Source: Candidatus Heimdallarchaeota archaeon (GTDB lineage: Archaea > Asgardarchaeota > Heimdallarchaeia > JABLTI01). Taken from it: DNA of 64,000 nucleotides. The stretch covers positions 81,670-145,669 of the forward strand of contig DXJV01000068.1 in NCBI GenBank assembly GCA_019056785.1. Reading direction: 5' to 3'. The notes under the pieces were generated by a model. The model was not told where the DNA came from, ran no database searches, and was given only the letters and a program-made list of their open reading frames with translations. The position numbers and the translations under genes were made by a program. The stretch's first letter is position 1; each line of letters opens with the position of its first letter. Below, in pieces: positions 1-64,000 of the stretch.

Positions 1-1
1 G

Positions 2-178
2 GAGATTGCCGAGATTTTAGGGGTAGATGCGGTTATTTATAACACTGTTCCTTTGCTGGTAGACTCTATCGGTTTTGATAAATGGCCCGAAAATAAGAAC
101 CTCTGTCTGGCATGTTTAACGGGGGAATATCCCATAGATGCACCCATTTCGAAAGCGCTGCACCAACGAGAGTCTTAA
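2..178 (+). CDS. purF: Amidophosphoribosyltransferase, C-terminal fragment (gene starts before window)
   Basis: Frame 2 reads EIAEILGVDAVIYNTVPLLVDSIGFDKWPENKNLCLACLTGEYPIDAPISKALHQRES*; CxACxxGxYP is the PurF C-terminal motif; purM lies 5.6 kb downstream. Confidence 0.85.
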   Translation, partial: EIAEILGVDAVIYNTVPLLVDSIGFDKWPENKNLCLACLTGEYPIDAPISKALHQRES

Positions 179-253
179 GGAGAGCAATTATGTGGCAATT
201 TTTGAAACTATAGAAAGCCCCTTGAGATTTTTTTCCAAGAAAAATAGTTTATA

Positions 254-279
254 AACTGTTGCGAGAGATTGTTTATAAT
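254..279 (+). promoter_or_regulatory. Putative BRE/TATA promoter of module copy 1
   Basis: AACTGTTGCGAGAGATTGTTTATAAT is 21/26 identical to 2627-2652 upstream of the paralogous gene. Confidence 0.55.
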
Positions 280-331
280 CTTTCAAAAGCATTTAATATA
301 TAGAATTAATACTGAGGTTAGAGTTAAAGCT

Positions 332-1321
332 ATGTCAAAAAAAAGAATGACTGCCTATTATACAATCTTTCTTATTGTAAATCTAGTTATCTTATCTATA
401 ATACCAATACACACTAATGGAAGTGCGTTCATTAGTGTTCATACTAGCTTTGATAGGATCTCTATTACCTCTTCAAAAATGGCGTTCATTATTAATAATT
501 TTCGACCTCAATTCACTTGGTGGCATGATAATGTGAGTGCTCCCGATGAGATTTTTAATGTTTTTTTTTTGGGATTGTATGAATATTTTGGCCCGGATGA
601 CTATTTATCTGGCACCGGTGAATTGGGAGGGTTAAGTTACAATTTGGACACGAGCAACTGGGAGTATAAAATCACTGAAACGGTTTCCGAGGTTAAGGTC
701 AATTTAACGCTCACGGGATTGGCAAATGATGCTTCACTCTCATTTATAATTCACATTTCCGAGCAGGAGCGAGCTTTAACATATACCGGTTATTACATTG
801 CTGCATTTACTGAAGCATGGCTTGAAATTATTATCAATAATTGGAAGTTAACACCCGGCGCGAAGGGCGTTGCAATAAAATCTGAAGTATTCGAATCCGC
901 AAATACTTTTGGAACAACTGTTGTTAATGATAGCTCTCAAACAATGAATAATCTTGATTCGTTGTATTTTATTAGTTTCCCGGGGACAGCAATTGACAAA
1001 GCTTACTTCAAGTGGGTTATGCTTGCTGATTATTTCAATGAAACGAACGACTTCTTAATAGCTAAATACCTTGGAAAAGCCTTCTTTAATAACACCTATG
1101 ACCCGGAATATGCCACTGCAACTCACCTCTGGCTTTCGTATCCAAAAGTTAGCACCATCCTGACAATTAAGCATAATACGATCTTAGGAGTGTATAAAAC
1201 AACACCTAGCCCAAGTTATAATGTCGGTGTACCACTAGCCTTTGTAGCCGGACTTACGAGCACAATTTTCATTCTTTTAATTGTTAGAAGGAAATGTCGT
1301 ACAGAAAAATTGCCTTTTTAA
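332..1321 (+). CDS. Secreted, C-terminally membrane-anchored beta-rich protein (paralog of 2739-3698)
   Basis: N-terminal signal/TM, C-terminal TM plus RRK; shares PxFxWW..N.S..DEI, EYFG.D..L....ELGG and IIxxNW blocks with 2739-3698; ATG 332 preceded by GAGGT is preferred over TTG 269. Confidence 0.75.
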   Translation: MSKKRMTAYYTIFLIVNLVILSIIPIHTNGSAFISVHTSFDRISITSSKMAFIINNFRPQFTWWHDNVSAPDEIFNVFFLGLYEYFGPDDYLSGTGELGGLSYNLDTSNWEYKITETVSEVKVNLTLTGLANDASLSFIIHISEQERALTYTGYYIAAFTEAWLEIIINNWKLTPGAKGVAIKSEVFESANTFGTTVVNDSSQTMNNLDSLYFISFPGTAIDKAYFKWVMLADYFNETNDFLIAKYLGKAFFNNTYDPEYATATHLWLSYPKVSTILTIKHNTILGVYKTTPSPSYNVGVPLAFVAGLTSTIFILLIVRRKCRTEKLPF

Positions 1322-1369
1322 CCTTTTTTTCTTTAGAGACATTATCCTTTTAAGTTATCTTTTAGTAAT

Positions 1370-2560
1370 ATGAATAGAGAAAAAGTAAGAACCGTTACGA
1401 GTTATTTGGAGTTAAAACTGTTGGTGGGAATCATTAAACAGAAACCTCATTTGACTTTTGCTCTCCTGCTTGTTCTATTTTGTACAATGGTTTTCGTTGA
1501 GTTTTATCAACACCCCCTGCAATCAACAGCTGCAGCAGAAACGCCCCCTATAATTATCAACAATCCTTCCCTCGAAGTAATTCAGGGACATTTTATACTC
1601 TATCATACAATGGGACTCAAAATCCAAAATGATTATTCCTTACAAGTCATTTCAACACTTGTTGTCGAAAATAATGATTCTCAACCGATTGATTTTTTCA
1701 TTTTTCTTATTAATAAATCAGTCAATACCGTTTTTGTGTATGACCCAATTGGCCCATTGAGTTTTACATGGACAAAAAATGATGCTACTCACTCGAGTGC
1801 CCTAAATATTTCCATGCGCTATCCCCTATTAGAAGATGACAAATACGTCCTTTCAATCTCCTATGAAATTGATCCAAGTGCACAAGCCACTTATTTGTTT
1901 TTCATCTCGGATTTTGGTGGTTACTACAATCTGGAATTTCCTCTAATACATTCCATTCGAACAGAACATTTTCAGTTGGAAATTTCTTTGCCGGGAGGGC
2001 ATCTCTTACTCTCGGGCCCTTCTCCCCGTCCTGTTTTCCCCTATCCCACAAAAATAGACATTGTAGACAACCATGTTAAATTGATTTGGATTTACAACTC
2101 AATTGACCTTAATTATGATTATTCCTACTTTGTCAGATTCAATAAAACTGCTTTAGGGACTGCACCTGTTATTTATATACAACTTCCCAAAGCCTTCTTT
2201 GCTTACTTAACCCTAAGTTTCCTCCTGGGAACCATTGCCAGTGGCACAATTTTCTATTTTATTCTAAAGAAGCGCGTCCAACCAACAAAAACCAAATTAG
2301 TCAGTTCGCTGTTATCAGAAGCCGAACAAGCAGTAATTCAAGCAATTAATGAGGAGGGGGGAATGTCCATCCAACGAAAAATCTGTGAACGAACCGGCTT
2401 TTCTAAGTCTAAAGTCTCACAAATTTTGCTCAAACTTGAAGAAAAAGATGTTCTAAAGCGTGAACGGTGGGGGCGAACAAACCGCGTTACCATCACCAAT
2501 CCTTCCTTCCTTAAAATTGATTTGAATGCCAAGGAACAAGTGAAAGAAGAACAATCTTAG
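1370..2560 (+). CDS. Membrane-anchored protein with extracellular domain, TM helix and C-terminal winged-helix DNA-binding domain (COG2512-like)
   Basis: TM followed by LSEAEQAVIQAINEEGGMSIQRKICERTGFSKSKVSQILLKLEEKDVLKRERWGRTNRV (MarR-like wHTH). Confidence 0.8.
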   Translation: MNREKVRTVTSYLELKLLVGIIKQKPHLTFALLLVLFCTMVFVEFYQHPLQSTAAAETPPIIINNPSLEVIQGHFILYHTMGLKIQNDYSLQVISTLVVENNDSQPIDFFIFLINKSVNTVFVYDPIGPLSFTWTKNDATHSSALNISMRYPLLEDDKYVLSISYEIDPSAQATYLFFISDFGGYYNLEFPLIHSIRTEHFQLEISLPGGHLLLSGPSPRPVFPYPTKIDIVDNHVKLIWIYNSIDLNYDYSYFVRFNKTALGTAPVIYIQLPKAFFAYLTLSFLLGTIASGTIFYFILKKRVQPTKTKLVSSLLSEAEQAVIQAINEEGGMSIQRKICERTGFSKSKVSQILLKLEEKDVLKRERWGRTNRVTITNPSFLKIDLNAKEQVKEEQS

Positions 2561-2600
2561 ATGGACAGTGCTATTTTTTTCTTTTGAAGTATTTACCCAT

Positions 2601-2652
2601 TGCAAACCTTATGTAAACCTAACTTGAACCATTGTGAGAGATTCTTTTTAAT
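2601..2652 (+). promoter_or_regulatory. Three 11-bp-phased direct repeats followed by BRE/TATA-like promoter
   Basis: TGCAAACCTTA/TGTAAACCTAA/CTTGAACCATT then GAGAGATTCTTTTTAAT. Confidence 0.55.
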
Positions 2653-2738
2653 TAGTTTTATCCCCAATAATTAGTAGAAATAAATCAAACGCTATTCTTA
2701 TCCAAAAGTAGCCTGTTTAAACGATCGGAGGAAACAAA

Positions 2739-3698
2739 ATGAACATCCAGAAAAAAGTATCTGTGCTTGGAGGGCTTCTTACATTTGCCATCCTCGTCTC
2801 AGCATTAGTACCCACTGTGTCTGCTAAAACAAACAAAATTCATGTTTCACATGGCTCAGAAGGGATTTTAGTACAAACGGAATATTTAACCTTGAAAATT
2901 CTGGATAATAGTCCAAATTTCATTTGGTGGCTTGGCAATCAGAGCTCTGCAGATGAAATATATCAAGTGAATTTCCATCTAATCCAAGAATTCTTTGGAA
3001 GTGACTCAATCCTAGACAACATTACCGAATTAGGGGGGATTGCTTATATCTTTAAGGGGAATCAATGGTCCGTCGATATAGTTGAGAGCGATGCCGCTGT
3101 TCAGGTTACCCTTACTTTAGCAGGACTCTCAAATGGTGCGATGATCCAATTCATTATTACTGTGTTTGAAGAAGATCAAACATTACCAAACACAGAAATC
3201 AAAGGATTGTCAGAGGTTAAAATAGATATCATTGTTGATAATTGGCATTTTAGTAAGGACGCTAAAGGATATGCAATCCAAACGATCATTTCGGAAATGC
3301 AACATAAACATCAAATGCGCATTCGAAATGGCACTCAAACTGAAAATGGTAACCACCATCGAACAATGCAATTCGAAAACATAGAACACGGCACAAAGAA
3401 AGTCGCTTATTATAAATGGGCAACTTTTGCTAATGTCTATTCAAACGACACCCTCATTGATACCATTGACGTTGGAACATTTTACTCTATTGATATTCCT
3501 CGTATTCCTGGCCCAGCGAGTGGCAGCCCAAATGTCTTCTTAACTTATCCTAATTATGGCAATGGGTATAAACTCGTCCACGATCCCTCGGTTGGCGTTT
3601 ATCCAAACTCCCTGTCAATTCCACTCTCAACCATAGCTATTCTCGGGGGTTTGGTAATGATTGTAGCCATCGCTGTAATAATAAAGAAACGAAAATAG
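2739..3698 (+). CDS. Secreted, C-terminally membrane-anchored protein (paralog of 332-1321)
   Basis: Signal peptide ending VSA, LVHDPSVGV motif, C-terminal TM plus KKRK; SD GGAGG upstream. Confidence 0.8.
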   Translation: MNIQKKVSVLGGLLTFAILVSALVPTVSAKTNKIHVSHGSEGILVQTEYLTLKILDNSPNFIWWLGNQSSADEIYQVNFHLIQEFFGSDSILDNITELGGIAYIFKGNQWSVDIVESDAAVQVTLTLAGLSNGAMIQFIITVFEEDQTLPNTEIKGLSEVKIDIIVDNWHFSKDAKGYAIQTIISEMQHKHQMRIRNGTQTENGNHHRTMQFENIEHGTKKVAYYKWATFANVYSNDTLIDTIDVGTFYSIDIPRIPGPASGSPNVFLTYPNYGNGYKLVHDPSVGVYPNSLSIPLSTIAILGGLVMIVAIAVIIKKRK

Positions 3699-3708
3699 TT
3701 TTTCTCTT

Positions 3709-3741
3709 GATGTGGTCCGGGTTGTATGCCGGGGCCACATC
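3709..3741 (+). terminator. GC-rich stem-loop after 2739-3698 (terminator or mRNA-stabilising hairpin)
   Basis: GATGTGGTCCGG-N8-CCGGGGCCACATC inverted repeat. Confidence 0.6.
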
Positions 3742-3793
3742 ACCCTCTAAATCAAAAGAATCTTATTGCTAACAGATTTAATATTTATTAGTA

Positions 3794-4891
3794 GTGAAGG
3801 TTGATGCTCAAATGATGAAGCTAAAAGCTATCCTTATTCATGTTTTCCTCTCATTAGCTCTTCTTACCTCTCTGTCACACTCTCAACATATGAGTTCCCT
3901 ACCACTGGCTACCCCCTCGGGGGAGCTCAGGCCACCTTTCTCACAAACAATTAACCTTGCAACGAGTAATAATGAAACCTTGCTCAGCCATGTGATGGAG
4001 GTTGATATTCAAATAGATTTCACCGTCAAAGTAACCTCAACTTTTGTTCTTGCTAATAACAACAGCTATCCCATTTCCAACTTTCTTTTGACTATCAATA
4101 TGACCATCTTTTCTGTCTTTTGCTCTGACCCTTTGGGCCCCCTCGATTTTCAATGGATGGTCGCCCCTGAATTTGGCAACCTAATTAATATCTCTATGCG
4201 CTTCCCTCTCCTTTCAAATAATATCTACGTCTTTTCTGTTACATATGTTATAGATCATATAATTTATCATAATGAGGGGTCCTTGGATTATTATGGACTA
4301 GACTTTGAGGTAACCCACCCTCGAAACACTGAAACCTTTGTTCTGGACCTCTCTCTACCAGTGTATGCTACTATTGTAAAGGATGCCCCTTTTGAACCTA
4401 TTTTCCCCTCAGCTAACAAGATTTACAAAGAAAATGAAGTTGTGACCGTAGAGTGGCAATTGGACCAACGTATTGCCAATGAAACAGATATCTTCCTTGT
4501 TAGATTTGCTTTTGGGGTTGAAAATACCGGCAATAACTTTCCTTACAATGCCCTTTTTTACCCTCTGACAGTATTATTCAGTCTTCTTGTTGGAGGGGCC
4601 ATTGTTTTTCTCGTTTTACATTTTAGGAATAAACCTGTTGAAAAAGAACTTGTAACAGCTCTTCTCACAAATACAGAACAAGAAATCATTAAAGCCATCA
4701 ATGCAGATGGTGGCATTTCCACCCAAAGAAGGATCTGTGAAAAAACAGGCTATTCAAAGTCTAAAGTCTCACAAATTTTAACAAAACTTGAAGAAAAAAA
4801 GGTTCTTAAACGCGAGCGATGGGGCCGTACAAATAAAGTCACAATTACAAACAGCTCAATGCGACAACTGGGGATGTTGGAGTCCAAATAA
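3794..4891 (+). CDS. Membrane-anchored wHTH regulator (paralog of 1370-2560)
   Basis: Shares DPxGPLxFxW, NISMRxPLL and the near-identical HTH segment QRRICEKTGYSKSKVSQILTKLEEKKVLKRERWGRTNKV. Confidence 0.8.
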   Translation: MKVDAQMMKLKAILIHVFLSLALLTSLSHSQHMSSLPLATPSGELRPPFSQTINLATSNNETLLSHVMEVDIQIDFTVKVTSTFVLANNNSYPISNFLLTINMTIFSVFCSDPLGPLDFQWMVAPEFGNLINISMRFPLLSNNIYVFSVTYVIDHIIYHNEGSLDYYGLDFEVTHPRNTETFVLDLSLPVYATIVKDAPFEPIFPSANKIYKENEVVTVEWQLDQRIANETDIFLVRFAFGVENTGNNFPYNALFYPLTVLFSLLVGGAIVFLVLHFRNKPVEKELVTALLTNTEQEIIKAINADGGISTQRRICEKTGYSKSKVSQILTKLEEKKVLKRERWGRTNKVTITNSSMRQLGMLESK

Positions 4892-4952
4892 GAAAAGACC
4901 ATTATACGCGTTAGATACTTTCAAATAAGAGAAATAGAGTTACCAATACCAA

Positions 4953-5723
4953 ATGCCTCAACAACAATTCACAATCATTCCCGGTGCAGAACCATTTCGT
5001 TTAAAGGGTAAAGGGCCGAAAGTCTTACTCATCCACGGCTTTACTGCCAGCCCGACAGAAATGCGCCCAATTGGTGATTTCCTCCATTCAAAAGGAGCGG
5101 ATGTTTATTCTGTTCTACTGGCAGGACATGGCACGACGCCTGAAGATCTTCAAACTAAGAAATGGCCTGATTGGTGGGGATCAGTAAAGAACGCCTTCGA
5201 AACAATCGATGGTTGCGAGTTTGTCATAGGCTTTTCCACAGGAGCGCTTCTTGCAAGCCGTCTTGCAGTTGAATATCGCGAGCAATTAAAAGGAGTCATT
5301 CTTATCTCCACTTTTTTGAAGATAAAACCATTAATTCTCTCAAGGTTATCTTTTCTCTTTCCGATAATTAAACGTTTAAAACCATATATCAATAAAAGCG
5401 CTGAAACCGAGCAATTTTTCAAAAAGCATCATTTGATTAGTTATTTAAAATACCCTATGGCCGCAGTTGAGGAAGCAATAAAATTAGTGAAATTCACTAA
5501 AAAACATGTTCTTCCAAGAGTAACCATTCCGACACTGGTAATTCAAGGTGCAAAAGACGATCGCATCCATCCCTCAAGTAGTAAACTATTGATGCGTTTA
5601 CTTTCAACAGAGAATAAGCGCTTAGTTATGCTTCCCAATTCTCAGCATATAGTTTCTGTTGGACCTGATAGAGAGCTTCTTTTCAATACCATTTATAAGT
5701 TTATAAGTACACTCGAGAAGTAA
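4953..5723 (+). CDS. Alpha/beta hydrolase, carboxylesterase/monoacylglycerol lipase-like
   Basis: LIHGFTASP oxyanion motif, GFSTG nucleophile elbow, QGAKDD acid, SQH histidine. Confidence 0.9.
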   Translation: MPQQQFTIIPGAEPFRLKGKGPKVLLIHGFTASPTEMRPIGDFLHSKGADVYSVLLAGHGTTPEDLQTKKWPDWWGSVKNAFETIDGCEFVIGFSTGALLASRLAVEYREQLKGVILISTFLKIKPLILSRLSFLFPIIKRLKPYINKSAETEQFFKKHHLISYLKYPMAAVEEAIKLVKFTKKHVLPRVTIPTLVIQGAKDDRIHPSSSKLLMRLLSTENKRLVMLPNSQHIVSVGPDRELLFNTIYKFISTLEK

Positions 5724-5831
5724 ACTGAATGAAAATTTAATTGCTCTTTAGAAATACTTAAGATTCACTCTATTGCAGAGTTTCATTAAGAACAGCTGCG
5801 AGCAAAGGCTTTGAAAAAAGTGGTGGCATAG

Positions 5832-6911
5832 ATGAATAAGAAGAAAGGACTAACCTACAAAGACTCCGGTGTTGATATCTTTGAAGAAGGGGAAGCAATT
5901 GACCAAATCTGGCGCCTTCTCCCTAAAACATTTCAATTGAACCCGAAAGTGAAATTTCTCCCAGCTATTTCCCATTATGGCGGCATTGTTGATATTGGTA
6001 TGCCAGATAAATATCTCGTCGTCACTGTTGATGGGGTAGGCTCCAAAGTTCTCATCGCTGAGATGTTAGAAAAATACGACACTGTTGGCATTGATTGTAT
6101 TGCGATGAATGTTAATGACCTCATTTGTGTTGGCGCTGAACCACTTGTTTTTGTGGACTATTTCGCAATAGAACAACCAAATAGTCACATGGCCTATCAA
6201 ATCACACAAGGCTTAGTGAAAGGAGCCGAGCAAGCAAAAATGGTTATTATTGGTGGCGAAACAGCCACTCTTCCGGACATTATTCGAGGTGTAGACGGGA
6301 AGGGATTTGACCTCGCTGGTACAGCAATTGGTATTGTTGACAAAAACAAACTTCTTTTAGGGGACAAAATCCAACCGGGTGATGCCATCTTTGGCATTGC
6401 AAGCAGTGGGCTTCATTCCAATGGTTATTCACTTGTCCGAAAAGTCTTGTTGGAAAAACATGCAATTACTGACACTGTTAATGGCATTAGCTTAGCAGAA
6501 GAGCTTCTTCGCCCAACAGCAATTTATGTTCAAGAGGTGCTTGAATTAATTGACAAGGTAGAGCTTCATGGCTTAGCAAATATAACCGGTGGGGCTTTTC
6601 TTAAGCTTGCACGTCTTTTGCGTCAGTCAAAAGAAGAGATTGGCGTTCTTCTCAACAACCTTCCGGAACCACCACTCATTTTCAAATTAATTCAATCACT
6701 GGGAAACATCTCGAACAAGGAAATGTATCAAACCCTTAATATGGGAATTGGCTTTTGCATTATCGCACCGCCAAAGGCTTTTACTAAGATCAAAGAGATT
6801 TGTACAAAATATAACAAAACCGTTTATCAGATAGGTAAAATTACGAATAAAAAGCAAATTACTATCAAATTGCCTTCTGAAACACTTGATTACCCAACCA
6901 ACAAATATTAA
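5832..6911 (+). CDS. purM: Phosphoribosylformylglycinamidine cyclo-ligase (AIR synthetase)
   Basis: TYKDSGVD, DGVGSK, DCIAMNVND, GGETA, SSGLHSNGYSL, NMGIG. Confidence 0.97.
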   Translation: MNKKKGLTYKDSGVDIFEEGEAIDQIWRLLPKTFQLNPKVKFLPAISHYGGIVDIGMPDKYLVVTVDGVGSKVLIAEMLEKYDTVGIDCIAMNVNDLICVGAEPLVFVDYFAIEQPNSHMAYQITQGLVKGAEQAKMVIIGGETATLPDIIRGVDGKGFDLAGTAIGIVDKNKLLLGDKIQPGDAIFGIASSGLHSNGYSLVRKVLLEKHAITDTVNGISLAEELLRPTAIYVQEVLELIDKVELHGLANITGGAFLKLARLLRQSKEEIGVLLNNLPEPPLIFKLIQSLGNISNKEMYQTLNMGIGFCIIAPPKAFTKIKEICTKYNKTVYQIGKITNKKQITIKLPSETLDYPTNKY

Positions 6912-6918
6912 TTCCTCT

Positions 6919-7662
6919 CTAAAGAACCAACGGCAAATTGTCCTTAGTAATAATTCCTTTGTGAAACGCTGTTGCTATTAAACAGCCACCTACTGCCATT
7001 TTTTTAAGTGCAATAACATCAGTAATATTTCTAACTCCTCCCCCGGCAAAAATTGGTGTCTTAGGTTTTCTAGCTAAAATCTCGAGGAGTGGTTTGCTAA
7101 TTGGCCCGGTGCTTTTTCCAACCTTTCGAATGTCCAAAACAATTACAGCATAAAGTTGCAGCGGCTCAATAAACTCGAGAAGTTCGAGTAACGGCATTTT
7201 TTGTAGTCGTTCATTTTTTGCCAGTATTTGTCCATTCACCAAATCAATACTAACAAGAATTTTCTCACCACCGACGACTTTGACGAGCTCAGAGACAGTC
7301 TCGAGTGATTCTATTGTCTCCGTTCCAAGAATGACTTTATCCACGCCCCACGAAAACAATTTTATTGCTTCATTAACAGTTTCAACTCCTCCATCCAACA
7401 TAATTTTCCATCTTTTGTTTTGAGCAATTTGCCGGATGCTATTTTCATTGCAATTACTATTTTCTGTTTTTTGTATTAGATTAAGATCTGCGATATAAAA
7501 TGTCTTTAAACCAAGTTTCTCAGCGAAATTACTCGCAACAATAAATGGCTCCGGACTTGAGGAAATAATAGATTGCTCTATTGGTCGGTAGTTCTTTCGC
7601 TTGCCTGCAACACCGTGAACTACAACACCATCTAAAATGTCTAGGACAGGAATAACTTTCAT
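6919..7662 (-). CDS. HisA/HisF-related TIM-barrel protein
   Basis: IPVLDILDGVVVHGVAGKRKNYRP, YIADL, DGG, GTET, AGGGVR; resembles the archaeal hisAF-related family linked to methanopterin C1 clusters rather than true HisA. Confidence 0.8.
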   Translation of the reverse strand: MKVIPVLDILDGVVVHGVAGKRKNYRPIEQSIISSSPEPFIVASNFAEKLGLKTFYIADLNLIQKTENSNCNENSIRQIAQNKRWKIMLDGGVETVNEAIKLFSWGVDKVILGTETIESLETVSELVKVVGGEKILVSIDLVNGQILAKNERLQKMPLLELLEFIEPLQLYAVIVLDIRKVGKSTGPISKPLLEILARKPKTPIFAGGGVRNITDVIALKKMAVGGCLIATAFHKGIITKDNLPLVL

Positions 7663-7775
7663 GAGTAAAGCAACCCGACTTTTAAATTAAATCTTTTTAG
7701 GCATTAAGTGAAAAAAGTTTTAATAAGGCTCGCAACCTTATCATTTCAAAGCATTTTACGGGGCATTCACTATAA

Positions 7776-9032
7776 ATGGACAGGATTCGAAGTGGCTTGT
7801 TTTCTGCAATTACTAATGTTCCTTTTCGGGCTGGGAAATTAGCAATAGAACGTGTCAATAGCCAAACAATGGACTCAAATCCTGCTCTCTGTCTTGTTTT
7901 TTTCTCGGAACGGTATGCAGACCCTGAGCTAGTCCATGGTATCATCCAAAAAATCAACCCTGATGTTGTAGCTGGTTGTTCAACAAATGGAGAAATCGCT
8001 GCTGGTTATTGGCGTGAAAGTGTGATCGCCATTTCGCTTTCAACAGATTTCATGCGATTTGGTATTGCAGTTGAAGCTAACGAAAAACTGGCTAACGCTA
8101 ATGATGGAATAGTTTACGAGGATTTCTACAAGCGAGCATTAACAGACTTACGCAATAAGCTTCTCTTTCAAGAGAACAAAATGGTTCTGCCAGTGAATCC
8201 AAAACACATGAACCCAGATTTTGGCTTGTTGTTTCTTCCAGGAACGGACCCTGACAGCGAACCAAAAGCGAATACCGTTATCCAAGGACTCCGGAAATAT
8301 CTCGGTGAAATCCCCCTAATAGGGGGGAGTATTGGTGATGACTACAATTATGAGAATGGTTATGTTATTTTTAAAGATGAATTTCTCGAGAATCACACAT
8401 TACTTATCCTTGGCCGGTCCGATTTGGAATTCTCTATGGCACAAGTCCATGGCTATCACATTAAAAAAGAGTTCACTGTTACAAAAGCGATCAATAATCG
8501 CATAGTTTCTCTTAACAATGAACCAGCCTCTTTGGTTTATTTCCGCGAATTAAATTTACCTGTCGTTGAGATCTCCGATTTACGAGATGAAATTTGTGCT
8601 TTGAATCCTTTCGGTATTAAAGATCAATCTACAGGAGAACTTCAAATCCTTTTCCCTATGTCACGGGGGAAAGAAGCAAAAGAATTGACTGTTTCTCAAG
8701 TAATCCCTGAAGGCGCAACAATCTATTTTACCGAAGCAGAACTTGACGCTGCAAAAAAAGCCTCCCTAGATGCAATCAAAAAAGCGTATGTCGATGGCGC
8801 CATCAAGGACCCTCGTTTGGGCATTCTCTTTTCATGTGGGGGACGAAGTACATTCTATTTTGATCGCGCATTAGCAGAGATTGAAGAAATTAAAAAACGC
8901 TTCAAATATACAAATATTGGTGGTGCCTACCTCTATGGCACCCTTTGTGGAAAGAACAATTGGGTTTCAGAAGGCTCCAGTAGTGTTTTGTTGATTGGCA
9001 ATGAACTCCGTAAGCGCCCGGAAATGAAATAG
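7776..9032 (+). CDS. FIST N/C domain sensory protein
   Basis: VAGCSTNGEI, PLIGGSIGDD, HGY, LNNEPA, FSCGGR. Confidence 0.85.
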   Translation: MDRIRSGLFSAITNVPFRAGKLAIERVNSQTMDSNPALCLVFFSERYADPELVHGIIQKINPDVVAGCSTNGEIAAGYWRESVIAISLSTDFMRFGIAVEANEKLANANDGIVYEDFYKRALTDLRNKLLFQENKMVLPVNPKHMNPDFGLLFLPGTDPDSEPKANTVIQGLRKYLGEIPLIGGSIGDDYNYENGYVIFKDEFLENHTLLILGRSDLEFSMAQVHGYHIKKEFTVTKAINNRIVSLNNEPASLVYFRELNLPVVEISDLRDEICALNPFGIKDQSTGELQILFPMSRGKEAKELTVSQVIPEGATIYFTEAELDAAKKASLDAIKKAYVDGAIKDPRLGILFSCGGRSTFYFDRALAEIEEIKKRFKYTNIGGAYLYGTLCGKNNWVSEGSSSVLLIGNELRKRPEMK

Positions 9033-9040
9033 TGGCAATA

Positions 9041-10024
9041 CTATTCTTTCGAAGAAACATTCTCTAGAAAGACATTGGCATTATGCCACCCCTCTCGCCG
9101 GAGGATTTCATTTGACATTCGGAGCACCTTGAGTTTCTTATGAAGGCAAACAAATTTCAACGGGAGGTTGCCAAGCGGTTCACCCATTGAATGAGCGGGG
9201 ATGGTTTTTACGGCATTTGTTGAAATTACGACCTTTTTTCCTCGCAGCACCTCCACTTTAGGGTGTTCAATATGTGTTCCATCTGAGAGTTTCCGTGAAG
9301 TGATTAAAGACTCGAACACACCCGTATTGCCTATAATGACGACATCCAATAGTCCATCGTCAATAATTGCATTGGGGGCGACTAATTTGCCATTGCCAAC
9401 GCGCTGTCCATTACAAACCATCACTGAAAGGCACTTTTGATCTCTTACCTCTCGCCCATCATCGATATCAATATGCATGTGACGAGGTCGATATTGAAAG
9501 AAGGATTTTACCAAGCTAATGTTATAGCTTATTCTGGAGTCTTTTCCGATGACTTTATTTGCTACAACAGCATCAATGCCCGCGCCGGTAACACCAAGGC
9601 AATATCTTTCCCCATCATTTATTTCGATGCAATCCACGACACGGGTTTGTTTCTCGGTGAGCATTTGTATTATATCGTCAATTTTATTTGTCTGTCGCAG
9701 GCTGAAGGCATTATCATTTCCTCTTCCAGCCGGGATGATTCCCAAGGTTGTTTTAAAACCCGTTTGACCAATTGCGGTAACAATCTCATTAATTGTACCG
9801 TCCCCACCATAGGCAACGATGATTTTATGGTCACTAATAGACTCTTTTGTGATTCTAATGGCGTCATTCCGCCCTTTTGTCCATTCCACTTCAAAATCAA
9901 GTTGAGCCTCTTTTAATTTCTTCACGATTGCTGGCCAAGCTTTTCGTGCTTTTCCACCGAAAGTCACAGGATTACAAATGATTTTCAATTTTAGACACCA
10001 TCCCAGTGTTATTGGAAGTAGCAA
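9041..10024 (-). CDS. Diacylglycerol/lipid kinase family protein (YegS/DgkB-like)
   Basis: NP..GG, GGDGTINE, GIIPAGRGNDNA, GAGIDA, DDGLLD. Confidence 0.92.
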   Translation of the reverse strand: MLLPITLGWCLKLKIICNPVTFGGKARKAWPAIVKKLKEAQLDFEVEWTKGRNDAIRITKESISDHKIIVAYGGDGTINEIVTAIGQTGFKTTLGIIPAGRGNDNAFSLRQTNKIDDIIQMLTEKQTRVVDCIEINDGERYCLGVTGAGIDAVVANKVIGKDSRISYNISLVKSFFQYRPRHMHIDIDDGREVRDQKCLSVMVCNGQRVGNGKLVAPNAIIDDGLLDVVIIGNTGVFESLITSRKLSDGTHIEHPKVEVLRGKKVVISTNAVKTIPAHSMGEPLGNLPLKFVCLHKKLKVLRMSNEILRREGWHNANVFLENVSSKE

Positions 10025-10254
10025 TCAGTTCTGTCAGTTAAGCTACTTTTTCTCAAGAAAGTCTATTACTTTCCGCATTTTAAGTTTTGTCGCAAAAGAA
10101 AGCTTCTTTTAGGGACAAAAATAATTTGATAGTAGAAGATAAAAAAACTCTTAAAGAATTAACGAGTAAGAAAAGAGTATTATTTAATTCACAAATCATA
10201 ACCAAACCAGAGTAAAAAAAGAGATTCCCATAAAAAGGGGGTTAGCAAAGAAAA

Positions 10255-11007
10255 ATGCCCATTGCAAAACAAGTGATGATTCTTACAAAAGAGGGGTTAT
10301 TACTCTTAGATCATAAATTTAGAACCGACGACCATTTTTTTATCGATACAGATTCTGATTTGCTTTCAGGTATGCTTTCAGCCATTCTTTCTGTTGCAAA
10401 AGAAATGACCGGCGGGATCGTACAAACAATTAATCAAGACAAGTACAATGTGCTAGTCAGTGAAGGCGAACATATCTATGTTTTACTTTTTATTGATGAA
10501 GGGAGTAAAGAACTGAATAAAATTGCCAAATTAATTGCGCGTGAATTTGAAAGCAAGTTTAAAGAAGAACTCGAGGAGCTTATTCCTGATCCTTCTGTCT
10601 TTCGCCCCTTTATAACGGAACTTGAAGCAATCTACGCACAATTATTTAGAGTAGATGCCGAGCTTCTCTCGAAACTCATTCCGGAAGTAACTACTATAAT
10701 GAATGTGTCGATTTTCGAGAAGCCTATGAACCATCAAGTCTATTCCGGCCCACGCGATTCCTTTGTCAGCGAGTATGAACACAGCTACAATGAATTTATT
10801 ATCAAATTGATTGAAACACAATCTGACCTCACAGAAAAGACACTCGACTTCCCTAAAAGAGCGATCATTGAATTCATGGACAGGGTAATAATCTTAGAGG
10901 ACTTGGGAACACATGTCTTGACAATCATTGGTAATGATAGAGATGAATTGATTAACAAAGTTAAAAAGATACGAAAAAAGGCCGGCATGGGAATTACTAG
11001 AAAATGA
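10255..11007 (+). CDS. Longin/roadblock-like tandem-domain protein
   Basis: N-terminal VMILTKEGLLL..DSDLLSGMLSAILSVAKEM..IVQTI pattern typical of Asgard longin-like domains; second alpha/beta domain follows. Confidence 0.65.
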   Translation: MPIAKQVMILTKEGLLLLDHKFRTDDHFFIDTDSDLLSGMLSAILSVAKEMTGGIVQTINQDKYNVLVSEGEHIYVLLFIDEGSKELNKIAKLIAREFESKFKEELEELIPDPSVFRPFITELEAIYAQLFRVDAELLSKLIPEVTTIMNVSIFEKPMNHQVYSGPRDSFVSEYEHSYNEFIIKLIETQSDLTEKTLDFPKRAIIEFMDRVIILEDLGTHVLTIIGNDRDELINKVKKIRKKAGMGITRK

Positions 11008-11104
11008 TGCTCTTTTTTCTGAGCAGTAAACTGAAGAGTCACAAAACAGTAACCTTTTAAAAGCTAAAAAAGGAAAAAAGAAAAAAAGAATGGTCGGATG
11101 AATT

Positions 11105-11653
11105 TTGAGAGATAGACTGAAAAAATTGTGGCCTGAAATTAGCTGGATAAAAGATGAGCAGCTAAAAGAAGCTGTTTACCAAACATGGGAAAAAGCACTG
11201 GAGCAGAGCGTTCTGACTCCTGATGACCTGGAAACAATTCCCTTCACCTTACTAATCAAAGATTGTAAAGTAACTTTTATGGAACATAAGCGAGCGGTCG
11301 TACATATCGCTGTGGAATCTGCAAAAGTGATGCAGAAATTCTTCGGTGAGAAATTGCCCATTAATATGGATAAACTCATTGCAGGGGCGATTCTCATTGA
11401 TGTTGGCAAATTAATTGAGTACGTCAAAAAAGATGGAAAAGCCATTGTTGGAAAGATAGGTAAACTCTTGCGGCATCCCTTTACAGGAGTAGCGCTAGCG
11501 ATGAGCTGTGGCGTGCCAGAAGATGTTTGCCATATGATTGCTGCACACTCGAAAGAGGGCGACCTCGGAAAAAGAACCGTGGAAGCAATCATCGTTCATC
11601 ATGCAGACTTTATCAGCTATGAACCATTTAAAGAAGATGTTTTACGATTCTAA
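11105..11653 (+). CDS. HD-superfamily (HDIG-like) phosphohydrolase with ID in place of HD
   Basis: MEH, GAILIDVGK, RHPFTG, IAAHS, VHHAD. Confidence 0.8.
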   Translation: MRDRLKKLWPEISWIKDEQLKEAVYQTWEKALEQSVLTPDDLETIPFTLLIKDCKVTFMEHKRAVVHIAVESAKVMQKFFGEKLPINMDKLIAGAILIDVGKLIEYVKKDGKAIVGKIGKLLRHPFTGVALAMSCGVPEDVCHMIAAHSKEGDLGKRTVEAIIVHHADFISYEPFKEDVLRF

Positions 11654-11706
11654 AAAAACAGTGCAAATCGCAGAAACATTACAGACAAAAGGAGCGGAAA
11701 GAGCCA

Positions 11707-12375
11707 TTACTTGTGGCGCGTCATCCGTTGGATGAACCGCTCAACTCTTTTTCGAGGGAGCCTAACTGGTTTGCGATGTGTGGGAATGGCATAATCCCAA
11801 TCGTAGTCCAAGACAGTTGATAATGTCTGGCGCCAGAGAGAAAAATCATCGTGATATTTTTTAAAGACAGGGTGGAGCAGGCCAAATAAGCGCATGAAAA
11901 GGTCACCGGCAAGAAGAATACGTTCTTCCTCTAAGAGAAGACAAAGATGACCAAAAGTATGCCCTGGGGTGTGAATGGCACGAAGCTTGAGTGTAGCGTC
12001 AACATATTCATCATGCTTGACTGTGCGAGTAATGTGGATAGTGTTACGAGAGGGTTCTGGAAGAAATTCTGAGAAATGTTCAGCAGTATGCTCATGAGCA
12101 ACAAGCGGTATAGAACGACCGCCAAGAGCCGAAAGAAGCGCTGGTAAGCCACCAATATGATCTGGATGGCGGTGCGTAAAAACAATTAGTGAAAGACGAG
12201 TAAGAGCCTCATCGCCAAGGGCAGCAAAGCCATGGAAAAGATGCGTAGCAGAAGGGTCAAGACCAGCATCAACTAAAAGAAGAGACCTATCGGGACGTTC
12301 GAGAACAAAAACAGACTCACTTTTGAGAAGAGAACCAGAAAACGAAACAAGAGTTGGGGAAAAACGGCGAAGCAA
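11707..12375 (-). CDS. Metallo-beta-lactamase fold hydrolase
   Basis: VDAG, THRHPDHIGG, HTPGHTFGH, AGD, PTH. Confidence 0.9.
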   Translation of the reverse strand: MLRRFSPTLVSFSGSLLKSESVFVLERPDRSLLLVDAGLDPSATHLFHGFAALGDEALTRLSLIVFTHRHPDHIGGLPALLSALGGRSIPLVAHEHTAEHFSEFLPEPSRNTIHITRTVKHDEYVDATLKLRAIHTPGHTFGHLCLLLEEERILLAGDLFMRLFGLLHPVFKKYHDDFSLWRQTLSTVLDYDWDYAIPTHRKPVRLPRKRVERFIQRMTRHK

Positions 12376-12635
12376 GAGGGAATCACCAAAGAAGGAGAGA
12401 CCCCAGTCCTAATAAAAATATCGTTGGAAACAAAAAAGGAAAAAGCTGCTTCAAGAAAACCTAATCTAAAAATAACAATGAGAAAATTATTAGATGACTC
12501 TCAAGATAAAAGCCTCTGTTGGCGATCTCTTTCTTCAAATTGTCTTATCTTAAGAATAAATTAATAAAATAATACTAGACAAGAGTCTTAGATAATAATG
12601 GTAATCTCATTTGGAATTCAATGTTAAGTCATTTA

Positions 12636-13361
12636 ATGGCGTAAAATCTATTGCTAGATAACAATCTGGTTATCGTTAGAAATCAAGATCCTTTGAATTT
12701 GGTGAATCTCGAGTTTTTGCTCTTAATGGTGTAGATATGGAGGTAAAAAAAAGGAGAGTTTGTGGTTATTCTTGGACCAAGTGGTGTAGGTAAAACAACT
12801 CTTCTAAACATGATTGGGGGTATTGATCTTCCAACGGAAGGGGAAGTTATTGTTGATGATGAACTAATAACTAGTTATAACCTCGAGGCGCTAAATGCTT
12901 ATAGAAGGAATGATGTGGAGTAGGTGTTTCAATTCTTTAATATTGTAGCAAGCCTTCGCGCCTGGGAAAATGTGGGGCTTGCTTTGGAGTTTCAAGGAAA
13001 ATTGAAGCAAGCAGAAATAAAAGAACAAGCGTTTAAAATTCTGAAAAAAGTAGGATTAGAAGGAAAAGAAGACCGCTTCCCTAGCCAATTGTCTGGGGGG
13101 GAACAACAACGAGTAGCAATTGCTCGAGCGTTAATCAAGAAGCCAAAGATTGTGGTGGCTGACGAACCCACCGGCAACCTCGACTACTTAACCGGGCAGA
13201 GCGTTGCAGAATTAATGCGGGATCTTAATCGGCAAGAAGGGGTAACCTTTATTGTGGTTTCTCATGATTCAAACATCACAAAGTATGCAGATAGAGTTTT
13301 TCATCTTCGCATGGGTAAAATTGAGAGAATTGATGACCAATCGCAAAAAAATACCCCCTAA
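12636..13361 (+). pseudogene. Disrupted ABC transporter ATP-binding protein (LolD/MacB-like)
   Basis: Walker A GPSGVGKT at 12774 is in frame with the 12924 ORF ([17 protein letters not shown]) across TAG 12921-12923; frameshift in the A8 run 12745-12752; early TAA 12642; no permease nearby. Confidence 0.85.
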
Positions 13362-13423
13362 GTCTGAGGGATAACCATACGGATTATAGTGCTTTTTCTC
13401 GTTCTTTCTTCTCTCTCCTTTTT

Positions 13424-14518
13424 CTATCGCCAATAAAAGTACATTGTTTTTGCTTTTTTCGGGAGTTCTATCCCAGACCAGTTAAAAAGATCGATCCCCA
13501 ATTTTTTCTTAAAGAAAATGAAATTTGCTTTCACAAAAGGTTTGGCATTAAAATAAGGGATGTATGGTGTTTGCAAGCCTTTCCAACCTCTTTTAACTGC
13601 CTCTTGGGAGAGGAAGTTTGCCAGATCTCTTATCTCTTTTTTCCTCAATTTATAAACATGTGCACTATCTAACCAGCCAAAGGGTATCTTTTTGCCAAAT
13701 CCCGCAAGTAGAAATTCCCATGCAAGGATATAGCCATCAACTTGACCATCTGTGTTTTCATGGATAACACAAAGAACATTCGGATTACCCAGCATCCATT
13801 TTAGAACTTCTTTCTCAGGAATAATAGAAATGTCAGCACGCGCCACAAGCTCTTTTGTTAGGTTAAAGATTTCCTCAAAATCGTCAGGTTGGTAAAGTCG
13901 GAACACTGGCGAGTGCACCGGCTTGATTTTCTCTTTCAATTTAAAAACTAATTTTTCATACCATTTGACTTTCACTACTTGTGCGGCTGCTTCTGTGTCA
14001 AAAATACGAATCACATATTTATTTAAAGAAACTAATCGCATAAGGGGGATGTTTGTCTCTCGTGCTACAGATTGTGAAGTATCTATTCCGTGTTGTTCGG
14101 GCTCATGAAAGGAAAAACCAGCTTCATAACCTGCTTGTTGCCCAAGCTCCAGCATTTTTTCCCCCATTGTTTTAGCCAAACCTTGCTTTTGATGTTTGGG
14201 GTGAACACAAAGCCAGGAGGGAATTGCGCTTTTGTAAACTTTCCCGTCAATTGAAAGGTTCTTATTAATCGTTCCTAAAAAACCAACTATTTCATTAGTT
14301 GGCTTATAAATTGCTCGTACAAAGAGTTCGCGATTAATGCTGGGCGCACCAAACATTATTCGAAAGGTTGGTTCATTAAAAACAATAGTCGCGCCTTCTT
14401 GTTGGGCGGCTTCATCAGCAAGAAAAGCAGCTGTAATTAGCTCTACAAACCGACCAAAGTCTTTCTCTTCTAATGTAAATTGCTCAATTTTGTAATTCTC
14501 GCTTGTTTCTACTGCCAT
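13424..14518 (-). CDS. Tandem GNAT acyltransferase, N-myristoyltransferase-like
   Basis: IVGFLGTI..WLCVHPKHQKQGLA in the first GNAT; FRLYQPDD, HENTDGQVDGY, EAVKRGW, LFNW in the second. Confidence 0.7.
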   Translation of the reverse strand: MAVETSENYKIEQFTLEEKDFGRFVELITAAFLADEAAQQEGATIVFNEPTFRIMFGAPSINRELFVRAIYKPTNEIVGFLGTINKNLSIDGKVYKSAIPSWLCVHPKHQKQGLAKTMGEKMLELGQQAGYEAGFSFHEPEQHGIDTSQSVARETNIPLMRLVSLNKYVIRIFDTEAAAQVVKVKWYEKLVFKLKEKIKPVHSPVFRLYQPDDFEEIFNLTKELVARADISIIPEKEVLKWMLGNPNVLCVIHENTDGQVDGYILAWEFLLAGFGKKIPFGWLDSAHVYKLRKKEIRDLANFLSQEAVKRGWKGLQTPYIPYFNAKPFVKANFIFFKKKLGIDLFNWSGIELPKKAKTMYFYWR

Positions 14519-14689
14519 ATTGATTGTCTCCTAAAAAAAATAACTTGCCAAAGTTAATTGTTCTGTAGATTCAGCGTTAATAAACTTTTTTTGCTGCCTT
14601 TTAATCCCACTTTGTCTCTAGTAATTGCTCAAATTTCTCCCATGTAATTGAAAGGCATTCCCCTTCTAGGTTTTTAAACAGAGGTTCTT

Positions 14690-15421
14690 CTATGGCAGAA
14701 AATTAGCAAATGATTGTTGCCGTTGTTGAAATAACTCATTCTCAAAATATCTTTCAAGATTTTCTCTTCTACGTAAGATTGTTTGGAGTTTTTCATTGGG
14801 GTGACTATGCTGTTGCAAAATTTCAGCAAATATTCGTAAAATATCTCCTTTTATCCCTACAGCTCCATGAATAGTAAACCCTTGTTTGCTCAACTTTGCT
14901 ACTATTTCACTATTTGCCGCAAGGGAAATGACCTTGGGATTTAGTGAAGGGCTAAACGCAACAGTTAGTGTGTTTACCTTTGTTTGCCAATTTGGAAGTG
15001 CTTCTAGATAATCTTTACCTAATGCAAGATAAATCAAGTCATAGTTTTTTGTTCGAATGATCTTCGAAAAATCGCTCTCAATTTCCAGTTGGTTTGCTCG
15101 TGTTCTTATCATTTGCTTCCCCATTTTCGTGAAAGAGCAGTCATACACCGGAATAATCTCTTCTTCTTCTACAAACCCAAAGCCTGCCGAGAGGATGTAA
15201 AAGTCCACTTCTGCCAGGCGCCTTAGAATGGTAATTGCTTTCAAGATATTTTTATGTTGTGCCCCCAAATACATTTCCCGTGCTTTACAAGAGCCTTCCG
15301 GTAATTTTTGGCGGAATCGTTCTTTGTCGCTTTTCGTTGTGAGGTCCTTACAGGTCGGTTGTTTGCTGTGTTTAATTGCTTTTGTTTTGGTACATGAACT
15401 GATTACTAATATCTTGACCAT
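14690..15421 (-). CDS. YaaA/DUF6884-like protein
   Basis: ISSCTKTK, AREMYLG, YILSAGFGFV, IPVYD, LGKDY. Confidence 0.6.
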   Translation of the reverse strand: MVKILVISSCTKTKAIKHSKQPTCKDLTTKSDKERFRQKLPEGSCKAREMYLGAQHKNILKAITILRRLAEVDFYILSAGFGFVEEEEIIPVYDCSFTKMGKQMIRTRANQLEIESDFSKIIRTKNYDLIYLALGKDYLEALPNWQTKVNTLTVAFSPSLNPKVISLAANSEIVAKLSKQGFTIHGAVGIKGDILRIFAEILQQHSHPNEKLQTILRRRENLERYFENELFQQRQQSFANFLP

Positions 15422-15473
15422 TTTTCTTCCCAGTATCTAATTCAGGTTTCTCAAAGCCAAAGGCTGCCTTTTT

Positions 15474-16394
15474 TTAATAGTCTTTGAATAGTCCTTTTAC
15501 ACTTAAATATCTTTGACCCGAGTCTGCTAAAATCACTACCAGAGATTTACCTTTAAATTCCTCTCTTTTAAGAAGCCGTTCAGCCGCATGACAAACCGCG
15601 CCAGAGCTGATACCAACAAGTAAGCCTTCTTTTACTGCCAGGCGTCTACACATAGCAAATGCTTCTTCCTCCTCCACCAAGAAAATCTCATCGATAAGGT
15701 CTCTCTCGAGTGTCTCCGGAACAAACCCTGGAGCAGTGCCCATAATTCGATGGGGCTTAAAAATCCCTTTTGAAATATACGGTGCTTGTGCCGGTTCGAT
15801 CGCGATTAATTTCACACTTGCCTTTTGCTCTTTCAGATATTTTCCTGCGCCACAAATTGTTCCACCGGTTCCTAAACCAGCAATTAGCACATCTATATTG
15901 CCTTCTAAATCGCGCTAAATCTCTGGTCCGGTTGTGAGGTAATGGGCTTTGGGGTTTGATGGTCTCACATGCTGACCGACATAAAAATAGTCGGGATGGT
16001 TTGTGAGTAAGTCTTTCAATTTTTCGCGAGCGCCCTTTGTTCCAAGTTCCGCGGGCGTAAGAATTATCTGTGCACCAAAGGCTCGCATGATCTGTCGTCG
16101 CTCAACACTTTGAATTTCAGACATCACAAGGATAGCTTTGTAACCTTTGACTGCTGAGATGAATGAAACAGCTATTCCTGTATTTCCACTTGTACATTCA
16201 ATTACTGTGTCTCCTGGTTTTAATTCCCCTTCTTTTTCGGCGTCCTCAAAAATCTGTAAGATGGCCCTGTCCTTAACACTCATCGGATTTATAAATTCGC
16301 ATTTAGCAAAAACTGTTGCTTTGGGAAAAAGACGCCCCAATCTTATGAGTGGCGTTTTTCCAATCAATTCTGTAATATCATTAGCAATGTGCAT
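15474..16394 (-). pseudogene. cysK: Cysteine synthase with a single in-frame TAG
   Basis: IGKTPL, SVKDR, TSGNTG, TGPEI*RDLEG, GLGTGGT, GISSG, DSGQRYLS; TAG at 15915-15917 occupies the conserved Trp of TGPEIW; both halves are in frame (921 nt). Confidence 0.9.
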
Positions 16395-16412
16395 CTTTTA
16401 AAGCCCTTCATC

Positions 16413-17939
16413 TCACAAATAATCTACTTTCACGCCCAGCTTCTCAAGTTTTTCCATAATAGCTGGTAATCGTTTTAGAAATCGCTTATAGTTTTTTTGT
16501 GCCTCCGGTGTCCAAGCTGTTTCAGCATATGCAAGAAGGCGTGGGAAAACTTGATAATAAAGGCGTTTCTGGTTTGGTACGCGTTCTGTCCATAAAGGAG
16601 CTTCAATTCCGAGAATATTTGTAACATATTCTTCCTCGAGTTTAGCAGGCACGGGATCAAATTCATAGGCTTTCTTTAAAGAAATTAACGTATATGGATA
16701 ATCTAGGTAAGTGGATAGCATCTCTGACGAAACAACCTTCCCACCTCTTCTAAGAAACTTCATCACTTCTTCTTTGTTCCCAAACCAATGCTGGCATAAA
16801 ACATCCTCCGGTATTTTAGGATGAATGATCTGCGACCAGCCCATCAACTGTCGGTCATTTTTCTTTAAAAATTTTGCAAAGTAATTAGTCATGAAAGGTT
16901 GTAAGTCATCAACCCCCTCAAGCCCTTCCTCCTGAATTTTCTTTTGACAAGCAGGGCAGTTTTTCCAGTTGGCTGTTAGGACTTCATCCCCACCAATATG
17001 AACTTGTTTGGCCGGAAATAAGCTCATAATTTCCTGCAAAACATTTTCTAGAAAAGTATAGGTCTCTTTTTCCCCAGCGCAGTAAATGTTCTTGAAAATC
17101 CCCCATCGTATTGGCACTCTACTCTGTGTTTTTTTACAACTTAATTTGGGGTAAGCAGCAATCGCTGCGGATGAATGGCCCGGGATTTCGATCTCAGGAA
17201 TGATGTCAATGAAGCGTTCTTGTCCAAAGGCTACAATTTCTTGAATGTCTTCTTGAGAATAATGCCCTCCATACACTTCTGGTTCTACTTCTAATGATTG
17301 TTCTCCTCGCTTTCCGAGTACCTTTCTTCGAGAGCCAATTTCCACGAGTTTAGGGTAACGTTTGATTTCAATTCGCCATCCTTGATCGTCAACAAGATGC
17401 CAGTGAAACTTGTTTAGCTTTAAAAACGCCATTATCTCGAGTAAACGCTTGACAACCTCTTTCCCCATGAAATGCCTTGCCTCGTCCAGCATGAAGCCGC
17501 GCCAGCTAAAGCGGGGATAGTCTCGAATGATCACTTTAGGAAGGACCCAGAAACCATCTTTTTCGCTCATTAATTGTCGAAGGGTTTGGATCCCATAAAA
17601 AATGCCTTGGGGTGTAGGACTACTTATATGTATCACGTTGGACACGTTGTTGATCACATAACCGTCCTCAGGTAAATAGGGGTCATCATTTCTCTCAAGA
17701 ACAATTTGTTGTCGACTTTTTCGAGCATTTGTAATTGTAGTTTCTATTTTAAAATGCTCTGTGAAAATTTCTTGTAAATACTTGGTCATTTTATCAAATT
17801 GCTTCTCAGCAAAGATTTCTACATCGTCATCCACTGTGTGGAGTCCAACTGTTTGATTGACAACAACTGGTTTGGGTATTAACGGTAAAAGGGTTCTCGG
17901 GGACTCGTTCATAAAAATTCGGTTTGTCTTATGAATCAA
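16413..17939 (-). CDS. Beta-N-acetylhexosaminidase (GH20)
   Basis: DYPRFSWRGFMLDEARHF, FHWHLVDDQGWR, PEIEIPGH, HIGGDE, LWTE. Confidence 0.95.
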   Translation of the reverse strand: MIHKTNRIFMNESPRTLLPLIPKPVVVNQTVGLHTVDDDVEIFAEKQFDKMTKYLQEIFTEHFKIETTITNARKSRQQIVLERNDDPYLPEDGYVINNVSNVIHISSPTPQGIFYGIQTLRQLMSEKDGFWVLPKVIIRDYPRFSWRGFMLDEARHFMGKEVVKRLLEIMAFLKLNKFHWHLVDDQGWRIEIKRYPKLVEIGSRRKVLGKRGEQSLEVEPEVYGGHYSQEDIQEIVAFGQERFIDIIPEIEIPGHSSAAIAAYPKLSCKKTQSRVPIRWGIFKNIYCAGEKETYTFLENVLQEIMSLFPAKQVHIGGDEVLTANWKNCPACQKKIQEEGLEGVDDLQPFMTNYFAKFLKKNDRQLMGWSQIIHPKIPEDVLCQHWFGNKEEVMKFLRRGGKVVSSEMLSTYLDYPYTLISLKKAYEFDPVPAKLEEEYVTNILGIEAPLWTERVPNQKRLYYQVFPRLLAYAETAWTPEAQKNYKRFLKRLPAIMEKLEKLGVKVDYL

Positions 17940-17993
17940 AAATTTTTCTTAGTAGAACATTAAAGAATCACATTGAAATTCACTCTTGCAAGT

Positions 17994-18905
17994 TTAAATG
18001 ATGTTGACTAATAATACCAGGCCAAGACAGTCAAACCCCATAAATACTGTAAAAAGATTAAAGACAAAGGTATCGGTTTTCCAGCGCTTTTTCCAAAGCA
18101 CAAATATGGCAAAGGCTCCTAAAATTGCAGAGAGACTGATAATTACAGCATATAAAATCAGATTAAATTCATAGAGGAAGACCAATCCAATTAATAACAA
18201 TTCCGCCAAAAAAGTGAATACTAGGTAAACTATTGTTGCTGTTCGTTCACCGAAAATTGTTGAGAAATTCCGGTATTGATATTGCTTATCAAGCTGATAG
18301 TCCGGCAACTCGTTTGAAATATGTATTAATAGCCCAATAAAAACCATCATAGGGATATATCATAAATATTTGAGTTTAAAATTCTCAAAGCTGAGCCAGA
18401 CCAATCTGGGGACAAGTGGGAAGTCTATCAAAAACGGAAGAAAACTAAAAACAGTTTCTTTTAGGTACACATTGTAAAGCATACAAATAATGTTAGCTGC
18501 CTGGAGATATAAAACGATCCAAAAACCAACGCGCACGAAGAGCGCCAGGACAAAAGAAAGACATGTAAAAAAATCACATAATAACTAACAGCCGCCCAAA
18601 AAGCAACTCGAGGTGAGACTCAGCCAAGAGCAATAACCTTTTGTTTTCCAAAAACACTGTCCTTTTCTCTATCAATATAGTCGTTCTGTGTGCCAATGAA
18701 TGCTTGCTGGAAAAAAACCGTTATAGTAGTGAAGGCCCCATACGGCTTAAATCCATCAAGCACAAAAAAAAGTAAGAACCGCCGTTATAAAAGTGACAAA
18801 AAACACCGGCAGTACATGAATCAAACGGATGATGCCAAAAAAGCGTTGAACTACTGTGATGTTTGTGTTAGAGTTGTTTGCTTCCAAAGCAACCTCATCA
18901 GTCAT
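17994..18905 (-). pseudogene. Disrupted UbiA-family prenyltransferase
   Basis: Manual translation MTDEVALE..IRLIHVLP..QNDYIDREKD (NDxxDxxxD) and NELPDYQLD; TGA at 18620-18622 and 18360-18362; frameshift in a homopolymer near 18770. Confidence 0.8.
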
Positions 18906-18938
18906 TGCTTATTCTCATGATTTTTATTAGTCCATTTT

Positions 18939-19442
18939 TCATTGCCATTTCATTCGTTTACAGTCCCACTCCCGTAGCATCCTGCCTAATTCGCCTAAAT
19001 GATGTGCGGTATGTCGTAAAAGGTAAAGAAGCTTTTCAAAAATGGAACTAAACCATTTAAAACCATCTTTTTCTAATAACTGCTCAAACGACAATGTTTT
19101 CAAATATGTTGAGACTTTCTCTTCCATTTCTTTAAGGTAGTTTTCTAATTGCTCTTTTGTCGGGTAGTCTTTTGCCTTATTTTCTCTTCCTTTCGGTTCC
19201 AGCAATTTATTCCAAACCATGCCTTCCGGGGAATTTCGAATGTAAAATTCTTGTGTTTCAAGGATGTGATAAACAGTCTTCGAATAACTCCAATCGTTCT
19301 CAGTTCGATACCAATACTTGTCCGGGACATTTTCAATTGCTTTCCGAAGCATTTTCCACGTACTTGTAAATTGTGCAAGAAGCCCACTATTAAGCCAAAT
19401 TGCTTGTTTTTGAGGAAGATCCAAAATGAAACACCTCTGCAT
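18939..19442 (-). CDS. DinB/YfiT-like protein
   Basis: W..SYSKTVYHI and LRHTAHHLGEL metal-binding histidines. Confidence 0.85.
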   Translation of the reverse strand: MQRCFILDLPQKQAIWLNSGLLAQFTSTWKMLRKAIENVPDKYWYRTENDWSYSKTVYHILETQEFYIRNSPEGMVWNKLLEPKGRENKAKDYPTKEQLENYLKEMEEKVSTYLKTLSFEQLLEKDGFKWFSSIFEKLLYLLRHTAHHLGELGRMLREWDCKRMKWQ

Positions 19443-19596
19443 AATTGAGGGTTTTCTCGATTTTAAGCTTTTGTCCTTATTTTTTAGGCGTCATAACTAA
19501 CTCTTGACAGAAAGAAAGAGAATCACTATCTAGAAAAGTTTTTTAACGTCTTAACCAACAGTTAATTACCGAAAGAAATTTTCTCTTTTTGCAACG

Positions 19597-20130
19597 GTGA
19601 GGCTCTTGGCAGATAAAACGTCGCTTAAAAAAAGTCAGAAAGAAGTTAAGCAATATTTAAAGGATTTGAGAAGTGACGATCTGTCGGTGCGGGCAAATGC
19701 TGCATATATGCTGGGTGTTTTGGGGAAAAATGACAAAAGTGTTAAGCGCTCTTTAACTAAAGCCTTGAAAGACCCAAGTTGGGAGGTTCGAAAATGGGCG
19801 GCTCTTTCATTGGGAGAAATTGGTGACAGAGAAAGCACCCTCATCCCTACACTTATTGAAATACTTAAACGAGATGATAGCACAGAATTCAAATCTCATG
19901 CAGCGGTTATTTTGGGCGAGCTTGAAAAACGCGCAGCTTCGGCAATCCCGGCTTTACATCAGGCGCTACAAGATGAAAATAAGCGGGTGCGTGATTGGGC
20001 AATATGGGCTCTGCAGAAAATTTCAGGAGAAAAACCCAAGTATCGACAACAATTTGAGCTTGAGCGACCGAAATTAAGTGAGCGACTTCGATTTGAAAAG
20101 CCAAAGCCGAAACAAAAAATCGTAAAGTAG
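19597..20130 (+). CDS. HEAT/PBS-lyase repeat protein
   Basis: Repeats VRANAAYMLG, VRKWAALSLG, FKSHAAVILG, VRDWAIWAL. Confidence 0.9.
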   Translation: MRLLADKTSLKKSQKEVKQYLKDLRSDDLSVRANAAYMLGVLGKNDKSVKRSLTKALKDPSWEVRKWAALSLGEIGDRESTLIPTLIEILKRDDSTEFKSHAAVILGELEKRAASAIPALHQALQDENKRVRDWAIWALQKISGEKPKYRQQFELERPKLSERLRFEKPKPKQKIVK

Positions 20131-20222
20131 CTGCTATTTTTTCCTTTACGAAAATTCACCCAAGAAAATCTAGAGTAATGTTCTTTTTTTATTAAAGAAA
20201 AAGACGCTGGGCGCCCAAGCAG

Positions 20223-20645
20223 CTAAAATTTGCTTGGACTATAAATGCCTAAAAACCGGTTATAATTCCCAATTAATTTGCCCTTTTCTTCTAGAAATAA
20301 AAACCAGTTGTGGATTTCTGCACGCAAAAGTACCATATTTGAAGCGAGTGTCTGGCGAGAATCCTCTGCAATATAGAGATTTCTAACAAAGGTGTATCCC
20401 ATCATTGTATATGCCTCTGAAAAGATTACATTTGATATTTGCTCGAGTGTTAGATCCCTGTCAGCGTTCAAAAGAACCCGGACAAATGCTCGCACTTGCC
20501 AAGTCATAAACTCTTTATATCTCTTGGCATATGGCCCCATCATTGCTTTAATGAACCCTCCAAGCGGGCTATTCGATATATCCGTTCGTTCCAAAGCATA
20601 GGGCATAAGAAATTCCTCTAATTCTAATGCTAGTTTCTCACTCAT
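20223..20645 (-). CDS. Hypothetical protein
   Basis: 140-aa ORF filling the gap, GAGGG SD-like upstream. Confidence 0.65.
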   Translation of the reverse strand: MSEKLALELEEFLMPYALERTDISNSPLGGFIKAMMGPYAKRYKEFMTWQVRAFVRVLLNADRDLTLEQISNVIFSEAYTMMGYTFVRNLYIAEDSRQTLASNMVLLRAEIHNWFLFLEEKGKLIGNYNRFLGIYSPSKF

Positions 20646-20910
20646 TATTGTCCCTCGAGTTGTTTAACTACTCAAATTGTTGTGTGTCATTTTTTCTTAT
20701 AAATCTTAGCTAATGTTGATAGCAGTTCTACAATTCATTCCGAATCTTTGGAAAGGACGTTTCAAAATCAATGGTGTCAAACTTTTTAACCTTTGATTGT
20801 CTTAACATTTAAATTGCCTTCTTCGTTTAAAATCTCTGAGGCAAAGTTTTGGGTGTAAGTTTTAAATATACGAAGTCCAAACAATAAACGAACGAATTTG
20901 AGGATTTTCC

Positions 20911-23595
20911 ATGGTTAAAGTAACCCCGATGCAAAGGCAATTCAATACTTTCAAACGAAAATATCCTGACTGCTTAATTCTGTTTCGAGTTGGCGATTTT
21001 TTTGAAATGTTCGGTGACGATGCGAAACTGGGCGCTAAAGTTCTGGGCATCACTCTTACTTCCCGTGCCGGTGAACCCCTTGCAGGAGTTCCGGTAAAAG
21101 CTGTTGATGCCTATCTCTCAACACTCGTTAAGCACGGTTACAAAGTTGTTGTCGTTGAGCAGTTGGAAGACGCCTCAGAGGCAAAAGGAATTGTAAAAAG
21201 GGGTGTGGTGCGTGTTCTCACTCCTGGGACGATCACAGAAACCACCATGCTCGAATCGAGCGAGAATAATTATATTGTTTCCCTTTTTGAAAAAGGGCAT
21301 AAGTACGGCTTGGCTCTTGCTGACGTTTCAACAGGAGAATTTCGCGTCACCGAATTTACTGGCAAAGATGCAGTTAATGAGCTTGCTATTGAATTAACAC
21401 GCATTGATCCTTCTGAGTGTTTGCTTCCCGAAAAACACACTTTCCATGAAAAAATTCTTGAAACACTCGATGGTGTCTTATTTACTCCCCTTGAAAATCA
21501 CCGCTTCTCTTATGACGCTGCTTATCAATTGTTAACTGAGCATTTTCAAACGAAAACACTAGAGGGTTTTGGCTGTGAAGATAAACCTTTTGCGGTCTCT
21601 GCTGCCGGGGCTCTCTTAGATTATTTGATGGAAACACAAAAAACAAAACTGGATAATATCCGTCAGCTCTCTTTGTATTCCACTAAGGGTTTTATGGTTA
21701 TTGACCAGACCTCTTTTCGAAGCCTTGAATTGACGAAGAATATCCGCGATAATTCTTCAAAAGGAACTTTAATTGAAATCTTAGATAAAAGCTGCACCTC
21801 AATGGGTGGGCGGTTTATTCGAAGACTTCTTCATAGGCCCTTATTGGATCCTAAGAAAATAAATGAGCGCTTAGATGCGGTAGATGAGCTTGTGAAAGAT
21901 TCTATCGCTCGGAAAGAGCTTCGCGCTGTTCTCCGAAACATACAGGACTTGGAGCGGCTTTCTAGTCAGATTTCTTTGCGTCGAGCGAACGCCAGAGATA
22001 TCATCTCAATTAAGAATTCTTTGAAAATAATCCCTCAGATTAAACAATTACTGGGAAAACTACATTCGAGCCCTATTGTCAGGCTCTCCACTGAACTTCA
22101 GCCACTAGCACCGCTTATTAAGGTGATAGAAAAAGCTATTAAAGACAATCCATCGGCCGCTTTGAAAGAGGGGAATATTATCAAAAACGGCTTTAATACT
22201 GAGTTAGATGAGCTCCGAGTTATCTCAGATGGCGGTAGAAAATGGCTCTTGAATTACGAACTTGAACAGAAAACAAAAACAGGTATTAAAGCTCTCCGGG
22301 TGGAATATAATCGTGTCTTAGGTTATTATATACAGGTTGGGAAGAATTACCTCAATCTCGTTCCGGACTCCTACGTTTTAAAGTCAGAGGTAACAAACGG
22401 GAAACGCTATATCACTCCTGAGTTGAAAGATTTCGAATCGAAAATTCTAAACGCCAAAGAGCAGATTAATGATTTAGAGTACAAGCTCTTTTGTGAAGTG
22501 CGTGAAAAAGTTCACTCGCAAATCGCCAAGATCCTCATTAATGCTGAAAAGATTGCCGAACTTGATTGTTACACCACCTTTGCTGAAGTGTCTCGAGAGA
22601 ACAATTATGTTCGCCCGACTGTGAATAATTCATTGAAAATTTCCATTACGCAAGGCCGGCACCCTGTTGTTGAAAAGCTTTTGAGTGACCATCCATTTAT
22701 CCCAAATGATGTGAAAATGGATAATGCGACAGACCAATTGCTCATCATTACCGGTCCAAACATGAGCGGTAAATCGACCTTCCTCCGGCAAGTAGCACTC
22801 ATTACTCTTATGGCTCAAATCGGAAGTTTCGTTCCTGCTGAGAAAGCTACTATTGGAATTGTTGATCGTATTTTTACCCGCATAGGTGCATCTGATGATA
22901 TTTCGAAAGGGTTGTCGACTTTTCTTGTTGAAATGAATGAGACAGCCAACATCCTGAACAATGCGACTAAACGAAGTTTAATCATTCTCGACGAGATCGG
23001 ACGTGGCACATCGACATTCGATGGAGTGAGCATTGCATGGGCAGTAGCAGAATATATTCATAATTCAAAAACGCTGGGTTCAAAAACACTTTTTGCTACT
23101 CATTATCATCAGTTGATTGATTTAGAGAGTTATCTCCCACGCGTTAAGAATTATCATATTGAGGTCAAGAGAAAAGAAGATCAAATTCTCTTTCTCTATA
23201 AAATCATGCCCGGTGGAACAGACAAAAGTTATGGAATTCAAGTGGCGAAACTCTCAGGCATGCCTCCACCCGTCATTAATCGCGCTAAGGAAATTCTTCA
23301 ATTTCTCGAACAACAAAGTAGCAAGGAAAATGCTCATGCGCAAAAACCTGCAAAAGGAGTGGTCATTCAAACAGATTTGTTTGGGCAAGTGGCCGGAAAC
23401 AAACCACTTGCTGAGACATCACTTTCCTCAGGCATTTTTGCTAAATCGCTTCGAAGTGAAAAGGATCGCATAAATGAGGAGATTGCCGAAGAGCTACTTG
23501 AAATTGACATTAACCAACTTACCCCTCTGGAGGCTCTTAACAAACTGCATGAAGTGAAAGAGCGCCTGAAGGAAAGTTATGAAAGAATGAGTTAA
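20911..23595 (+). CDS. mutS: DNA mismatch repair protein MutS (MutS1)
   Basis: FRVGDFFE mismatch-binding motif, TPGT, TGPNMSGKST, DEIGRGTS, FATHY, SYGIQVA. Confidence 0.98.
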   Translation: MVKVTPMQRQFNTFKRKYPDCLILFRVGDFFEMFGDDAKLGAKVLGITLTSRAGEPLAGVPVKAVDAYLSTLVKHGYKVVVVEQLEDASEAKGIVKRGVVRVLTPGTITETTMLESSENNYIVSLFEKGHKYGLALADVSTGEFRVTEFTGKDAVNELAIELTRIDPSECLLPEKHTFHEKILETLDGVLFTPLENHRFSYDAAYQLLTEHFQTKTLEGFGCEDKPFAVSAAGALLDYLMETQKTKLDNIRQLSLYSTKGFMVIDQTSFRSLELTKNIRDNSSKGTLIEILDKSCTSMGGRFIRRLLHRPLLDPKKINERLDAVDELVKDSIARKELRAVLRNIQDLERLSSQISLRRANARDIISIKNSLKIIPQIKQLLGKLHSSPIVRLSTELQPLAPLIKVIEKAIKDNPSAALKEGNIIKNGFNTELDELRVISDGGRKWLLNYELEQKTKTGIKALRVEYNRVLGYYIQVGKNYLNLVPDSYVLKSEVTNGKRYITPELKDFESKILNAKEQINDLEYKLFCEVREKVHSQIAKILINAEKIAELDCYTTFAEVSRENNYVRPTVNNSLKISITQGRHPVVEKLLSDHPFIPNDVKMDNATDQLLIITGPNMSGKSTFLRQVALITLMAQIGSFVPAEKATIGIVDRIFTRIGASDDISKGLSTFLVEMNETANILNNATKRSLIILDEIGRGTSTFDGVSIAWAVAEYIHNSKTLGSKTLFATHYHQLIDLESYLPRVKNYHIEVKRKEDQILFLYKIMPGGTDKSYGIQVAKLSGMPPPVINRAKEILQFLEQQSSKENAHAQKPAKGVVIQTDLFGQVAGNKPLAETSLSSGIFAKSLRSEKDRINEEIAEELLEIDINQLTPLEALNKLHEVKERLKESYERMS

Positions 23596-23627
23596 GCAAA
23601 AGGTTCGTTAAGCATTCGAAAGTCTTT

Positions 23628-24683
23628 TCATTTTTCTGAATTCTCAGCAAGCTCTTGTACATCCATTGTTTCTTGTTCGTCTTTTGATTCTTCCTCTGTC
23701 GTTTCTTTTTGAGCCGCACTATTTCGTAGTAATCGTTCTTTTTTTGCGCTATAAGTGGAAAGGATAATTGCACCGATTGAAATTATTACCAAGGCAACAA
23801 TTTTTCCAGCCATAAGCCCTAACTTATTCTCTGTGAAATAAAAGTCCCATTCCTCAAAAATTAAAATCCCCCCGAAGACAGGGATGATCATCGCCAAAAC
23901 TGTGAAAATTGGCGCTACGATAACTGCTTTCCCTCGTTGATAAGCGACTTGTAGATAGACTGTGGCAACGAAGTTAACAATAATCATAACAAACATCAAG
24001 AGCCACCAACTCCAAAGTTGGGAGGACGCTTGTAATTGTGTTTTATCTCTAAAATCTGCTCCCCCCATAAAGGCTCGGAGTAAAAGCGCCCCAAGTGCAT
24101 CTGTTATTCCAGCTGAGAGACCAAAAAGAATGTCCGCATTTCGATACTTTCTACTGATGCATAAAACGATCAAAAAAATTGATACTGCAAATGCTCCCAT
24201 TAAAAAAGCAATGGATTCAATTTTGGAAAGGCGCTCAAGAACATATTCAAAGCGCTCCAAAGGGTTGGTTGAGGGTGGTTCGCTTTCTTCTCTGGGGGTG
24301 GTTAGCCCCATTAAAATAATCCCTCCAATTATCGCTCCAACACCAAGAAATTCAATTTTAGAAATTGGTTCTTTAAGATAAAAATAGGCAAAAATGATTA
24401 ATGCCACCATGCCAAAACTCATCAAAGGGGTAATAATGGATACCGGGGCAAGATCCAACGCAAAAGATAATGATGCCCATTGAATTTGCACTAAGAGAAA
24501 ACCAATCAACCATGTTTTACAGGTAAGAAAATTTTTAATGTTTTGCCAAACGCTTTGCTCATTAATTTTTGGAAGCTTTGCTGCACCTTTTTTTTGCAAC
24601 CCCATACCAATGTTGAGCATAGAATAAGACAAAATGCCCAGAAAAATCGCCAAGATAACATCGTTTTTCATCAGATAAAGCAC
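23628..24683 (-). CDS. DMT-superfamily transporter, NIPA Mg2+-transporter-like
   Basis: About 9 TMs; GLQKKG, ALDLAPVSIITPL, YLKEPI, AYQRGKAVIVAPI, IFEEW. Confidence 0.75.
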   Translation of the reverse strand: MLYLMKNDVILAIFLGILSYSMLNIGMGLQKKGAAKLPKINEQSVWQNIKNFLTCKTWLIGFLLVQIQWASLSFALDLAPVSIITPLMSFGMVALIIFAYFYLKEPISKIEFLGVGAIIGGIILMGLTTPREESEPPSTNPLERFEYVLERLSKIESIAFLMGAFAVSIFLIVLCISRKYRNADILFGLSAGITDALGALLLRAFMGGADFRDKTQLQASSQLWSWWLLMFVMIIVNFVATVYLQVAYQRGKAVIVAPIFTVLAMIIPVFGGILIFEEWDFYFTENKLGLMAGKIVALVIISIGAIILSTYSAKKERLLRNSAAQKETTEEESKDEQETMDVQELAENSEK

Positions 24684-24860
24684 CGTTTAAATTTCAAGGT
24701 TATTAACTGTAAATGCTAAAGTGAAGTGTTTTTCTTCCTTTATCTTTTTTTCCTATACAAGATGAAAGTGTAACCCCTTTTGTTCGAATGCTTTTTTCTT
24801 CCAAGAAATACTGAATAGTTTAAAAACTGTGGAAACAATCTTTTTTTAAAGTGAGTAGTA

Positions 24861-26711
24861 ATGGTTTCTCGGAATCGAAGCATTATCCAACTTGACAAAA
24901 AAACAGTTAACAAAATCGCTGCTGGCGAAGTGGTTGAACGCCCTTCTTCTGTAGTGAAAGAATTGGTTGAAAACGCCATAGATGCTCAGGCAACTGAAAT
25001 TACCATTCAGATTAAGGGTTATGGTTTAGAAGAAATTCGTGTTATGGATAATGGCATTGGTATGAGTCGGGAAGATGCTAATATTGCTTGGAGGGAACAT
25101 ACAACCAGTAAATTACGAACCATTGATGATTTGAATTCTCTTTTCTCACTTGGTTTCCGGGGTGAAGCACTAGCAAGTATTGCTTCGGTTTCTGTGCTGG
25201 AAATCCTCACAAAACCACGCTCCCAATCAACAGGCACTTTTATTCGAGTAAAGGGCGGAGAGCTGGAGAAAACAGAAGAACGTGAGTGTGCACCCGGAAC
25301 GGCAATTTCTGTTAAGAACCTCTTCTTTAATGTCCCTGCCAGACGAAAATTCCTAAAATCTAGAACAACAGAATTAGGGCATATTATTGATGTTGCCACC
25401 CGTCAGGCGTTAATTCATCCTGAGATACATTTCAAATTAATGCACGAAGCAACTATCTTATTACATTCGCCGAAAAGCGATAATCCACTTGACCCTTTCA
25501 TTGAAATTTTTGGCGTGGAAGACGCAAAGAAAATGCTTCCAATTAATTACTCAGACGAGGGATTGGAAATCACCGGTTTTACCTCCTTCCCTGAATTGTC
25601 ACGTTCAACACGTGATTTTGAGTTCTTTTATGTTAATAAACGTCATGTGCGCAGTAGACTGCTCTCAGAGGCTGTAGAAGAAGCCTATAAAAGTTTGCTA
25701 ATGAAGCATCGGTATCCGGTTGTCCTCTTAAATCTGGCAATAGACCCATCACAAATTGATGTTAATATCCATCCCACAAAACGGGAGATTCGTTTTGATG
25801 ATACAAAAAAAATCTTTGGTCTTGTGACAAAAGCAATTTCTGCTGCCCTGTCCTCCAAAGAACTCTGGCGTGAAATGAGTGCATTAAAGAAAAGGCAAGA
25901 ACCTGCCGCATCTGAAGTCAAACAAGTTCTCCTTCCCTTCACACCATTAAAAGAAAGTGCCACGCCTATAAAAGCCCCATCAGAAATTACGGCTGTTCCG
26001 TCGCAATCAGAAAGGCAAAGCATCCATGCCCCCGCTCCCAATTTAGAGCTTCGTTTTAAACCTGGTGACAAGCAACAACAACAACAACAGTTGAAAACCG
26101 CCTCAACAATGGTAAAGTTTTCTGAAACATTCTGGATAAAACCTTTGGGGCAAGCGCTCAAATTATATGCTCTTTGTGAAACAAATGAAGGAATAGCAAT
26201 AGTTGATATTCATGCTGCTCATGAGCGCATCCGTTACGAGGAACTCCTACGTCGTTATAAGAAGGCAAAAATAAAGCAGCAAGAATTACTTCAACCAATC
26301 ACCTTTTCCCTAACAACTGAACAAGCTGCATTCCTCCAGGAATACTTGGATCATTTTAAAGCAATTGGTTTGTTACCTGAAAAGTTTGGCGGTAACACCT
26401 ACATTCTGCGGAGTCTTCCGGTAATTATGGACCTTACGCTAACAGAGGAAGATATAACGAATTTAATTGAAGAGGTCCGTTTAGAAATCCCGAAACTCTC
26501 TACCTTAAATGCTCGGATTGATTTGCTCCTTAAAACAATGGCTTGTCATTCAGCCGTACGCGGAGGAGATGCTATTACAACCGAGAAAATCGCTGAAATT
26601 TTGCGCCTATTGAGTGCTTGTGAGAAACCTTATACTTGCCCCCACGGGCGTCCAACCATTATAAAAATTTCTGAAAAAGCCTTAGAAAAAGAGTTCAGTC
26701 GTATTGTCTGA
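24861..26711 (+). CDS. mutL: DNA mismatch repair endonuclease MutL
   Basis: IAAGEVVERPSSVVKELVENAIDA, GFRGEAL, DVNIHPTK, DIHAAHERIRYE, ACH, CPHGRP. Confidence 0.98.
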   Translation: MVSRNRSIIQLDKKTVNKIAAGEVVERPSSVVKELVENAIDAQATEITIQIKGYGLEEIRVMDNGIGMSREDANIAWREHTTSKLRTIDDLNSLFSLGFRGEALASIASVSVLEILTKPRSQSTGTFIRVKGGELEKTEERECAPGTAISVKNLFFNVPARRKFLKSRTTELGHIIDVATRQALIHPEIHFKLMHEATILLHSPKSDNPLDPFIEIFGVEDAKKMLPINYSDEGLEITGFTSFPELSRSTRDFEFFYVNKRHVRSRLLSEAVEEAYKSLLMKHRYPVVLLNLAIDPSQIDVNIHPTKREIRFDDTKKIFGLVTKAISAALSSKELWREMSALKKRQEPAASEVKQVLLPFTPLKESATPIKAPSEITAVPSQSERQSIHAPAPNLELRFKPGDKQQQQQQLKTASTMVKFSETFWIKPLGQALKLYALCETNEGIAIVDIHAAHERIRYEELLRRYKKAKIKQQELLQPITFSLTTEQAAFLQEYLDHFKAIGLLPEKFGGNTYILRSLPVIMDLTLTEEDITNLIEEVRLEIPKLSTLNARIDLLLKTMACHSAVRGGDAITTEKIAEILRLLSACEKPYTCPHGRPTIIKISEKALEKEFSRIV

Positions 26712-26981
26712 GCTTTTTCTACCCTTTTTTTTTCAGTTTCTAGCTGAACCGTTCATGAACAGTTTGTTTGCTTGATAAATTGGTTTTTTAACAAAACGCC
26801 TACAAAAAAGACCATGCTGTTGTTTTTTTAATTAATTTTTTAGTTAATAAATGCATTAAATCATTAAGGTAAGGAAAAAATATATATGCATACATTCGAT
26901 AGAAGATTAACACTCAAATAAAGTTCCTTGAAAAACCAAGGAGCTAAATTTGGACAAAAAATATAGGAAGATGTTCGAATT

Positions 26982-28604
26982 ATGAAGAAGAGTAAAATTA
27001 TTGCTGCAATATTATTCCTTGCAATGTTTTCAAGCATATTTGTTGTGGCAAAAACCTACAAACCAATAATTACAACAAATGCTATTACTACTCCTGACAT
27101 TAGTGACGAACCTTCCGTTGAACCCAAAGCATGGACTCCAAAACCCCTTGGAAATAAAGGGATTTGGATCTACAACAACACAGGCGGCGCAATCACCACT
27201 GACGGTGATCTTTCAGATTGGGCCACTATCCCCAGAGATGTTTTCGGCGGTGTAACTGTCTATCTCGCATATGACGCCTCAAATGTGTATGTTGCATGCA
27301 CTTGGCAGGATTCAACAGAAGATGATGCTCTAAGTCATTGGAACAAAACCGGAATGCTCAATGGCTCTGCTGTCTGGGAACAATTAGCAGGCGCAGATGA
27401 CATGTTAGCTATCGGATTCGACAATGGAACCTACAAAGACACGTGGGTATGGACTCGTTCCATAAGAACCGATGGTGCTCATGCTTATGAGCCAGGTGAT
27501 GCTGGAACAAAACCATTCTTAAGAAATGCTGATGTAAATATTACAAAACCAATATATGACAACTCAACAAATCCAATTGTTGATGATACCGTGCTTCCAA
27601 ATGGAACAGTTTATGTTGGCTGGTTTGCACAAGCACCCACAGGAAGCCAGACTGATGTCTCCCTTGCTTATACCTATAACGCAACCGGTCACGAGATGTA
27701 TGTTGTTGAATTCTCCCGTGCCTTAGACACAGGTAATCCAGATGATATCGTCCTTAACTTCACTGACTTAACTGGCCAATCATTCTTCGTTGGTGCAGCG
27801 AATAAACAAGATTGTTTGTCCATGGATGTCGCGACTACTGCCTTCAGTTTAGCAGAAGGAAACGAAGCTGCAAGCCTCACATTTGATATCATTCCAAATG
27901 CTAATAATGTTGATGGCGCATTGTTGATCCATGGTACAGTCTATGATGACTACGCTGGTTGGGAGCTAACTGTTTACTTAGACGGTTGGTCAACCACTTA
28001 CTACCCAGGCTATTATGACGAGGCTGATGTTAACCTTGCGACTGGTAATTGGAGCTACTTGTTCTTCTATGATCAATGGGACATGCCCTTAGGTGATGAT
28101 AAAGTTCATGTAGTATTCTATCCGAAATACGAAGCCCCAATTCAATTCTACCAAAATGTGACCATTGTAGATAAAGAAGCTCCACAAATCCTCGGTATTG
28201 TCGATTTAGCAGAGCGCTATCCAGATGGAGTATCCATAAATGAGACAACTTATGTCACTGTTACAGTTGGTCTACAAGACAACTATTGGGAACGAGATGA
28301 CATTGAAGCTCATCTTTACAGCTATAAAGATGATGATGTCGCTCTTATGACTCCAATGGTTCATTTCGATCCTTTTGGTACGACCTTTAGTGCAAACATA
28401 ACCCTCACATACACTCCTGGTGCGCCAAACGAATACACCTACTTTGTTGATGCTTTTGATCCAGTACTCAATAAGGTACTTTCACAGAAGTTCTACTTCA
28501 AAGTAGTTGCTGAAGTTGGTGCCACACCTGGATTCGGCTTTATCGCAGCAATCGTGGGTCTCTTAGGAGCATCCGTTATCATCTACAAGAAATACAAGAA
28601 ATAA
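26982..28604 (+). CDS. Secreted surface glycoprotein with DOMON-like domain and PGF-CTERM-type sorting signal
   Basis: Signal peptide; DGDLSDW, VYLAYD..NVYV..TWQD, DMLAIGF, YVVEFSRAL; many NxS/T sequons; ends TPGFGFIAAIVGLLGASVIIYKKYKK. Confidence 0.75.
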   Translation: MKKSKIIAAILFLAMFSSIFVVAKTYKPIITTNAITTPDISDEPSVEPKAWTPKPLGNKGIWIYNNTGGAITTDGDLSDWATIPRDVFGGVTVYLAYDASNVYVACTWQDSTEDDALSHWNKTGMLNGSAVWEQLAGADDMLAIGFDNGTYKDTWVWTRSIRTDGAHAYEPGDAGTKPFLRNADVNITKPIYDNSTNPIVDDTVLPNGTVYVGWFAQAPTGSQTDVSLAYTYNATGHEMYVVEFSRALDTGNPDDIVLNFTDLTGQSFFVGAANKQDCLSMDVATTAFSLAEGNEAASLTFDIIPNANNVDGALLIHGTVYDDYAGWELTVYLDGWSTTYYPGYYDEADVNLATGNWSYLFFYDQWDMPLGDDKVHVVFYPKYEAPIQFYQNVTIVDKEAPQILGIVDLAERYPDGVSINETTYVTVTVGLQDNYWERDDIEAHLYSYKDDDVALMTPMVHFDPFGTTFSANITLTYTPGAPNEYTYFVDAFDPVLNKVLSQKFYFKVVAEVGATPGFGFIAAIVGLLGASVIIYKKYKK

Positions 28605-28786
28605 AGAAAGAACTAATCTTTCTTTTCTTTTTTTTATCTTTTTTGATTTTTATAGTAAGAGAGGTTAGAAGTTACCAGTAGGTATATTTCAAAAACTAGC
28701 CGAACTTTTTAAAGAGAAAAACCTTTTTTCGGAAGGATTAATAAGAAGTTAGGTATAGTAGTTTCTCTTAATAAAAGGAGTTTTAA

Positions 28787-29959
28787 TTGAAAATGTCCAA
28801 ACAAACAAAAGGTGCGAAAAGTAGCACCGGCTCGAAAAAAGCCACAACGCAAAAAAAGAGTTCGTCGACGAAAAAGTCCTCTTCCACCAAACAGACAGCA
28901 AAAAGTAAGGTAAGTACTAAGAAAACTTCGTCAACGAAAAAACAAGCTACTCAAACGAAAAAAGGTTTAGCTACAGTAAAAACCACTGTGAAGAAAAAAC
29001 CTCAAACAACAAAAAAAGTGGTTAAAAAACGGGCAACAACCAGGAAAGCAGAAAAAGAGGGTCCCTTAGACTTTTATTTAAAAGCAGGACAAATTTCTAT
29101 TAAAGTTAAGGAATTATTACGCTCCAAAGTTAAAATAGGTGCTTCGGTTTTAGAGATCTGTGAAATTGGCGAGGCGAAAATTAAAGAACTGGGTGCTAAA
29201 TGGGCTTTTCCTTTAAACGTCTCCATAAACAATGTTGCTGCTCACTATTCCTCTCCTCCTAATGATGATTTAGTGATTAAAAAAGGCGATGTAGTGAAAG
29301 TTGATTGTGGCGTTGAGGTTAATGGTTATGTTGCTGACACAGCTTTTACTATTTCGTTCAATAAGGACCTTGCAGACTTGGTAAAAGCCTCTCACGAAGC
29401 TACGAAAGCGGCTGTGGATCTTATCCGTCCGGGGATTACCACAGATAGACTTGGGCAAGAGATTGAGGATATTATTCGCTCCTACGATTTCAGACCAATA
29501 CGGGAGTTGAGTGGCCATCAATTGGACCAAAACACTCTTCACGGGCCAATAACAATTCCCAATGTTAAGGGAACAAAAGGAATCAAGCTCGTAGAAGGTC
29601 AGGCATTTGCTATAGAGACATTTGCTACAACGGGGACAGGGAAACTCGTTAAAGGAGAAAACAAGTGTTTTATTTTTCAATTAAATCCTGTGCAAATTCC
29701 TATTCGGCTTGACCCTGCCAGGAAAGCACGGAAGGTTATTCTTGCAAACTACTCCCATTTTCCATTTACTACACGCTGGATTGCTAAAGAATTAACGGTT
29801 TCCGCCGCAAAAATTGGTCTTACCTACCTGGCAAATAAAGGGCAAATCCATCGCTATCCGGTATTAAGTGACATCCGCGGGTCATTTGTTTCGCAATCTG
29901 AGCATACTGTTTATTTGACCGAAAAGAGCAGGGTAATCACTACACTGGAAAATCAATGA
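28787..29959 (+). CDS. map: Type II methionine aminopeptidase with Lys/Ser/Thr-rich N-terminal extension
   Basis: AFPLNVSINNVAAHYS, KVDCG, ADTAFT, LSGH, AIETF, QSEHT. Confidence 0.95.
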   Translation: MKMSKQTKGAKSSTGSKKATTQKKSSSTKKSSSTKQTAKSKVSTKKTSSTKKQATQTKKGLATVKTTVKKKPQTTKKVVKKRATTRKAEKEGPLDFYLKAGQISIKVKELLRSKVKIGASVLEICEIGEAKIKELGAKWAFPLNVSINNVAAHYSSPPNDDLVIKKGDVVKVDCGVEVNGYVADTAFTISFNKDLADLVKASHEATKAAVDLIRPGITTDRLGQEIEDIIRSYDFRPIRELSGHQLDQNTLHGPITIPNVKGTKGIKLVEGQAFAIETFATTGTGKLVKGENKCFIFQLNPVQIPIRLDPARKARKVILANYSHFPFTTRWIAKELTVSAAKIGLTYLANKGQIHRYPVLSDIRGSFVSQSEHTVYLTEKSRVITTLENQ

Positions 29960-30051
29960 GCATGTGTTCTACATACTTTTCCCCTTTTTATCTCCACAAA
30001 TGTTGTTTAGTTCTAACAAAGCTTTCTTAAATTCGGAACGTAAATTAATCT

Positions 30052-31320
30052 ATGTCTAAAGGTGATTATTCTTTGATGCCCACTCTAGCCTTCAAAAAAT
30101 ATTCTTTGCCCAATTTCGATGAATTTCGTACAAATCTTCAAGAATTCTTAACAAAACTAGATAGACAAATAAAGCTCCTCAAAGAAGAAGATGCCGCCGG
30201 TGACAATTATGGAAAGATAATCCTTTATCTCTATCAAGGTTTGTTTTCGGTTGTGGATGCAGAGCGAAAATATCGCGCTGGCGATTATGTGGGCGCTGAA
30301 GCTGACTATGTTGAAGGGACCAAACTGATTGGAAGATTTCAAAGAATGAACACAAACTTCCCACTCGAATTTCAACAAGAAGCAGAACGTTTGGATCTGT
30401 TTGCTAATGGCCGAAAATCAGAATGTCAGGCGCTTAAAAAAGGGAGGAGTGTTGATGAGCAAATTGCTTTTTTGCTCGAGGCATTAAATTCTTACACATT
30501 AGAAACTGCAATTGTGGAGAAACGAAAAATTCCACTGGGTGTTTATAATGCAAAAGCACGCGTAAATTTTGTTCAAGGACTGATCAAACGATTGGAAGGG
30601 CAAAAAGCCTTTGGCAGTAAAGATTTTTACCTAGCCAAGAAAAGGCATCTAGAAGCATATCGCCATTTCGTTTTGGCAACCTATTTCAATCCCACTTATT
30701 CCCCTTGGATAGCCGAACAGAATAAAACAATTAAAAAAGTGATGAATGTCATTATTCGAGAAAAAGCCGCCAAAATTTGGGGAGAAGCATTCGCATTGTC
30801 TAGTGAAGGACAGTTTCTTATGTGTAGTGAGAAATGTTCTCTCGCTTCGAAATTTTATCGTAAAGCAAGTAAAATTGCTACTGAGAAAAAAGATTCGATG
30901 TTAATGAATGCCTATTCGCTTATGCTCCGAGCAAGCATGTATGAAGCAAAAGCAAATGACTTTCTTAAGAATAAAAATGATGCTAAAGGCGCCATCCCCC
31001 AATTTAAGTTTGCTATGAAGGCGATGACCGAAGCTGTAGTGGCTTTACCTCAAATGGAGGATAAGGAAAGCTTGCGCATACGCTGGGAAGCACAATTACA
31101 ATATTACAAAGGTTATTTCTATCAGACTCAAGGCATTCATAATCTCGATAACGAAAAGTATAAAGAAGCACTGGAATTTTTCAAGCAAGCATCGGCAGAA
31201 TTCAAGAAAGGCATGAAAAATGCCGAAGTAGTAAAGGATAATAACCTCATCCAGCTTTTAAACAAGTCACTGGCCGAAGCCAAAGGTTATATGGGTATGT
31301 GTAAAACTGTCTTGGATTAG
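30052..31320 (+). CDS. TPR-like alpha-helical repeat protein
   Basis: All-helical with A..Y/F..A periodicity (e.g. KYKEALEFFKQA). Confidence 0.65.
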   Translation: MSKGDYSLMPTLAFKKYSLPNFDEFRTNLQEFLTKLDRQIKLLKEEDAAGDNYGKIILYLYQGLFSVVDAERKYRAGDYVGAEADYVEGTKLIGRFQRMNTNFPLEFQQEAERLDLFANGRKSECQALKKGRSVDEQIAFLLEALNSYTLETAIVEKRKIPLGVYNAKARVNFVQGLIKRLEGQKAFGSKDFYLAKKRHLEAYRHFVLATYFNPTYSPWIAEQNKTIKKVMNVIIREKAAKIWGEAFALSSEGQFLMCSEKCSLASKFYRKASKIATEKKDSMLMNAYSLMLRASMYEAKANDFLKNKNDAKGAIPQFKFAMKAMTEAVVALPQMEDKESLRIRWEAQLQYYKGYFYQTQGIHNLDNEKYKEALEFFKQASAEFKKGMKNAEVVKDNNLIQLLNKSLAEAKGYMGMCKTVLD

Positions 31321-31383
31321 AAGAAAAGCAATTGTAAAGTCTTAGAAAGGAGCGCAAAAAAGTTAAAAGGAACTGATGAAAAA

Positions 31384-31683
31384 ATGGTTGAACACCCCGA
31401 ATGTCCTGAATGTGAACGAAAAATGAATTTTGTTGTGGCAAAATTAACTGATGAAGAGAATCCTGGCTCGGAAGACATAAAGTCTGGTTGGTATTGCCCT
31501 GACTGTGGGATTTTCAAGCCAACAGAAATGACCGGAGAGATCGACCTCCAGTCACTGGATTTAGATATAAAAGAAGCAATTAGAGTCACATCATCTGCAA
31601 ATATCTTCATCCCGGATGAATGGGTCATAGAAGATAAAACAGATGAAGTTAAAAAAATATTAGAAGAAATGGAGGAAAAGTAA
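31384..31683 (+). CDS. Small acidic Zn-ribbon protein
   Basis: CPEC..WYCPDC. Confidence 0.75.
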   Translation: MVEHPECPECERKMNFVVAKLTDEENPGSEDIKSGWYCPDCGIFKPTEMTGEIDLQSLDLDIKEAIRVTSSANIFIPDEWVIEDKTDEVKKILEEMEEK

Positions 31684-31705
31684 AAGGAAGGGCTTTTTCT
31701 TCTCT

Positions 31706-31996
31706 TTATCCTCTAAGGGAATCGTTGAGTAAAAGTTTAGCAACATCGGGGGAGACATCTAAACGTTCGATTAGGGTCTCAACATCTAACTTCGAGCCAT
31801 TTGGTATCAAGAATTCCTTAATGTAAGAGAGCTGTCCCTGGTATAAGGGTGATTTTCGGATTTGTTCATATTTTTGAGCGACAGTAGAAGTACTATCGGT
31901 TGTTCTAGTCGATTTTTCCATCGAAAAAGGAATATTGGTTTGTGATTGCGTGTCTTTCTCCATGGACTCGTTTTCAAGTAGGCGTTTTGCTTCCAT
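31706..31996 (-). CDS. Hypothetical protein with possible C-terminal HTH
   Basis: 96-aa ORF; LDVETLIERLDVSPDVAKLLL. Confidence 0.5.
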   Translation of the reverse strand: MEAKRLLENESMEKDTQSQTNIPFSMEKSTRTTDSTSTVAQKYEQIRKSPLYQGQLSYIKEFLIPNGSKLDVETLIERLDVSPDVAKLLLNDSLRG

Positions 31997-32151
31997 CTGT
32001 TTTTCGTCATCTCCAGAGAAAAGGTTTTTTTTCCAGTAACAAAAAAAGCTGCTTTTGCTTTAAAAAGGAAGGTAATATCTTAGTTTTTGTCATTTGGTAA
32101 CATTTTAATCTTTGATGTTTCCATTCTTCTCTATAAGTTACAAAAGGTTAG

Positions 32152-32712
32152 ATGAAAATGAGTACGAGTAGAAGAGCAATCAACACAAGTAACATTTGGA
32201 CATTTACAATCGGCATTGGCCTTATCCTGTGGGGGGTAATTTGGCTGGTAGTCAAATTCCGCTTCGGAAAGGATATTACAGGAACACCATGGTTAATACT
32301 CATTGGCGGGATAATGCTTATTGCAGCTATTACTAACGTTATGAGTTATCGTTATAATAGAGATAAAGTCTTAGGAGCATTGAAGTCCTATCCAAGAGTT
32401 AGTCTTGCACAATTGGCATCAGAGCTAAAGATGCAAGAAAAAGACGTTAAAAGTATCATTGTAGATTTGCGAACTGAAGGGCAGTTAAAAGCCTCTTTCG
32501 ATCCTAAAAGTGGTGATGTCATTGTTCTCGAAGTGCGAGGACAGGCGCCAACAGCAGTTGCAGCTGGCGTTCCCGTAGAGGGGATAAATCCGCAAAAAGT
32601 CGATGCTAAAAGTCAAGAAGTAATCCCTGAACAGATATATTGTCCCTATTGTGGTTCTTTTGTGAGAAAGGGTGATATGTTCTGCAATAACTGCGGGTCC
32701 TCCCTCAAATAG
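32152..32712 (+). CDS. Membrane protein with PCI-like winged helix and C-terminal zinc ribbon
   Basis: Two TMs; YPRVSLAQLASELKMQEKDVKSIIVDLRTEGQLKASFDPKSGDV; CPYCG..CNNCG. Confidence 0.75.
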   Translation: MKMSTSRRAINTSNIWTFTIGIGLILWGVIWLVVKFRFGKDITGTPWLILIGGIMLIAAITNVMSYRYNRDKVLGALKSYPRVSLAQLASELKMQEKDVKSIIVDLRTEGQLKASFDPKSGDVIVLEVRGQAPTAVAAGVPVEGINPQKVDAKSQEVIPEQIYCPYCGSFVRKGDMFCNNCGSSLK

Positions 32713-32816
32713 CAGCAAAAGATAAGCTGCTCCCTCTTTTTTTTCTCATAGTAAAGTAAAAGATATTAGATTGAACAGTGCAGTAGTTACAAGATGATGG
32801 ATTACGCCTTTCCAGA

Positions 32817-33108
32817 GGGTTGGCGGTAGCTGGATTTTTTCTTGCAATGACCGCTGATGCAAGGGAAGGCACACACCAGCATCGCCGGAAAGCAGCCATT
32901 GACTATTGACGGCTTTAAACGGCTCATTTCTAAGCTTAAGCTACCGCTCAGCGATGAAGAAAAAGTCAACCCGAGCCGCCTACACAAGAAATGCTGCTTT
33001 TCTCGAGAAACCGGTCTCTTTCCCTGCCTCGAGAGAACACAGTTGAGCTCGAACCATTCTTAACGATGAGACTGGCGTGTTAGTGCGTCAGGGTACAACC
33101 GGTTTCTC
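32817..33108. ncRNA. Candidate structured non-coding RNA (family not identified)
   Basis: GC-elevated intergenic tract with several long-range complementarities, e.g. 32823-32831/32939-32947 and 33005-33015/33098-33108. Confidence 0.5.
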
Positions 33109-33205
33109 ACTTTTTGCTCTTTTGCTGTATTATTGGAAAGCATTTTAAAGTCTCAGCTTATCTTATCTCTTAAAATAATATGAATTATTGCTGTTGTTGG
33201 TTTGA

Positions 33206-33943
33206 ATGGGCAAATGGCGTGAGTTTAAGTTAAAAACAAGAGCTTTATACAAAAAAATAATGTTGCCAGTGGGTTCCTTTATCGGGAAGCTTGGTTTAAT
33301 GCCAAACGTCATTACAATAATTTCAGGTGTTTTTGCCATTGCTACAGCAGTTATGTATGCTTTACAAGGGCATCTTGTCTCGTTTAATTATTGGTGGGTC
33401 CTCGGGTTTACTTTGATGGTAATAACAGGCTTTATTGACGTTATCGATGGTTCGGTTGCTCGTGCAACAAATAAGACCACAAAGTTCGGAAAAGTGCTCG
33501 ACCCGGTAATGGATCGTTTTACCGAGTTTTGTTTTCTCCTTGGAATAGCTATTGGGAAATACACCTATGAACCCTTAAGCTCCACTTTCACAAATATCCT
33601 CCCGGTAGGGGCGATTTGTATGTTTAGTTTTGCCGGTATTGTTTTTGCCAGTTATGCCAGAGCCCGTGGCGAAAGTGTTGCACCTATCACCGTTGAAAGT
33701 GTTGGCATCATGGAACGCCGTGAAAAACTCATCCTGCTCTATCTTGGCAATATCCTCTATATATGGTGGGAAGTGGCACTCATATTTGCCATTGCTGTCG
33801 TAGGTTTATTATCCTTTATTACTACCATTCAACGAATGTTCTACATTCGAAAAGCATTGAAAAGTGTGGAGGAGAACAACCAGACAACTACCACAAAAGA
33901 AGAGGGAAAAGAAACAATTAAGAAGCAAGACAAAGGAAAATAA
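33206..33943 (+). CDS. CDP-alcohol phosphatidyltransferase (archaetidylinositol-phosphate synthase-like)
   Basis: PNVIT, DVIDGSVARA..TKFGKVLDPVMDR, SYARARGE, GIMERRE. Confidence 0.92.
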   Translation: MGKWREFKLKTRALYKKIMLPVGSFIGKLGLMPNVITIISGVFAIATAVMYALQGHLVSFNYWWVLGFTLMVITGFIDVIDGSVARATNKTTKFGKVLDPVMDRFTEFCFLLGIAIGKYTYEPLSSTFTNILPVGAICMFSFAGIVFASYARARGESVAPITVESVGIMERREKLILLYLGNILYIWWEVALIFAIAVVGLLSFITTIQRMFYIRKALKSVEENNQTTTTKEEGKETIKKQDKGK

Positions 33944-33969
33944 GACAAACAAAAAAGGTGTGAAAACTA

Positions 33970-34611
33970 TTGTCATTCAGAATTGAGCGGTCGCATGTAA
34001 TCTTTAAACATCTTATTCACGTTGGCCCAGAAATTGATGCGGAAGCTGTCGCAGACATCGCTTCAAGACGGGATTATACAAAACAAACAAGACAGATCCC
34101 AACACCAAAGGGGCCATTAAAGGAATATCTTTTCCGTTCTAAAACAAATCCTCAATCACTCATAGTCTTTTCCAGAAAAGGTTTTGTTATTGATGCACAG
34201 CCAAGTGAAGCAGTTCTTCCCTTGTTTCGCGATGCGTATGACTTTTACGAAAAGGTTATGGGAGATACTGCTTTAACCGCAACAATTCTTATGGATGTTG
34301 CCGCCAATTTCGAAGTTTTTTCACCACACCCTGTAAGAGAATTTCTAACAACACCATATACGGCAGACCTTTCAAAATTACGCCTCGCCGGCAGAGAACT
34401 CCATTCCAATGGTATCATTCTAGCTTCAGGCTCGGGAAAATTCCCGGAAGAATTCATTCAAATCATTATTCAACCTTTGCCAAAGGACCCAGAACGGCGA
34501 TTAGCAATAAGTATGATCTACCGCTCCACAGAATTAGATGATGCGCTTAAATTTATCGAAAAAATCGAGTCGAATTTAACGAAAACACTCGAGGGAATTG
34601 CGAAGATTTAA
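33970..34611 (+). CDS. Hypothetical protein
   Basis: 213-aa ORF co-oriented in apparent operon; GGTG SD upstream. Confidence 0.7.
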   Translation: MSFRIERSHVIFKHLIHVGPEIDAEAVADIASRRDYTKQTRQIPTPKGPLKEYLFRSKTNPQSLIVFSRKGFVIDAQPSEAVLPLFRDAYDFYEKVMGDTALTATILMDVAANFEVFSPHPVREFLTTPYTADLSKLRLAGRELHSNGIILASGSGKFPEEFIQIIIQPLPKDPERRLAISMIYRSTELDDALKFIEKIESNLTKTLEGIAKI

Positions 34612-34646
34612 GTGTAAAAAAAAGTGCTTTTATTTTGTGAGAATCA

Positions 34647-35186
34647 ATGTCCCGACATTCATGGGAGAGAGCTCAGCATGCTGTTGCAAGCTTCTTTAAA
34701 CAACACTATTTTGCAACACAAGAGGAAGTGCGGTTGCCAAGTGGCAAACGCATTGATATTATTGCTCGAAAAAAATTCCAGGAGTACTTTCTTCATATCC
34801 TTGTTGAGGTTAAAGATTGGGAAAAAGTCACACGGAAACAAGAAAGTCAATTTTGCAACCAAATTATTGATTATCTTATTGAATATTCACTAACCACTGT
34901 TCTTAAGTCGTACAAAGGAAACAAATGGCATCGTTCAGAGAACAGAATTCATGATAGATTCCTTGGCATTCTTTGTTTAACAAAAAATGCTCATTTTAGT
35001 TTTAGAAAGGTTTCAGACCACTTCATCTGAAAAAACAAAGAAATTCAAGGTATTCCTATCCGGGAGCAAATAGCTCAGCAATTAACAATCTATGTCGCAC
35101 ATTTTGATTTTCTTACAAGCGTTTTCCATGAGCTGCAAATTCCATTCTATAAGGAACCCCCTCTTTCGGATTGGTTTGTGAAATAA
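34647..35186 (+). pseudogene. PD-(D/E)xK nuclease-like gene interrupted by in-frame TGA
   Basis: EEVRL..RIDIIARK..LVEVKDW; frame continues 51 sense codons past TGA 35028-35030 to KEPPLSDWFVK*. Confidence 0.55.
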
Positions 35187-35304
35187 GCCTGCCTTCTAAG
35201 CGGCTTGAGCGAATTTTGGGATAAGATATAATAATACAAGCATTTAAAATAGGGAAAGTTGTTTTTTCATTTCCGAGCCACGGTAAAGAAGGTCTAAGTG
35301 AGTC

Positions 35305-37239
35305 ATGCCATCAGTGAAAGTTCCGGAAGAAGTTCTTGAAATATTCCCATATAAGGCTGTTAGAGCCATCCAAGACGAATTGATCACTACGACCTTCCAT
35401 GCATTGAAAGAGCGAAAGAATGTGGTAATCGAGGGTGCAAATGGGTTGGGTAAAACCATCGCAGCTCTTACCGCTGTTCTCCCAATTGCCCGTGAAAAAG
35501 ATTTGCAAATAGTTCACATTTGTCGAACGAACAAACAAGCTGACCGCGTTATCTCTGAATTAAAAGAAATAAGTAAAAAAACGCCAATAAGTGGTGTTTC
35601 TATCCGGGGGCGGAAAGAAATGTGCCCCCATGAGCTTGTTCAAAAACATGCTGATGATGCTGCGACCGCTTCTGTTCTTTGTGGGCAGTTGAAAAAATTG
35701 CGAAAATGTGATTACTATAATCGAATGAATGATCGCCTCCCTCATTTAAAGAATGCCTTGAAGATTCTTTCAAAAACACCGTCAACGAGCACCGAAATTC
35801 TCGAGTTTTGTGAGGAGAGTAGAATTTGCCCCTATGAACTCATTCTAAAATTAATTGATTCTGTAGAAGTCGTTGCCGCCAGCTATCAATACATCTTTAA
35901 TCCCAATATCCGGGAAACATTTCTGAATAAAATTTCGCGAAGCATGGATGAAATTGTTCTCATTGTAGATGAATGCCATAATATCATCGATACAGCAATT
36001 GATATCTCGAGTGAACAGTTGTCACTTTATTCCATCCGTCAAGCGTTAAAAGAAGCAAAAGCGTTCAATAAAGTAGAGTTTATTCGTTTGTTGCGAGAGC
36101 TTATAGCTATCCTGGAAAGCTTTCAGGAACGTGCAGAATCGGAAAAGCAAATAGACGCGCAAAAGATTCTCCTGCAGCTTTCCCGTGAAGTTGGTGCAAC
36201 TCTTGATCTTGATTATGCCGACAAGCTCATTGCTGCTGGCTTCAAAATACAAAAGGAATATCTTGCAAGAAACAAACCCCCCAGATCCTTTCTCCATCGT
36301 TTAGGGCGGTTTCTGCGAAAATTCATTCTCACTAAAAGTCGGCCGGAATTCCTGCATTTGGTTTCAAATTATCGTACGCGAACAGAGGGGTGGGGAACGA
36401 GGTTTGAGGTTATCTCCTTGGACGCGCGGTTTACGACGAAACGCGTGCTCGAATATGTCTACAATTCCATTCACATTTCTGGAACCATTGAACCTATAGA
36501 AGCCTATACGAAAATTGTTGGTTTAGATAAATTGCCTCTCGTGACAAAGGTCCTTCCGTCCCCTTATACAAAAGCAAATGTACAATGTTATATTATCAAT
36601 AAATTAAGTACAAAACTTGCTGACCGGACACCTGAGACCTATCAAAAAATGACTGATGTTATTGCTGAAGCTGTCAATAACACCCCCGCTAACTCGGGGA
36701 TCTTTACCGCTTCCTATGTTGTCCTCGAGAGTTTATTAGATGCTGGTTTAGAACGAAAGATCCAATTGCCCTTGTTTTATGAAACGAAAAAAATGACTGC
36801 AACAGGGAATGACAGATTAGTGAATGAATTCAAGTCCTTTTCCTCAAAGGGTGGTGCTGCACTAATGGGTGTCTTAGGTGGTAGAAGCTCAGAGGGAGCA
36901 GATTTTCCAGGAGAATTGATGAATACTTGTATCATTGTAGGTATTCCCTATGCCCGACCAACAACACGAATCGAGGCACAAATAGCTTATCTTGATGAAC
37001 AATTCGAAAAGAAAGGGCGAGAATTTGGGTATATTATTCCGGCGATGCGCCGTGCTTCCCAGGCTGCGGGCCGGCCAATCCGTTCTATAAATGATAAAGG
37101 ATTAATCATTTTTCTCGATTATCGCTTTGCTCATACTTATACCTCGAGATTCTTACCTGTTTGGATCAAAGAGAATATGCGTTTGCTTAATTACGAGCCG
37201 GGAGTTATAGCGTCTATTGCGCAAGAATTTTTCAAGTGA
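35305..37239 (+). CDS. xpd: XPD/Rad3-family Fe-S DNA helicase
   Basis: Q motif, GANGLGKT, four Fe-S cysteines, DECHN, SGT, SEGADF, QAAGRPIR, LDYRF. Confidence 0.92.
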   Translation: MPSVKVPEEVLEIFPYKAVRAIQDELITTTFHALKERKNVVIEGANGLGKTIAALTAVLPIAREKDLQIVHICRTNKQADRVISELKEISKKTPISGVSIRGRKEMCPHELVQKHADDAATASVLCGQLKKLRKCDYYNRMNDRLPHLKNALKILSKTPSTSTEILEFCEESRICPYELILKLIDSVEVVAASYQYIFNPNIRETFLNKISRSMDEIVLIVDECHNIIDTAIDISSEQLSLYSIRQALKEAKAFNKVEFIRLLRELIAILESFQERAESEKQIDAQKILLQLSREVGATLDLDYADKLIAAGFKIQKEYLARNKPPRSFLHRLGRFLRKFILTKSRPEFLHLVSNYRTRTEGWGTRFEVISLDARFTTKRVLEYVYNSIHISGTIEPIEAYTKIVGLDKLPLVTKVLPSPYTKANVQCYIINKLSTKLADRTPETYQKMTDVIAEAVNNTPANSGIFTASYVVLESLLDAGLERKIQLPLFYETKKMTATGNDRLVNEFKSFSSKGGAALMGVLGGRSSEGADFPGELMNTCIIVGIPYARPTTRIEAQIAYLDEQFEKKGREFGYIIPAMRRASQAAGRPIRSINDKGLIIFLDYRFAHTYTSRFLPVWIKENMRLLNYEPGVIASIAQEFFK

Positions 37240-37255
37240 GTATTTGCTCTCTAAA

Positions 37256-38290
37256 TTATGAGAGATAATCCCAGATTGTCGGCGCATTTTCAGGGTAAAA
37301 TTGATGAATTTTATTTATATCTACCTTACAACAGATCTTCCCATTCGTATCTTGGACACTGCCTGGAATCTTCAAGATACGTCGGATGTCAATGGACACC
37401 TTCCGGTCAATGCGTGGGTAGCGATATTTTATGATGTGGGTAAAAATCGCGTCTCTATTGTGTTTTTTTCCGAGAAGGCCATCATAAATTTTACTAAAAG
37501 GCATGCTCCCTTTTTTGAGATTGTATTGAAGACGGTTGATTTGTTCTTTGGTAAATTTGAATGGCGCCGCTTGGAGTTCCTTAACCGTCGCTCTTTGGAA
37601 ATACGACTTCCCAATCATCTCGAGAATGCGATTGCGTAAGGGGATGACATGCTTGAGGTCCTTTTCGACTGCTTGGGTGCGTTTTTCATCTCGAATTAGT
37701 GTGAGGTAATTAATAATGCTATTACGCTGGCTCTGGTTAAGGGTGCCAGCAGTGGGGTCTCTGACCCAGCCATGAAACCCTCGTCTGCCAGAAAAAACCC
37801 AGACAATATCTTTAAACCCGAAGTCCTCTCGGAGCGTTCGGTCAAGAAAAGCAACAGCATCTTGCAACAACGACCAGCAAAACTTACAATACTGCTCTTT
37901 ACCGCGACAACCACACGTACGGACAAGGTCATAGTCATTCAAGTCGAGATCAAAACAGAACTCACGATAGCTCCATTTAATCTTTTGAATGGTGTTATTT
38001 TTCGATGGCGGGATTTCATAAACTGCTCCAACATAGCTCCGGCGAATGCGATTAGTGGAAAGGAACTCTTTAAGCTCTGTAGAAGTTTTAAATGAAATGT
38101 TGCGAATGAACGAGCCGTCTTCCAAGAGAAAGGCAAATTCGCGCCGATAAAAGCTCGAGAGTCCAATGATTGAAATAAGTTCTGCCGGGTCAAAATAGTC
38201 CCGATAATATCGTTGAATATCCTCCACAGTAACTTTTCTAGCTTGACTATTACCTCCTGCTTTTATTAGTTGTTCCTTATCTGGAGGCAT
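37256..38290 (-). CDS. priS: DNA primase small (catalytic) subunit
   Basis: REFAF, EFCFDLD, Zn-binding CGC..CKFC, FSGRRGFH, PRIDRKVS..RRILKIPGS. Confidence 0.95.
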   Translation of the reverse strand: MPPDKEQLIKAGGNSQARKVTVEDIQRYYRDYFDPAELISIIGLSSFYRREFAFLLEDGSFIRNISFKTSTELKEFLSTNRIRRSYVGAVYEIPPSKNNTIQKIKWSYREFCFDLDLNDYDLVRTCGCRGKEQYCKFCWSLLQDAVAFLDRTLREDFGFKDIVWVFSGRRGFHGWVRDPTAGTLNQSQRNSIINYLTLIRDEKRTQAVEKDLKHVIPLRNRILEMIGKSYFQRATVKELQAAPFKFTKEQINRLQYNLKKGSMPFSKIYDGLLGKKHNRDAIFTHIIKYRYPRIDRKVSIDIRRILKIPGSVQDTNGKICCKVDINKIHQFYPENAPTIWDYLS

Positions 38291-39624
38291 TATTTCCGTA
38301 CTCCTTTTTTAGATAGAGGGGCGCTTCTTTCTTTTCCTCCCCTTTCGTCCTCTTTCTCTTCTTTTATGAGATTCAAAGTCTTTGCGGCATATTGCAAATA
38401 ATTGATCGGATGGCGAATTGGTCTGGCATATCTATTATAGCGTAATTGAAACATAATTGCACATGCTTCACTCGGCTTTTTATCCACTACCTTCCGAAGT
38501 AAGCGAGTAATCAATTCTTGTTGTTTATTCGAGGGATTTTTAAATTCTCGGCGCAAACTTTCATCTATCTGTTGGACAGATTGGTGGAGGAAGGTACAAT
38601 AAGCATTATCCTGGATGCTTTCACATTTGTGGGCGCTATAATCTGTTCCCCCACCTTCCAACCCATACATGTAGCGAATTTGATACCCCGCTGGGCCACT
38701 TACGAATTGCTCATATGTTAAGCCAATATTATCAACTGCCCGTTCGTACCAGAAGAGCAGCTGTTCCTCTACTGACATGCCGATATTCTTTAGAAATAAC
38801 CCAAGCTGCAGTCGTTCTTGATGGGTGATGTGACCACGATTCATAACCTCGTTATAGAGATCAAGCATGCATTGTGGGAAAAGGCTCTGCCGGGTATAGA
38901 GCCGGTAATCTCCCAGGGCAATCCTGTCTGACATGGTCCCTACACGATGGATAACTCTCCCTAACTCTTCTCGAAGTTCCTTGATGGGTTCAGCTATTGA
39001 AGCGCGGGTAATGCGGTCAAGTGATTCGCCAGTCTCTTTTATTCTTTCCCGGAGAAGAGCTTCGAAAGCACGTTTGACACTTCCCGTAAAATTGTCAATT
39101 GGTGCAATCACCCATCCCTCCTTGAGCAGTGCGGACCTATTTCCAACCATTTTAGGCGTGCAAGTAAAATGAACACCAATACTGTTATTTCTTCTCGAAG
39201 CCATTTTAAATTCTTTAAAGCAAGGCTCCTCAATATCAAACTTATTCCATAATTCTCTGGGACTAATGACCTTTTCATAGCCGAAAAGATAACGGGCGAC
39301 TTCTAGTTTTATCTCGAGAGACCGTGATTTCAAGAACCGCCACTCAAAAAGGTCCCCTTCTTGTTCAATCAGCCACCCCCGAACACGGGGATCTTCCGCA
39401 GCAACGATCCGTAAAAGGCCGTGACCAGCATACTCATCATAAATTTCTTTCTCATAGGAGCTGCGATTTATCCCCTCTGCAGGGAACCATCGTTGCTTGT
39501 TTACGAATTTTATGATTCGCTCCCGAGCAATTTTTGGCCATCGTTCCATATCAATTGTGAATTTTTCTCGTGGAATGGCAACTTCATTAATTTTCTTCAC
39601 TACCAGCCAATCAGGAGCAGTCAA
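38290..39624 (-). CDS. priL: DNA primase large subunit
   Basis: FPQCM, HQERLQLGLFLKNIG, YQIRYMYGLEG, further Fe-S cysteines, HPINY; 1-nt overlap with priS. Confidence 0.92.
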   Translation of the reverse strand: MTAPDWLVVKKINEVAIPREKFTIDMERWPKIARERIIKFVNKQRWFPAEGINRSSYEKEIYDEYAGHGLLRIVAAEDPRVRGWLIEQEGDLFEWRFLKSRSLEIKLEVARYLFGYEKVISPRELWNKFDIEEPCFKEFKMASRRNNSIGVHFTCTPKMVGNRSALLKEGWVIAPIDNFTGSVKRAFEALLRERIKETGESLDRITRASIAEPIKELREELGRVIHRVGTMSDRIALGDYRLYTRQSLFPQCMLDLYNEVMNRGHITHQERLQLGLFLKNIGMSVEEQLLFWYERAVDNIGLTYEQFVSGPAGYQIRYMYGLEGGGTDYSAHKCESIQDNAYCTFLHQSVQQIDESLRREFKNPSNKQQELITRLLRKVVDKKPSEACAIMFQLRYNRYARPIRHPINYLQYAAKTLNLIKEEKEDERGGKERSAPLSKKGVRK

Positions 39625-39765
39625 ATTCTGGAACCTCTAAAAAGAAATACTACGCTTCACTATAATAATTTGCCTTTTTGTTGTTAATAACTATTCAAAC
39701 GATTATTAACATTCTGACGAAGAATTTATTATTAGCTATTGCTTCCAATTCAACTGTGATGAATC

Positions 39766-39939
39766 GTGCCGGTGGAAATTGACCATAAAGCCTGCGGGAA
39801 ATGCCTTGGTTGTGCAACAATCTGCCCAGAAACGCTCTATTCCCTAGAAAATGACCGGCTTGTTATTGCCGATGGTTGTACGGACTGTGGGTTATGTATT
39901 GACTGTTGCCCCGTTAAAGCTATAAAATACATTGAATAG
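39766..39939 (+). CDS. 2[4Fe-4S] ferredoxin, 57 aa (absent from ORF track)
   Basis: Manual translation MPVEIDHKACGKCLGCATICPETLYSLENDRLVIADGCTDCGLCIDCCPVKAIKYIE*; two CxxCxxCxxxCP motifs. Confidence 0.92.
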   Translation: MPVEIDHKACGKCLGCATICPETLYSLENDRLVIADGCTDCGLCIDCCPVKAIKYIE

Positions 39940-40086
39940 TTCGCCTTGTATTTGTCCTTCTTTTCAGCCACCTAGGAAGTTTTTCAGTAAAAAAAAACGC
40001 TGTAATTTCCTTGTATTATATACATATTCTTTGCCTTTTAATGCTGTAAATGACTAATCTAATATGACATAGTTGGAGGATTAATA

Positions 40087-40509
40087 TTGAGTGTAATAGC
40101 TACTATTGGAATTATTAGTTTAGGTACGGTGATAGGCACCTCTTTGTTCCTCTTTCGGAGAAAGCCCAAGAACAGCTTCTCACTCGAAAGTGAAAAAAAG
40201 GAAGTTGTAACATTAACCCTCCGGGGATTGGGCGACATTGATATGATATGTGAAACCATTAACCGCGGGAATGTTGTTATCTTGGGTGTTAAAGACCTGG
40301 CGCGACTGGATATGATCAGATTAAAGCGCTCCATCCAGCAATTGAAATCTCACATGCGCTCCACCGGCGGGGATATTTTCATGCTCGGGAAAGAGTTTGT
40401 AGTTCTCGTCCCTAATACAATGAAACTTTCTTTCATAAAGAATTTAATTGATAATCCAAATGAAGACGGCCTTCCACCAGAACCCCCAACAGAGGTAGGA
40501 ACAATTTGA
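40087..40509 (+). CDS. sepF: Cell division protein SepF-like with N-terminal hydrophobic helix
   Basis: DIDMICETINRGNVVILGVKDL..LKRSIQQLK..GGDIFMLGKEFVVLVP. Confidence 0.8.
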   Translation: MSVIATIGIISLGTVIGTSLFLFRRKPKNSFSLESEKKEVVTLTLRGLGDIDMICETINRGNVVILGVKDLARLDMIRLKRSIQQLKSHMRSTGGDIFMLGKEFVVLVPNTMKLSFIKNLIDNPNEDGLPPEPPTEVGTI

Positions 40510-40916
40510 ATGCAGTGATAGCCTCTCGTATTTATAATCTGGTTTCGACTGACCCCGTAAAAATTGCAATTCTAAATTTACTTGCAGATGGCAAATGGCA
40601 TAAACGATTTGAAGTAGAAATGGTTGCAAAGGAACTTCGCCCTACAATGGGCCTGGTTGGCATTGCAACAATTTTCAGGATGCTCCAAAATGCTGACAGC
40701 GAGTTAATTGAGATTTATGATAATGACTCGGGTGTCTTTTATCGGTTGAACCCTCAGAGAATGGCTATCATCCGGAAAATCCTAGAGCATCTCCAAAACT
40801 CCTCGCGAGAGAAACAAACTTCTTCATCACGGCAGTTTGCGCTCTTTAAGGAGCGTGTGCGTCTTTCTCGGCAAAAAGCCGAGAAGGTGGATGATGACCT
40901 CAAACAGTTCTTGTAA
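40506..40916 (+). CDS. Winged-helix protein coupled to sepF
   Basis: DPVKIAILNLLADGKW..YRLN ArsR-like pattern; 4-nt overlap with sepF. Confidence 0.65.
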   Translation: MNAVIASRIYNLVSTDPVKIAILNLLADGKWHKRFEVEMVAKELRPTMGLVGIATIFRMLQNADSELIEIYDNDSGVFYRLNPQRMAIIRKILEHLQNSSREKQTSSSRQFALFKERVRLSRQKAEKVDDDLKQFL

Positions 40917-40948
40917 AAAAAAGCCTAGAAGTAAATTCATTAAAGGTA

Positions 40949-42217
40949 TTAATCCTTTAATGCCTCTCGTAGCAGCTTCACTAATGAGGCGTCCTTTTTC
41001 ATTAGCTTCGTGCCAAGTTTAATTTGAGCCCATTTGCCTGTGACTGCTTTTGTGAGATCTTCACCCGAAAATGCTTCGACAATATGTTCCATTTGTTCAT
41101 CGGTTATTACATCTAAGATTTTACGTGCTTTAGAGCCCAGACTGAACGATTTACCGTAGGCATTGTTCCATTGTTTTTCATAATGCTTTCGCAGAAACTT
41201 TTCGGTGAAGTTTTCTTCTTCAAAGGCTTTTACAAGGGTTTTGCTTACCATCTCGCCTGCTTCCATTCCATAAGCAATGCCTCCACCAGTTAAAGGATTG
41301 ACTTGTCTTGCTGCATCACCAACAAGGAGCACTCTATCTGTTGCCAATCGTTTTAATGACCCCCCTACTGGAATGGCGCCTATCCGCTCTTCAATTATTT
41401 TTGCATGTTTGAATCGCCGCTTTCCCTCTGGGTGTTTGTAAATAAAGTCATCAAGGTACTCTTTGACACTCTTTTTCCCAAATCCCACACCAACACCTAT
41501 GCCAACATTTGCAGAATGTTCTCCTTTTGGAAAGACCCAGAGATACCCTCGGGGAGCAACCTCTGTGCCCATATATAGGTCAAACATTGTTGGCTCATCA
41601 ATTTCTACACCAACCATTTCATAGCCAACAGACGTGTCGAGGTCCTTCGGGTCAATCGGCCCCGCAAGACCAGCATCACGAGCAACGGTACTATAAATAC
41701 CGTCCGCCCCAACAACCACTGGCGCTTTTTCAAGTCCTTCTTTTCCTTTTCGTTCGACTTGAAGTGTCACGCCTTCGGAAGGATCAATTTTAATGCTCTT
41801 TACTCGAGTATTAATTTGGATATCTGCGCCTTCTTGAACAGCGCCGATTAACAATTCTTTGTCAAAAACACGCCGGTCAACAATATACCCTTCTCCTGCA
41901 CCAAGACGGTATTCAATAGTGTTCAGTGACGGGCTAAATACTCGGAAGCCATCTATTTCGGTCCGAAAAACATATTTTGGTATGTCGAGTTTTAAAATGT
42001 CCTCGATGGTGTCTTTTCCCATTGCTTCGCCACATTGGACAGGAATCCCAACATGGCTTTTTGCTTCAAGGATTTTTACTTTGAATCCTTCACGGGCAAG
42101 AAACCTAGCGGTAGTGGATCCAGCAGGACCACTTCCAACTACAATAACATCATATTTTTGACTTGGTGTTTGTTCATTCATTCTTCCTGACATCCAATAC
42201 TCATCAAATACTCGCAA
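40949..42217 (-). CDS. Digeranylgeranylglycerophospholipid reductase (GGR family)
   Basis: VVGSGPAG, PVQCGE, DRRVFD, GADG, PRGYLWVFPKG, VGDAA..NPLTGGGI. Confidence 0.93.
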   Translation of the reverse strand: MRVFDEYWMSGRMNEQTPSQKYDVIVVGSGPAGSTTARFLAREGFKVKILEAKSHVGIPVQCGEAMGKDTIEDILKLDIPKYVFRTEIDGFRVFSPSLNTIEYRLGAGEGYIVDRRVFDKELLIGAVQEGADIQINTRVKSIKIDPSEGVTLQVERKGKEGLEKAPVVVGADGIYSTVARDAGLAGPIDPKDLDTSVGYEMVGVEIDEPTMFDLYMGTEVAPRGYLWVFPKGEHSANVGIGVGVGFGKKSVKEYLDDFIYKHPEGKRRFKHAKIIEERIGAIPVGGSLKRLATDRVLLVGDAARQVNPLTGGGIAYGMEAGEMVSKTLVKAFEEENFTEKFLRKHYEKQWNNAYGKSFSLGSKARKILDVITDEQMEHIVEAFSGEDLTKAVTGKWAQIKLGTKLMKKDASLVKLLREALKD

Positions 42218-42264
42218 TTTTTTAAAACCTTTTTACACTTCTTTACCACAAGGAGAAGGTAAAA

Positions 42265-43713
42265 TTACTCAAGTATTTTGTTCAGTGACAACGCCGGATA
42301 GTCCAAAGCGGCAACTAATTCTTGCATACTGTCTTTCGCCAATTCAACCCTCGAGTAACTTTTCAGTAGTTGGTTCACTTTATCTGTCGCTCGTTGGGCA
42401 ATGGTTTTCCTTCCGAGAGCTATCCATTCATCATTTGTTCCTCTGTCGATTAGCTTGCTGGGGAGATAGTGGTCCTTTCTAAACCACTTTAGGGTATGAT
42501 CATGGGCGAGTAAGTGAGTGGTCTGCTCATCAAATTCTGCCAATAAATGTTTTGCAATGGGTTCATCCCGTTGTTGTATTCCTTCGACAAAACGATAGAT
42601 CATCCCGCAAAGCTCGTTATCTATGACCACTTTTTGGATGCTCTGAGTTGTCTCAAAATTCAACATTCCCGCACCTGAAATCATGTTCACTCCCTTTATT
42701 CCTGCAAGAAGGGCGCCCATACCAGTTTCAAAGCCGGCTTGCATGTCTAAGATTTTTGTGTCTGACATGCCAAGGTAGGCGTGGGTTGGTATATTAAGGA
42801 ATTTGCCAATTTCGACATAGCCAAGGTCCAGTATCATCGTATCAATCGACCCCATAGGTGTAGTACCTTTTCGCATATCAAATGCGGCTGGTGAGCCACC
42901 CCAAATGAGCGGCGCACTTGGAGAAACGAGCTGAGTGATAACTAACCCTGCCAAGGTTTCAGCAGTATGTTGAACGATGGCGCCGAGAATAGTCACAGGC
43001 GCATTTGCCCCTGTCATCGGCATCGAAACAAATTCTGAAGGAATGCCTGCTTTTGCAGCATCAATTATACTCTGGCAAGTTAAGTCACTCCATTTTAAAG
43101 GGGGAGATGGGCATGCATCAAAAATGGCGAGAGGCTTTTGCTTTAGTTCTTTTTCACTTCCACGGATTGCGACTAGCATTTTCTTCATCGCGGCAAAATT
43201 TGTCTTAAGAAAAGTGCCGGTGACAATTGGCTTGCTGGAAAATATGAGGCTTAAGAATAATCGATATTTATCAGAGAGTTCTTTGGGGACATCGGAACAA
43301 ATAATGGCCGTACTCTGGGCCTTAATATACTCGAGTTGCTCGACTACTTTAGTAAACTCAATATAATCTCGTGTAACTGCCGATCGAATTTCGCCTGTTT
43401 GATAATCAAGAACAGTTAGTGCCGCTGAACCGGGGTCAAAACAGATGTTTTCTTTTGTCAAGTCACAGACTTTTTTCCCCTCACGGTCAAAAAGTGGAAT
43501 AATTGATGGGGCTGTGGAAAGTGCCTTCTCTATAAGGTCAGGAGGAAATTTAACCCGATGCTTTTCAATATCAATTTCTGCATCATTCTCTTTTAAAAGT
43601 TCGAGTGCTTCTTGGTTCTCAATAAACGCGCCGATTTCTGCTAAAATCTCTTTTGCTTCACTAATAACCTTCTTCTTTAACTCCTCAGTTAGAACCTGTA
43701 TCGCCGGCCTCAA
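42265..43713 (-). CDS. Non-pyrrolysine MttB-superfamily (quaternary amine):corrinoid methyltransferase
   Basis: SPPL, GANAPVT, FDMRKG, LGMSDTK..DMQAGFE (Met at the Pyl position), GAGML. Confidence 0.88.
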   Translation of the reverse strand: MRPAIQVLTEELKKKVISEAKEILAEIGAFIENQEALELLKENDAEIDIEKHRVKFPPDLIEKALSTAPSIIPLFDREGKKVCDLTKENICFDPGSAALTVLDYQTGEIRSAVTRDYIEFTKVVEQLEYIKAQSTAIICSDVPKELSDKYRLFLSLIFSSKPIVTGTFLKTNFAAMKKMLVAIRGSEKELKQKPLAIFDACPSPPLKWSDLTCQSIIDAAKAGIPSEFVSMPMTGANAPVTILGAIVQHTAETLAGLVITQLVSPSAPLIWGGSPAAFDMRKGTTPMGSIDTMILDLGYVEIGKFLNIPTHAYLGMSDTKILDMQAGFETGMGALLAGIKGVNMISGAGMLNFETTQSIQKVVIDNELCGMIYRFVEGIQQRDEPIAKHLLAEFDEQTTHLLAHDHTLKWFRKDHYLPSKLIDRGTNDEWIALGRKTIAQRATDKVNQLLKSYSRVELAKDSMQELVAALDYPALSLNKILE

Positions 43714-43788
43714 AATCGTTCGACCACCTTTTGCTAATTACTGCTTTCTTTTGTTAAAATCTTTTTGTGTCCTTGCTTTGTACCTACC

Positions 43789-44439
43789 TTATTCACGACG
43801 AAAGCTACAATTAAGAAGGTCGCATGTGTGGCATTCTCGCAAGCCCAGAAGAGGGTCAATTTCAAGGCCAACATTAACAGCAAAAGAAATACTCTTTTGG
43901 GGGATCATTAAGAATGAGGATGTTAAGCGAACATCAATTTTTTCGGCTGGAAGCAAGTTAAAAATGGTTCTCTGCCCTTCTTCTAAGGGCCAACGGCAAT
44001 AGCCAGGGCTGAAACGGTGCGTGAACTTTCGTCCGGGAAATTTTGCTCCAATTTCTTTACAGATAATTTGATAACTTTCTTCAGCAACGGCTTCCGCAGC
44101 ACACGAAGCAATTGCATCAAGAATAACTGCTTGCGAAAGTTCGCCTTTATTTATGAGTTTATTACTCTCTTCTTCCAATGCTTTTCCAATAGTGCAAACA
44201 CATAAAATTGTCCCTTCTGCTTTGGTAAATAGAAACCTTGGCGACAGCTGTTGGCTCGGGAAGAAATCATACAACGCTTTTGGTTTGATAAATGGTTTGG
44301 CAAACTCGAGTAGCTTTTCCACTTCTGTAAGCAAACTTTTTGGCGGTTCTTTCTGTTCCTCTCTTCCCTTTGCGCTGGTAAGAAGTTGCAGTATTTCCTG
44401 AATGGGCAATTGGAAAGGAATGGTTTCAATGATCTTCAC
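43789..44439 (-). CDS. Stand-alone methionine synthase B12 activation-domain-like protein
   Basis: CTIG..LE, DAIAS..AE, RFSPGY, MIPQKSIS, terminal CxxC..C. Confidence 0.85.
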   Translation of the reverse strand: MKIIETIPFQLPIQEILQLLTSAKGREEQKEPPKSLLTEVEKLLEFAKPFIKPKALYDFFPSQQLSPRFLFTKAEGTILCVCTIGKALEEESNKLINKGELSQAVILDAIASCAAEAVAEESYQIICKEIGAKFPGRKFTHRFSPGYCRWPLEEGQRTIFNLLPAEKIDVRLTSSFLMIPQKSISFAVNVGLEIDPLLGLRECHTCDLLNCSFRRE

Positions 44440-45320
44440 TTGTTCTGCTCCTTCAGCCTATCAGCAATATGCTTAATATAGGTGGGGTTGGTCCCACAAC
44501 AACCACCAATAATTTGTCCCCCTAAAGAAACTATTTGAATGATGTCTGTAGCAAAGGCTTGGGGGCCAGTCGGGTAAATAGTCTCTGTGCCAACCAATTG
44601 CGGCCTGCCAGCATTCGGCTTAAAAACCAGAGGCTTATCTGTCAATTTGCGCATAATTGGCACTAAATCGATCATTTCATCACTTCCGATTGTACAATTT
44701 GCTCCAAGAACGTCTGCTCCAGCATTAGTCAAAGTACTAACGCATTCTTCTACAGTGTTACCCATAATGGTAAAGAATCCCCTTTTGGTCTTCTGAAAGG
44801 TTATAGACGTAAAAACCGGGACATCTGAAACCTTTTTTACCGCTTTTGTCGCTGCTTCTGCTTCCTTCAAATCGACCATTGTCTCAATAAAAAAGAAATC
44901 CACTCCACAATCTGCAAGAATCTCTGCTTGCTCTAAATAGTTCTCCTCAAAATCCTTTATAGTTGCGCTTCCGACAGGAGGGAGAAATTTGCCAGAAGGA
45001 CCAATATCCCCGGCTATAAATCGTCCTTTGGGACAAGCTGCGCGGGCATTTCCTATTGCCTTGCGATTAAATTCTTCAACTTTATCAGCAAAACCATGTG
45101 CAGCTAATTTCAATCGCGACGCTCCGAATGTGTTGCTCAGTACAGCATCTGCTCCTGCTAAAAAATACTCTTTATGAATTCTTTGAATGACTGTTGGTTT
45201 TGTGGCGTTCCAACTATCTGGGGGAGTGCCCGGGGGCAGCCCTTCGGCAATCAGTAGAGAACCCATGCCGCCGTCGAGGAGCAATACCCGTTCCTCTAGT
45301 ACCTCGAGGATTGATTGCAT
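44436..45320 (-). CDS. Homocysteine S-methyltransferase domain protein
   Basis: LLDGGMG, NTFG, GDIGP, IETM, GANC, PNAG, GGCCGT. Confidence 0.93.
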   Translation of the reverse strand: MQSILEVLEERVLLLDGGMGSLLIAEGLPPGTPPDSWNATKPTVIQRIHKEYFLAGADAVLSNTFGASRLKLAAHGFADKVEEFNRKAIGNARAACPKGRFIAGDIGPSGKFLPPVGSATIKDFEENYLEQAEILADCGVDFFFIETMVDLKEAEAATKAVKKVSDVPVFTSITFQKTKRGFFTIMGNTVEECVSTLTNAGADVLGANCTIGSDEMIDLVPIMRKLTDKPLVFKPNAGRPQLVGTETIYPTGPQAFATDIIQIVSLGGQIIGGCCGTNPTYIKHIADRLKEQNK

Positions 45321-45336
45321 TTCTCACACCCACTCT

Positions 45337-45972
45337 TTAGTTTTTGATTAATTGTTTGGCTAAACGAACTGCTTCAACGGCATTTTCAGCCGTACCATCG
45401 GCACCAATTTCTTCCACCCACTTTTTTGTTACCGGCGCCCCTCCGACAAGAACTTTGAATCTATTGCGAAGTCCTTGCTCAATCAAGCGGTCTATAAGTT
45501 TCTTCTGCCCAACCATTGTCGTTGTGAGCAAAGAAGAAATGCAAATAAGGTCAGCATCAACCTCGAGAGCTTTTGAGATAAACGTCTCTATAGGGACGTC
45601 GTGTCCCAAGTCAAACACTTCGAACCCTTCTGCAGAAAGCATTGCAGCAACCAGTGTTTTACCAATATCATGAATGTCACCAAAAATTGTCCCGATAACG
45701 ACTTTGCCAAGCGTTCGCTTTTTCATCTTCGCCCCCAGCTTTGGTTGGAGGATTGCCATTGCAGCCTTCATAGCCTCCGCACTCCGCATCAACTCTGGAA
45801 GGAAAAATTCTCCTTCTTCGAACAAGTCACCGGCTTTACGAATAGCTTCTGAGAACGCATCAACAATTGCAGGTATGTCCATTCCGGCGGCAATTGCCTC
45901 AGATGCGAGTTTTTGTGCAAGAGCCTTGTCACCTGTTAAGATTGCTTTTTGGTAGTCGTTTGAAAAAGGCAC
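45337..45972 (-). CDS. Corrinoid (B12-binding) methyl-carrier protein
   Basis: FLPEL cap domain, GDIHDIGK, SSLLTTT, VGGAP. Confidence 0.95.
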   Translation of the reverse strand: MPFSNDYQKAILTGDKALAQKLASEAIAAGMDIPAIVDAFSEAIRKAGDLFEEGEFFLPELMRSAEAMKAAMAILQPKLGAKMKKRTLGKVVIGTIFGDIHDIGKTLVAAMLSAEGFEVFDLGHDVPIETFISKALEVDADLICISSLLTTTMVGQKKLIDRLIEQGLRNRFKVLVGGAPVTKKWVEEIGADGTAENAVEAVRLAKQLIKN

Positions 45973-46071
45973 TCTTCCTAACCTACTTTTGTAAATGTTT
46001 ACCTTCTACTGTGGGAAAAAAGCTATTTAGACTTTACCTAGAAAGGGGAAGGGAGAAAAAAAAGAAAAAGC

Positions 46072-46833
46072 TTATTCTTTGCTCTTTTTTTCTGCTTGTT
46101 GAAGATATTCGAGAACCATCTGATCGACAGTATTAAAACCTAGCACCACAGCAAGCTCGTCGAGAACTTTATGTGCATGTTCCCGAATCTGCTCAGAATC
46201 ATCTTTCTGAGAGATGTCATATAATAAAGGTATGAAACTAACGTCGTCAAGCTTGCCTATTGCTCGAGTGGCGATAAATCGAAGTTCTTCACTATATTCC
46301 GCGCCTGTACATTTACGAAGAAGCTCTTTCGTCTGTCCATCATCGTAGAGGCCAATAATCTCAAGGAGACAACTCTTTAGTTCCTCGTTCTTTTCAAGGG
46401 TAAAAAGTCGTAAGAGCTCGGGAATGATACTTGCATCACGAAGATACATTGTAGTACCCACAAGGACATCTCGAACAGTTTTATCCTTTTCTTTGAGGAG
46501 GAGGTGGAGAATATCAAGGGCTTTAACCTTATTAGTGAAAAAGCGAAGACCGCCTGCAGCATTGCGCCGTGTCTCAGAATCATCATCGTTCTTAAGAACT
46601 TCAAGGAGCACTTCTAATACCTCGTCCCCACCAAGTAAAGAGAGGGAGAGAACGATTGCTCGACGAACTTCGTGGATTTGTTCTGCTTGCAACAATTTAA
46701 TCAAAGGTTTTGTTGCGCGTGGGTCCATGGATCGGCCAAGCATCTCAGCTGCATTGCGTCGAACAGCCGGGTCCTTGTCTTTTAATAATTGGATGTTGCG
46801 TTCAATAGCATTTTTCCCAGTCAACAAAATCAC
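46072..46833 (-). CDS. HEAT repeat protein
   Basis: VRRNAAEMLG, VRRAIVLSL, TRRNAAGGL, LRFIATRAIG. Confidence 0.88.
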   Translation of the reverse strand: MILLTGKNAIERNIQLLKDKDPAVRRNAAEMLGRSMDPRATKPLIKLLQAEQIHEVRRAIVLSLSLLGGDEVLEVLLEVLKNDDDSETRRNAAGGLRFFTNKVKALDILHLLLKEKDKTVRDVLVGTTMYLRDASIIPELLRLFTLEKNEELKSCLLEIIGLYDDGQTKELLRKCTGAEYSEELRFIATRAIGKLDDVSFIPLLYDISQKDDSEQIREHAHKVLDELAVVLGFNTVDQMVLEYLQQAEKKSKE

Positions 46834-46969
46834 TGGTTAAAATTACTTGTGGAATCACTTTTAAAATAGCTCTTGTTTATGATGTTTAATGGCAACAATT
46901 TTCATCGAGTGTATTTAATGCTCGAAAAAAGATTTAAATAATTATTGAATCTCTGGAAAGGATAACCAC

Positions 46970-47077
46970 GGGCCGTTAGCTCAGCTTGGTAGAGCATCGG
47001 GCTCATAAGACTTGCACTTGTGAGTGCTCGCCGGAAACACCCGAGTGTCACTGGTTCAAATCCGGTACGGCCCACCA
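46970..47077 (+). tRNA. tRNA with CAU anticodon (probably Ile2, possibly elongator Met), ~31-nt anticodon-loop intron, CCA encoded
   Basis: Acceptor GGGCCGT/ACGGCCC+ACCA, D arm GCTC/GAGC, anticodon stem TCGGG/CCCGA with CAT 47004-47006, intron ~47008-47038, GGTTCAAATCC; BRE-TATA AAAAAAGATTTAAATA upstream. Confidence 0.93.
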
Positions 47078-47200
47078 CTTGATTTTCCCTTTTGTATCTC
47101 AGTTTTTTTATAAAACCATCGCAATATTATTAGCCAAAAATCACCTTCTTTTTTCCACAATATTTGGAGTATTATCTCCGTTGGGTTGTGACAATAGATA

Positions 47201-48064
47201 ATGCGAATTGGTTTTGGCTTGGAACCGATCAAAGGCCTTTCGATAGACTTGATCATTTATTTATTGCGGAAAATTCTCCTCGAGCATTTTGAATTTAATT
47301 GGCGTATCATCCCAAAAGTCGACCTTGTATTGAAAAGCTTGGGAAGCGCCACCACTACTTTTCATCTCCCCATTTACAACCGTGATGGGTTTGATTTTTC
47401 ATCAATAAATACGCGTTACGAGATTCAAATATCTGAAGTTATTTCTTTCGTTAATCAACGGAAAGATGATTTGAACATGATATTTGTTCTTGCTCATGCT
47501 CCAGAAGATCCAAATCATTCTTATAAGCTTATGTTTCAGCGTCTGGCACAAATTAACGCTCCAATCGTCCTCGAAAATGTTGCCGGACAATCTGAAGAAT
47601 ACTTCTTGGACTTCTATCGTCAAGCAAAAGACTTTCTGGGGGCTCATCTTGCTGGTTTTGCTCTTGACATCTCTCATCGGTTTGTTACTGACCCTGAGAA
47701 TTGGTTGAATATCCCGGAAGAATTAAAGGAAGATATCGCTTATGTCCACATTTCTGATTGTACAAAAACAGAAGACCTCCATTTGCCTTTAGGGTTTGGG
47801 GAGCTGCCTTACAATGAATTTTTCGCTTTCCTAAAAGAGATTGGCTATAATGGGGTGATTAATCAAGAACTAAAACCAAATGGCGATCAAGCTGAAGCAA
47901 TTATGTCCTCGAGTCAGTTATGTATTAAACCTTTTTCCAAGACGAAATATCTGCGCATGAAATTCAGGGGCGCTATAATGCGTCTAATTTTAAAACGTCG
48001 CCGAAAGGATTTTACGGAAGTTATTGGCCGCACTGCTGATGAAATTGGTTATGATTTTGTATAG
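47201..48064 (+). CDS. Sugar-phosphate isomerase/AP-endonuclease-2 TIM-barrel protein (paralog of 56027-56863)
   Basis: TTFHLP, AHAPE, VLEN, LDISH, VHISD..DLHLPLG.G, NQE. Confidence 0.85.
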   Translation: MRIGFGLEPIKGLSIDLIIYLLRKILLEHFEFNWRIIPKVDLVLKSLGSATTTFHLPIYNRDGFDFSSINTRYEIQISEVISFVNQRKDDLNMIFVLAHAPEDPNHSYKLMFQRLAQINAPIVLENVAGQSEEYFLDFYRQAKDFLGAHLAGFALDISHRFVTDPENWLNIPEELKEDIAYVHISDCTKTEDLHLPLGFGELPYNEFFAFLKEIGYNGVINQELKPNGDQAEAIMSSSQLCIKPFSKTKYLRMKFRGAIMRLILKRRRKDFTEVIGRTADEIGYDFV

Positions 48065-48089
48065 AGGATAGGAGCATCACCAGAAAATT

Positions 48090-49424
48090 TCAGACTTCAA
48101 ATGCTCTGTGAATCCGAATGAGTTTTCCAGAAAAACGGTTTTTTATCGGCGCTTCAAATCGCACTTCAACCCGAGGTGTTCGGCATTTATAACTGTTAAA
48201 AACTCGTGCAATGTTTTTTTGGAGTGTTTCAGCTAATTCCTCATTCTTCATCTCTTTCCTCTGGAGGAGAACCCTTACAACCACTTTAGTCGGGCTTTTT
48301 TGAACAGCTTGATATTCTTCAATGTGTTCTGAACTTATGATTATTGCTCGTCGAATATAGTCAGGAAAGATATACTGTAATTCATTAGTGTCTTTTCTCT
48401 CGCCCCAGAACATGTCGTCCGCTCGCCCCATGATGTGTTCTATCACTCGAAATGATGAGCCACAAGAGCATTTTTCAAGAGAAAGGGTGATAATATCATT
48501 CAACTCGAATCGTACAATTGGTTGTGAGGTTTTGTGCAAGTCAGTGACAACAGATTGAAAACAGGGTGTGCCTGCAGGTGTTTCTGTTCCATCCTTATTA
48601 AGGAGTTGTAATTTCACCAAGTCTTCATTGATATGTAACGAGCCTGCCTTACAAGTAAGTCCTAATGCCCCTTCACTTGCCTGGTAAATTTGATGTATTG
48701 GTGTACGAAATATCTCTTCCAGTTCCGTCTTGATCTCCGGCTCAAGAACTTCGGCATAGGAAACAACACGTTTCGGTTGAATGGACAGTCTTTCCTCTTG
48801 AATTTCTCTTGCAAGGATTTTCAACATAGAGGGAGGAGCAGATAAGATATTTGGTTGAAAAGACTCAAGCCGCCGGCGAAGAACCTCTAATGGAAGCTTT
48901 AGGCTGAAATGAGTCAGCTGTTGCCCGAACTTTTTTACTTGAAAGGCCGGGGTGGTGATTCTGAGGAGAAATGCCCAACGCATTCGAAGAACCCGTGGAA
49001 AGCTAAAGCGTGCAAAAAATGCTGCTTGGAGGTATTTTTCCTCGGCAGGACTTGTAATAACTATTCCCCGATTGCCGCTCGTGCCGGAAGAGAGGGCAAC
49101 ATTAAAACCCTTTAATCGTTCACCATAGCGCTCCTCCTTTTCAACGCGAGTGGTAAATGCCAGGAGCTCTTCTTTTGTTAATCCAACAGTATTGTAGGTG
49201 GTCAAATTCTCCATCATGACCTTTTTATTAACAGTTGGCAGAGCCCAGACAGCAGAAAGATCCACCCTTCGATAAAGTTCTCTGAAAAAAACTGATTTAG
49301 AAACAATGAACTTTACAACCCTCTGTGCTTCCTTTAATTGATAGCCTGCGATCTTCTCGGGAGAAAATCTCTTGAAACGTCTTTTACAGCCAATGAAAAA
49401 GCGGAGAAAAGAATTCGTTTCCAT
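48090..49424 (-). CDS. F390 synthetase/phenylacetate-CoA ligase-like adenylate-forming enzyme
   Basis: LSSGTSGNRG, YAEVLE, IYQASEG, VRFELND, GRADD. Confidence 0.85.
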   Translation of the reverse strand: METNSFLRFFIGCKRRFKRFSPEKIAGYQLKEAQRVVKFIVSKSVFFRELYRRVDLSAVWALPTVNKKVMMENLTTYNTVGLTKEELLAFTTRVEKEERYGERLKGFNVALSSGTSGNRGIVITSPAEEKYLQAAFFARFSFPRVLRMRWAFLLRITTPAFQVKKFGQQLTHFSLKLPLEVLRRRLESFQPNILSAPPSMLKILAREIQEERLSIQPKRVVSYAEVLEPEIKTELEEIFRTPIHQIYQASEGALGLTCKAGSLHINEDLVKLQLLNKDGTETPAGTPCFQSVVTDLHKTSQPIVRFELNDIITLSLEKCSCGSSFRVIEHIMGRADDMFWGERKDTNELQYIFPDYIRRAIIISSEHIEEYQAVQKSPTKVVVRVLLQRKEMKNEELAETLQKNIARVFNSYKCRTPRVEVRFEAPIKNRFSGKLIRIHRAFEV

Positions 49425-49754
49425 TTTTAAACACTCGTAAGTTACTTTGTCCTTTACTGCTAATCTTCGCTTTTACTGTTAATAAATACTTTATCCCTCC
49501 CAAAATTTGTACTACTGGAAAGCGATTGCATTGTTAGAAACGTGAAACGGCCAACAATTTTGTTTAGTGCATCTTTCCCATACCTTTATATAGCCATTGC
49601 ACGTTTCACCAATTGTATACATTTGATGAATTATGATATGGGAATGAAGTCTTTTTTTGATGAGCCTTAACAAAGGCACTCTTGAAAAGAGCAATCTTTG
49701 GGCCTATTTTCTTTGTTCTTCTTGTATAACACAAATATTTGGTGAAAATATAAA

Positions 49755-49913
49755 ATGAGTAGATATGGTAACTACAGCAGACCACCCCGAGAAATGTATA
49801 AAGTAACTTGCGCTGATTGTGGTATTGAAACAGAAGTTCCTTTCAAGCCTGATGGTGAACGACCTGTTTACTGCCAAGAATGTTACAGAAAACGAAAACC
49901 AAGAAGATATTAG
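49755..49913 (+). CDS. CxxC-x17-CxxC small zinc-binding protein, 52 aa (absent from ORF track)
   Basis: Manual translation MSRYGNYSRPPREMYKVTCADCGIETEVPFKPDGERPVYCQECYRKRKPRRY*; SD GGTGA at 49741. Confidence 0.92.
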   Translation: MSRYGNYSRPPREMYKVTCADCGIETEVPFKPDGERPVYCQECYRKRKPRRY

Positions 49914-50203
49914 GTAAACGCCTAAAATTTATCTAGTATTTTTTCATTCCTAGTGAAAATCATAACTTCATCTCGAATGTTGGTTTTCACTTCTTTTTTA
50001 ATTTTAGATTTTTCTCATTTTTTCAATAGAGCTGACCTTTTGCTAGCCTTCAGTGAATCTTCCTTTAAAACCGACATTTTACTTGGCCATTGCTGATGAT
50101 CCTAAAAAAGAAATAGTGAAAGGAGGAGTGTGATATTCTTACAGGGACTCCTCAATTGTTTTTGCCCTCTCAAAGCAAAATTCCTACCACAATCAATCCG
50201 TAA

Positions 50204-50341
50204 CTATTGACCATCATCGCCAATAGGCCCTGGTTCAACAGTTGGGTCTCCTCGTACTTCCTGGATGGCTGCTGTTCCTCCGATTAGGAGTCCTAGCAAC
50301 AATACTGCTAGACTAATAACTTTTGGGTTGATTTTCTTCAT
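50204..50341 (-). CDS. 45-aa secreted peptide precursor (absent from ORF track)
   Basis: Manual translation MKKINPKVISLAVLLLGLLIGGTAAIQEVRGDPTVEPGPIGDDGQ*; SD GGTGA 9 nt before ATG; TATAAAT upstream on the minus strand. Confidence 0.75.
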   Translation of the reverse strand: MKKINPKVISLAVLLLGLLIGGTAAIQEVRGDPTVEPGPIGDDGQ

Positions 50342-50396
50342 TTTTGTTTATCACCTTGCTACAGTTTTTTACATCACTTTTGTCGATGAATACCTC

Positions 50397-50424
50397 GATT
50401 ATGGGTAGTTGCGACTACATAATT
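50397..50424. promoter_or_regulatory. Imperfect palindrome abutting the TATA box of the peptide gene
   Basis: ATTATG-G-GTAGT-TGCG-ACTAC-ATAAT. Confidence 0.45.
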
Positions 50425-50667
50425 TATAGTCTCTTATTCCAAAATAATCTTTAGCTACTCCCATGGTGGCAATCTAATCGAAAAAAATCTTTGTTAAACG
50501 CTTTTAAAGTCAAAAAATCGCCATTAGATTGGGGTGCCCTTTTTTCTCGATTTTTGAGTTAGGAATTAGGAAAAAACATTAGATATTTATTTAAGTAAAG
50601 AGATTTTAATTAGCAAAAAAGAACAAATAAAAGACTGTCTCTCTATATATTATAAAGTGGGAACTCG

Positions 50668-52461
50668 ATGAAACATATTGATATCCAGAAATTAGCAGAA
50701 GATTTAGCTGTCCTTGAGACATTGGCTATAAAAGAGGTTGATCAAAGAGTTTCCATATTAAATGATTTACAAACAGTTTTTCAGAACAAGCTTAAAGCTT
50801 ATACAAAAAAGAAGCCACATTGGCCGCAACGAAGAATTGTCTTAGGGCAAGTTGAAGATAATATGGGAGTGCATTATGCGATTAAGAGAACCTCGACCAA
50901 AACCATTCTTGCAACATGGATCTTTAATTTGCAACCTAAAACACGTTTCTACTTGCTTTCTTTCTTCACAGCAAAAGAGGCCTTGCTCCCTTTTTTCGCT
51001 CAAATTCCAACTGAAGAAGAAGAGGCGATAATTAACATACTTGCGATTCTTCTTCTTAGAGAGATCTATCAAATTCAATCTTTAGAAAATCCTTTACTTT
51101 CAGCCATCCGCTCGAAAATTTATTCTGAATTAATAGCTAATATCAGTTATCTATTATGGGACAATATGCTGGTCATGCTGATTACAAAAAAAGTCCCTTT
51201 AATTGACGCCTTTTTAGAATTTGACAAACTTCTCAATTCAAAAGAGCAATTACTTCAAAGGAAGCGCTCATTCACTTCTAAGTTTATGGAATGGGTTAAT
51301 GAACGAACTATTACAGAACTAGATGCTATTCTCCCCCTTTTTATTCATTATAAATTGATTGAGCTGATAGAGAACTTTTTAGAGCTCGGGTATGAGCTTA
51401 GCTCGACTTCTTTTATTGCTCGTAAATTGAAACTCTCTCAGAAGACCGTTACTAACCGGTTCAAAGCATTAAATGAAAGCTATTCCACCTTTTGGCTCAC
51501 AGAAATTAATTTTGAGGAAATGAACTTACATAATTATTTTATCAAGATAACTCTCGCAAAAGAGAAATATCTCAAACCTTTGGCTACAAAACTGCTCGAA
51601 AATCCTTATATACAAAACATCTACACCGGCTTTGATTCAAATAGCGCTATAATCTATTCGCCCCGATTTATTTGCCCGCATATTGTCTCTGAACGGTTGC
51701 ATGAACATTTGCGAAAAATAGCTCGTGAGGGGATTGTCTCTGATTTTTCTGTGAGTTTAATTCGAGAGAAATATCGTTATTTTACTTTAAGTGAGCGTCC
51801 TATCACCTTGAAAAAGATCGCGCCCTTTGAACAAATGGTAAAAACTTTGGAACCTTCTTTAAGAAAGTATCTCTTTTCTCACATTAAACGGAGTTCGACT
51901 ATCCCTGAAAAAGACAAACCAGTCAATTTTGATTATAATCTTCTTTCCTTTCTTTCCATTATCAAAGGGAAATACCTTTTGCGAGCTCGCTATGCTGTTT
52001 GGATTAATGAATTCAAAGACTTTTATCTCCGGAACAAAATCTCTCCTACCAATGTCAAAGAGCAGATTAATTTACTCTATTACTATGAATTGCAGGCCAA
52101 AAAGAAAAAACTCATTAATTTTTCTCTCTACATTCGCTCGCTGATGAAACGAGCACCAAATGTCTTAATTATAGAGCTACCAACCTCTGATTTATCTAAT
52201 GAAGAACTAAATGCCGTTATTGACAAGCTGCGTATTCTTTCTTTTTTGGGGCAAGTTGATTTATATGACCGGCATCTCTTTCAAATTCTCGGTATTTCCC
52301 ATAGCCATCCTCTTGCAAAGAGCATTGAGCAATTCCTTGTCGATGAAGGGCTTTCACCAAGTCTTTATACCATTAAATTACAGAAAACAAAGTTTTTGCC
52401 ATTTCATGAGCTCTATGATTATGAAGAACAGAAATGGAAAATTGAAGGGATTTCTTTCTAA
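50668..52461 (+). CDS. Large regulator with internal HTH and Lrp/AsnC-like domains
   Basis: STSFIARKLKLSQKTVTNRFKAL HTH followed by INFEEMNLHNYFIKI..ENPYI Lrp-like pattern; degenerate second copy C-terminally. Confidence 0.65.
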   Translation: MKHIDIQKLAEDLAVLETLAIKEVDQRVSILNDLQTVFQNKLKAYTKKKPHWPQRRIVLGQVEDNMGVHYAIKRTSTKTILATWIFNLQPKTRFYLLSFFTAKEALLPFFAQIPTEEEEAIINILAILLLREIYQIQSLENPLLSAIRSKIYSELIANISYLLWDNMLVMLITKKVPLIDAFLEFDKLLNSKEQLLQRKRSFTSKFMEWVNERTITELDAILPLFIHYKLIELIENFLELGYELSSTSFIARKLKLSQKTVTNRFKALNESYSTFWLTEINFEEMNLHNYFIKITLAKEKYLKPLATKLLENPYIQNIYTGFDSNSAIIYSPRFICPHIVSERLHEHLRKIAREGIVSDFSVSLIREKYRYFTLSERPITLKKIAPFEQMVKTLEPSLRKYLFSHIKRSSTIPEKDKPVNFDYNLLSFLSIIKGKYLLRARYAVWINEFKDFYLRNKISPTNVKEQINLLYYYELQAKKKKLINFSLYIRSLMKRAPNVLIIELPTSDLSNEELNAVIDKLRILSFLGQVDLYDRHLFQILGISHSHPLAKSIEQFLVDEGLSPSLYTIKLQKTKFLPFHELYDYEEQKWKIEGISF

Positions 52462-52686
52462 GAGCATGCCTTTAAAGGCTAGGATTACTTTTGCCCTTTT
52501 TTTACTATGAACATTTTTTTTACAAATTTTCAAGTTAGGTTTGTGACTATGGTAAAAAAACGCTCTTGTTAGTTTTTCAGTTGAATTGAAATTTCCTCTA
52601 CGTTTGAAGTTTCTGAAGGAAAACAGCATTTAGAAGGCATAAAAATTAAGAGAAAGAAAGAGAAAAAGGAATATGGGTCCAAAAAA

Positions 52687-53391
52687 ATGGCTTCAAGAAT
52701 CTTTGCTGGTTTGGTATTTCTAGCTTTGCTTTCTTATCTCTATGGTTCTCTTTGTTGGGCTATTATTATTAGCAAATGGAAACTTAGGAAAGACATTCGG
52801 GTGCTCGGCGATGGTAATCCTGGGGCGTATAATACCGGTAGAAATTTAGGTGGTAAATATTTTCTTCTTGTTATGCTTCTCGATGCCTCTAAGGGATTCA
52901 TTCCGGGGTTAATTGCTTCTTTCGTTAATTTTCAGGCTTATCAAAATTGGGCAGTAGGTTTAGCAGGGTCCTTCTCTGTTTTGGGGCATTGCTATCCCAT
53001 CTTTTTCAAGTTTCGAGGTGGTAATGGTTTTTCGACTATTTTTGGTTTCATGATTCTTTACAATCCTTGGATGGTCCTTGAGTGGGGTATTTTTGTTTTC
53101 GTATTGACAGTTATTTTCAAGTACATCCGCCCCGTCCAACTCATCACTATGTTCTTTATTTCCTTTTTCGCCATCTTCATCGATTGGCATTTTTATTGGA
53201 GGAACTTTTTCCCCTTGTTGACAGAGCCTATGATGCAAGTAACTCTCCCTGCTATGGTGCTAACGATTGCTTTATTGCAAGTGCCAAGATTTATCCCATA
53301 CTTTGTTGGCATCTACACTGGAACAGAAGAAAAGATCTTTTTCTTTAAATTCCTGCGGAAGAATAAAACAACTTCTTCCGATAATAATTAA
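52687..53391 (+). CDS. plsY: PlsY-family glycerol-3-phosphate acyltransferase-like membrane protein
   Basis: YLYGS, DIR..GDGNPGAYNTGR, DASKG, GHCYPIFFKFRGGNG. Confidence 0.8.
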   Translation: MASRIFAGLVFLALLSYLYGSLCWAIIISKWKLRKDIRVLGDGNPGAYNTGRNLGGKYFLLVMLLDASKGFIPGLIASFVNFQAYQNWAVGLAGSFSVLGHCYPIFFKFRGGNGFSTIFGFMILYNPWMVLEWGIFVFVLTVIFKYIRPVQLITMFFISFFAIFIDWHFYWRNFFPLLTEPMMQVTLPAMVLTIALLQVPRFIPYFVGIYTGTEEKIFFFKFLRKNKTTSSDNN

Positions 53392-53400
53392 ATTACTCGA

Positions 53401-54450
53401 GTGAATGTCATGTCTTACAAAACTAAACGCCCTCTTTCCGAAAAGACTGTTCAAAAACTCCTCTTGCAACATTTCCCGCATCAAAGTGTTGAGGGCTTAC
53501 AAGAAGTGCCAAAATCGTTCGTGAATAAAGTCTATTCATTTCGCGTTTCTAGTAGCGAAGAATATATCCTTAAAATTAATAACCCCCATTGGCCAGAAAA
53601 ACAGAGAAGAGAAGCACTGGCACTTACGCTAGTAAAAGAACAGACATCGATCCCAGTTCCGACAATCTATGCACAATCACCTCCTAAAAGCCCGATAAGT
53701 TATTTAATTCTGGAAAAAGTTCCAGGCGTTGAGCTAAAAGATGCACTTCAGGAGGGGCTCCTTGAACAAACAACTGCTCTCAAACTCTTCACGGAAGTTG
53801 GCCGGTATTTAGGCGAACTCCAAAAGATCTCCTTTGATTTTTTTGGCGACTTTAGTGTTGACTCTCTGTCTCCTTCGTCTTCAAATTTCTTGTGGGGGCG
53901 AACGTTCGCGACCTTCAAAGAGTGCCTTCAAGCTTTTGCTTTTGAGGTTCTTAATTGGGTTGATACAAACACTTTTTCAGCCGTTCGGAAAAAACTTCAT
54001 AAAGTGATTCCAACGTACCTCGAACAAATTCATGATTCATCGCCCTCTTGTTTGGTTCATTCTGACATTCAAGCCTCAAATATTTTAATACAGGATGGCA
54101 CCATTTCCGCTCTCCTTGATTTTGAATGGGCTTTTGCAGGCACCTCGAGTTTCGATCTTACACTTGCTAAAGCAGGTTTTTATTTCAGTACCTTCCCGTC
54201 CCTTGCACCAAATTCCCCCCCACTCGCTCTTACTGAGGACAATTATTTTAAGGAAATCTCTCGTGCCCTCGATGCTGGCTTTCAGTCTTCCTCTTCCCAA
54301 CCAGTTATTCCTTATCCTGAGGATTTTCCGGCATTTGTTTGGCTTCTCTATCTCATAGGCTCTTGGCGATGGACCACTCGTTTACTTTCTTTTGCAGAAC
54401 GGCGCCGTCTTAAACGTAAAATTCTCTCTCTTTCTGCTCAGTTTTTCTGA
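53401..54450 (+). CDS. Aminoglycoside/choline-kinase-like phosphotransferase
   Basis: YILK, IPVP, LVHSDIQASNIL, LDFE. Confidence 0.88.
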   Translation: MNVMSYKTKRPLSEKTVQKLLLQHFPHQSVEGLQEVPKSFVNKVYSFRVSSSEEYILKINNPHWPEKQRREALALTLVKEQTSIPVPTIYAQSPPKSPISYLILEKVPGVELKDALQEGLLEQTTALKLFTEVGRYLGELQKISFDFFGDFSVDSLSPSSSNFLWGRTFATFKECLQAFAFEVLNWVDTNTFSAVRKKLHKVIPTYLEQIHDSSPSCLVHSDIQASNILIQDGTISALLDFEWAFAGTSSFDLTLAKAGFYFSTFPSLAPNSPPLALTEDNYFKEISRALDAGFQSSSSQPVIPYPEDFPAFVWLLYLIGSWRWTTRLLSFAERRRLKRKILSLSAQFF

Positions 54451-54544
54451 TTTTTAATCTTATAATTACCTTTAAATGCAATTATTATTGATGGGTAATA
54501 TAGGTGGTCAATAAAACTCCCTATAAAAAAGGAGAAACGAAAAA

Positions 54545-55813
54545 ATGACTTTGGAAAGAAAGTTACAGAGCATCCTAATTATTCTAATAATTGTGAGTTT
54601 ACCGGTCTATGGAACGATAAGCTTGCCAAGTATACAGACGGGGAGAGCCGCCAAGCCAAGAATGCGTACTTTTATCTTCAATCCAAATGCTGCCGATGAG
54701 CTCGTTATTTATACCCATGATAGTTTTATGGCCTGGGGAAAGCCGGAGGATTATCAAATCGTTATGAATCAGACGTTCTATAATTTCGGCGTGTTACATA
54801 ATGTTACCGTTACTGTTAATGTTTTTAGTGGCATGGTGGAGGCATTAAATTTACTTATCAGCCAAAAAGAGCATCCTCAAGCGGATCTCGTTATCGGGTT
54901 AGATAATACAATGGTCTCCCGAGCGAAAGAAGAGCAGATTCTCCTCCCACTTTTAACGGGTGTTAATCTCGAGAATGTTTCAGCAGACTTGATTGCTGCG
55001 CTCGACCCTGAAAAATACCTGGTACCTATTGATTATGGCTTAATTGCAGTGATTTTTGATACGGCCTACATTAATGTTAGCACTAACCCGGAACTATTAA
55101 CAATGGATTTCGATACTTTATTGGACACTTTCGGGAAGACACTTGTCGTTCAAGATCCAACTCAAAGCGCAACAGGTTTGAACTTTTTACTTTATCAGAT
55201 TGTTCTCTACGAGAAAGTTTTAGGTCAGGAGTGGCAACAATGGTGGAAGAAGGCAAAAGGGCAAGTGACCATCGATAAGAGTTGGTCGGACTCTTGGGAA
55301 CGAGTTTTTTCCAAGAAAGAAGCTCACATGATGGTAAGCTACGGCACTGACCCAGCATACAATGCCTATTTTGGTTATAGTTATGAGCACAATGCTGCTA
55401 TTATTCACCATAACGGAACAAAATATGGTTGGCTACAAATCGAAGGTATAGGTGTCGTGAATGGGACAACCAAAGCCAACCTGGCAAAAGAATACATTAA
55501 TTATGCTTTAAGCAGTGAAGTGCAAGATTATGTTGCCACCAACAACTGGATGTTTCCGGCAAATAATCAAACGACTCTGGACCCAAGTTACGACTACGCC
55601 ATCACCACTGAGAATGTAACTATTTTAAATAATCTTATACAGCCTAACTATATCGGGGACAATTATCAAGATTGGCTTAACACTTGGGAACGGCTTGTTT
55701 ATGGCTCTGGTACTTGGTGGATTTGGGCATTGATTTCGGCTATAGCTCTCTTAATCGCCGGAATTGTCACCTATTTCGTTTTTAAATCAAAAACAAGAAT
55801 TGATGTAGAGTGA
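54545..55813 (+). CDS. thiB: Thiamine ABC transporter substrate-binding protein with C-terminal TM anchor
   Basis: IYTHDSF..WG, ADLVIGLDN, PIDYG, QDP..SATG, SYGTDPAY, QIEG, NWMFP. Confidence 0.85.
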   Translation: MTLERKLQSILIILIIVSLPVYGTISLPSIQTGRAAKPRMRTFIFNPNAADELVIYTHDSFMAWGKPEDYQIVMNQTFYNFGVLHNVTVTVNVFSGMVEALNLLISQKEHPQADLVIGLDNTMVSRAKEEQILLPLLTGVNLENVSADLIAALDPEKYLVPIDYGLIAVIFDTAYINVSTNPELLTMDFDTLLDTFGKTLVVQDPTQSATGLNFLLYQIVLYEKVLGQEWQQWWKKAKGQVTIDKSWSDSWERVFSKKEAHMMVSYGTDPAYNAYFGYSYEHNAAIIHHNGTKYGWLQIEGIGVVNGTTKANLAKEYINYALSSEVQDYVATNNWMFPANNQTTLDPSYDYAITTENVTILNNLIQPNYIGDNYQDWLNTWERLVYGSGTWWIWALISAIALLIAGIVTYFVFKSKTRIDVE

Positions 55814-56026
55814 AAGTTAGTCTTTTGTCTTTCACTCCAACTTTTTTCTTTTAGTTTTGTCCTTCAGCATTAAAATGGGCTTTTGTAAGTACTTTGTTAT
55901 TAAGGAGTCATTGAAGTACCACTCTGGTTCGTCATTTCATAAAAACAAATAGAAATGCTATGTTGGCTTTCTTTCATTGCAAAAAATACGAGTCCTTTGT
56001 CGTAGCTTTCTCTATGCAAAGGAAAG

Positions 56027-56863
56027 TTATTTTTGTGTTGTGTGGGCGATTTTTCGCCGTAAAATTGGTTTTACAAAGGCATATCTTGTTTTCATTGCAA
56101 GAAATCGCCCTTTATTTGTATATTTTGCCACTTCAAGGCAGGAGTTCATAATCGCTACCAAATCCAATCCTTCTGGTTTGATCTCCTGATTAATCACCCC
56201 TTTATAGCCCAAGCGTTTTAAGAAGCGTAAAAAGTCCCAATAGGGCATTTCTCCTTGCCCCAACAGCAGGTGAGTGTCATTATCCTTTTTTGTATCTTGT
56301 AAATGAACATAAACAATTTCTTTTGCCAGTTCTGTTGGAACCGAAAGCCAATTGTCGTTGTCAGTCAAAAAGCGATGTGGACCATCAATAGCGTGCCCTG
56401 CGAGTTGCTTGCCAAGAAGATCCTTCGCTTTAAAATAAAAAGCAGTAAAAGTCTCGTCATCTTGCCAAGGAATATTTTCTAAAATTATTGGTGTTTGAAT
56501 TTGTTGTAATGTCTCAATAAGCACTTGGAAGTCAGCATCCGGCCCCTCAGGGGGATGAGCTAACGTAAAAAGTAATTGGAGGTCCTTGTGATAAGTGTTA
56601 ATAAAATCAACTACTTTTGTCATGCGTGTTCGCAAAGCAGCTTTTGTCGAACCCGGCTCAAAGCCATCAACACTTGGGATCGGCAAATGAAATGTTGTTG
56701 TTAATTTACCCAGATTCGCAATAATTCCCTCGACATCCTTCATACTATTAATATTGATCTCAACATGATCCAAAGCAATTGCTTTTGCAAAAGTAACCAA
56801 CTTGTCAGCAGAAATACCGGCATACGGTTCAATTGTCACACCAATTTTCAATGAGTTCACCAC
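56027..56863 (-). CDS. Sugar-phosphate isomerase/AP-endonuclease-2 TIM-barrel protein (paralog of 47201-48064)
   Basis: TTFHLP, AHPPE, ILEN, IDGPH, VHLQD..DTHL.LG.G, VINQE. Confidence 0.85.
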   Translation of the reverse strand: MVNSLKIGVTIEPYAGISADKLVTFAKAIALDHVEININSMKDVEGIIANLGKLTTTFHLPIPSVDGFEPGSTKAALRTRMTKVVDFINTYHKDLQLLFTLAHPPEGPDADFQVLIETLQQIQTPIILENIPWQDDETFTAFYFKAKDLLGKQLAGHAIDGPHRFLTDNDNWLSVPTELAKEIVYVHLQDTKKDNDTHLLLGQGEMPYWDFLRFLKRLGYKGVINQEIKPEGLDLVAIMNSCLEVAKYTNKGRFLAMKTRYAFVKPILRRKIAHTTQK

Positions 56864-56936
56864 AGCTAAAGCTAGCTATTAAGTATCTTTAAAAGAAAAA
56901 AAGGTTTCTAAAAGAATCCTCTCTTTCAGAAAGTGC

Positions 56937-57596
56937 TTAATCAAGATCAATTTTAATGTACTTTGTTAGTGCTTTTCGGATTTCCTGGCAGCGAGAGTCT
57001 TGAGAGGCAAATTGATTAGACACAAAACCCAGAACCATGCCCATTTTATCATCGGGAATGTTGCCTTTTAATTTTTCAGCCGCATGTACGGTATATTTGT
57101 GCTGGCGGACAGTTAACTCATCTATGAGCTTCTGGGCTTCTTCTTTCTCTTCCTCGGATAGCCCCAGGAGAAAAGCGTCATCTATCAAAGCAATCAAAGG
57201 ATTCTCGCGAATGCCTTCTTTTTTTTCAATCTCATCAATAGTTGTAGCCAGTACAAAGGCCGGTGCCGTGCGTTCATAATAGGTTATTGACGTTCGTTTC
57301 TTTTTCTCTTCACGAGCAACACGCACAAACCCGTGCTCTACTAAAAGATCTAAATGATGATAACATTTCGGCGCAGAGACGCCTAATTTTCTCGCGATTT
57401 CAGGAACAGTCATTTCTTTCCGGATGGTGCCATCCTCGTTTTCGATTCCCTCACGCATCGTTCGTAAAATCTTGCGACGCATCGGGTCGACTAAAATTTT
57501 GATTTTCTCTGGACTACCAATAATCTTTACCCTACTACCTGCCCCTTTATTATTCCGCTTTTCTTCATCGCTTAATTCTTTAGGCTCTGGGGTCAT
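56937..57596 (-). CDS. ArsR-like winged-helix transcriptional regulator
   Basis: LVDPMRRKIL..MTVPEIARKLGVS..YHHLDLLVEHGFV..YYERTA. Confidence 0.88.
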   Translation of the reverse strand: MTPEPKELSDEEKRNNKGAGSRVKIIGSPEKIKILVDPMRRKILRTMREGIENEDGTIRKEMTVPEIARKLGVSAPKCYHHLDLLVEHGFVRVAREEKKKRTSITYYERTAPAFVLATTIDEIEKKEGIRENPLIALIDDAFLLGLSEEEKEEAQKLIDELTVRQHKYTVHAAEKLKGNIPDDKMGMVLGFVSNQFASQDSRCQEIRKALTKYIKIDLD

Positions 57597-57772
57597 TCTT
57601 TGTATTCCGTCCGTTTGATTTCATTATGTTTTTTATTACCTTCTAAATGAAATTAGTGTTTTATTTTAAATATCTTCCTTTTATTGATTTGAAACGACTT
57701 TTTTACTTTAACTGATTTAAACGTTCAATGGAATTTAAACGTTTTTTCTCCTCCGTAGTAAAAAAAGCGTTT

Positions 57773-58777
57773 TTAGCTATTTCTCTGCTGTAAATAGGAA
57801 ATAATCGCTGTCAATTTTTCATCAGGAACGTTTAGGGGGATCACACAACCAGGGCCAATAATGATCGGCCGGCCATTAACAGAAGAAATCGTTTTCTCAA
57901 GCCGTTCCAAAACATTATCAATAGTTGCTTTGGGGAGAAATTCCTGTTCTTCAATGCCCCCGACAATAATGCCGGAAAAGAGTTTTTGAGCTTCAGCAAT
58001 GGGTGGTGGCGTCAGCTGGTCATGCCAGTTTAATGCTTGGACAGGATAGTGCTTGGCAATTAGTTGAAACATAATATTATTGCCATGAATGTGTGCGACA
58101 TTAAAGGTTGCTTTGTTTTTAATTGCCTTTAAAATTTCGAGGTCAAAAGTCATGCCAAATTCTCGAAATTCTTCTTCCGTTAGAAAGTCAAAGGTTGCTT
58201 CCTGGGTTGCCAGGAAAATACCTGAGGCACCATTTTCGAGCGAAATCTTGGCAAACTCTTTCATGACTTTGGTAATAATTTTCAACCCTTCCTTGAAGGT
58301 TCCGGGTTCTTCTCTTATGGCTTTTAAAACAAGTTCACGATTCTCCGTGAGTTTTGCTGCAACCATCAAGGGATTAAAAACAGTTTCAATGAAAGGTGTT
58401 TTTCTTTTCATCCCCTGATCAATGATGGTAAGTGCTTTGAGTTGCTCGCCAAACATCCCCTGATTTACGTCCAGCTCCTCGAGAGCAGCCCAATCCTCAA
58501 TAGCAGCCACACGGTACTTTGTACAATAGGCTGAGCCGGTTAATTTTTGATCATCAAATGCAATCTCACACCCCCAATCAATAACACAATAGCGACCATT
58601 GGGGCTCACTTTCATAAAGATCGAGTCAAACTTTTGAAGATACTCGAGTTGTTTCTGAGCCAGCCTTTCAGCTGAAAGGTCATCACGAGGAAAATGACGC
58701 CAAAAAGCAAAGGGAATGGGTTCGACTTGCTCCCCTTTTAAAAGCGCCCGTAGGATTTCAATCTTTTCTTTCGACAC
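57773..58777 (-). CDS. Uroporphyrinogen decarboxylase/MtaA-like TIM-barrel protein
   Basis: WRHFP, TVFNP, GIFLA, AHIHG, LNW, GGI, GPGCVIP. Confidence 0.8.
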   Translation of the reverse strand: MSKEKIEILRALLKGEQVEPIPFAFWRHFPRDDLSAERLAQKQLEYLQKFDSIFMKVSPNGRYCVIDWGCEIAFDDQKLTGSAYCTKYRVAAIEDWAALEELDVNQGMFGEQLKALTIIDQGMKRKTPFIETVFNPLMVAAKLTENRELVLKAIREEPGTFKEGLKIITKVMKEFAKISLENGASGIFLATQEATFDFLTEEEFREFGMTFDLEILKAIKNKATFNVAHIHGNNIMFQLIAKHYPVQALNWHDQLTPPPIAEAQKLFSGIIVGGIEEQEFLPKATIDNVLERLEKTISSVNGRPIIIGPGCVIPLNVPDEKLTAIISYLQQRNS

Positions 58778-58808
58778 AAGTAATCACGCCTTTACATGAG
58801 CAAGAGAA

Positions 58809-59168
58809 TTAGTCAATTACTACTTCTAACTCCTTGGTTGTTCCTTTTTTTGCTCGGACCTTGTAGGTTCCAGGCTTCAGGTTTTCAACTTCAATTTTCA
58901 GGTCAAAGGGTTTTATCGCCTGGGCAGCCATCATTCCAGCTTTCATCTTTCCCAGCACTTGAAGAATAATCTCATCTTTTTTGACGACTGCTGACGCTTC
59001 TGCTAACTGCCATCCCAGATGAGAAAAGTAACCCTGAACAAGAACAGTTAAGGGTTCGGTATGCGAAGCACGCTCCGGGAGAGAGAAGTCTTGGATAACC
59101 GCCAATTTAACAATCTCATCTGCTGTGCCCTTCTTTTTTCTAGTGAAAATTCGTTTAAAAAAGTTCAA
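58809..59168 (-). CDS. Small Ig-like beta-sandwich hypothetical protein
   Basis: Beta-strand pattern, LKPGTYKV. Confidence 0.6.
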   Translation of the reverse strand: MNFFKRIFTRKKKGTADEIVKLAVIQDFSLPERASHTEPLTVLVQGYFSHLGWQLAEASAVVKKDEIILQVLGKMKAGMMAAQAIKPFDLKIEVENLKPGTYKVRAKKGTTKELEVVID

Positions 59169-59360
59169 TTTGCTTCACCTATGTAACTACAATAGATGGT
59201 AAGCTTATTAATTAAAGTTTTATCCCACTTTTATTGGAGAGCGTAAAGGGCCTCTTTTTTCTTTCGTTGCTACCTAATTTGCCCCAGAGTTAGTCAAGAA
59301 TACACAAAATTTTAATTTGGTAAAAGTTTCACTTGAGAATATACTCAAGGTGTAAAAAGA

Positions 59361-61034
59361 ATGCCAGTAATCGACCTCCCTTTGAAGCGAGTGAATGAAC
59401 TGCTCGGGAAACAATTGTCATTAGAAGAGCTAGAAGAATATTGTTTGCAACTGGGCGCAGATATAGACGATAAACGAGAAGATGGCGTCAAAGTAGAATA
59501 TAATCCAAACCGCCCGGACTTTAGCAGCGTTCCAGGTTTCGTTCGCGCGTTAAAAGGCATAATGAACATCGAGACCGGCTTGCCAAACTATCCGTTAAAA
59601 AAAGGATCGTTAAAAGTTAAAGTTGAAAAAACCGTCGAACCCTTGCGGCCGTTTATTCAATGTGCCGTTGTCCGGAATGTCCACCTGACCAAAGAGAGCA
59701 TCGCTGAACTCATGAATACGCAAGAAACGATTCATTGGGTGGTGGGACGGGACCGGAAGAAAGTGAGTATTGGCATTCATGATATGCGGGATATCACCCC
59801 CCCGTTTCGTTACTATGGTGAGAAAGCAGATAGCCATGCGTTCATTCCCCTCGGAGAAGAAAGCCGAAAAATGACCCCAAAAGAGATTTGCGAGGAACAC
59901 CCAAAGGGAATCAAATATGCTCACCTTGTAAATAAAGATGGTTCAGTACCGTTTCTCGTTGACTCTAAGGGGGGTGTTTTGTCTTTTCCGCCAATAATTA
60001 ATGGTATTTTAACACTCGTAACAGAGAAGACTAAGGATCTCTTTATCGATGTCACAGGCACAGATGAGCAAGCAGTAAAAAACGCCCTAGAGATTCTAAC
60101 CTCATCATTCGCCGAAGAAGGCTACCAGGTAGAACAAGTGACCGTAGAGTACCCCGACAAGAAAACACTAATAACACCAACCTTTCAACCTTCGACCTGG
60201 TACTTGCGGCCAAAATACTTGAAAGAAGTCCTGGGTTTGGACTTGACACAAGAAGAACTGTTCAAAAACCTCGAGCGCTCACGATTCGGCGTAATTAAAA
60301 AAGAAAGCACTAGGAAAAAAATTGCTGTAAGTGTCCCTTCTTACAGAGTGGATATTCTCCATGAAGTCGATATTGTAGAAGATGTCGCTATTTCTTATGG
60401 TTATCATAATATTGAAGCAATATTGGATAATATTCACACCATAGGAGAAGAACATCCGGTCATTAAACGGCAAAATCAATGCAGGGACATCATGGTGGGG
60501 CTCGGATTCATAGAAGTGGTAACCTACACTCTTGTATCAAAAGAGTGGCAGTACACAAAAATGCGTACAAAAGGCACTCCCGTGGAATTATTAAACCCGG
60601 TAAGTAAAGAATATAACATTGTCCGGGATAGTCTCCTTCCAAGCTTGATCAACACATTGAAGCAAAACAAACCTTATACACTTCCACAGCGGATTTTCGA
60701 TATTGGAGACGTTGTGCGAATCAACGATGCGTATGAAACCAAAACCTCACGAGAAGTATTTCTAAGCGGAGCGACCATCCACTCGAAGGCAGATTTTGTG
60801 GAAGTTAAGGCAATAATCGAGGCCATCTTCAGAGGACTAGGCATAAACAATTACACTCTAGAAAGTGCAAGCCATCCCAGCTTCTTTGAAGGGCGATGTG
60901 CAAAGATACTAGTCGATAAAGAACCTGTGGGAGTCTTCGGGGAAATTCACCCAGAAGTCCTGAACAATTTCGAACTGGAGAATCCAGTGGCAGCATTTGA
61001 AATAGAGCTTGAGAAGCTGTTCCCCAAACTCTAA
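59361..61034 (+). CDS. pheT: Phenylalanine--tRNA ligase beta subunit
   Basis: NRPD, SFPPIING, RVDILHEVDIVEDVAI, NPVS, GEIHP. Confidence 0.97.
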   Translation: MPVIDLPLKRVNELLGKQLSLEELEEYCLQLGADIDDKREDGVKVEYNPNRPDFSSVPGFVRALKGIMNIETGLPNYPLKKGSLKVKVEKTVEPLRPFIQCAVVRNVHLTKESIAELMNTQETIHWVVGRDRKKVSIGIHDMRDITPPFRYYGEKADSHAFIPLGEESRKMTPKEICEEHPKGIKYAHLVNKDGSVPFLVDSKGGVLSFPPIINGILTLVTEKTKDLFIDVTGTDEQAVKNALEILTSSFAEEGYQVEQVTVEYPDKKTLITPTFQPSTWYLRPKYLKEVLGLDLTQEELFKNLERSRFGVIKKESTRKKIAVSVPSYRVDILHEVDIVEDVAISYGYHNIEAILDNIHTIGEEHPVIKRQNQCRDIMVGLGFIEVVTYTLVSKEWQYTKMRTKGTPVELLNPVSKEYNIVRDSLLPSLINTLKQNKPYTLPQRIFDIGDVVRINDAYETKTSREVFLSGATIHSKADFVEVKAIIEAIFRGLGINNYTLESASHPSFFEGRCAKILVDKEPVGVFGEIHPEVLNNFELENPVAAFEIELEKLFPKL

Positions 61035-61045
61035 AAATATGTGCA

Positions 61046-62572
61046 CTAGAAAATGACCGGCGTTGTACGTAAGCGTTCAATGTTGGTGCTATAGACTTCC
61101 CGGATGTCGTTCAAATCGAGTTTAAGCATCACTAACCGGTCGAGCCCTTGCCCCCAGGCAAGCACTTTTTCTTTCACGCCAAAGGGATAGGTAACCTCCG
61201 GGCGGAAAATGCCCGAGCCACCCATTTCCATCCAGGAGTTGAATTTGTCGACAAAAATGAGGGTGGACATGGAGGGCTCAGTATAAGGATAAAAGGAGGG
61301 GATCAACCGGACCTTCTTGAAACCCATCTTACCGTAGAAGGTTTTCAAATTACCCTTAAGATGGCGGAGGTCGACGTTTTTATCAACGACAATGCCTTCA
61401 ACTTGCATAAATTCAGACAAATGCTTGTAATCAATAGCTTCGTTTCGATACACACGGTCAACGGAAAAGACCTTCTCAGGGGGCTCCCACTCCTTGAACG
61501 CCTTGGATAAATGACGGCAAGTGGTAGCAGTAGTGTGCGTGCGCAAAACAAGACGCTCAGCTTCAGACATTTTCCATTTATAGCCCCAGCCGGTACTCTT
61601 GGTCCTCCAGCCATTCTCGTGAGTCTTTTTAACGTTCTGGACGATTTCCTTTGGAGGAAGTTTGGCTTTGGTTGGCTTGGCAACTTTGAAGGTGTCAGCA
61701 AGCTCGCGCGCAGGGTGGTCTTGAGGTTGGAAGAGCGCATCAAAGTTCCAGAACTCGGACTCAACAAGAGGACCACGAATCTCGGTGAAACCCATCTCAA
61801 GGAAAATCTCGCGAATCTCATTAATAACCTCAATAACAGGATGACGACGACCATAGTAAACAGGAGGAACCTGCTCTGTAGGGTCGTAGGGCTTGAACTT
61901 CGTCTTGCGCCATTTGCCGGAAATGATCAGAGAAGGAGTCAGCGTGGTCTCAAGCTTGCGCTGAACCTTTAACCCTTTCTCAAGCAATGCTTTGCCTTGA
62001 GGAGTTAAACGGGCAACACGATAATGACGCTCAAGAATCTCGACAATTTTACGCTTCTTGAGGTTCTGTAAACTCACAGCAATGGCTTGGTCCTGTAAAT
62101 GGTTGGTAATTGTGCCATCAGCAATAAGAGAGAGAGTAGTAAAGTCAATGTCCTCAGTCCGCGGTAAAAGCCGGAGAAACGTTTTCTTGCCCTCCTTGGA
62201 AAAAGCAACCCAGTTCTTGCGCTTAAGCCAGCCAATGGCAATATTAACCAGTTGTTCATCAATTTTGGCCTTCTTTTTAAATGCTTCAAGAAGAATGGGG
62301 TCCTTCTCGCGCTGTAAAGCAGCATAAAGCTGATGCTCAGGAAGACCATCCTTAAGATACCGCCGGCCTTCGTCAGTCAACAAAATACGCTGCTCAGTAC
62401 GCTCAATACTATCAACAAAACCTTTAGCCGTAAGCTCGAGAATCTCCCGGGCAACCTTCACAAGATCAAACTTAGTTGCCTTGGCAAGGGCCTCCTGGGA
62501 AACTTCGCCACGCTCATGAATAACCTTGAGGAGCTTGGCTTGATCAATAGTAACAGTCTGAGATGAGGGCAT
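61046..62572 (-). CDS. pheS: Phenylalanine--tRNA ligase alpha subunit
   Basis: FWNFDALFQPQDHPARE, LRTHTT, YRNE, YPYTEPS, GSGIFRPE, GLDRL. Confidence 0.97.
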   Translation of the reverse strand: MPSSQTVTIDQAKLLKVIHERGEVSQEALAKATKFDLVKVAREILELTAKGFVDSIERTEQRILLTDEGRRYLKDGLPEHQLYAALQREKDPILLEAFKKKAKIDEQLVNIAIGWLKRKNWVAFSKEGKKTFLRLLPRTEDIDFTTLSLIADGTITNHLQDQAIAVSLQNLKKRKIVEILERHYRVARLTPQGKALLEKGLKVQRKLETTLTPSLIISGKWRKTKFKPYDPTEQVPPVYYGRRHPVIEVINEIREIFLEMGFTEIRGPLVESEFWNFDALFQPQDHPARELADTFKVAKPTKAKLPPKEIVQNVKKTHENGWRTKSTGWGYKWKMSEAERLVLRTHTTATTCRHLSKAFKEWEPPEKVFSVDRVYRNEAIDYKHLSEFMQVEGIVVDKNVDLRHLKGNLKTFYGKMGFKKVRLIPSFYPYTEPSMSTLIFVDKFNSWMEMGGSGIFRPEVTYPFGVKEKVLAWGQGLDRLVMLKLDLNDIREVYSTNIERLRTTPVIF

Positions 62573-62765
62573 AAAACAAACCTCTTATACCCAATGAGCC
62601 AATCCTTAATTGAAAAATATTTCTATGAATAATAACTGAAAACAAAAGAAACTAGCCCCTGTCTTTACCCCGGCATTAACCTATTCAATACTCGTAACTG
62701 AACTCTTCTTTTACATTATCGTCATGAGATCATGGAAAAATCCAGTAACATTCTCATTTCAATGC

Positions 62766-63392
62766 TTATAATTGAGTACTTTCTTTTACAAACCTATCAT
62801 AAAAAAAGTTAACCTCATTTTCTATAATATCATTCATTTCTTCATCTGTAGGAGCTCGTTTGTGTATGTGTTTGAACTCTTTTCGACTGGACAAGACTTT
62901 ATCAAAAAATGTTACTAAAGTGAATTTGGGGGTTTCCTTGTTATGGAGTTTTTCATCTTCAGTAAGGATCTTCTGCATCTGTTTCTGTACTTCTATGAGA
63001 TCTATCCAAGCTTCAAATATTGCACGTATATATGGAATAGTCATAAACCAATCGAAGATGAGGTCTAACTGTTCTTCAGTAAGATCCCCTTCCAAAGGAA
63101 TGTTGTGTTTTTCATGATAGGTTAAGTAATCTTTAGCTATTTGGGTATCCATGTCTTTCGCGGTGTACTTATCAACATCTTTCTCCGTATCCTTGGCATC
63201 ATCTGACTTAATGCGGTATTCACATTGAATAGGGCATTCTTTACAATTGAAGTCACATGAAAAAATGATAATCGCTCCTTCTTGTTCATCTTCATCAATA
63301 CCTAATTCATCTTCAGTGAAGAATTCTCGAGGTAATAATTTACGAGGGGGTTTATTGCCAGTAGATTCCTTATCAGTTTGTTTTTCTTTCAT
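62766..63392 (-). CDS. Acidic hypothetical protein with Cys cluster
   Basis: 208-aa ORF; CDFNCKECPIQC; short xKD repeats. Confidence 0.6.
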   Translation of the reverse strand: MKEKQTDKESTGNKPPRKLLPREFFTEDELGIDEDEQEGAIIIFSCDFNCKECPIQCEYRIKSDDAKDTEKDVDKYTAKDMDTQIAKDYLTYHEKHNIPLEGDLTEEQLDLIFDWFMTIPYIRAIFEAWIDLIEVQKQMQKILTEDEKLHNKETPKFTLVTFFDKVLSSRKEFKHIHKRAPTDEEMNDIIENEVNFFYDRFVKESTQL

Positions 63393-63648
63393 TGGTCATT
63401 TACTCACTGTTTTTCATCATTGTTTTCACTATCTTTACAAATGATTACTGCTTTAGCATCAACTACTCTTATCTCATAAGAATCATCAGTATTTCTTGTA
63501 ATGATTACTTAATTCTTTTTGAGTGGGTAATGATACTGCACAACTCTTTCTAATCCCCTCGAATAGGTTGTTTATCCATTCATTGATTTTGGTTATTCTT
63601 TCCTTTATATATTAGTGCTGCTTCTTTGAGAATGGCAACATATGCATT

Positions 63649-63994
63649 ATTTCAATACTCATGATTGAGCTTTTTCTTTTGCAACTCTAAGATGGGTTCC
63701 TACAAACGACAGTTTTTATGGAGCGAATTTCAATACTCATGATTGAGCTTTTTCTTTTGCAACAAAATACATTCTCACGCAAGGGGAGATCCAAAGCAGG
63801 AGAAATTTCAATACTCATGATTGAGCTTTTTCTTTTGCAACATTATCAAGAAGACATTCCTTATGCGCGATTCTTTGATATATTTCAATACTCATGATTG
63901 AGCTTTTTCTTTTGCAACAAACTCTTTCATAGTTACCCTTCGAGTAAAAGACTCGAAATTTCAATACGCATGATTGAGCTTTTTCTTTTGCAAC
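63649..63994 (-). CRISPR. CRISPR array, five 37-bp repeats visible, continues past the window edge
   Basis: ATTTCAATACTCATGATTGAGCTTTTTCTTTTGCAAC at 63649, 63727, 63805, 63882 and 63958 (last with one T>G change); spacers 41, 41, 40, 39 bp; reverse complement ends ATTGAAAT, the typical crRNA handle. Confidence 0.98.
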
Positions 63995-64000
63995 TCATAA

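Follow-up and report, generated by a model that had tools for sequence, protein, structure and literature searches.

In the RRNPP and Rgg/SHP systems of Bacillota and phages (PlcR/PapR, NprR/NprX, Rap/Phr, Rgg/SHP and AimR/AimP), a short gene for an exported pro-peptide adjoins the gene of a cytoplasmic HTH receptor, the ligand comes from the C-terminal part of the pro-peptide, and several diverged pairs occur per genome. The locus described here resembles them in each of these respects, with a predicted exported pro-peptide and a putative C-terminal ligand, and shares with Rgg/SHP the divergent arrangement of the two genes. However, the bacterial receptors are TPR proteins, whereas the candidate receptor studied here is modelled as a dead zincin-like domain followed by two Lrp/AsnC modules, and its host is an Asgard archaeon; neither sequence nor fold homology connects the systems, and the likeness is by analogy only.

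Lrp/AsnC (FFRP) proteins, such as Pyrococcus LrpA (1i1g), PH1519/FL11 (2e1c) and ST1022 (2efq), represent one of the most widespread regulator folds in archaea, bind their effectors in the cleft between RAM domains and commonly control adjacent divergent genes. Our protein shares with them the fold of a wHTH followed by a RAM domain of beta-alpha-beta-beta-alpha-beta topology, the Lrp-type HTH pattern and the predicted effector site at the RAM-RAM interface, and remote homology is detectable by profile. It differs in having two fused modules in one chain of 597 residues, compared with their single module of about 150 residues, which assembles into dimers or octamers, in a degenerate second HTH, in an extra N-domain of 225 residues, in scoring below all Pfam thresholds, and in its predicted ligand, a peptide tail in place of a free amino acid. 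Tandem Lrp-like modules with a large ligand between the domains are also found in the siroheme decarboxylases NirDL and AhbA-AhbB (4ch7, 4czc), but NirDL is an enzyme without the N-domain; neither the window protein nor 34 family members matched the Pfam family NirdL-like_HTH, and no haem or d1 biosynthesis genes were found in the neighbourhood of the pair. The domain order zincin-like, HTH, small-ligand-binding domain recurs in IrrE/PprI and ImmA-type proteins, which differ in that the HEXXH motif is lost here in all members and the sensor is GAF-like in IrrE and a RAM domain here; the top structural matches did not include IrrE.

Known archaeal signalling molecules include acyl-homoserine-lactone-like compounds and diketopiperazines. 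To our knowledge, archaea have no described peptide pheromone system, and full-text searching of the literature returned no description of the present pair or of archaeal peptide signalling. The pair lies in a 64,000-nt stretch of a Candidatus Heimdallarchaeota archaeon genome (GCA_019056785.1, contig DXJV01000068.1, positions 81,670–145,669 of the forward strand), hereafter the window, in whose coordinates all positions are given. A preliminary description had read it as a secreted peptide and an adjacent regulator, an archaeal analogue of peptide quorum sensing on a different receptor fold. This interpretation is partly supported by our analysis, and we regard the pair as a credible candidate for peptide signalling in archaea.

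A conserved 45-codon gene and its expression signals

The peptide gene, taken from the list of open reading frames, occupies positions 50204–50341 of the minus strand, stop codon included, and encodes a pre-peptide of 45 amino acids. It is a real gene, as follows from a family pN/pS below 1, conserved Shine-Dalgarno and promoter sequences, and compensatory changes in the terminator hairpin. Every pair of peptide-family members gave a pN/pS of 0.07–0.8, indicating purifying selection; taken separately, the signal part gave 0.28 and the tail 0.64. The JGI annotation of the closest relative includes the ORF as a gene. In contigs of four metagenome runs, no differences were found across 50100–50341 and at most 18 in the big gene; with only about two expected in the small gene, this comparison carries no information on it.

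Codons 1–25 (50267–50341, minus strand) encode a predicted Sec-type signal peptide, as judged from the member alignment and hydropathy: the n-region contains three lysines, the hydrophobic core runs for about 15 residues and closes with GG, and residue 26 is preceded by T-A-A, a site of the small-x-small type. By reading of the alignment, small residues occupy positions −3 and −1 in the same column in about 24 of 27 members, and the 15-residue hydropathy maximum ranges from 2.3 to 2.9 across the family. Signal peptidase would thus be expected to cleave after about residue 25, leaving as putative mature peptide the acidic, Pro/Gly-rich tail of codons 26–45 (50207–50266, minus strand; net charge −4). 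The signal-peptide-like N-terminus and acidic tail proposed earlier are accordingly present both in the sequence and in the alignment. The N-terminal heptad M-K-K-x-N-P-K (M-K-K-x-(N/S)-P-K as the family N-terminus) is invariant beyond what a signal peptide requires, and the uncharged stretch of about 19–20 residues, from V8 to I26 or Q27, would suffice for an uncleaved membrane anchor.

Other class assignments were rejected. Judged by the usual motif definitions, the peptide would be neither a lipoprotein, as it contains no Cys, nor type IV pilin-like, as the basic stretch is not followed by a G/A at −1 and the length of the product falls far short; nor would it carry a double-glycine leader, the N-terminus being hydrophobic and not amphipathic. 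An apparent 'RGD' motif was dismissed, since its R is replaced by H, Y, L or F in orthologs.

In an alignment of nine orthologous loci, the 3' UTR that follows the peptide gene (50118–50203, minus strand) is structured and conserved: the loci share, in this order, an invariant GAGAGGG(C/T)AAA motif, the hairpin GAGGAGT/ACTCCTC (50123–50129 / 50147–50153) and a T-run resembling a terminator. RNAalifold predicted 17 pairs on this alignment, three of them with compensatory changes. Both hairpins of the preliminary description are exact in the window, but only the GAGGAGT stem is conserved, whereas TTTTGC/GCAAAA (50160–50165 / 50175–50180), also 3' of the gene, is confined to the window and its closest relative. 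The 5' UTR and promoter cover 50342–50440 of the minus strand, with the Shine-Dalgarno sequence GGTGAT (plus-strand ATCACC) at 50350–50355, the ATG lying 8 nt downstream, and a TATA-like box at 50420–50429 (minus strand). The Shine-Dalgarno sequence and a TG(C/T)GA(C/G)TA-TATA region are conserved among the orthologous loci, so that both expression signals noted earlier for the ORF withstand comparison. No known RNA families or tRNAs were found around the locus.

Architecture of the 597-residue protein

The regulator-like big gene (50668–52461, plus strand) diverges from the peptide gene and encodes 597 amino acids. Its AF2 structure model (pLDDT 87.8, pTM 0.79) describes a degenerate zincin-like domain followed by two Lrp/AsnC-like wHTH-RAM modules, which agrees at the level of fold with the helical N-domain, HTH and Lrp/AsnC-like domains first proposed, and refines them. 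Residues 1–225 (50668–51342, plus strand) form in the domain model a zincin-like, gluzincin-type domain without zinc ligands; residues 226–378 (51343–51801, plus strand) comprise the first module, a wHTH and RAM domain 1; and residues 379–597 (51802–52458, plus strand) comprise a linker, a degenerate second wHTH and RAM domain 2. No membrane-like segment is present, the 19-residue hydropathy maximum being 1.48.

About 45 of the top 50 VIA matches of the N-domain (model pLDDT 89.8) were zincin peptidase catalytic domains, with Z scores of only 4.0–7.8, and Foldseek returned weak minigluzincin matches with E above 0.6. The HEXXH motif is lost: the window protein reads K-E-x-x-L at this position, and the aligned helix carries (K/R)-E-x-x-(L/F/I) in 32 of 32 sequences, while N123, near the position of the third zinc ligand, is invariant. 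As the zinc ligands are lost in all members, proteolysis is not expected.

For the remainder of the chain, the top structural match in Foldseek was NirDL (4ch7; E 9.5e-8 over about 380 columns, target-normalised TM 0.52, identity 11%), and more than 20 Lrp/AsnC structures were matched with a probability of 0.95–1.0. A profile search against the PDB found LrpA (1i1g) at E 0.0016 over residues 242–321, and the remote profile relatives are tandem HTH_AsnC/AsnC_trans_reg proteins. An ESM Atlas feature search, to be read as a lead only, gave archaeal multi-domain HTH_AsnC proteins at scores of up to 0.79. The window protein itself matched solely HTH_11 (E 0.12) and HTH_5 (E 0.21) in Pfam; weak HTH matches occurred in 16 of 34 members (best E 3.7e-4, below the cut-off), and the 25 families that these members matched most frequently did not include PF01037. 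Apart from one marginal TPR_CAND1 match in a single member of the 34 (E 0.018), no TPR domain was found via Pfam. By both profile and structure matches the candidate receptor is therefore Lrp/AsnC-like and differs from the TPR fold of RRNPP proteins, in line with the earlier proposal.

RAM domain 1 carries a nearly invariant C-P-H motif and an invariant Y330. The first wHTH is likely the DNA-binding unit; its recognition helix is clade-specific, being nearly invariant inside clade A of the protein family and different in clades B and C.

Pairing, intergenic DNA and the modelled complex

The peptide profile matched 48 loci in 13 genomes, and by our own tally 37 of the 48 peptide genes, again in 13 genomes, have a big gene no more than about 1.2 kb away. 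The two families have identical genome sets, consisting of all 12 genomes of the Heimdall family f1, the window's genome included, and one further genome, G010, whose copy is probably mis-binned. Among 83 class-level genomes neither family was found beyond these; weak matches to the peptide profile elsewhere were dismissed as signal peptides of large proteins. Each genome holds 2–6 pairs, and the pairing is retained in divergent, tandem and convergent arrangements. Peptide tail type and gene orientation track clades A, B and C of the big protein, for which SH-aLRT support is 100% in clades A, C and D. These results firmly establish the link between a peptide family of about 45 amino acids and a regulator family of about 590, both newly defined here and without description in Pfam or NCBIfam.

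The preliminary description predicted small ORFs next to homologous regulators. Nearly every full-length clade A–C homolog indeed has a gene of this peptide family beside it, but the deep-branching relatives (clade D, P0086 and P0090) lack a small peptide, and two clade D or deeper relatives instead adjoin secreted proteins of 223–237 amino acids with N-termini resembling the peptide. Conversely, about seven peptide genes are orphans. Only the two genes are conserved across loci, with no modifying enzyme, protease or transporter conserved alongside them; a YcaO gene lies 2 kb from the pair in the closest relative only and is absent from the window and the remaining loci. The neighbours of the pair encode a TIM-barrel protein, a PlsY-like protein, an APH kinase and a solute-binding protein. 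A single-protein scan of genome contigs found no close relatives, and a search of viral contigs with one pattern of limited sensitivity found no relative.

Between the two genes, the block TAGGAATTAGG, 8 nt, TTAGATATTTATTTAAGTAAA (50560–50599, plus strand) lies upstream of the big gene and is a candidate regulatory site for it, either an operator or an upstream activating site, combined with a promoter element. The block is invariant in eight clade-A loci in which synonymous changes of the coding genes have reached saturation, is also present in locus L050, is confined to clade-A loci, and has its sole exact copy in the genome here. The near-invariance of the clade-A recognition helix matches a DNA block that is clade-A-specific and unique in the genome; this uniqueness also means that no regulon beyond the pair is visible. 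A k-mer scan upstream of clade-C genes gave no motif common to six or more loci. Two other elements were considered as operators and rejected. The palindrome GTAGT-TGCG-ACTAC abutting the TATA-like box (50405–50418) and the 9-nt inverted repeat CAATCTAAT/ATTAGATTG (50470–50478 / 50523–50531) are both exact, as had been reported, but neither is conserved in the orthologous loci, the palindrome being window-specific.

The complex of peptide and regulator, a prediction suggested earlier, was modelled with an ipSAE of 0.61 (runs 0.65, 0.61 and 0.59), compared with 0.00 for the best of three controls. In calibration, this mark was attained for complexes of solved structure in 58 of 80 cases and for mismatched pairs in 2 of 110, counts that apply only roughly to the present pair, for which own alignments were used. 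Contacts agreed across runs to at least 80%, with low partner pLDDT (46–56). The modelled interface joins the last 13 residues of the peptide (33–45) to both RAM sheets and the second wHTH in the inter-RAM cleft, through regulator residues 433–446, which form the wing of the second wHTH, 463–470, 490–501, 526–541 and 569–574. As we know of no solved Lrp-peptide complex, this interface is unlikely to reproduce a known structure. The model thus supports a tail bound between the two RAM domains. Interface residues are clade-specific, with R (A), H (B) or F/Y (C) at position 370 and R (A), R (B) or S/T (C) at position 490. The charge of the cleft tracks that of the tail across clades A, B and C, with a net interface charge of +4.2, +3.3 and +1.2 against a mean tail charge of −4.25, −3.8 and −0.9.

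Possible roles of the pair

We consider the chances even that the two genes encode an exported peptide ligand and its cognate receptor-regulator. The pre-peptide would be exported by the Sec system and cut by signal peptidase after about residue 25, releasing a free acidic peptide of about 20 residues, and the divergent gene would provide a soluble cytoplasmic regulator composed of the catalytically dead zincin-like domain and the two fused Lrp/AsnC modules. With a cytoplasmic receptor the released peptide would have to be taken up again, for example via one of the genome's Opp-type transporters, and the system would then operate as RRNPP or Rgg/SHP signalling does in bacteria; the genome encodes at least ten Opp/Dpp-type binding proteins, a prerequisite for re-import and not evidence of it. 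We infer DNA binding and the direction of regulation as follows: the C-terminal tail would bind the inter-RAM cleft and alter the contact of the first winged helix with the block at 50560–50599, and the altered contact would determine how the pair, and possibly other genes too, are transcribed.

Several observations speak against this cognate-pair reading. An uncleaved anchor would leave the tail outside, beyond the reach of a cytoplasmic receptor. The co-variation of tail and receptor comes from only three or four clades, and co-duplication of neighbours would suffice to produce it without binding. Furthermore, the peptide-free clade D and deeper relatives indicate that the regulator family does not depend on a short peptide, and the orphan peptide genes, the single operator-like block in the genome and the best structural match being an enzyme and not a regulator weigh on the same side.

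Part of this evidence fits a purely local regulator, in which the 597-residue protein controls its neighbour, the peptide acts as an extracellular or envelope effector without feedback (e.g. in surface modification, adhesion, metal binding or antagonism), and the RAM cleft senses some other small molecule. Control of adjacent divergent genes is the habit of Lrp-type regulators, the operator-like block is unique to the locus, peptide genes occur as orphans, and clade D regulators beside secreted proteins with peptide-like N-termini suggest a general pattern of regulator plus secreted product. On the other hand, the tail occupies the effector cleft in the complex model, whose controls score 0.00, tail and cleft charge change in step across clades, and it would be unusual for a dedicated 600-residue regulator to be kept with a 45-codon gene through at least three paralogous lineages and three arrangements. 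On balance we consider a purely local regulator unlikely, with the cognate pair being preferred. If instead the peptide stayed in the membrane as an uncleaved micro-protein, N-terminus inside and tail outside, where it might modulate a membrane complex or be one of its small subunits, the regulator would be linked to it only via co-regulation. The uncharged stretch of about 19–20 residues can span a membrane, and three N-terminal lysines with an acidic tail fit the positive-inside rule; but the core is followed by a helix-breaking GG and a small-x-small site, which about 24 of 27 members have in the same alignment column, and the tail is both the clade-specific part and the part that the model docks into the receptor. 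This is the least probable of the readings and only a slim prospect.

The big protein may also be a cytoplasmic handling factor that binds the pre-peptide before export, with an RRE-like second winged helix and the dead zincin domain as a peptide clamp, so that it would chaperone the peptide, provide a scaffold for its maturation or sense precursor that has not been exported. The predicted interface takes in the wing of the second wHTH (residues 433–446), which resembles the way in which leader peptides are held by RRE domains; the peptidase-like fold predicted for the N-domain, the invariant M-K-K-x-N-P-K heptad in excess of signal-peptide need and the YcaO gene 2 kb away in the closest relative speak for this reading as well. 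However, the pair has no conserved companion gene for a modifying enzyme, protease or transporter, YcaO is missing from the window and other loci, the zinc ligands are gone in all members, the first wHTH keeps a clade-specific Lrp-type recognition helix matched by a clade-specific DNA block, and the modelled interface involves the tail and not the N-terminal region. We therefore regard a handling factor as quite improbable.

Should the signalling reading of the cognate pair fail, the two new families and their link still stand as results. We hold it possible, at somewhat less than an even chance, that the pair represents the first peptide-based cell-cell signalling system in Archaea, with a receptor class of fused double Lrp/AsnC modules and a dead zincin that is independent of the bacterial TPR receptors, and with several pherotype-like pairs per genome. 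If this is true, peptide sensing can arise on the Lrp/AsnC effector cleft, which would add a new ligand class to the fold, and the compact two-gene module with its defined operator candidate could find use as a tool. Heimdall archaea are the group closest to eukaryotes, and their cell-cell communication would then become directly testable.

Pairing of the peptide gene with the regulator gene

The preliminary description had proposed an unannotated 45-residue ORF with a Shine-Dalgarno site, a TATA box and a signal-peptide-like N-terminus, all of which are present at 50204-50341 on the minus strand, divergent from the gene of a 597-residue protein (50668-52461, plus strand; hereafter the regulator). 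The Shine-Dalgarno sequence GGTGAT lies 8 nt 5' of the ATG and a TATA-like box at 50420-50429, and the pre-peptide combines a basic N-terminus (M-K-K-I-N-P-K), a hydrophobic core of ~15 residues with GG at its end, a T-A-A site and a 20-residue C-terminal tail (codons 26-45) that is acidic and rich in Pro and Gly. The corresponding 45-codon gene of the closest relative (L050) was annotated by JGI's gene caller. With synonymous sites near saturation, pN/pS values (Nei-Gojobori) of 0.07-0.84, i.e. <1, were obtained for all peptide-gene pairs, with 0.28 for the signal part versus 0.64 for the tail in clade A of the regulators. On this evidence, the small ORF is a genuine gene and a member of a family, several representatives of which start with TTG or GTG.

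A quick maximum-likelihood tree of 26 regulators resolved clades A (including the window pair), C and D with 100% support each, while group B was paraphyletic with three subclades. The window's own genome encodes three regulator paralogs (contigs C98, C5 and C76) and several relatives of the small ORF, one divergent from the C5 paralog and one convergent with the C76 paralog. The C76-type peptide gene exists there in two near-identical copies, at which the assembly is broken at four contig ends (C5:21771-21908, C10:1-138, C66:4-147 and C76:1-111; loci L006, L007, L008 and L003, respectively); a third, N-terminally degenerate clade-C copy was observed at C10:6398-6517 (L042).

Searching 83 genomes of the class revealed the regulator in 12 of 12 genomes of one Heimdall family (the window's own included) and in G010, and the peptide profile returned exactly the same genome set, the few weak matches in other genomes being signal peptides of large proteins. 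G010 is thus the only pair-bearing genome outside this family, and its copies (C25 and C58; L016 and L029) match those from a member of the window's genus almost exactly (L016 compared with L022), suggesting either mis-binning of a contig or very recent transfer. When all retrieved loci were scanned with the peptide profile, along the lines of the check proposed in the preliminary description, a peptide family member was found adjoining every full-length clade A-C regulator gene. Of the 48 peptide genes in our own tally, 37 are no more than ~1.2 kb away from a regulator gene, four are located at contig ends and about seven are orphans. We concluded that the two genes are genuinely paired and that their association is old and has been maintained. 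No small peptide was found near clade D regulator genes or the deeper relatives P0086 and P0090. Two clade D genes adjoin Tyr/Asp-rich secreted proteins of 223-237 residues with peptide-like N-termini (L043 516-1229, minus; L045 3402-4073, plus), the former featuring a basic start and a hydrophobic signal followed by a Gly-rich linker (A-P-P...G-G-G-G). This resemblance hints at a shared origin, in which the short peptides may derive from longer secreted partners or be their source.

Clade-specific tails, intergenic signals and gene neighbourhood

Peptide tail type and gene arrangement track the regulator clades: G-D-P-T...acidic...G-G-G tails and divergent genes in clade A; a D-T-G-(I/L)-aromatic end and a divergent or tandem upstream position in B; and S-G-F-G-Q-G-D...G-G-G-G tails encoded convergently, often with a second copy upstream, in C. 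Alignment of eight orthologous intergenic regions, with the closest relative aligned to the window separately, revealed conservation of the peptide gene's Shine-Dalgarno site and promoter region, as well as an invariant block consisting of TAGGAATTAGG (50560-50570), an 8 nt spacer and TTAGATATTTATTTAAGTAAA (50579-50599), 70-110 nt 5' of the regulator's ATG. This block has a single exact copy in the window's genome and is restricted to clade-A loci, which is paralleled by the recognition helix of the regulator's first winged HTH, nearly invariant in clade A and different in B and C.

The hairpins and inverted repeats listed in the preliminary description all occur in the window; however, neither the 9-nt inverted repeat nor the palindrome at the TATA box is conserved in the aligned orthologous regions. 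Nine loci retain the GAGGAGT/ACTCCTC hairpin 3' of the peptide stop codon, three of its base pairs showing compensatory changes; with the T-run after it, it would look like the terminator of a monocistronic peptide transcript. Before this hairpin, the 3' UTR (50118-50203, minus; L009-L015 and L050) carries two motifs, GTGG(G)TA and GAGAGGG(C/T)AAA, which are unpaired and invariant, are as conserved as the coding region and might serve RNA processing, stability or protein binding. In clade C, a TGCAC-N5-GTGCA palindrome ~95-110 nt 5' of several peptide genes (L029, L030, L020) and a TTCCGGAA palindrome abutting the TATA-like box of regulator genes may represent candidate operators.

An AP_endonuc_2 gene (xylose-isomerase-like TIM barrel) directly follows the clade-A regulator in other genomes (L011-L014, L034). 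In the window and L050, the ortholog is found upstream of the peptide gene instead, with another, convergent paralog further downstream (window genes at 47201-48064 and 56027-56863), which shows that the locus was rearranged. Between the TIM-barrel and peptide genes lie a 444-residue ORF without Pfam match (48090-49424, minus) and a 52-residue treble-clef zinc-finger protein (49755-49913, plus; PF23477, E 1.2e-20), both missing at this position in L050. In L050, about 2 kb separate the peptide gene from a YcaO-family gene (1-1795, plus), which occurs near the pair in neither the window nor the other loci.

Fold of the regulator and the predicted complex

For the 597-residue protein, Pfam gave weak HTH matches only and NCBIfam none. 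Its AlphaFold2 model (34 homologs; pLDDT 87.8, pTM 0.79) matched best in Foldseek to the siroheme decarboxylase NirDL (E 9.5e-8), which consists of two fused Lrp-like modules, followed by many Lrp/AsnC/FFRP regulators. The family profile recovered Pyrococcus LrpA by sequence (E 0.0016) and, among 1.84 billion representatives, 149 matches, about 65 of them full-length (560-620 residues), with a weak outgroup of ~300-residue proteins carrying two HTH_AsnC plus AsnC_trans_reg units. Thus, residues 226-597 constitute a diverged tandem Lrp/AsnC module, in keeping with the HTH and Lrp/AsnC-like domains named in the preliminary description. The N-terminal domain, described there as helical, resembles zincins: modelled alone (residues 1-225, pLDDT 89.8), about 45 of its 50 best structural matches were zincin metallopeptidase catalytic domains, including M1 aminopeptidases, thermolysin, DPP III, BepA and minigluzincins, at modest Z (≤7.8). 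As the helix expected to bear HEXXH reads (K/R)-E-x-x-(L/F/I) in 32 of 32 aligned sequences, the domain would be catalytically dead if this fold assignment is right.

Modelling the peptide with the regulator gave an ipSAE of 0.61 (runs 0.65, 0.61 and 0.59; best of three controls 0.00), a mark that 58 of 80 solved complexes attained, versus 2 of 110 mismatched pairs; contacts agreed by at least 80% between runs and partner pLDDT was at least 46. The confident interface comprises peptide residues 33-45, with the last three lying deepest, between the sheets of the two RAM domains (RAM1 residues 319, 330, 332, 368 and 370; RAM2 residues 499, 501, 526-530, 539, 541 and 569-574) and also touching the wing of the degenerate second winged HTH (433-446). 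The model supports placement of the tail in the effector cleft, i.e. predicted binding. Cleft residues are clade-specific, with R, H and F/Y at position 370 in clades A, B and C, respectively, R, mostly R and a hydrophobic or aromatic residue (L/Y/I/H) at 441, R, R and S/T at 490, and S, S and E at 317. Net interface charge and mean tail charge were +4.2 and −4.25 in A, +3.3 and −3.8 in B, and +1.2 and −0.9 in C, a relation that is suggestive across three clades only.

A peptide-regulator pair built on the Lrp/AsnC fold

We found no published description of such a pair in the literature. That it represents an exported peptide ligand with its cognate receptor-regulator has, in our estimate, about an even chance of being correct. 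The regulator might instead locally control a secreted effector, which we regard as unlikely, and a role in handling the peptide before export appears more doubtful still. The uncharged stretch of the pre-peptide is long enough for a membrane anchor to be conceivable, and no membrane-like segment was detected in the regulator; a membrane micro-protein is the reading to which we assign the lowest probability. For an exported ligand, uptake via Opp-type binding proteins, at least ten of which are encoded in the window's genome, would be conceivable. Such a ligand-receptor pair would work like RRNPP or Rgg/SHP signalling, yet it stands outside those families because the regulator has no TPR domain and instead represents a new architecture based on the Lrp/AsnC fold.
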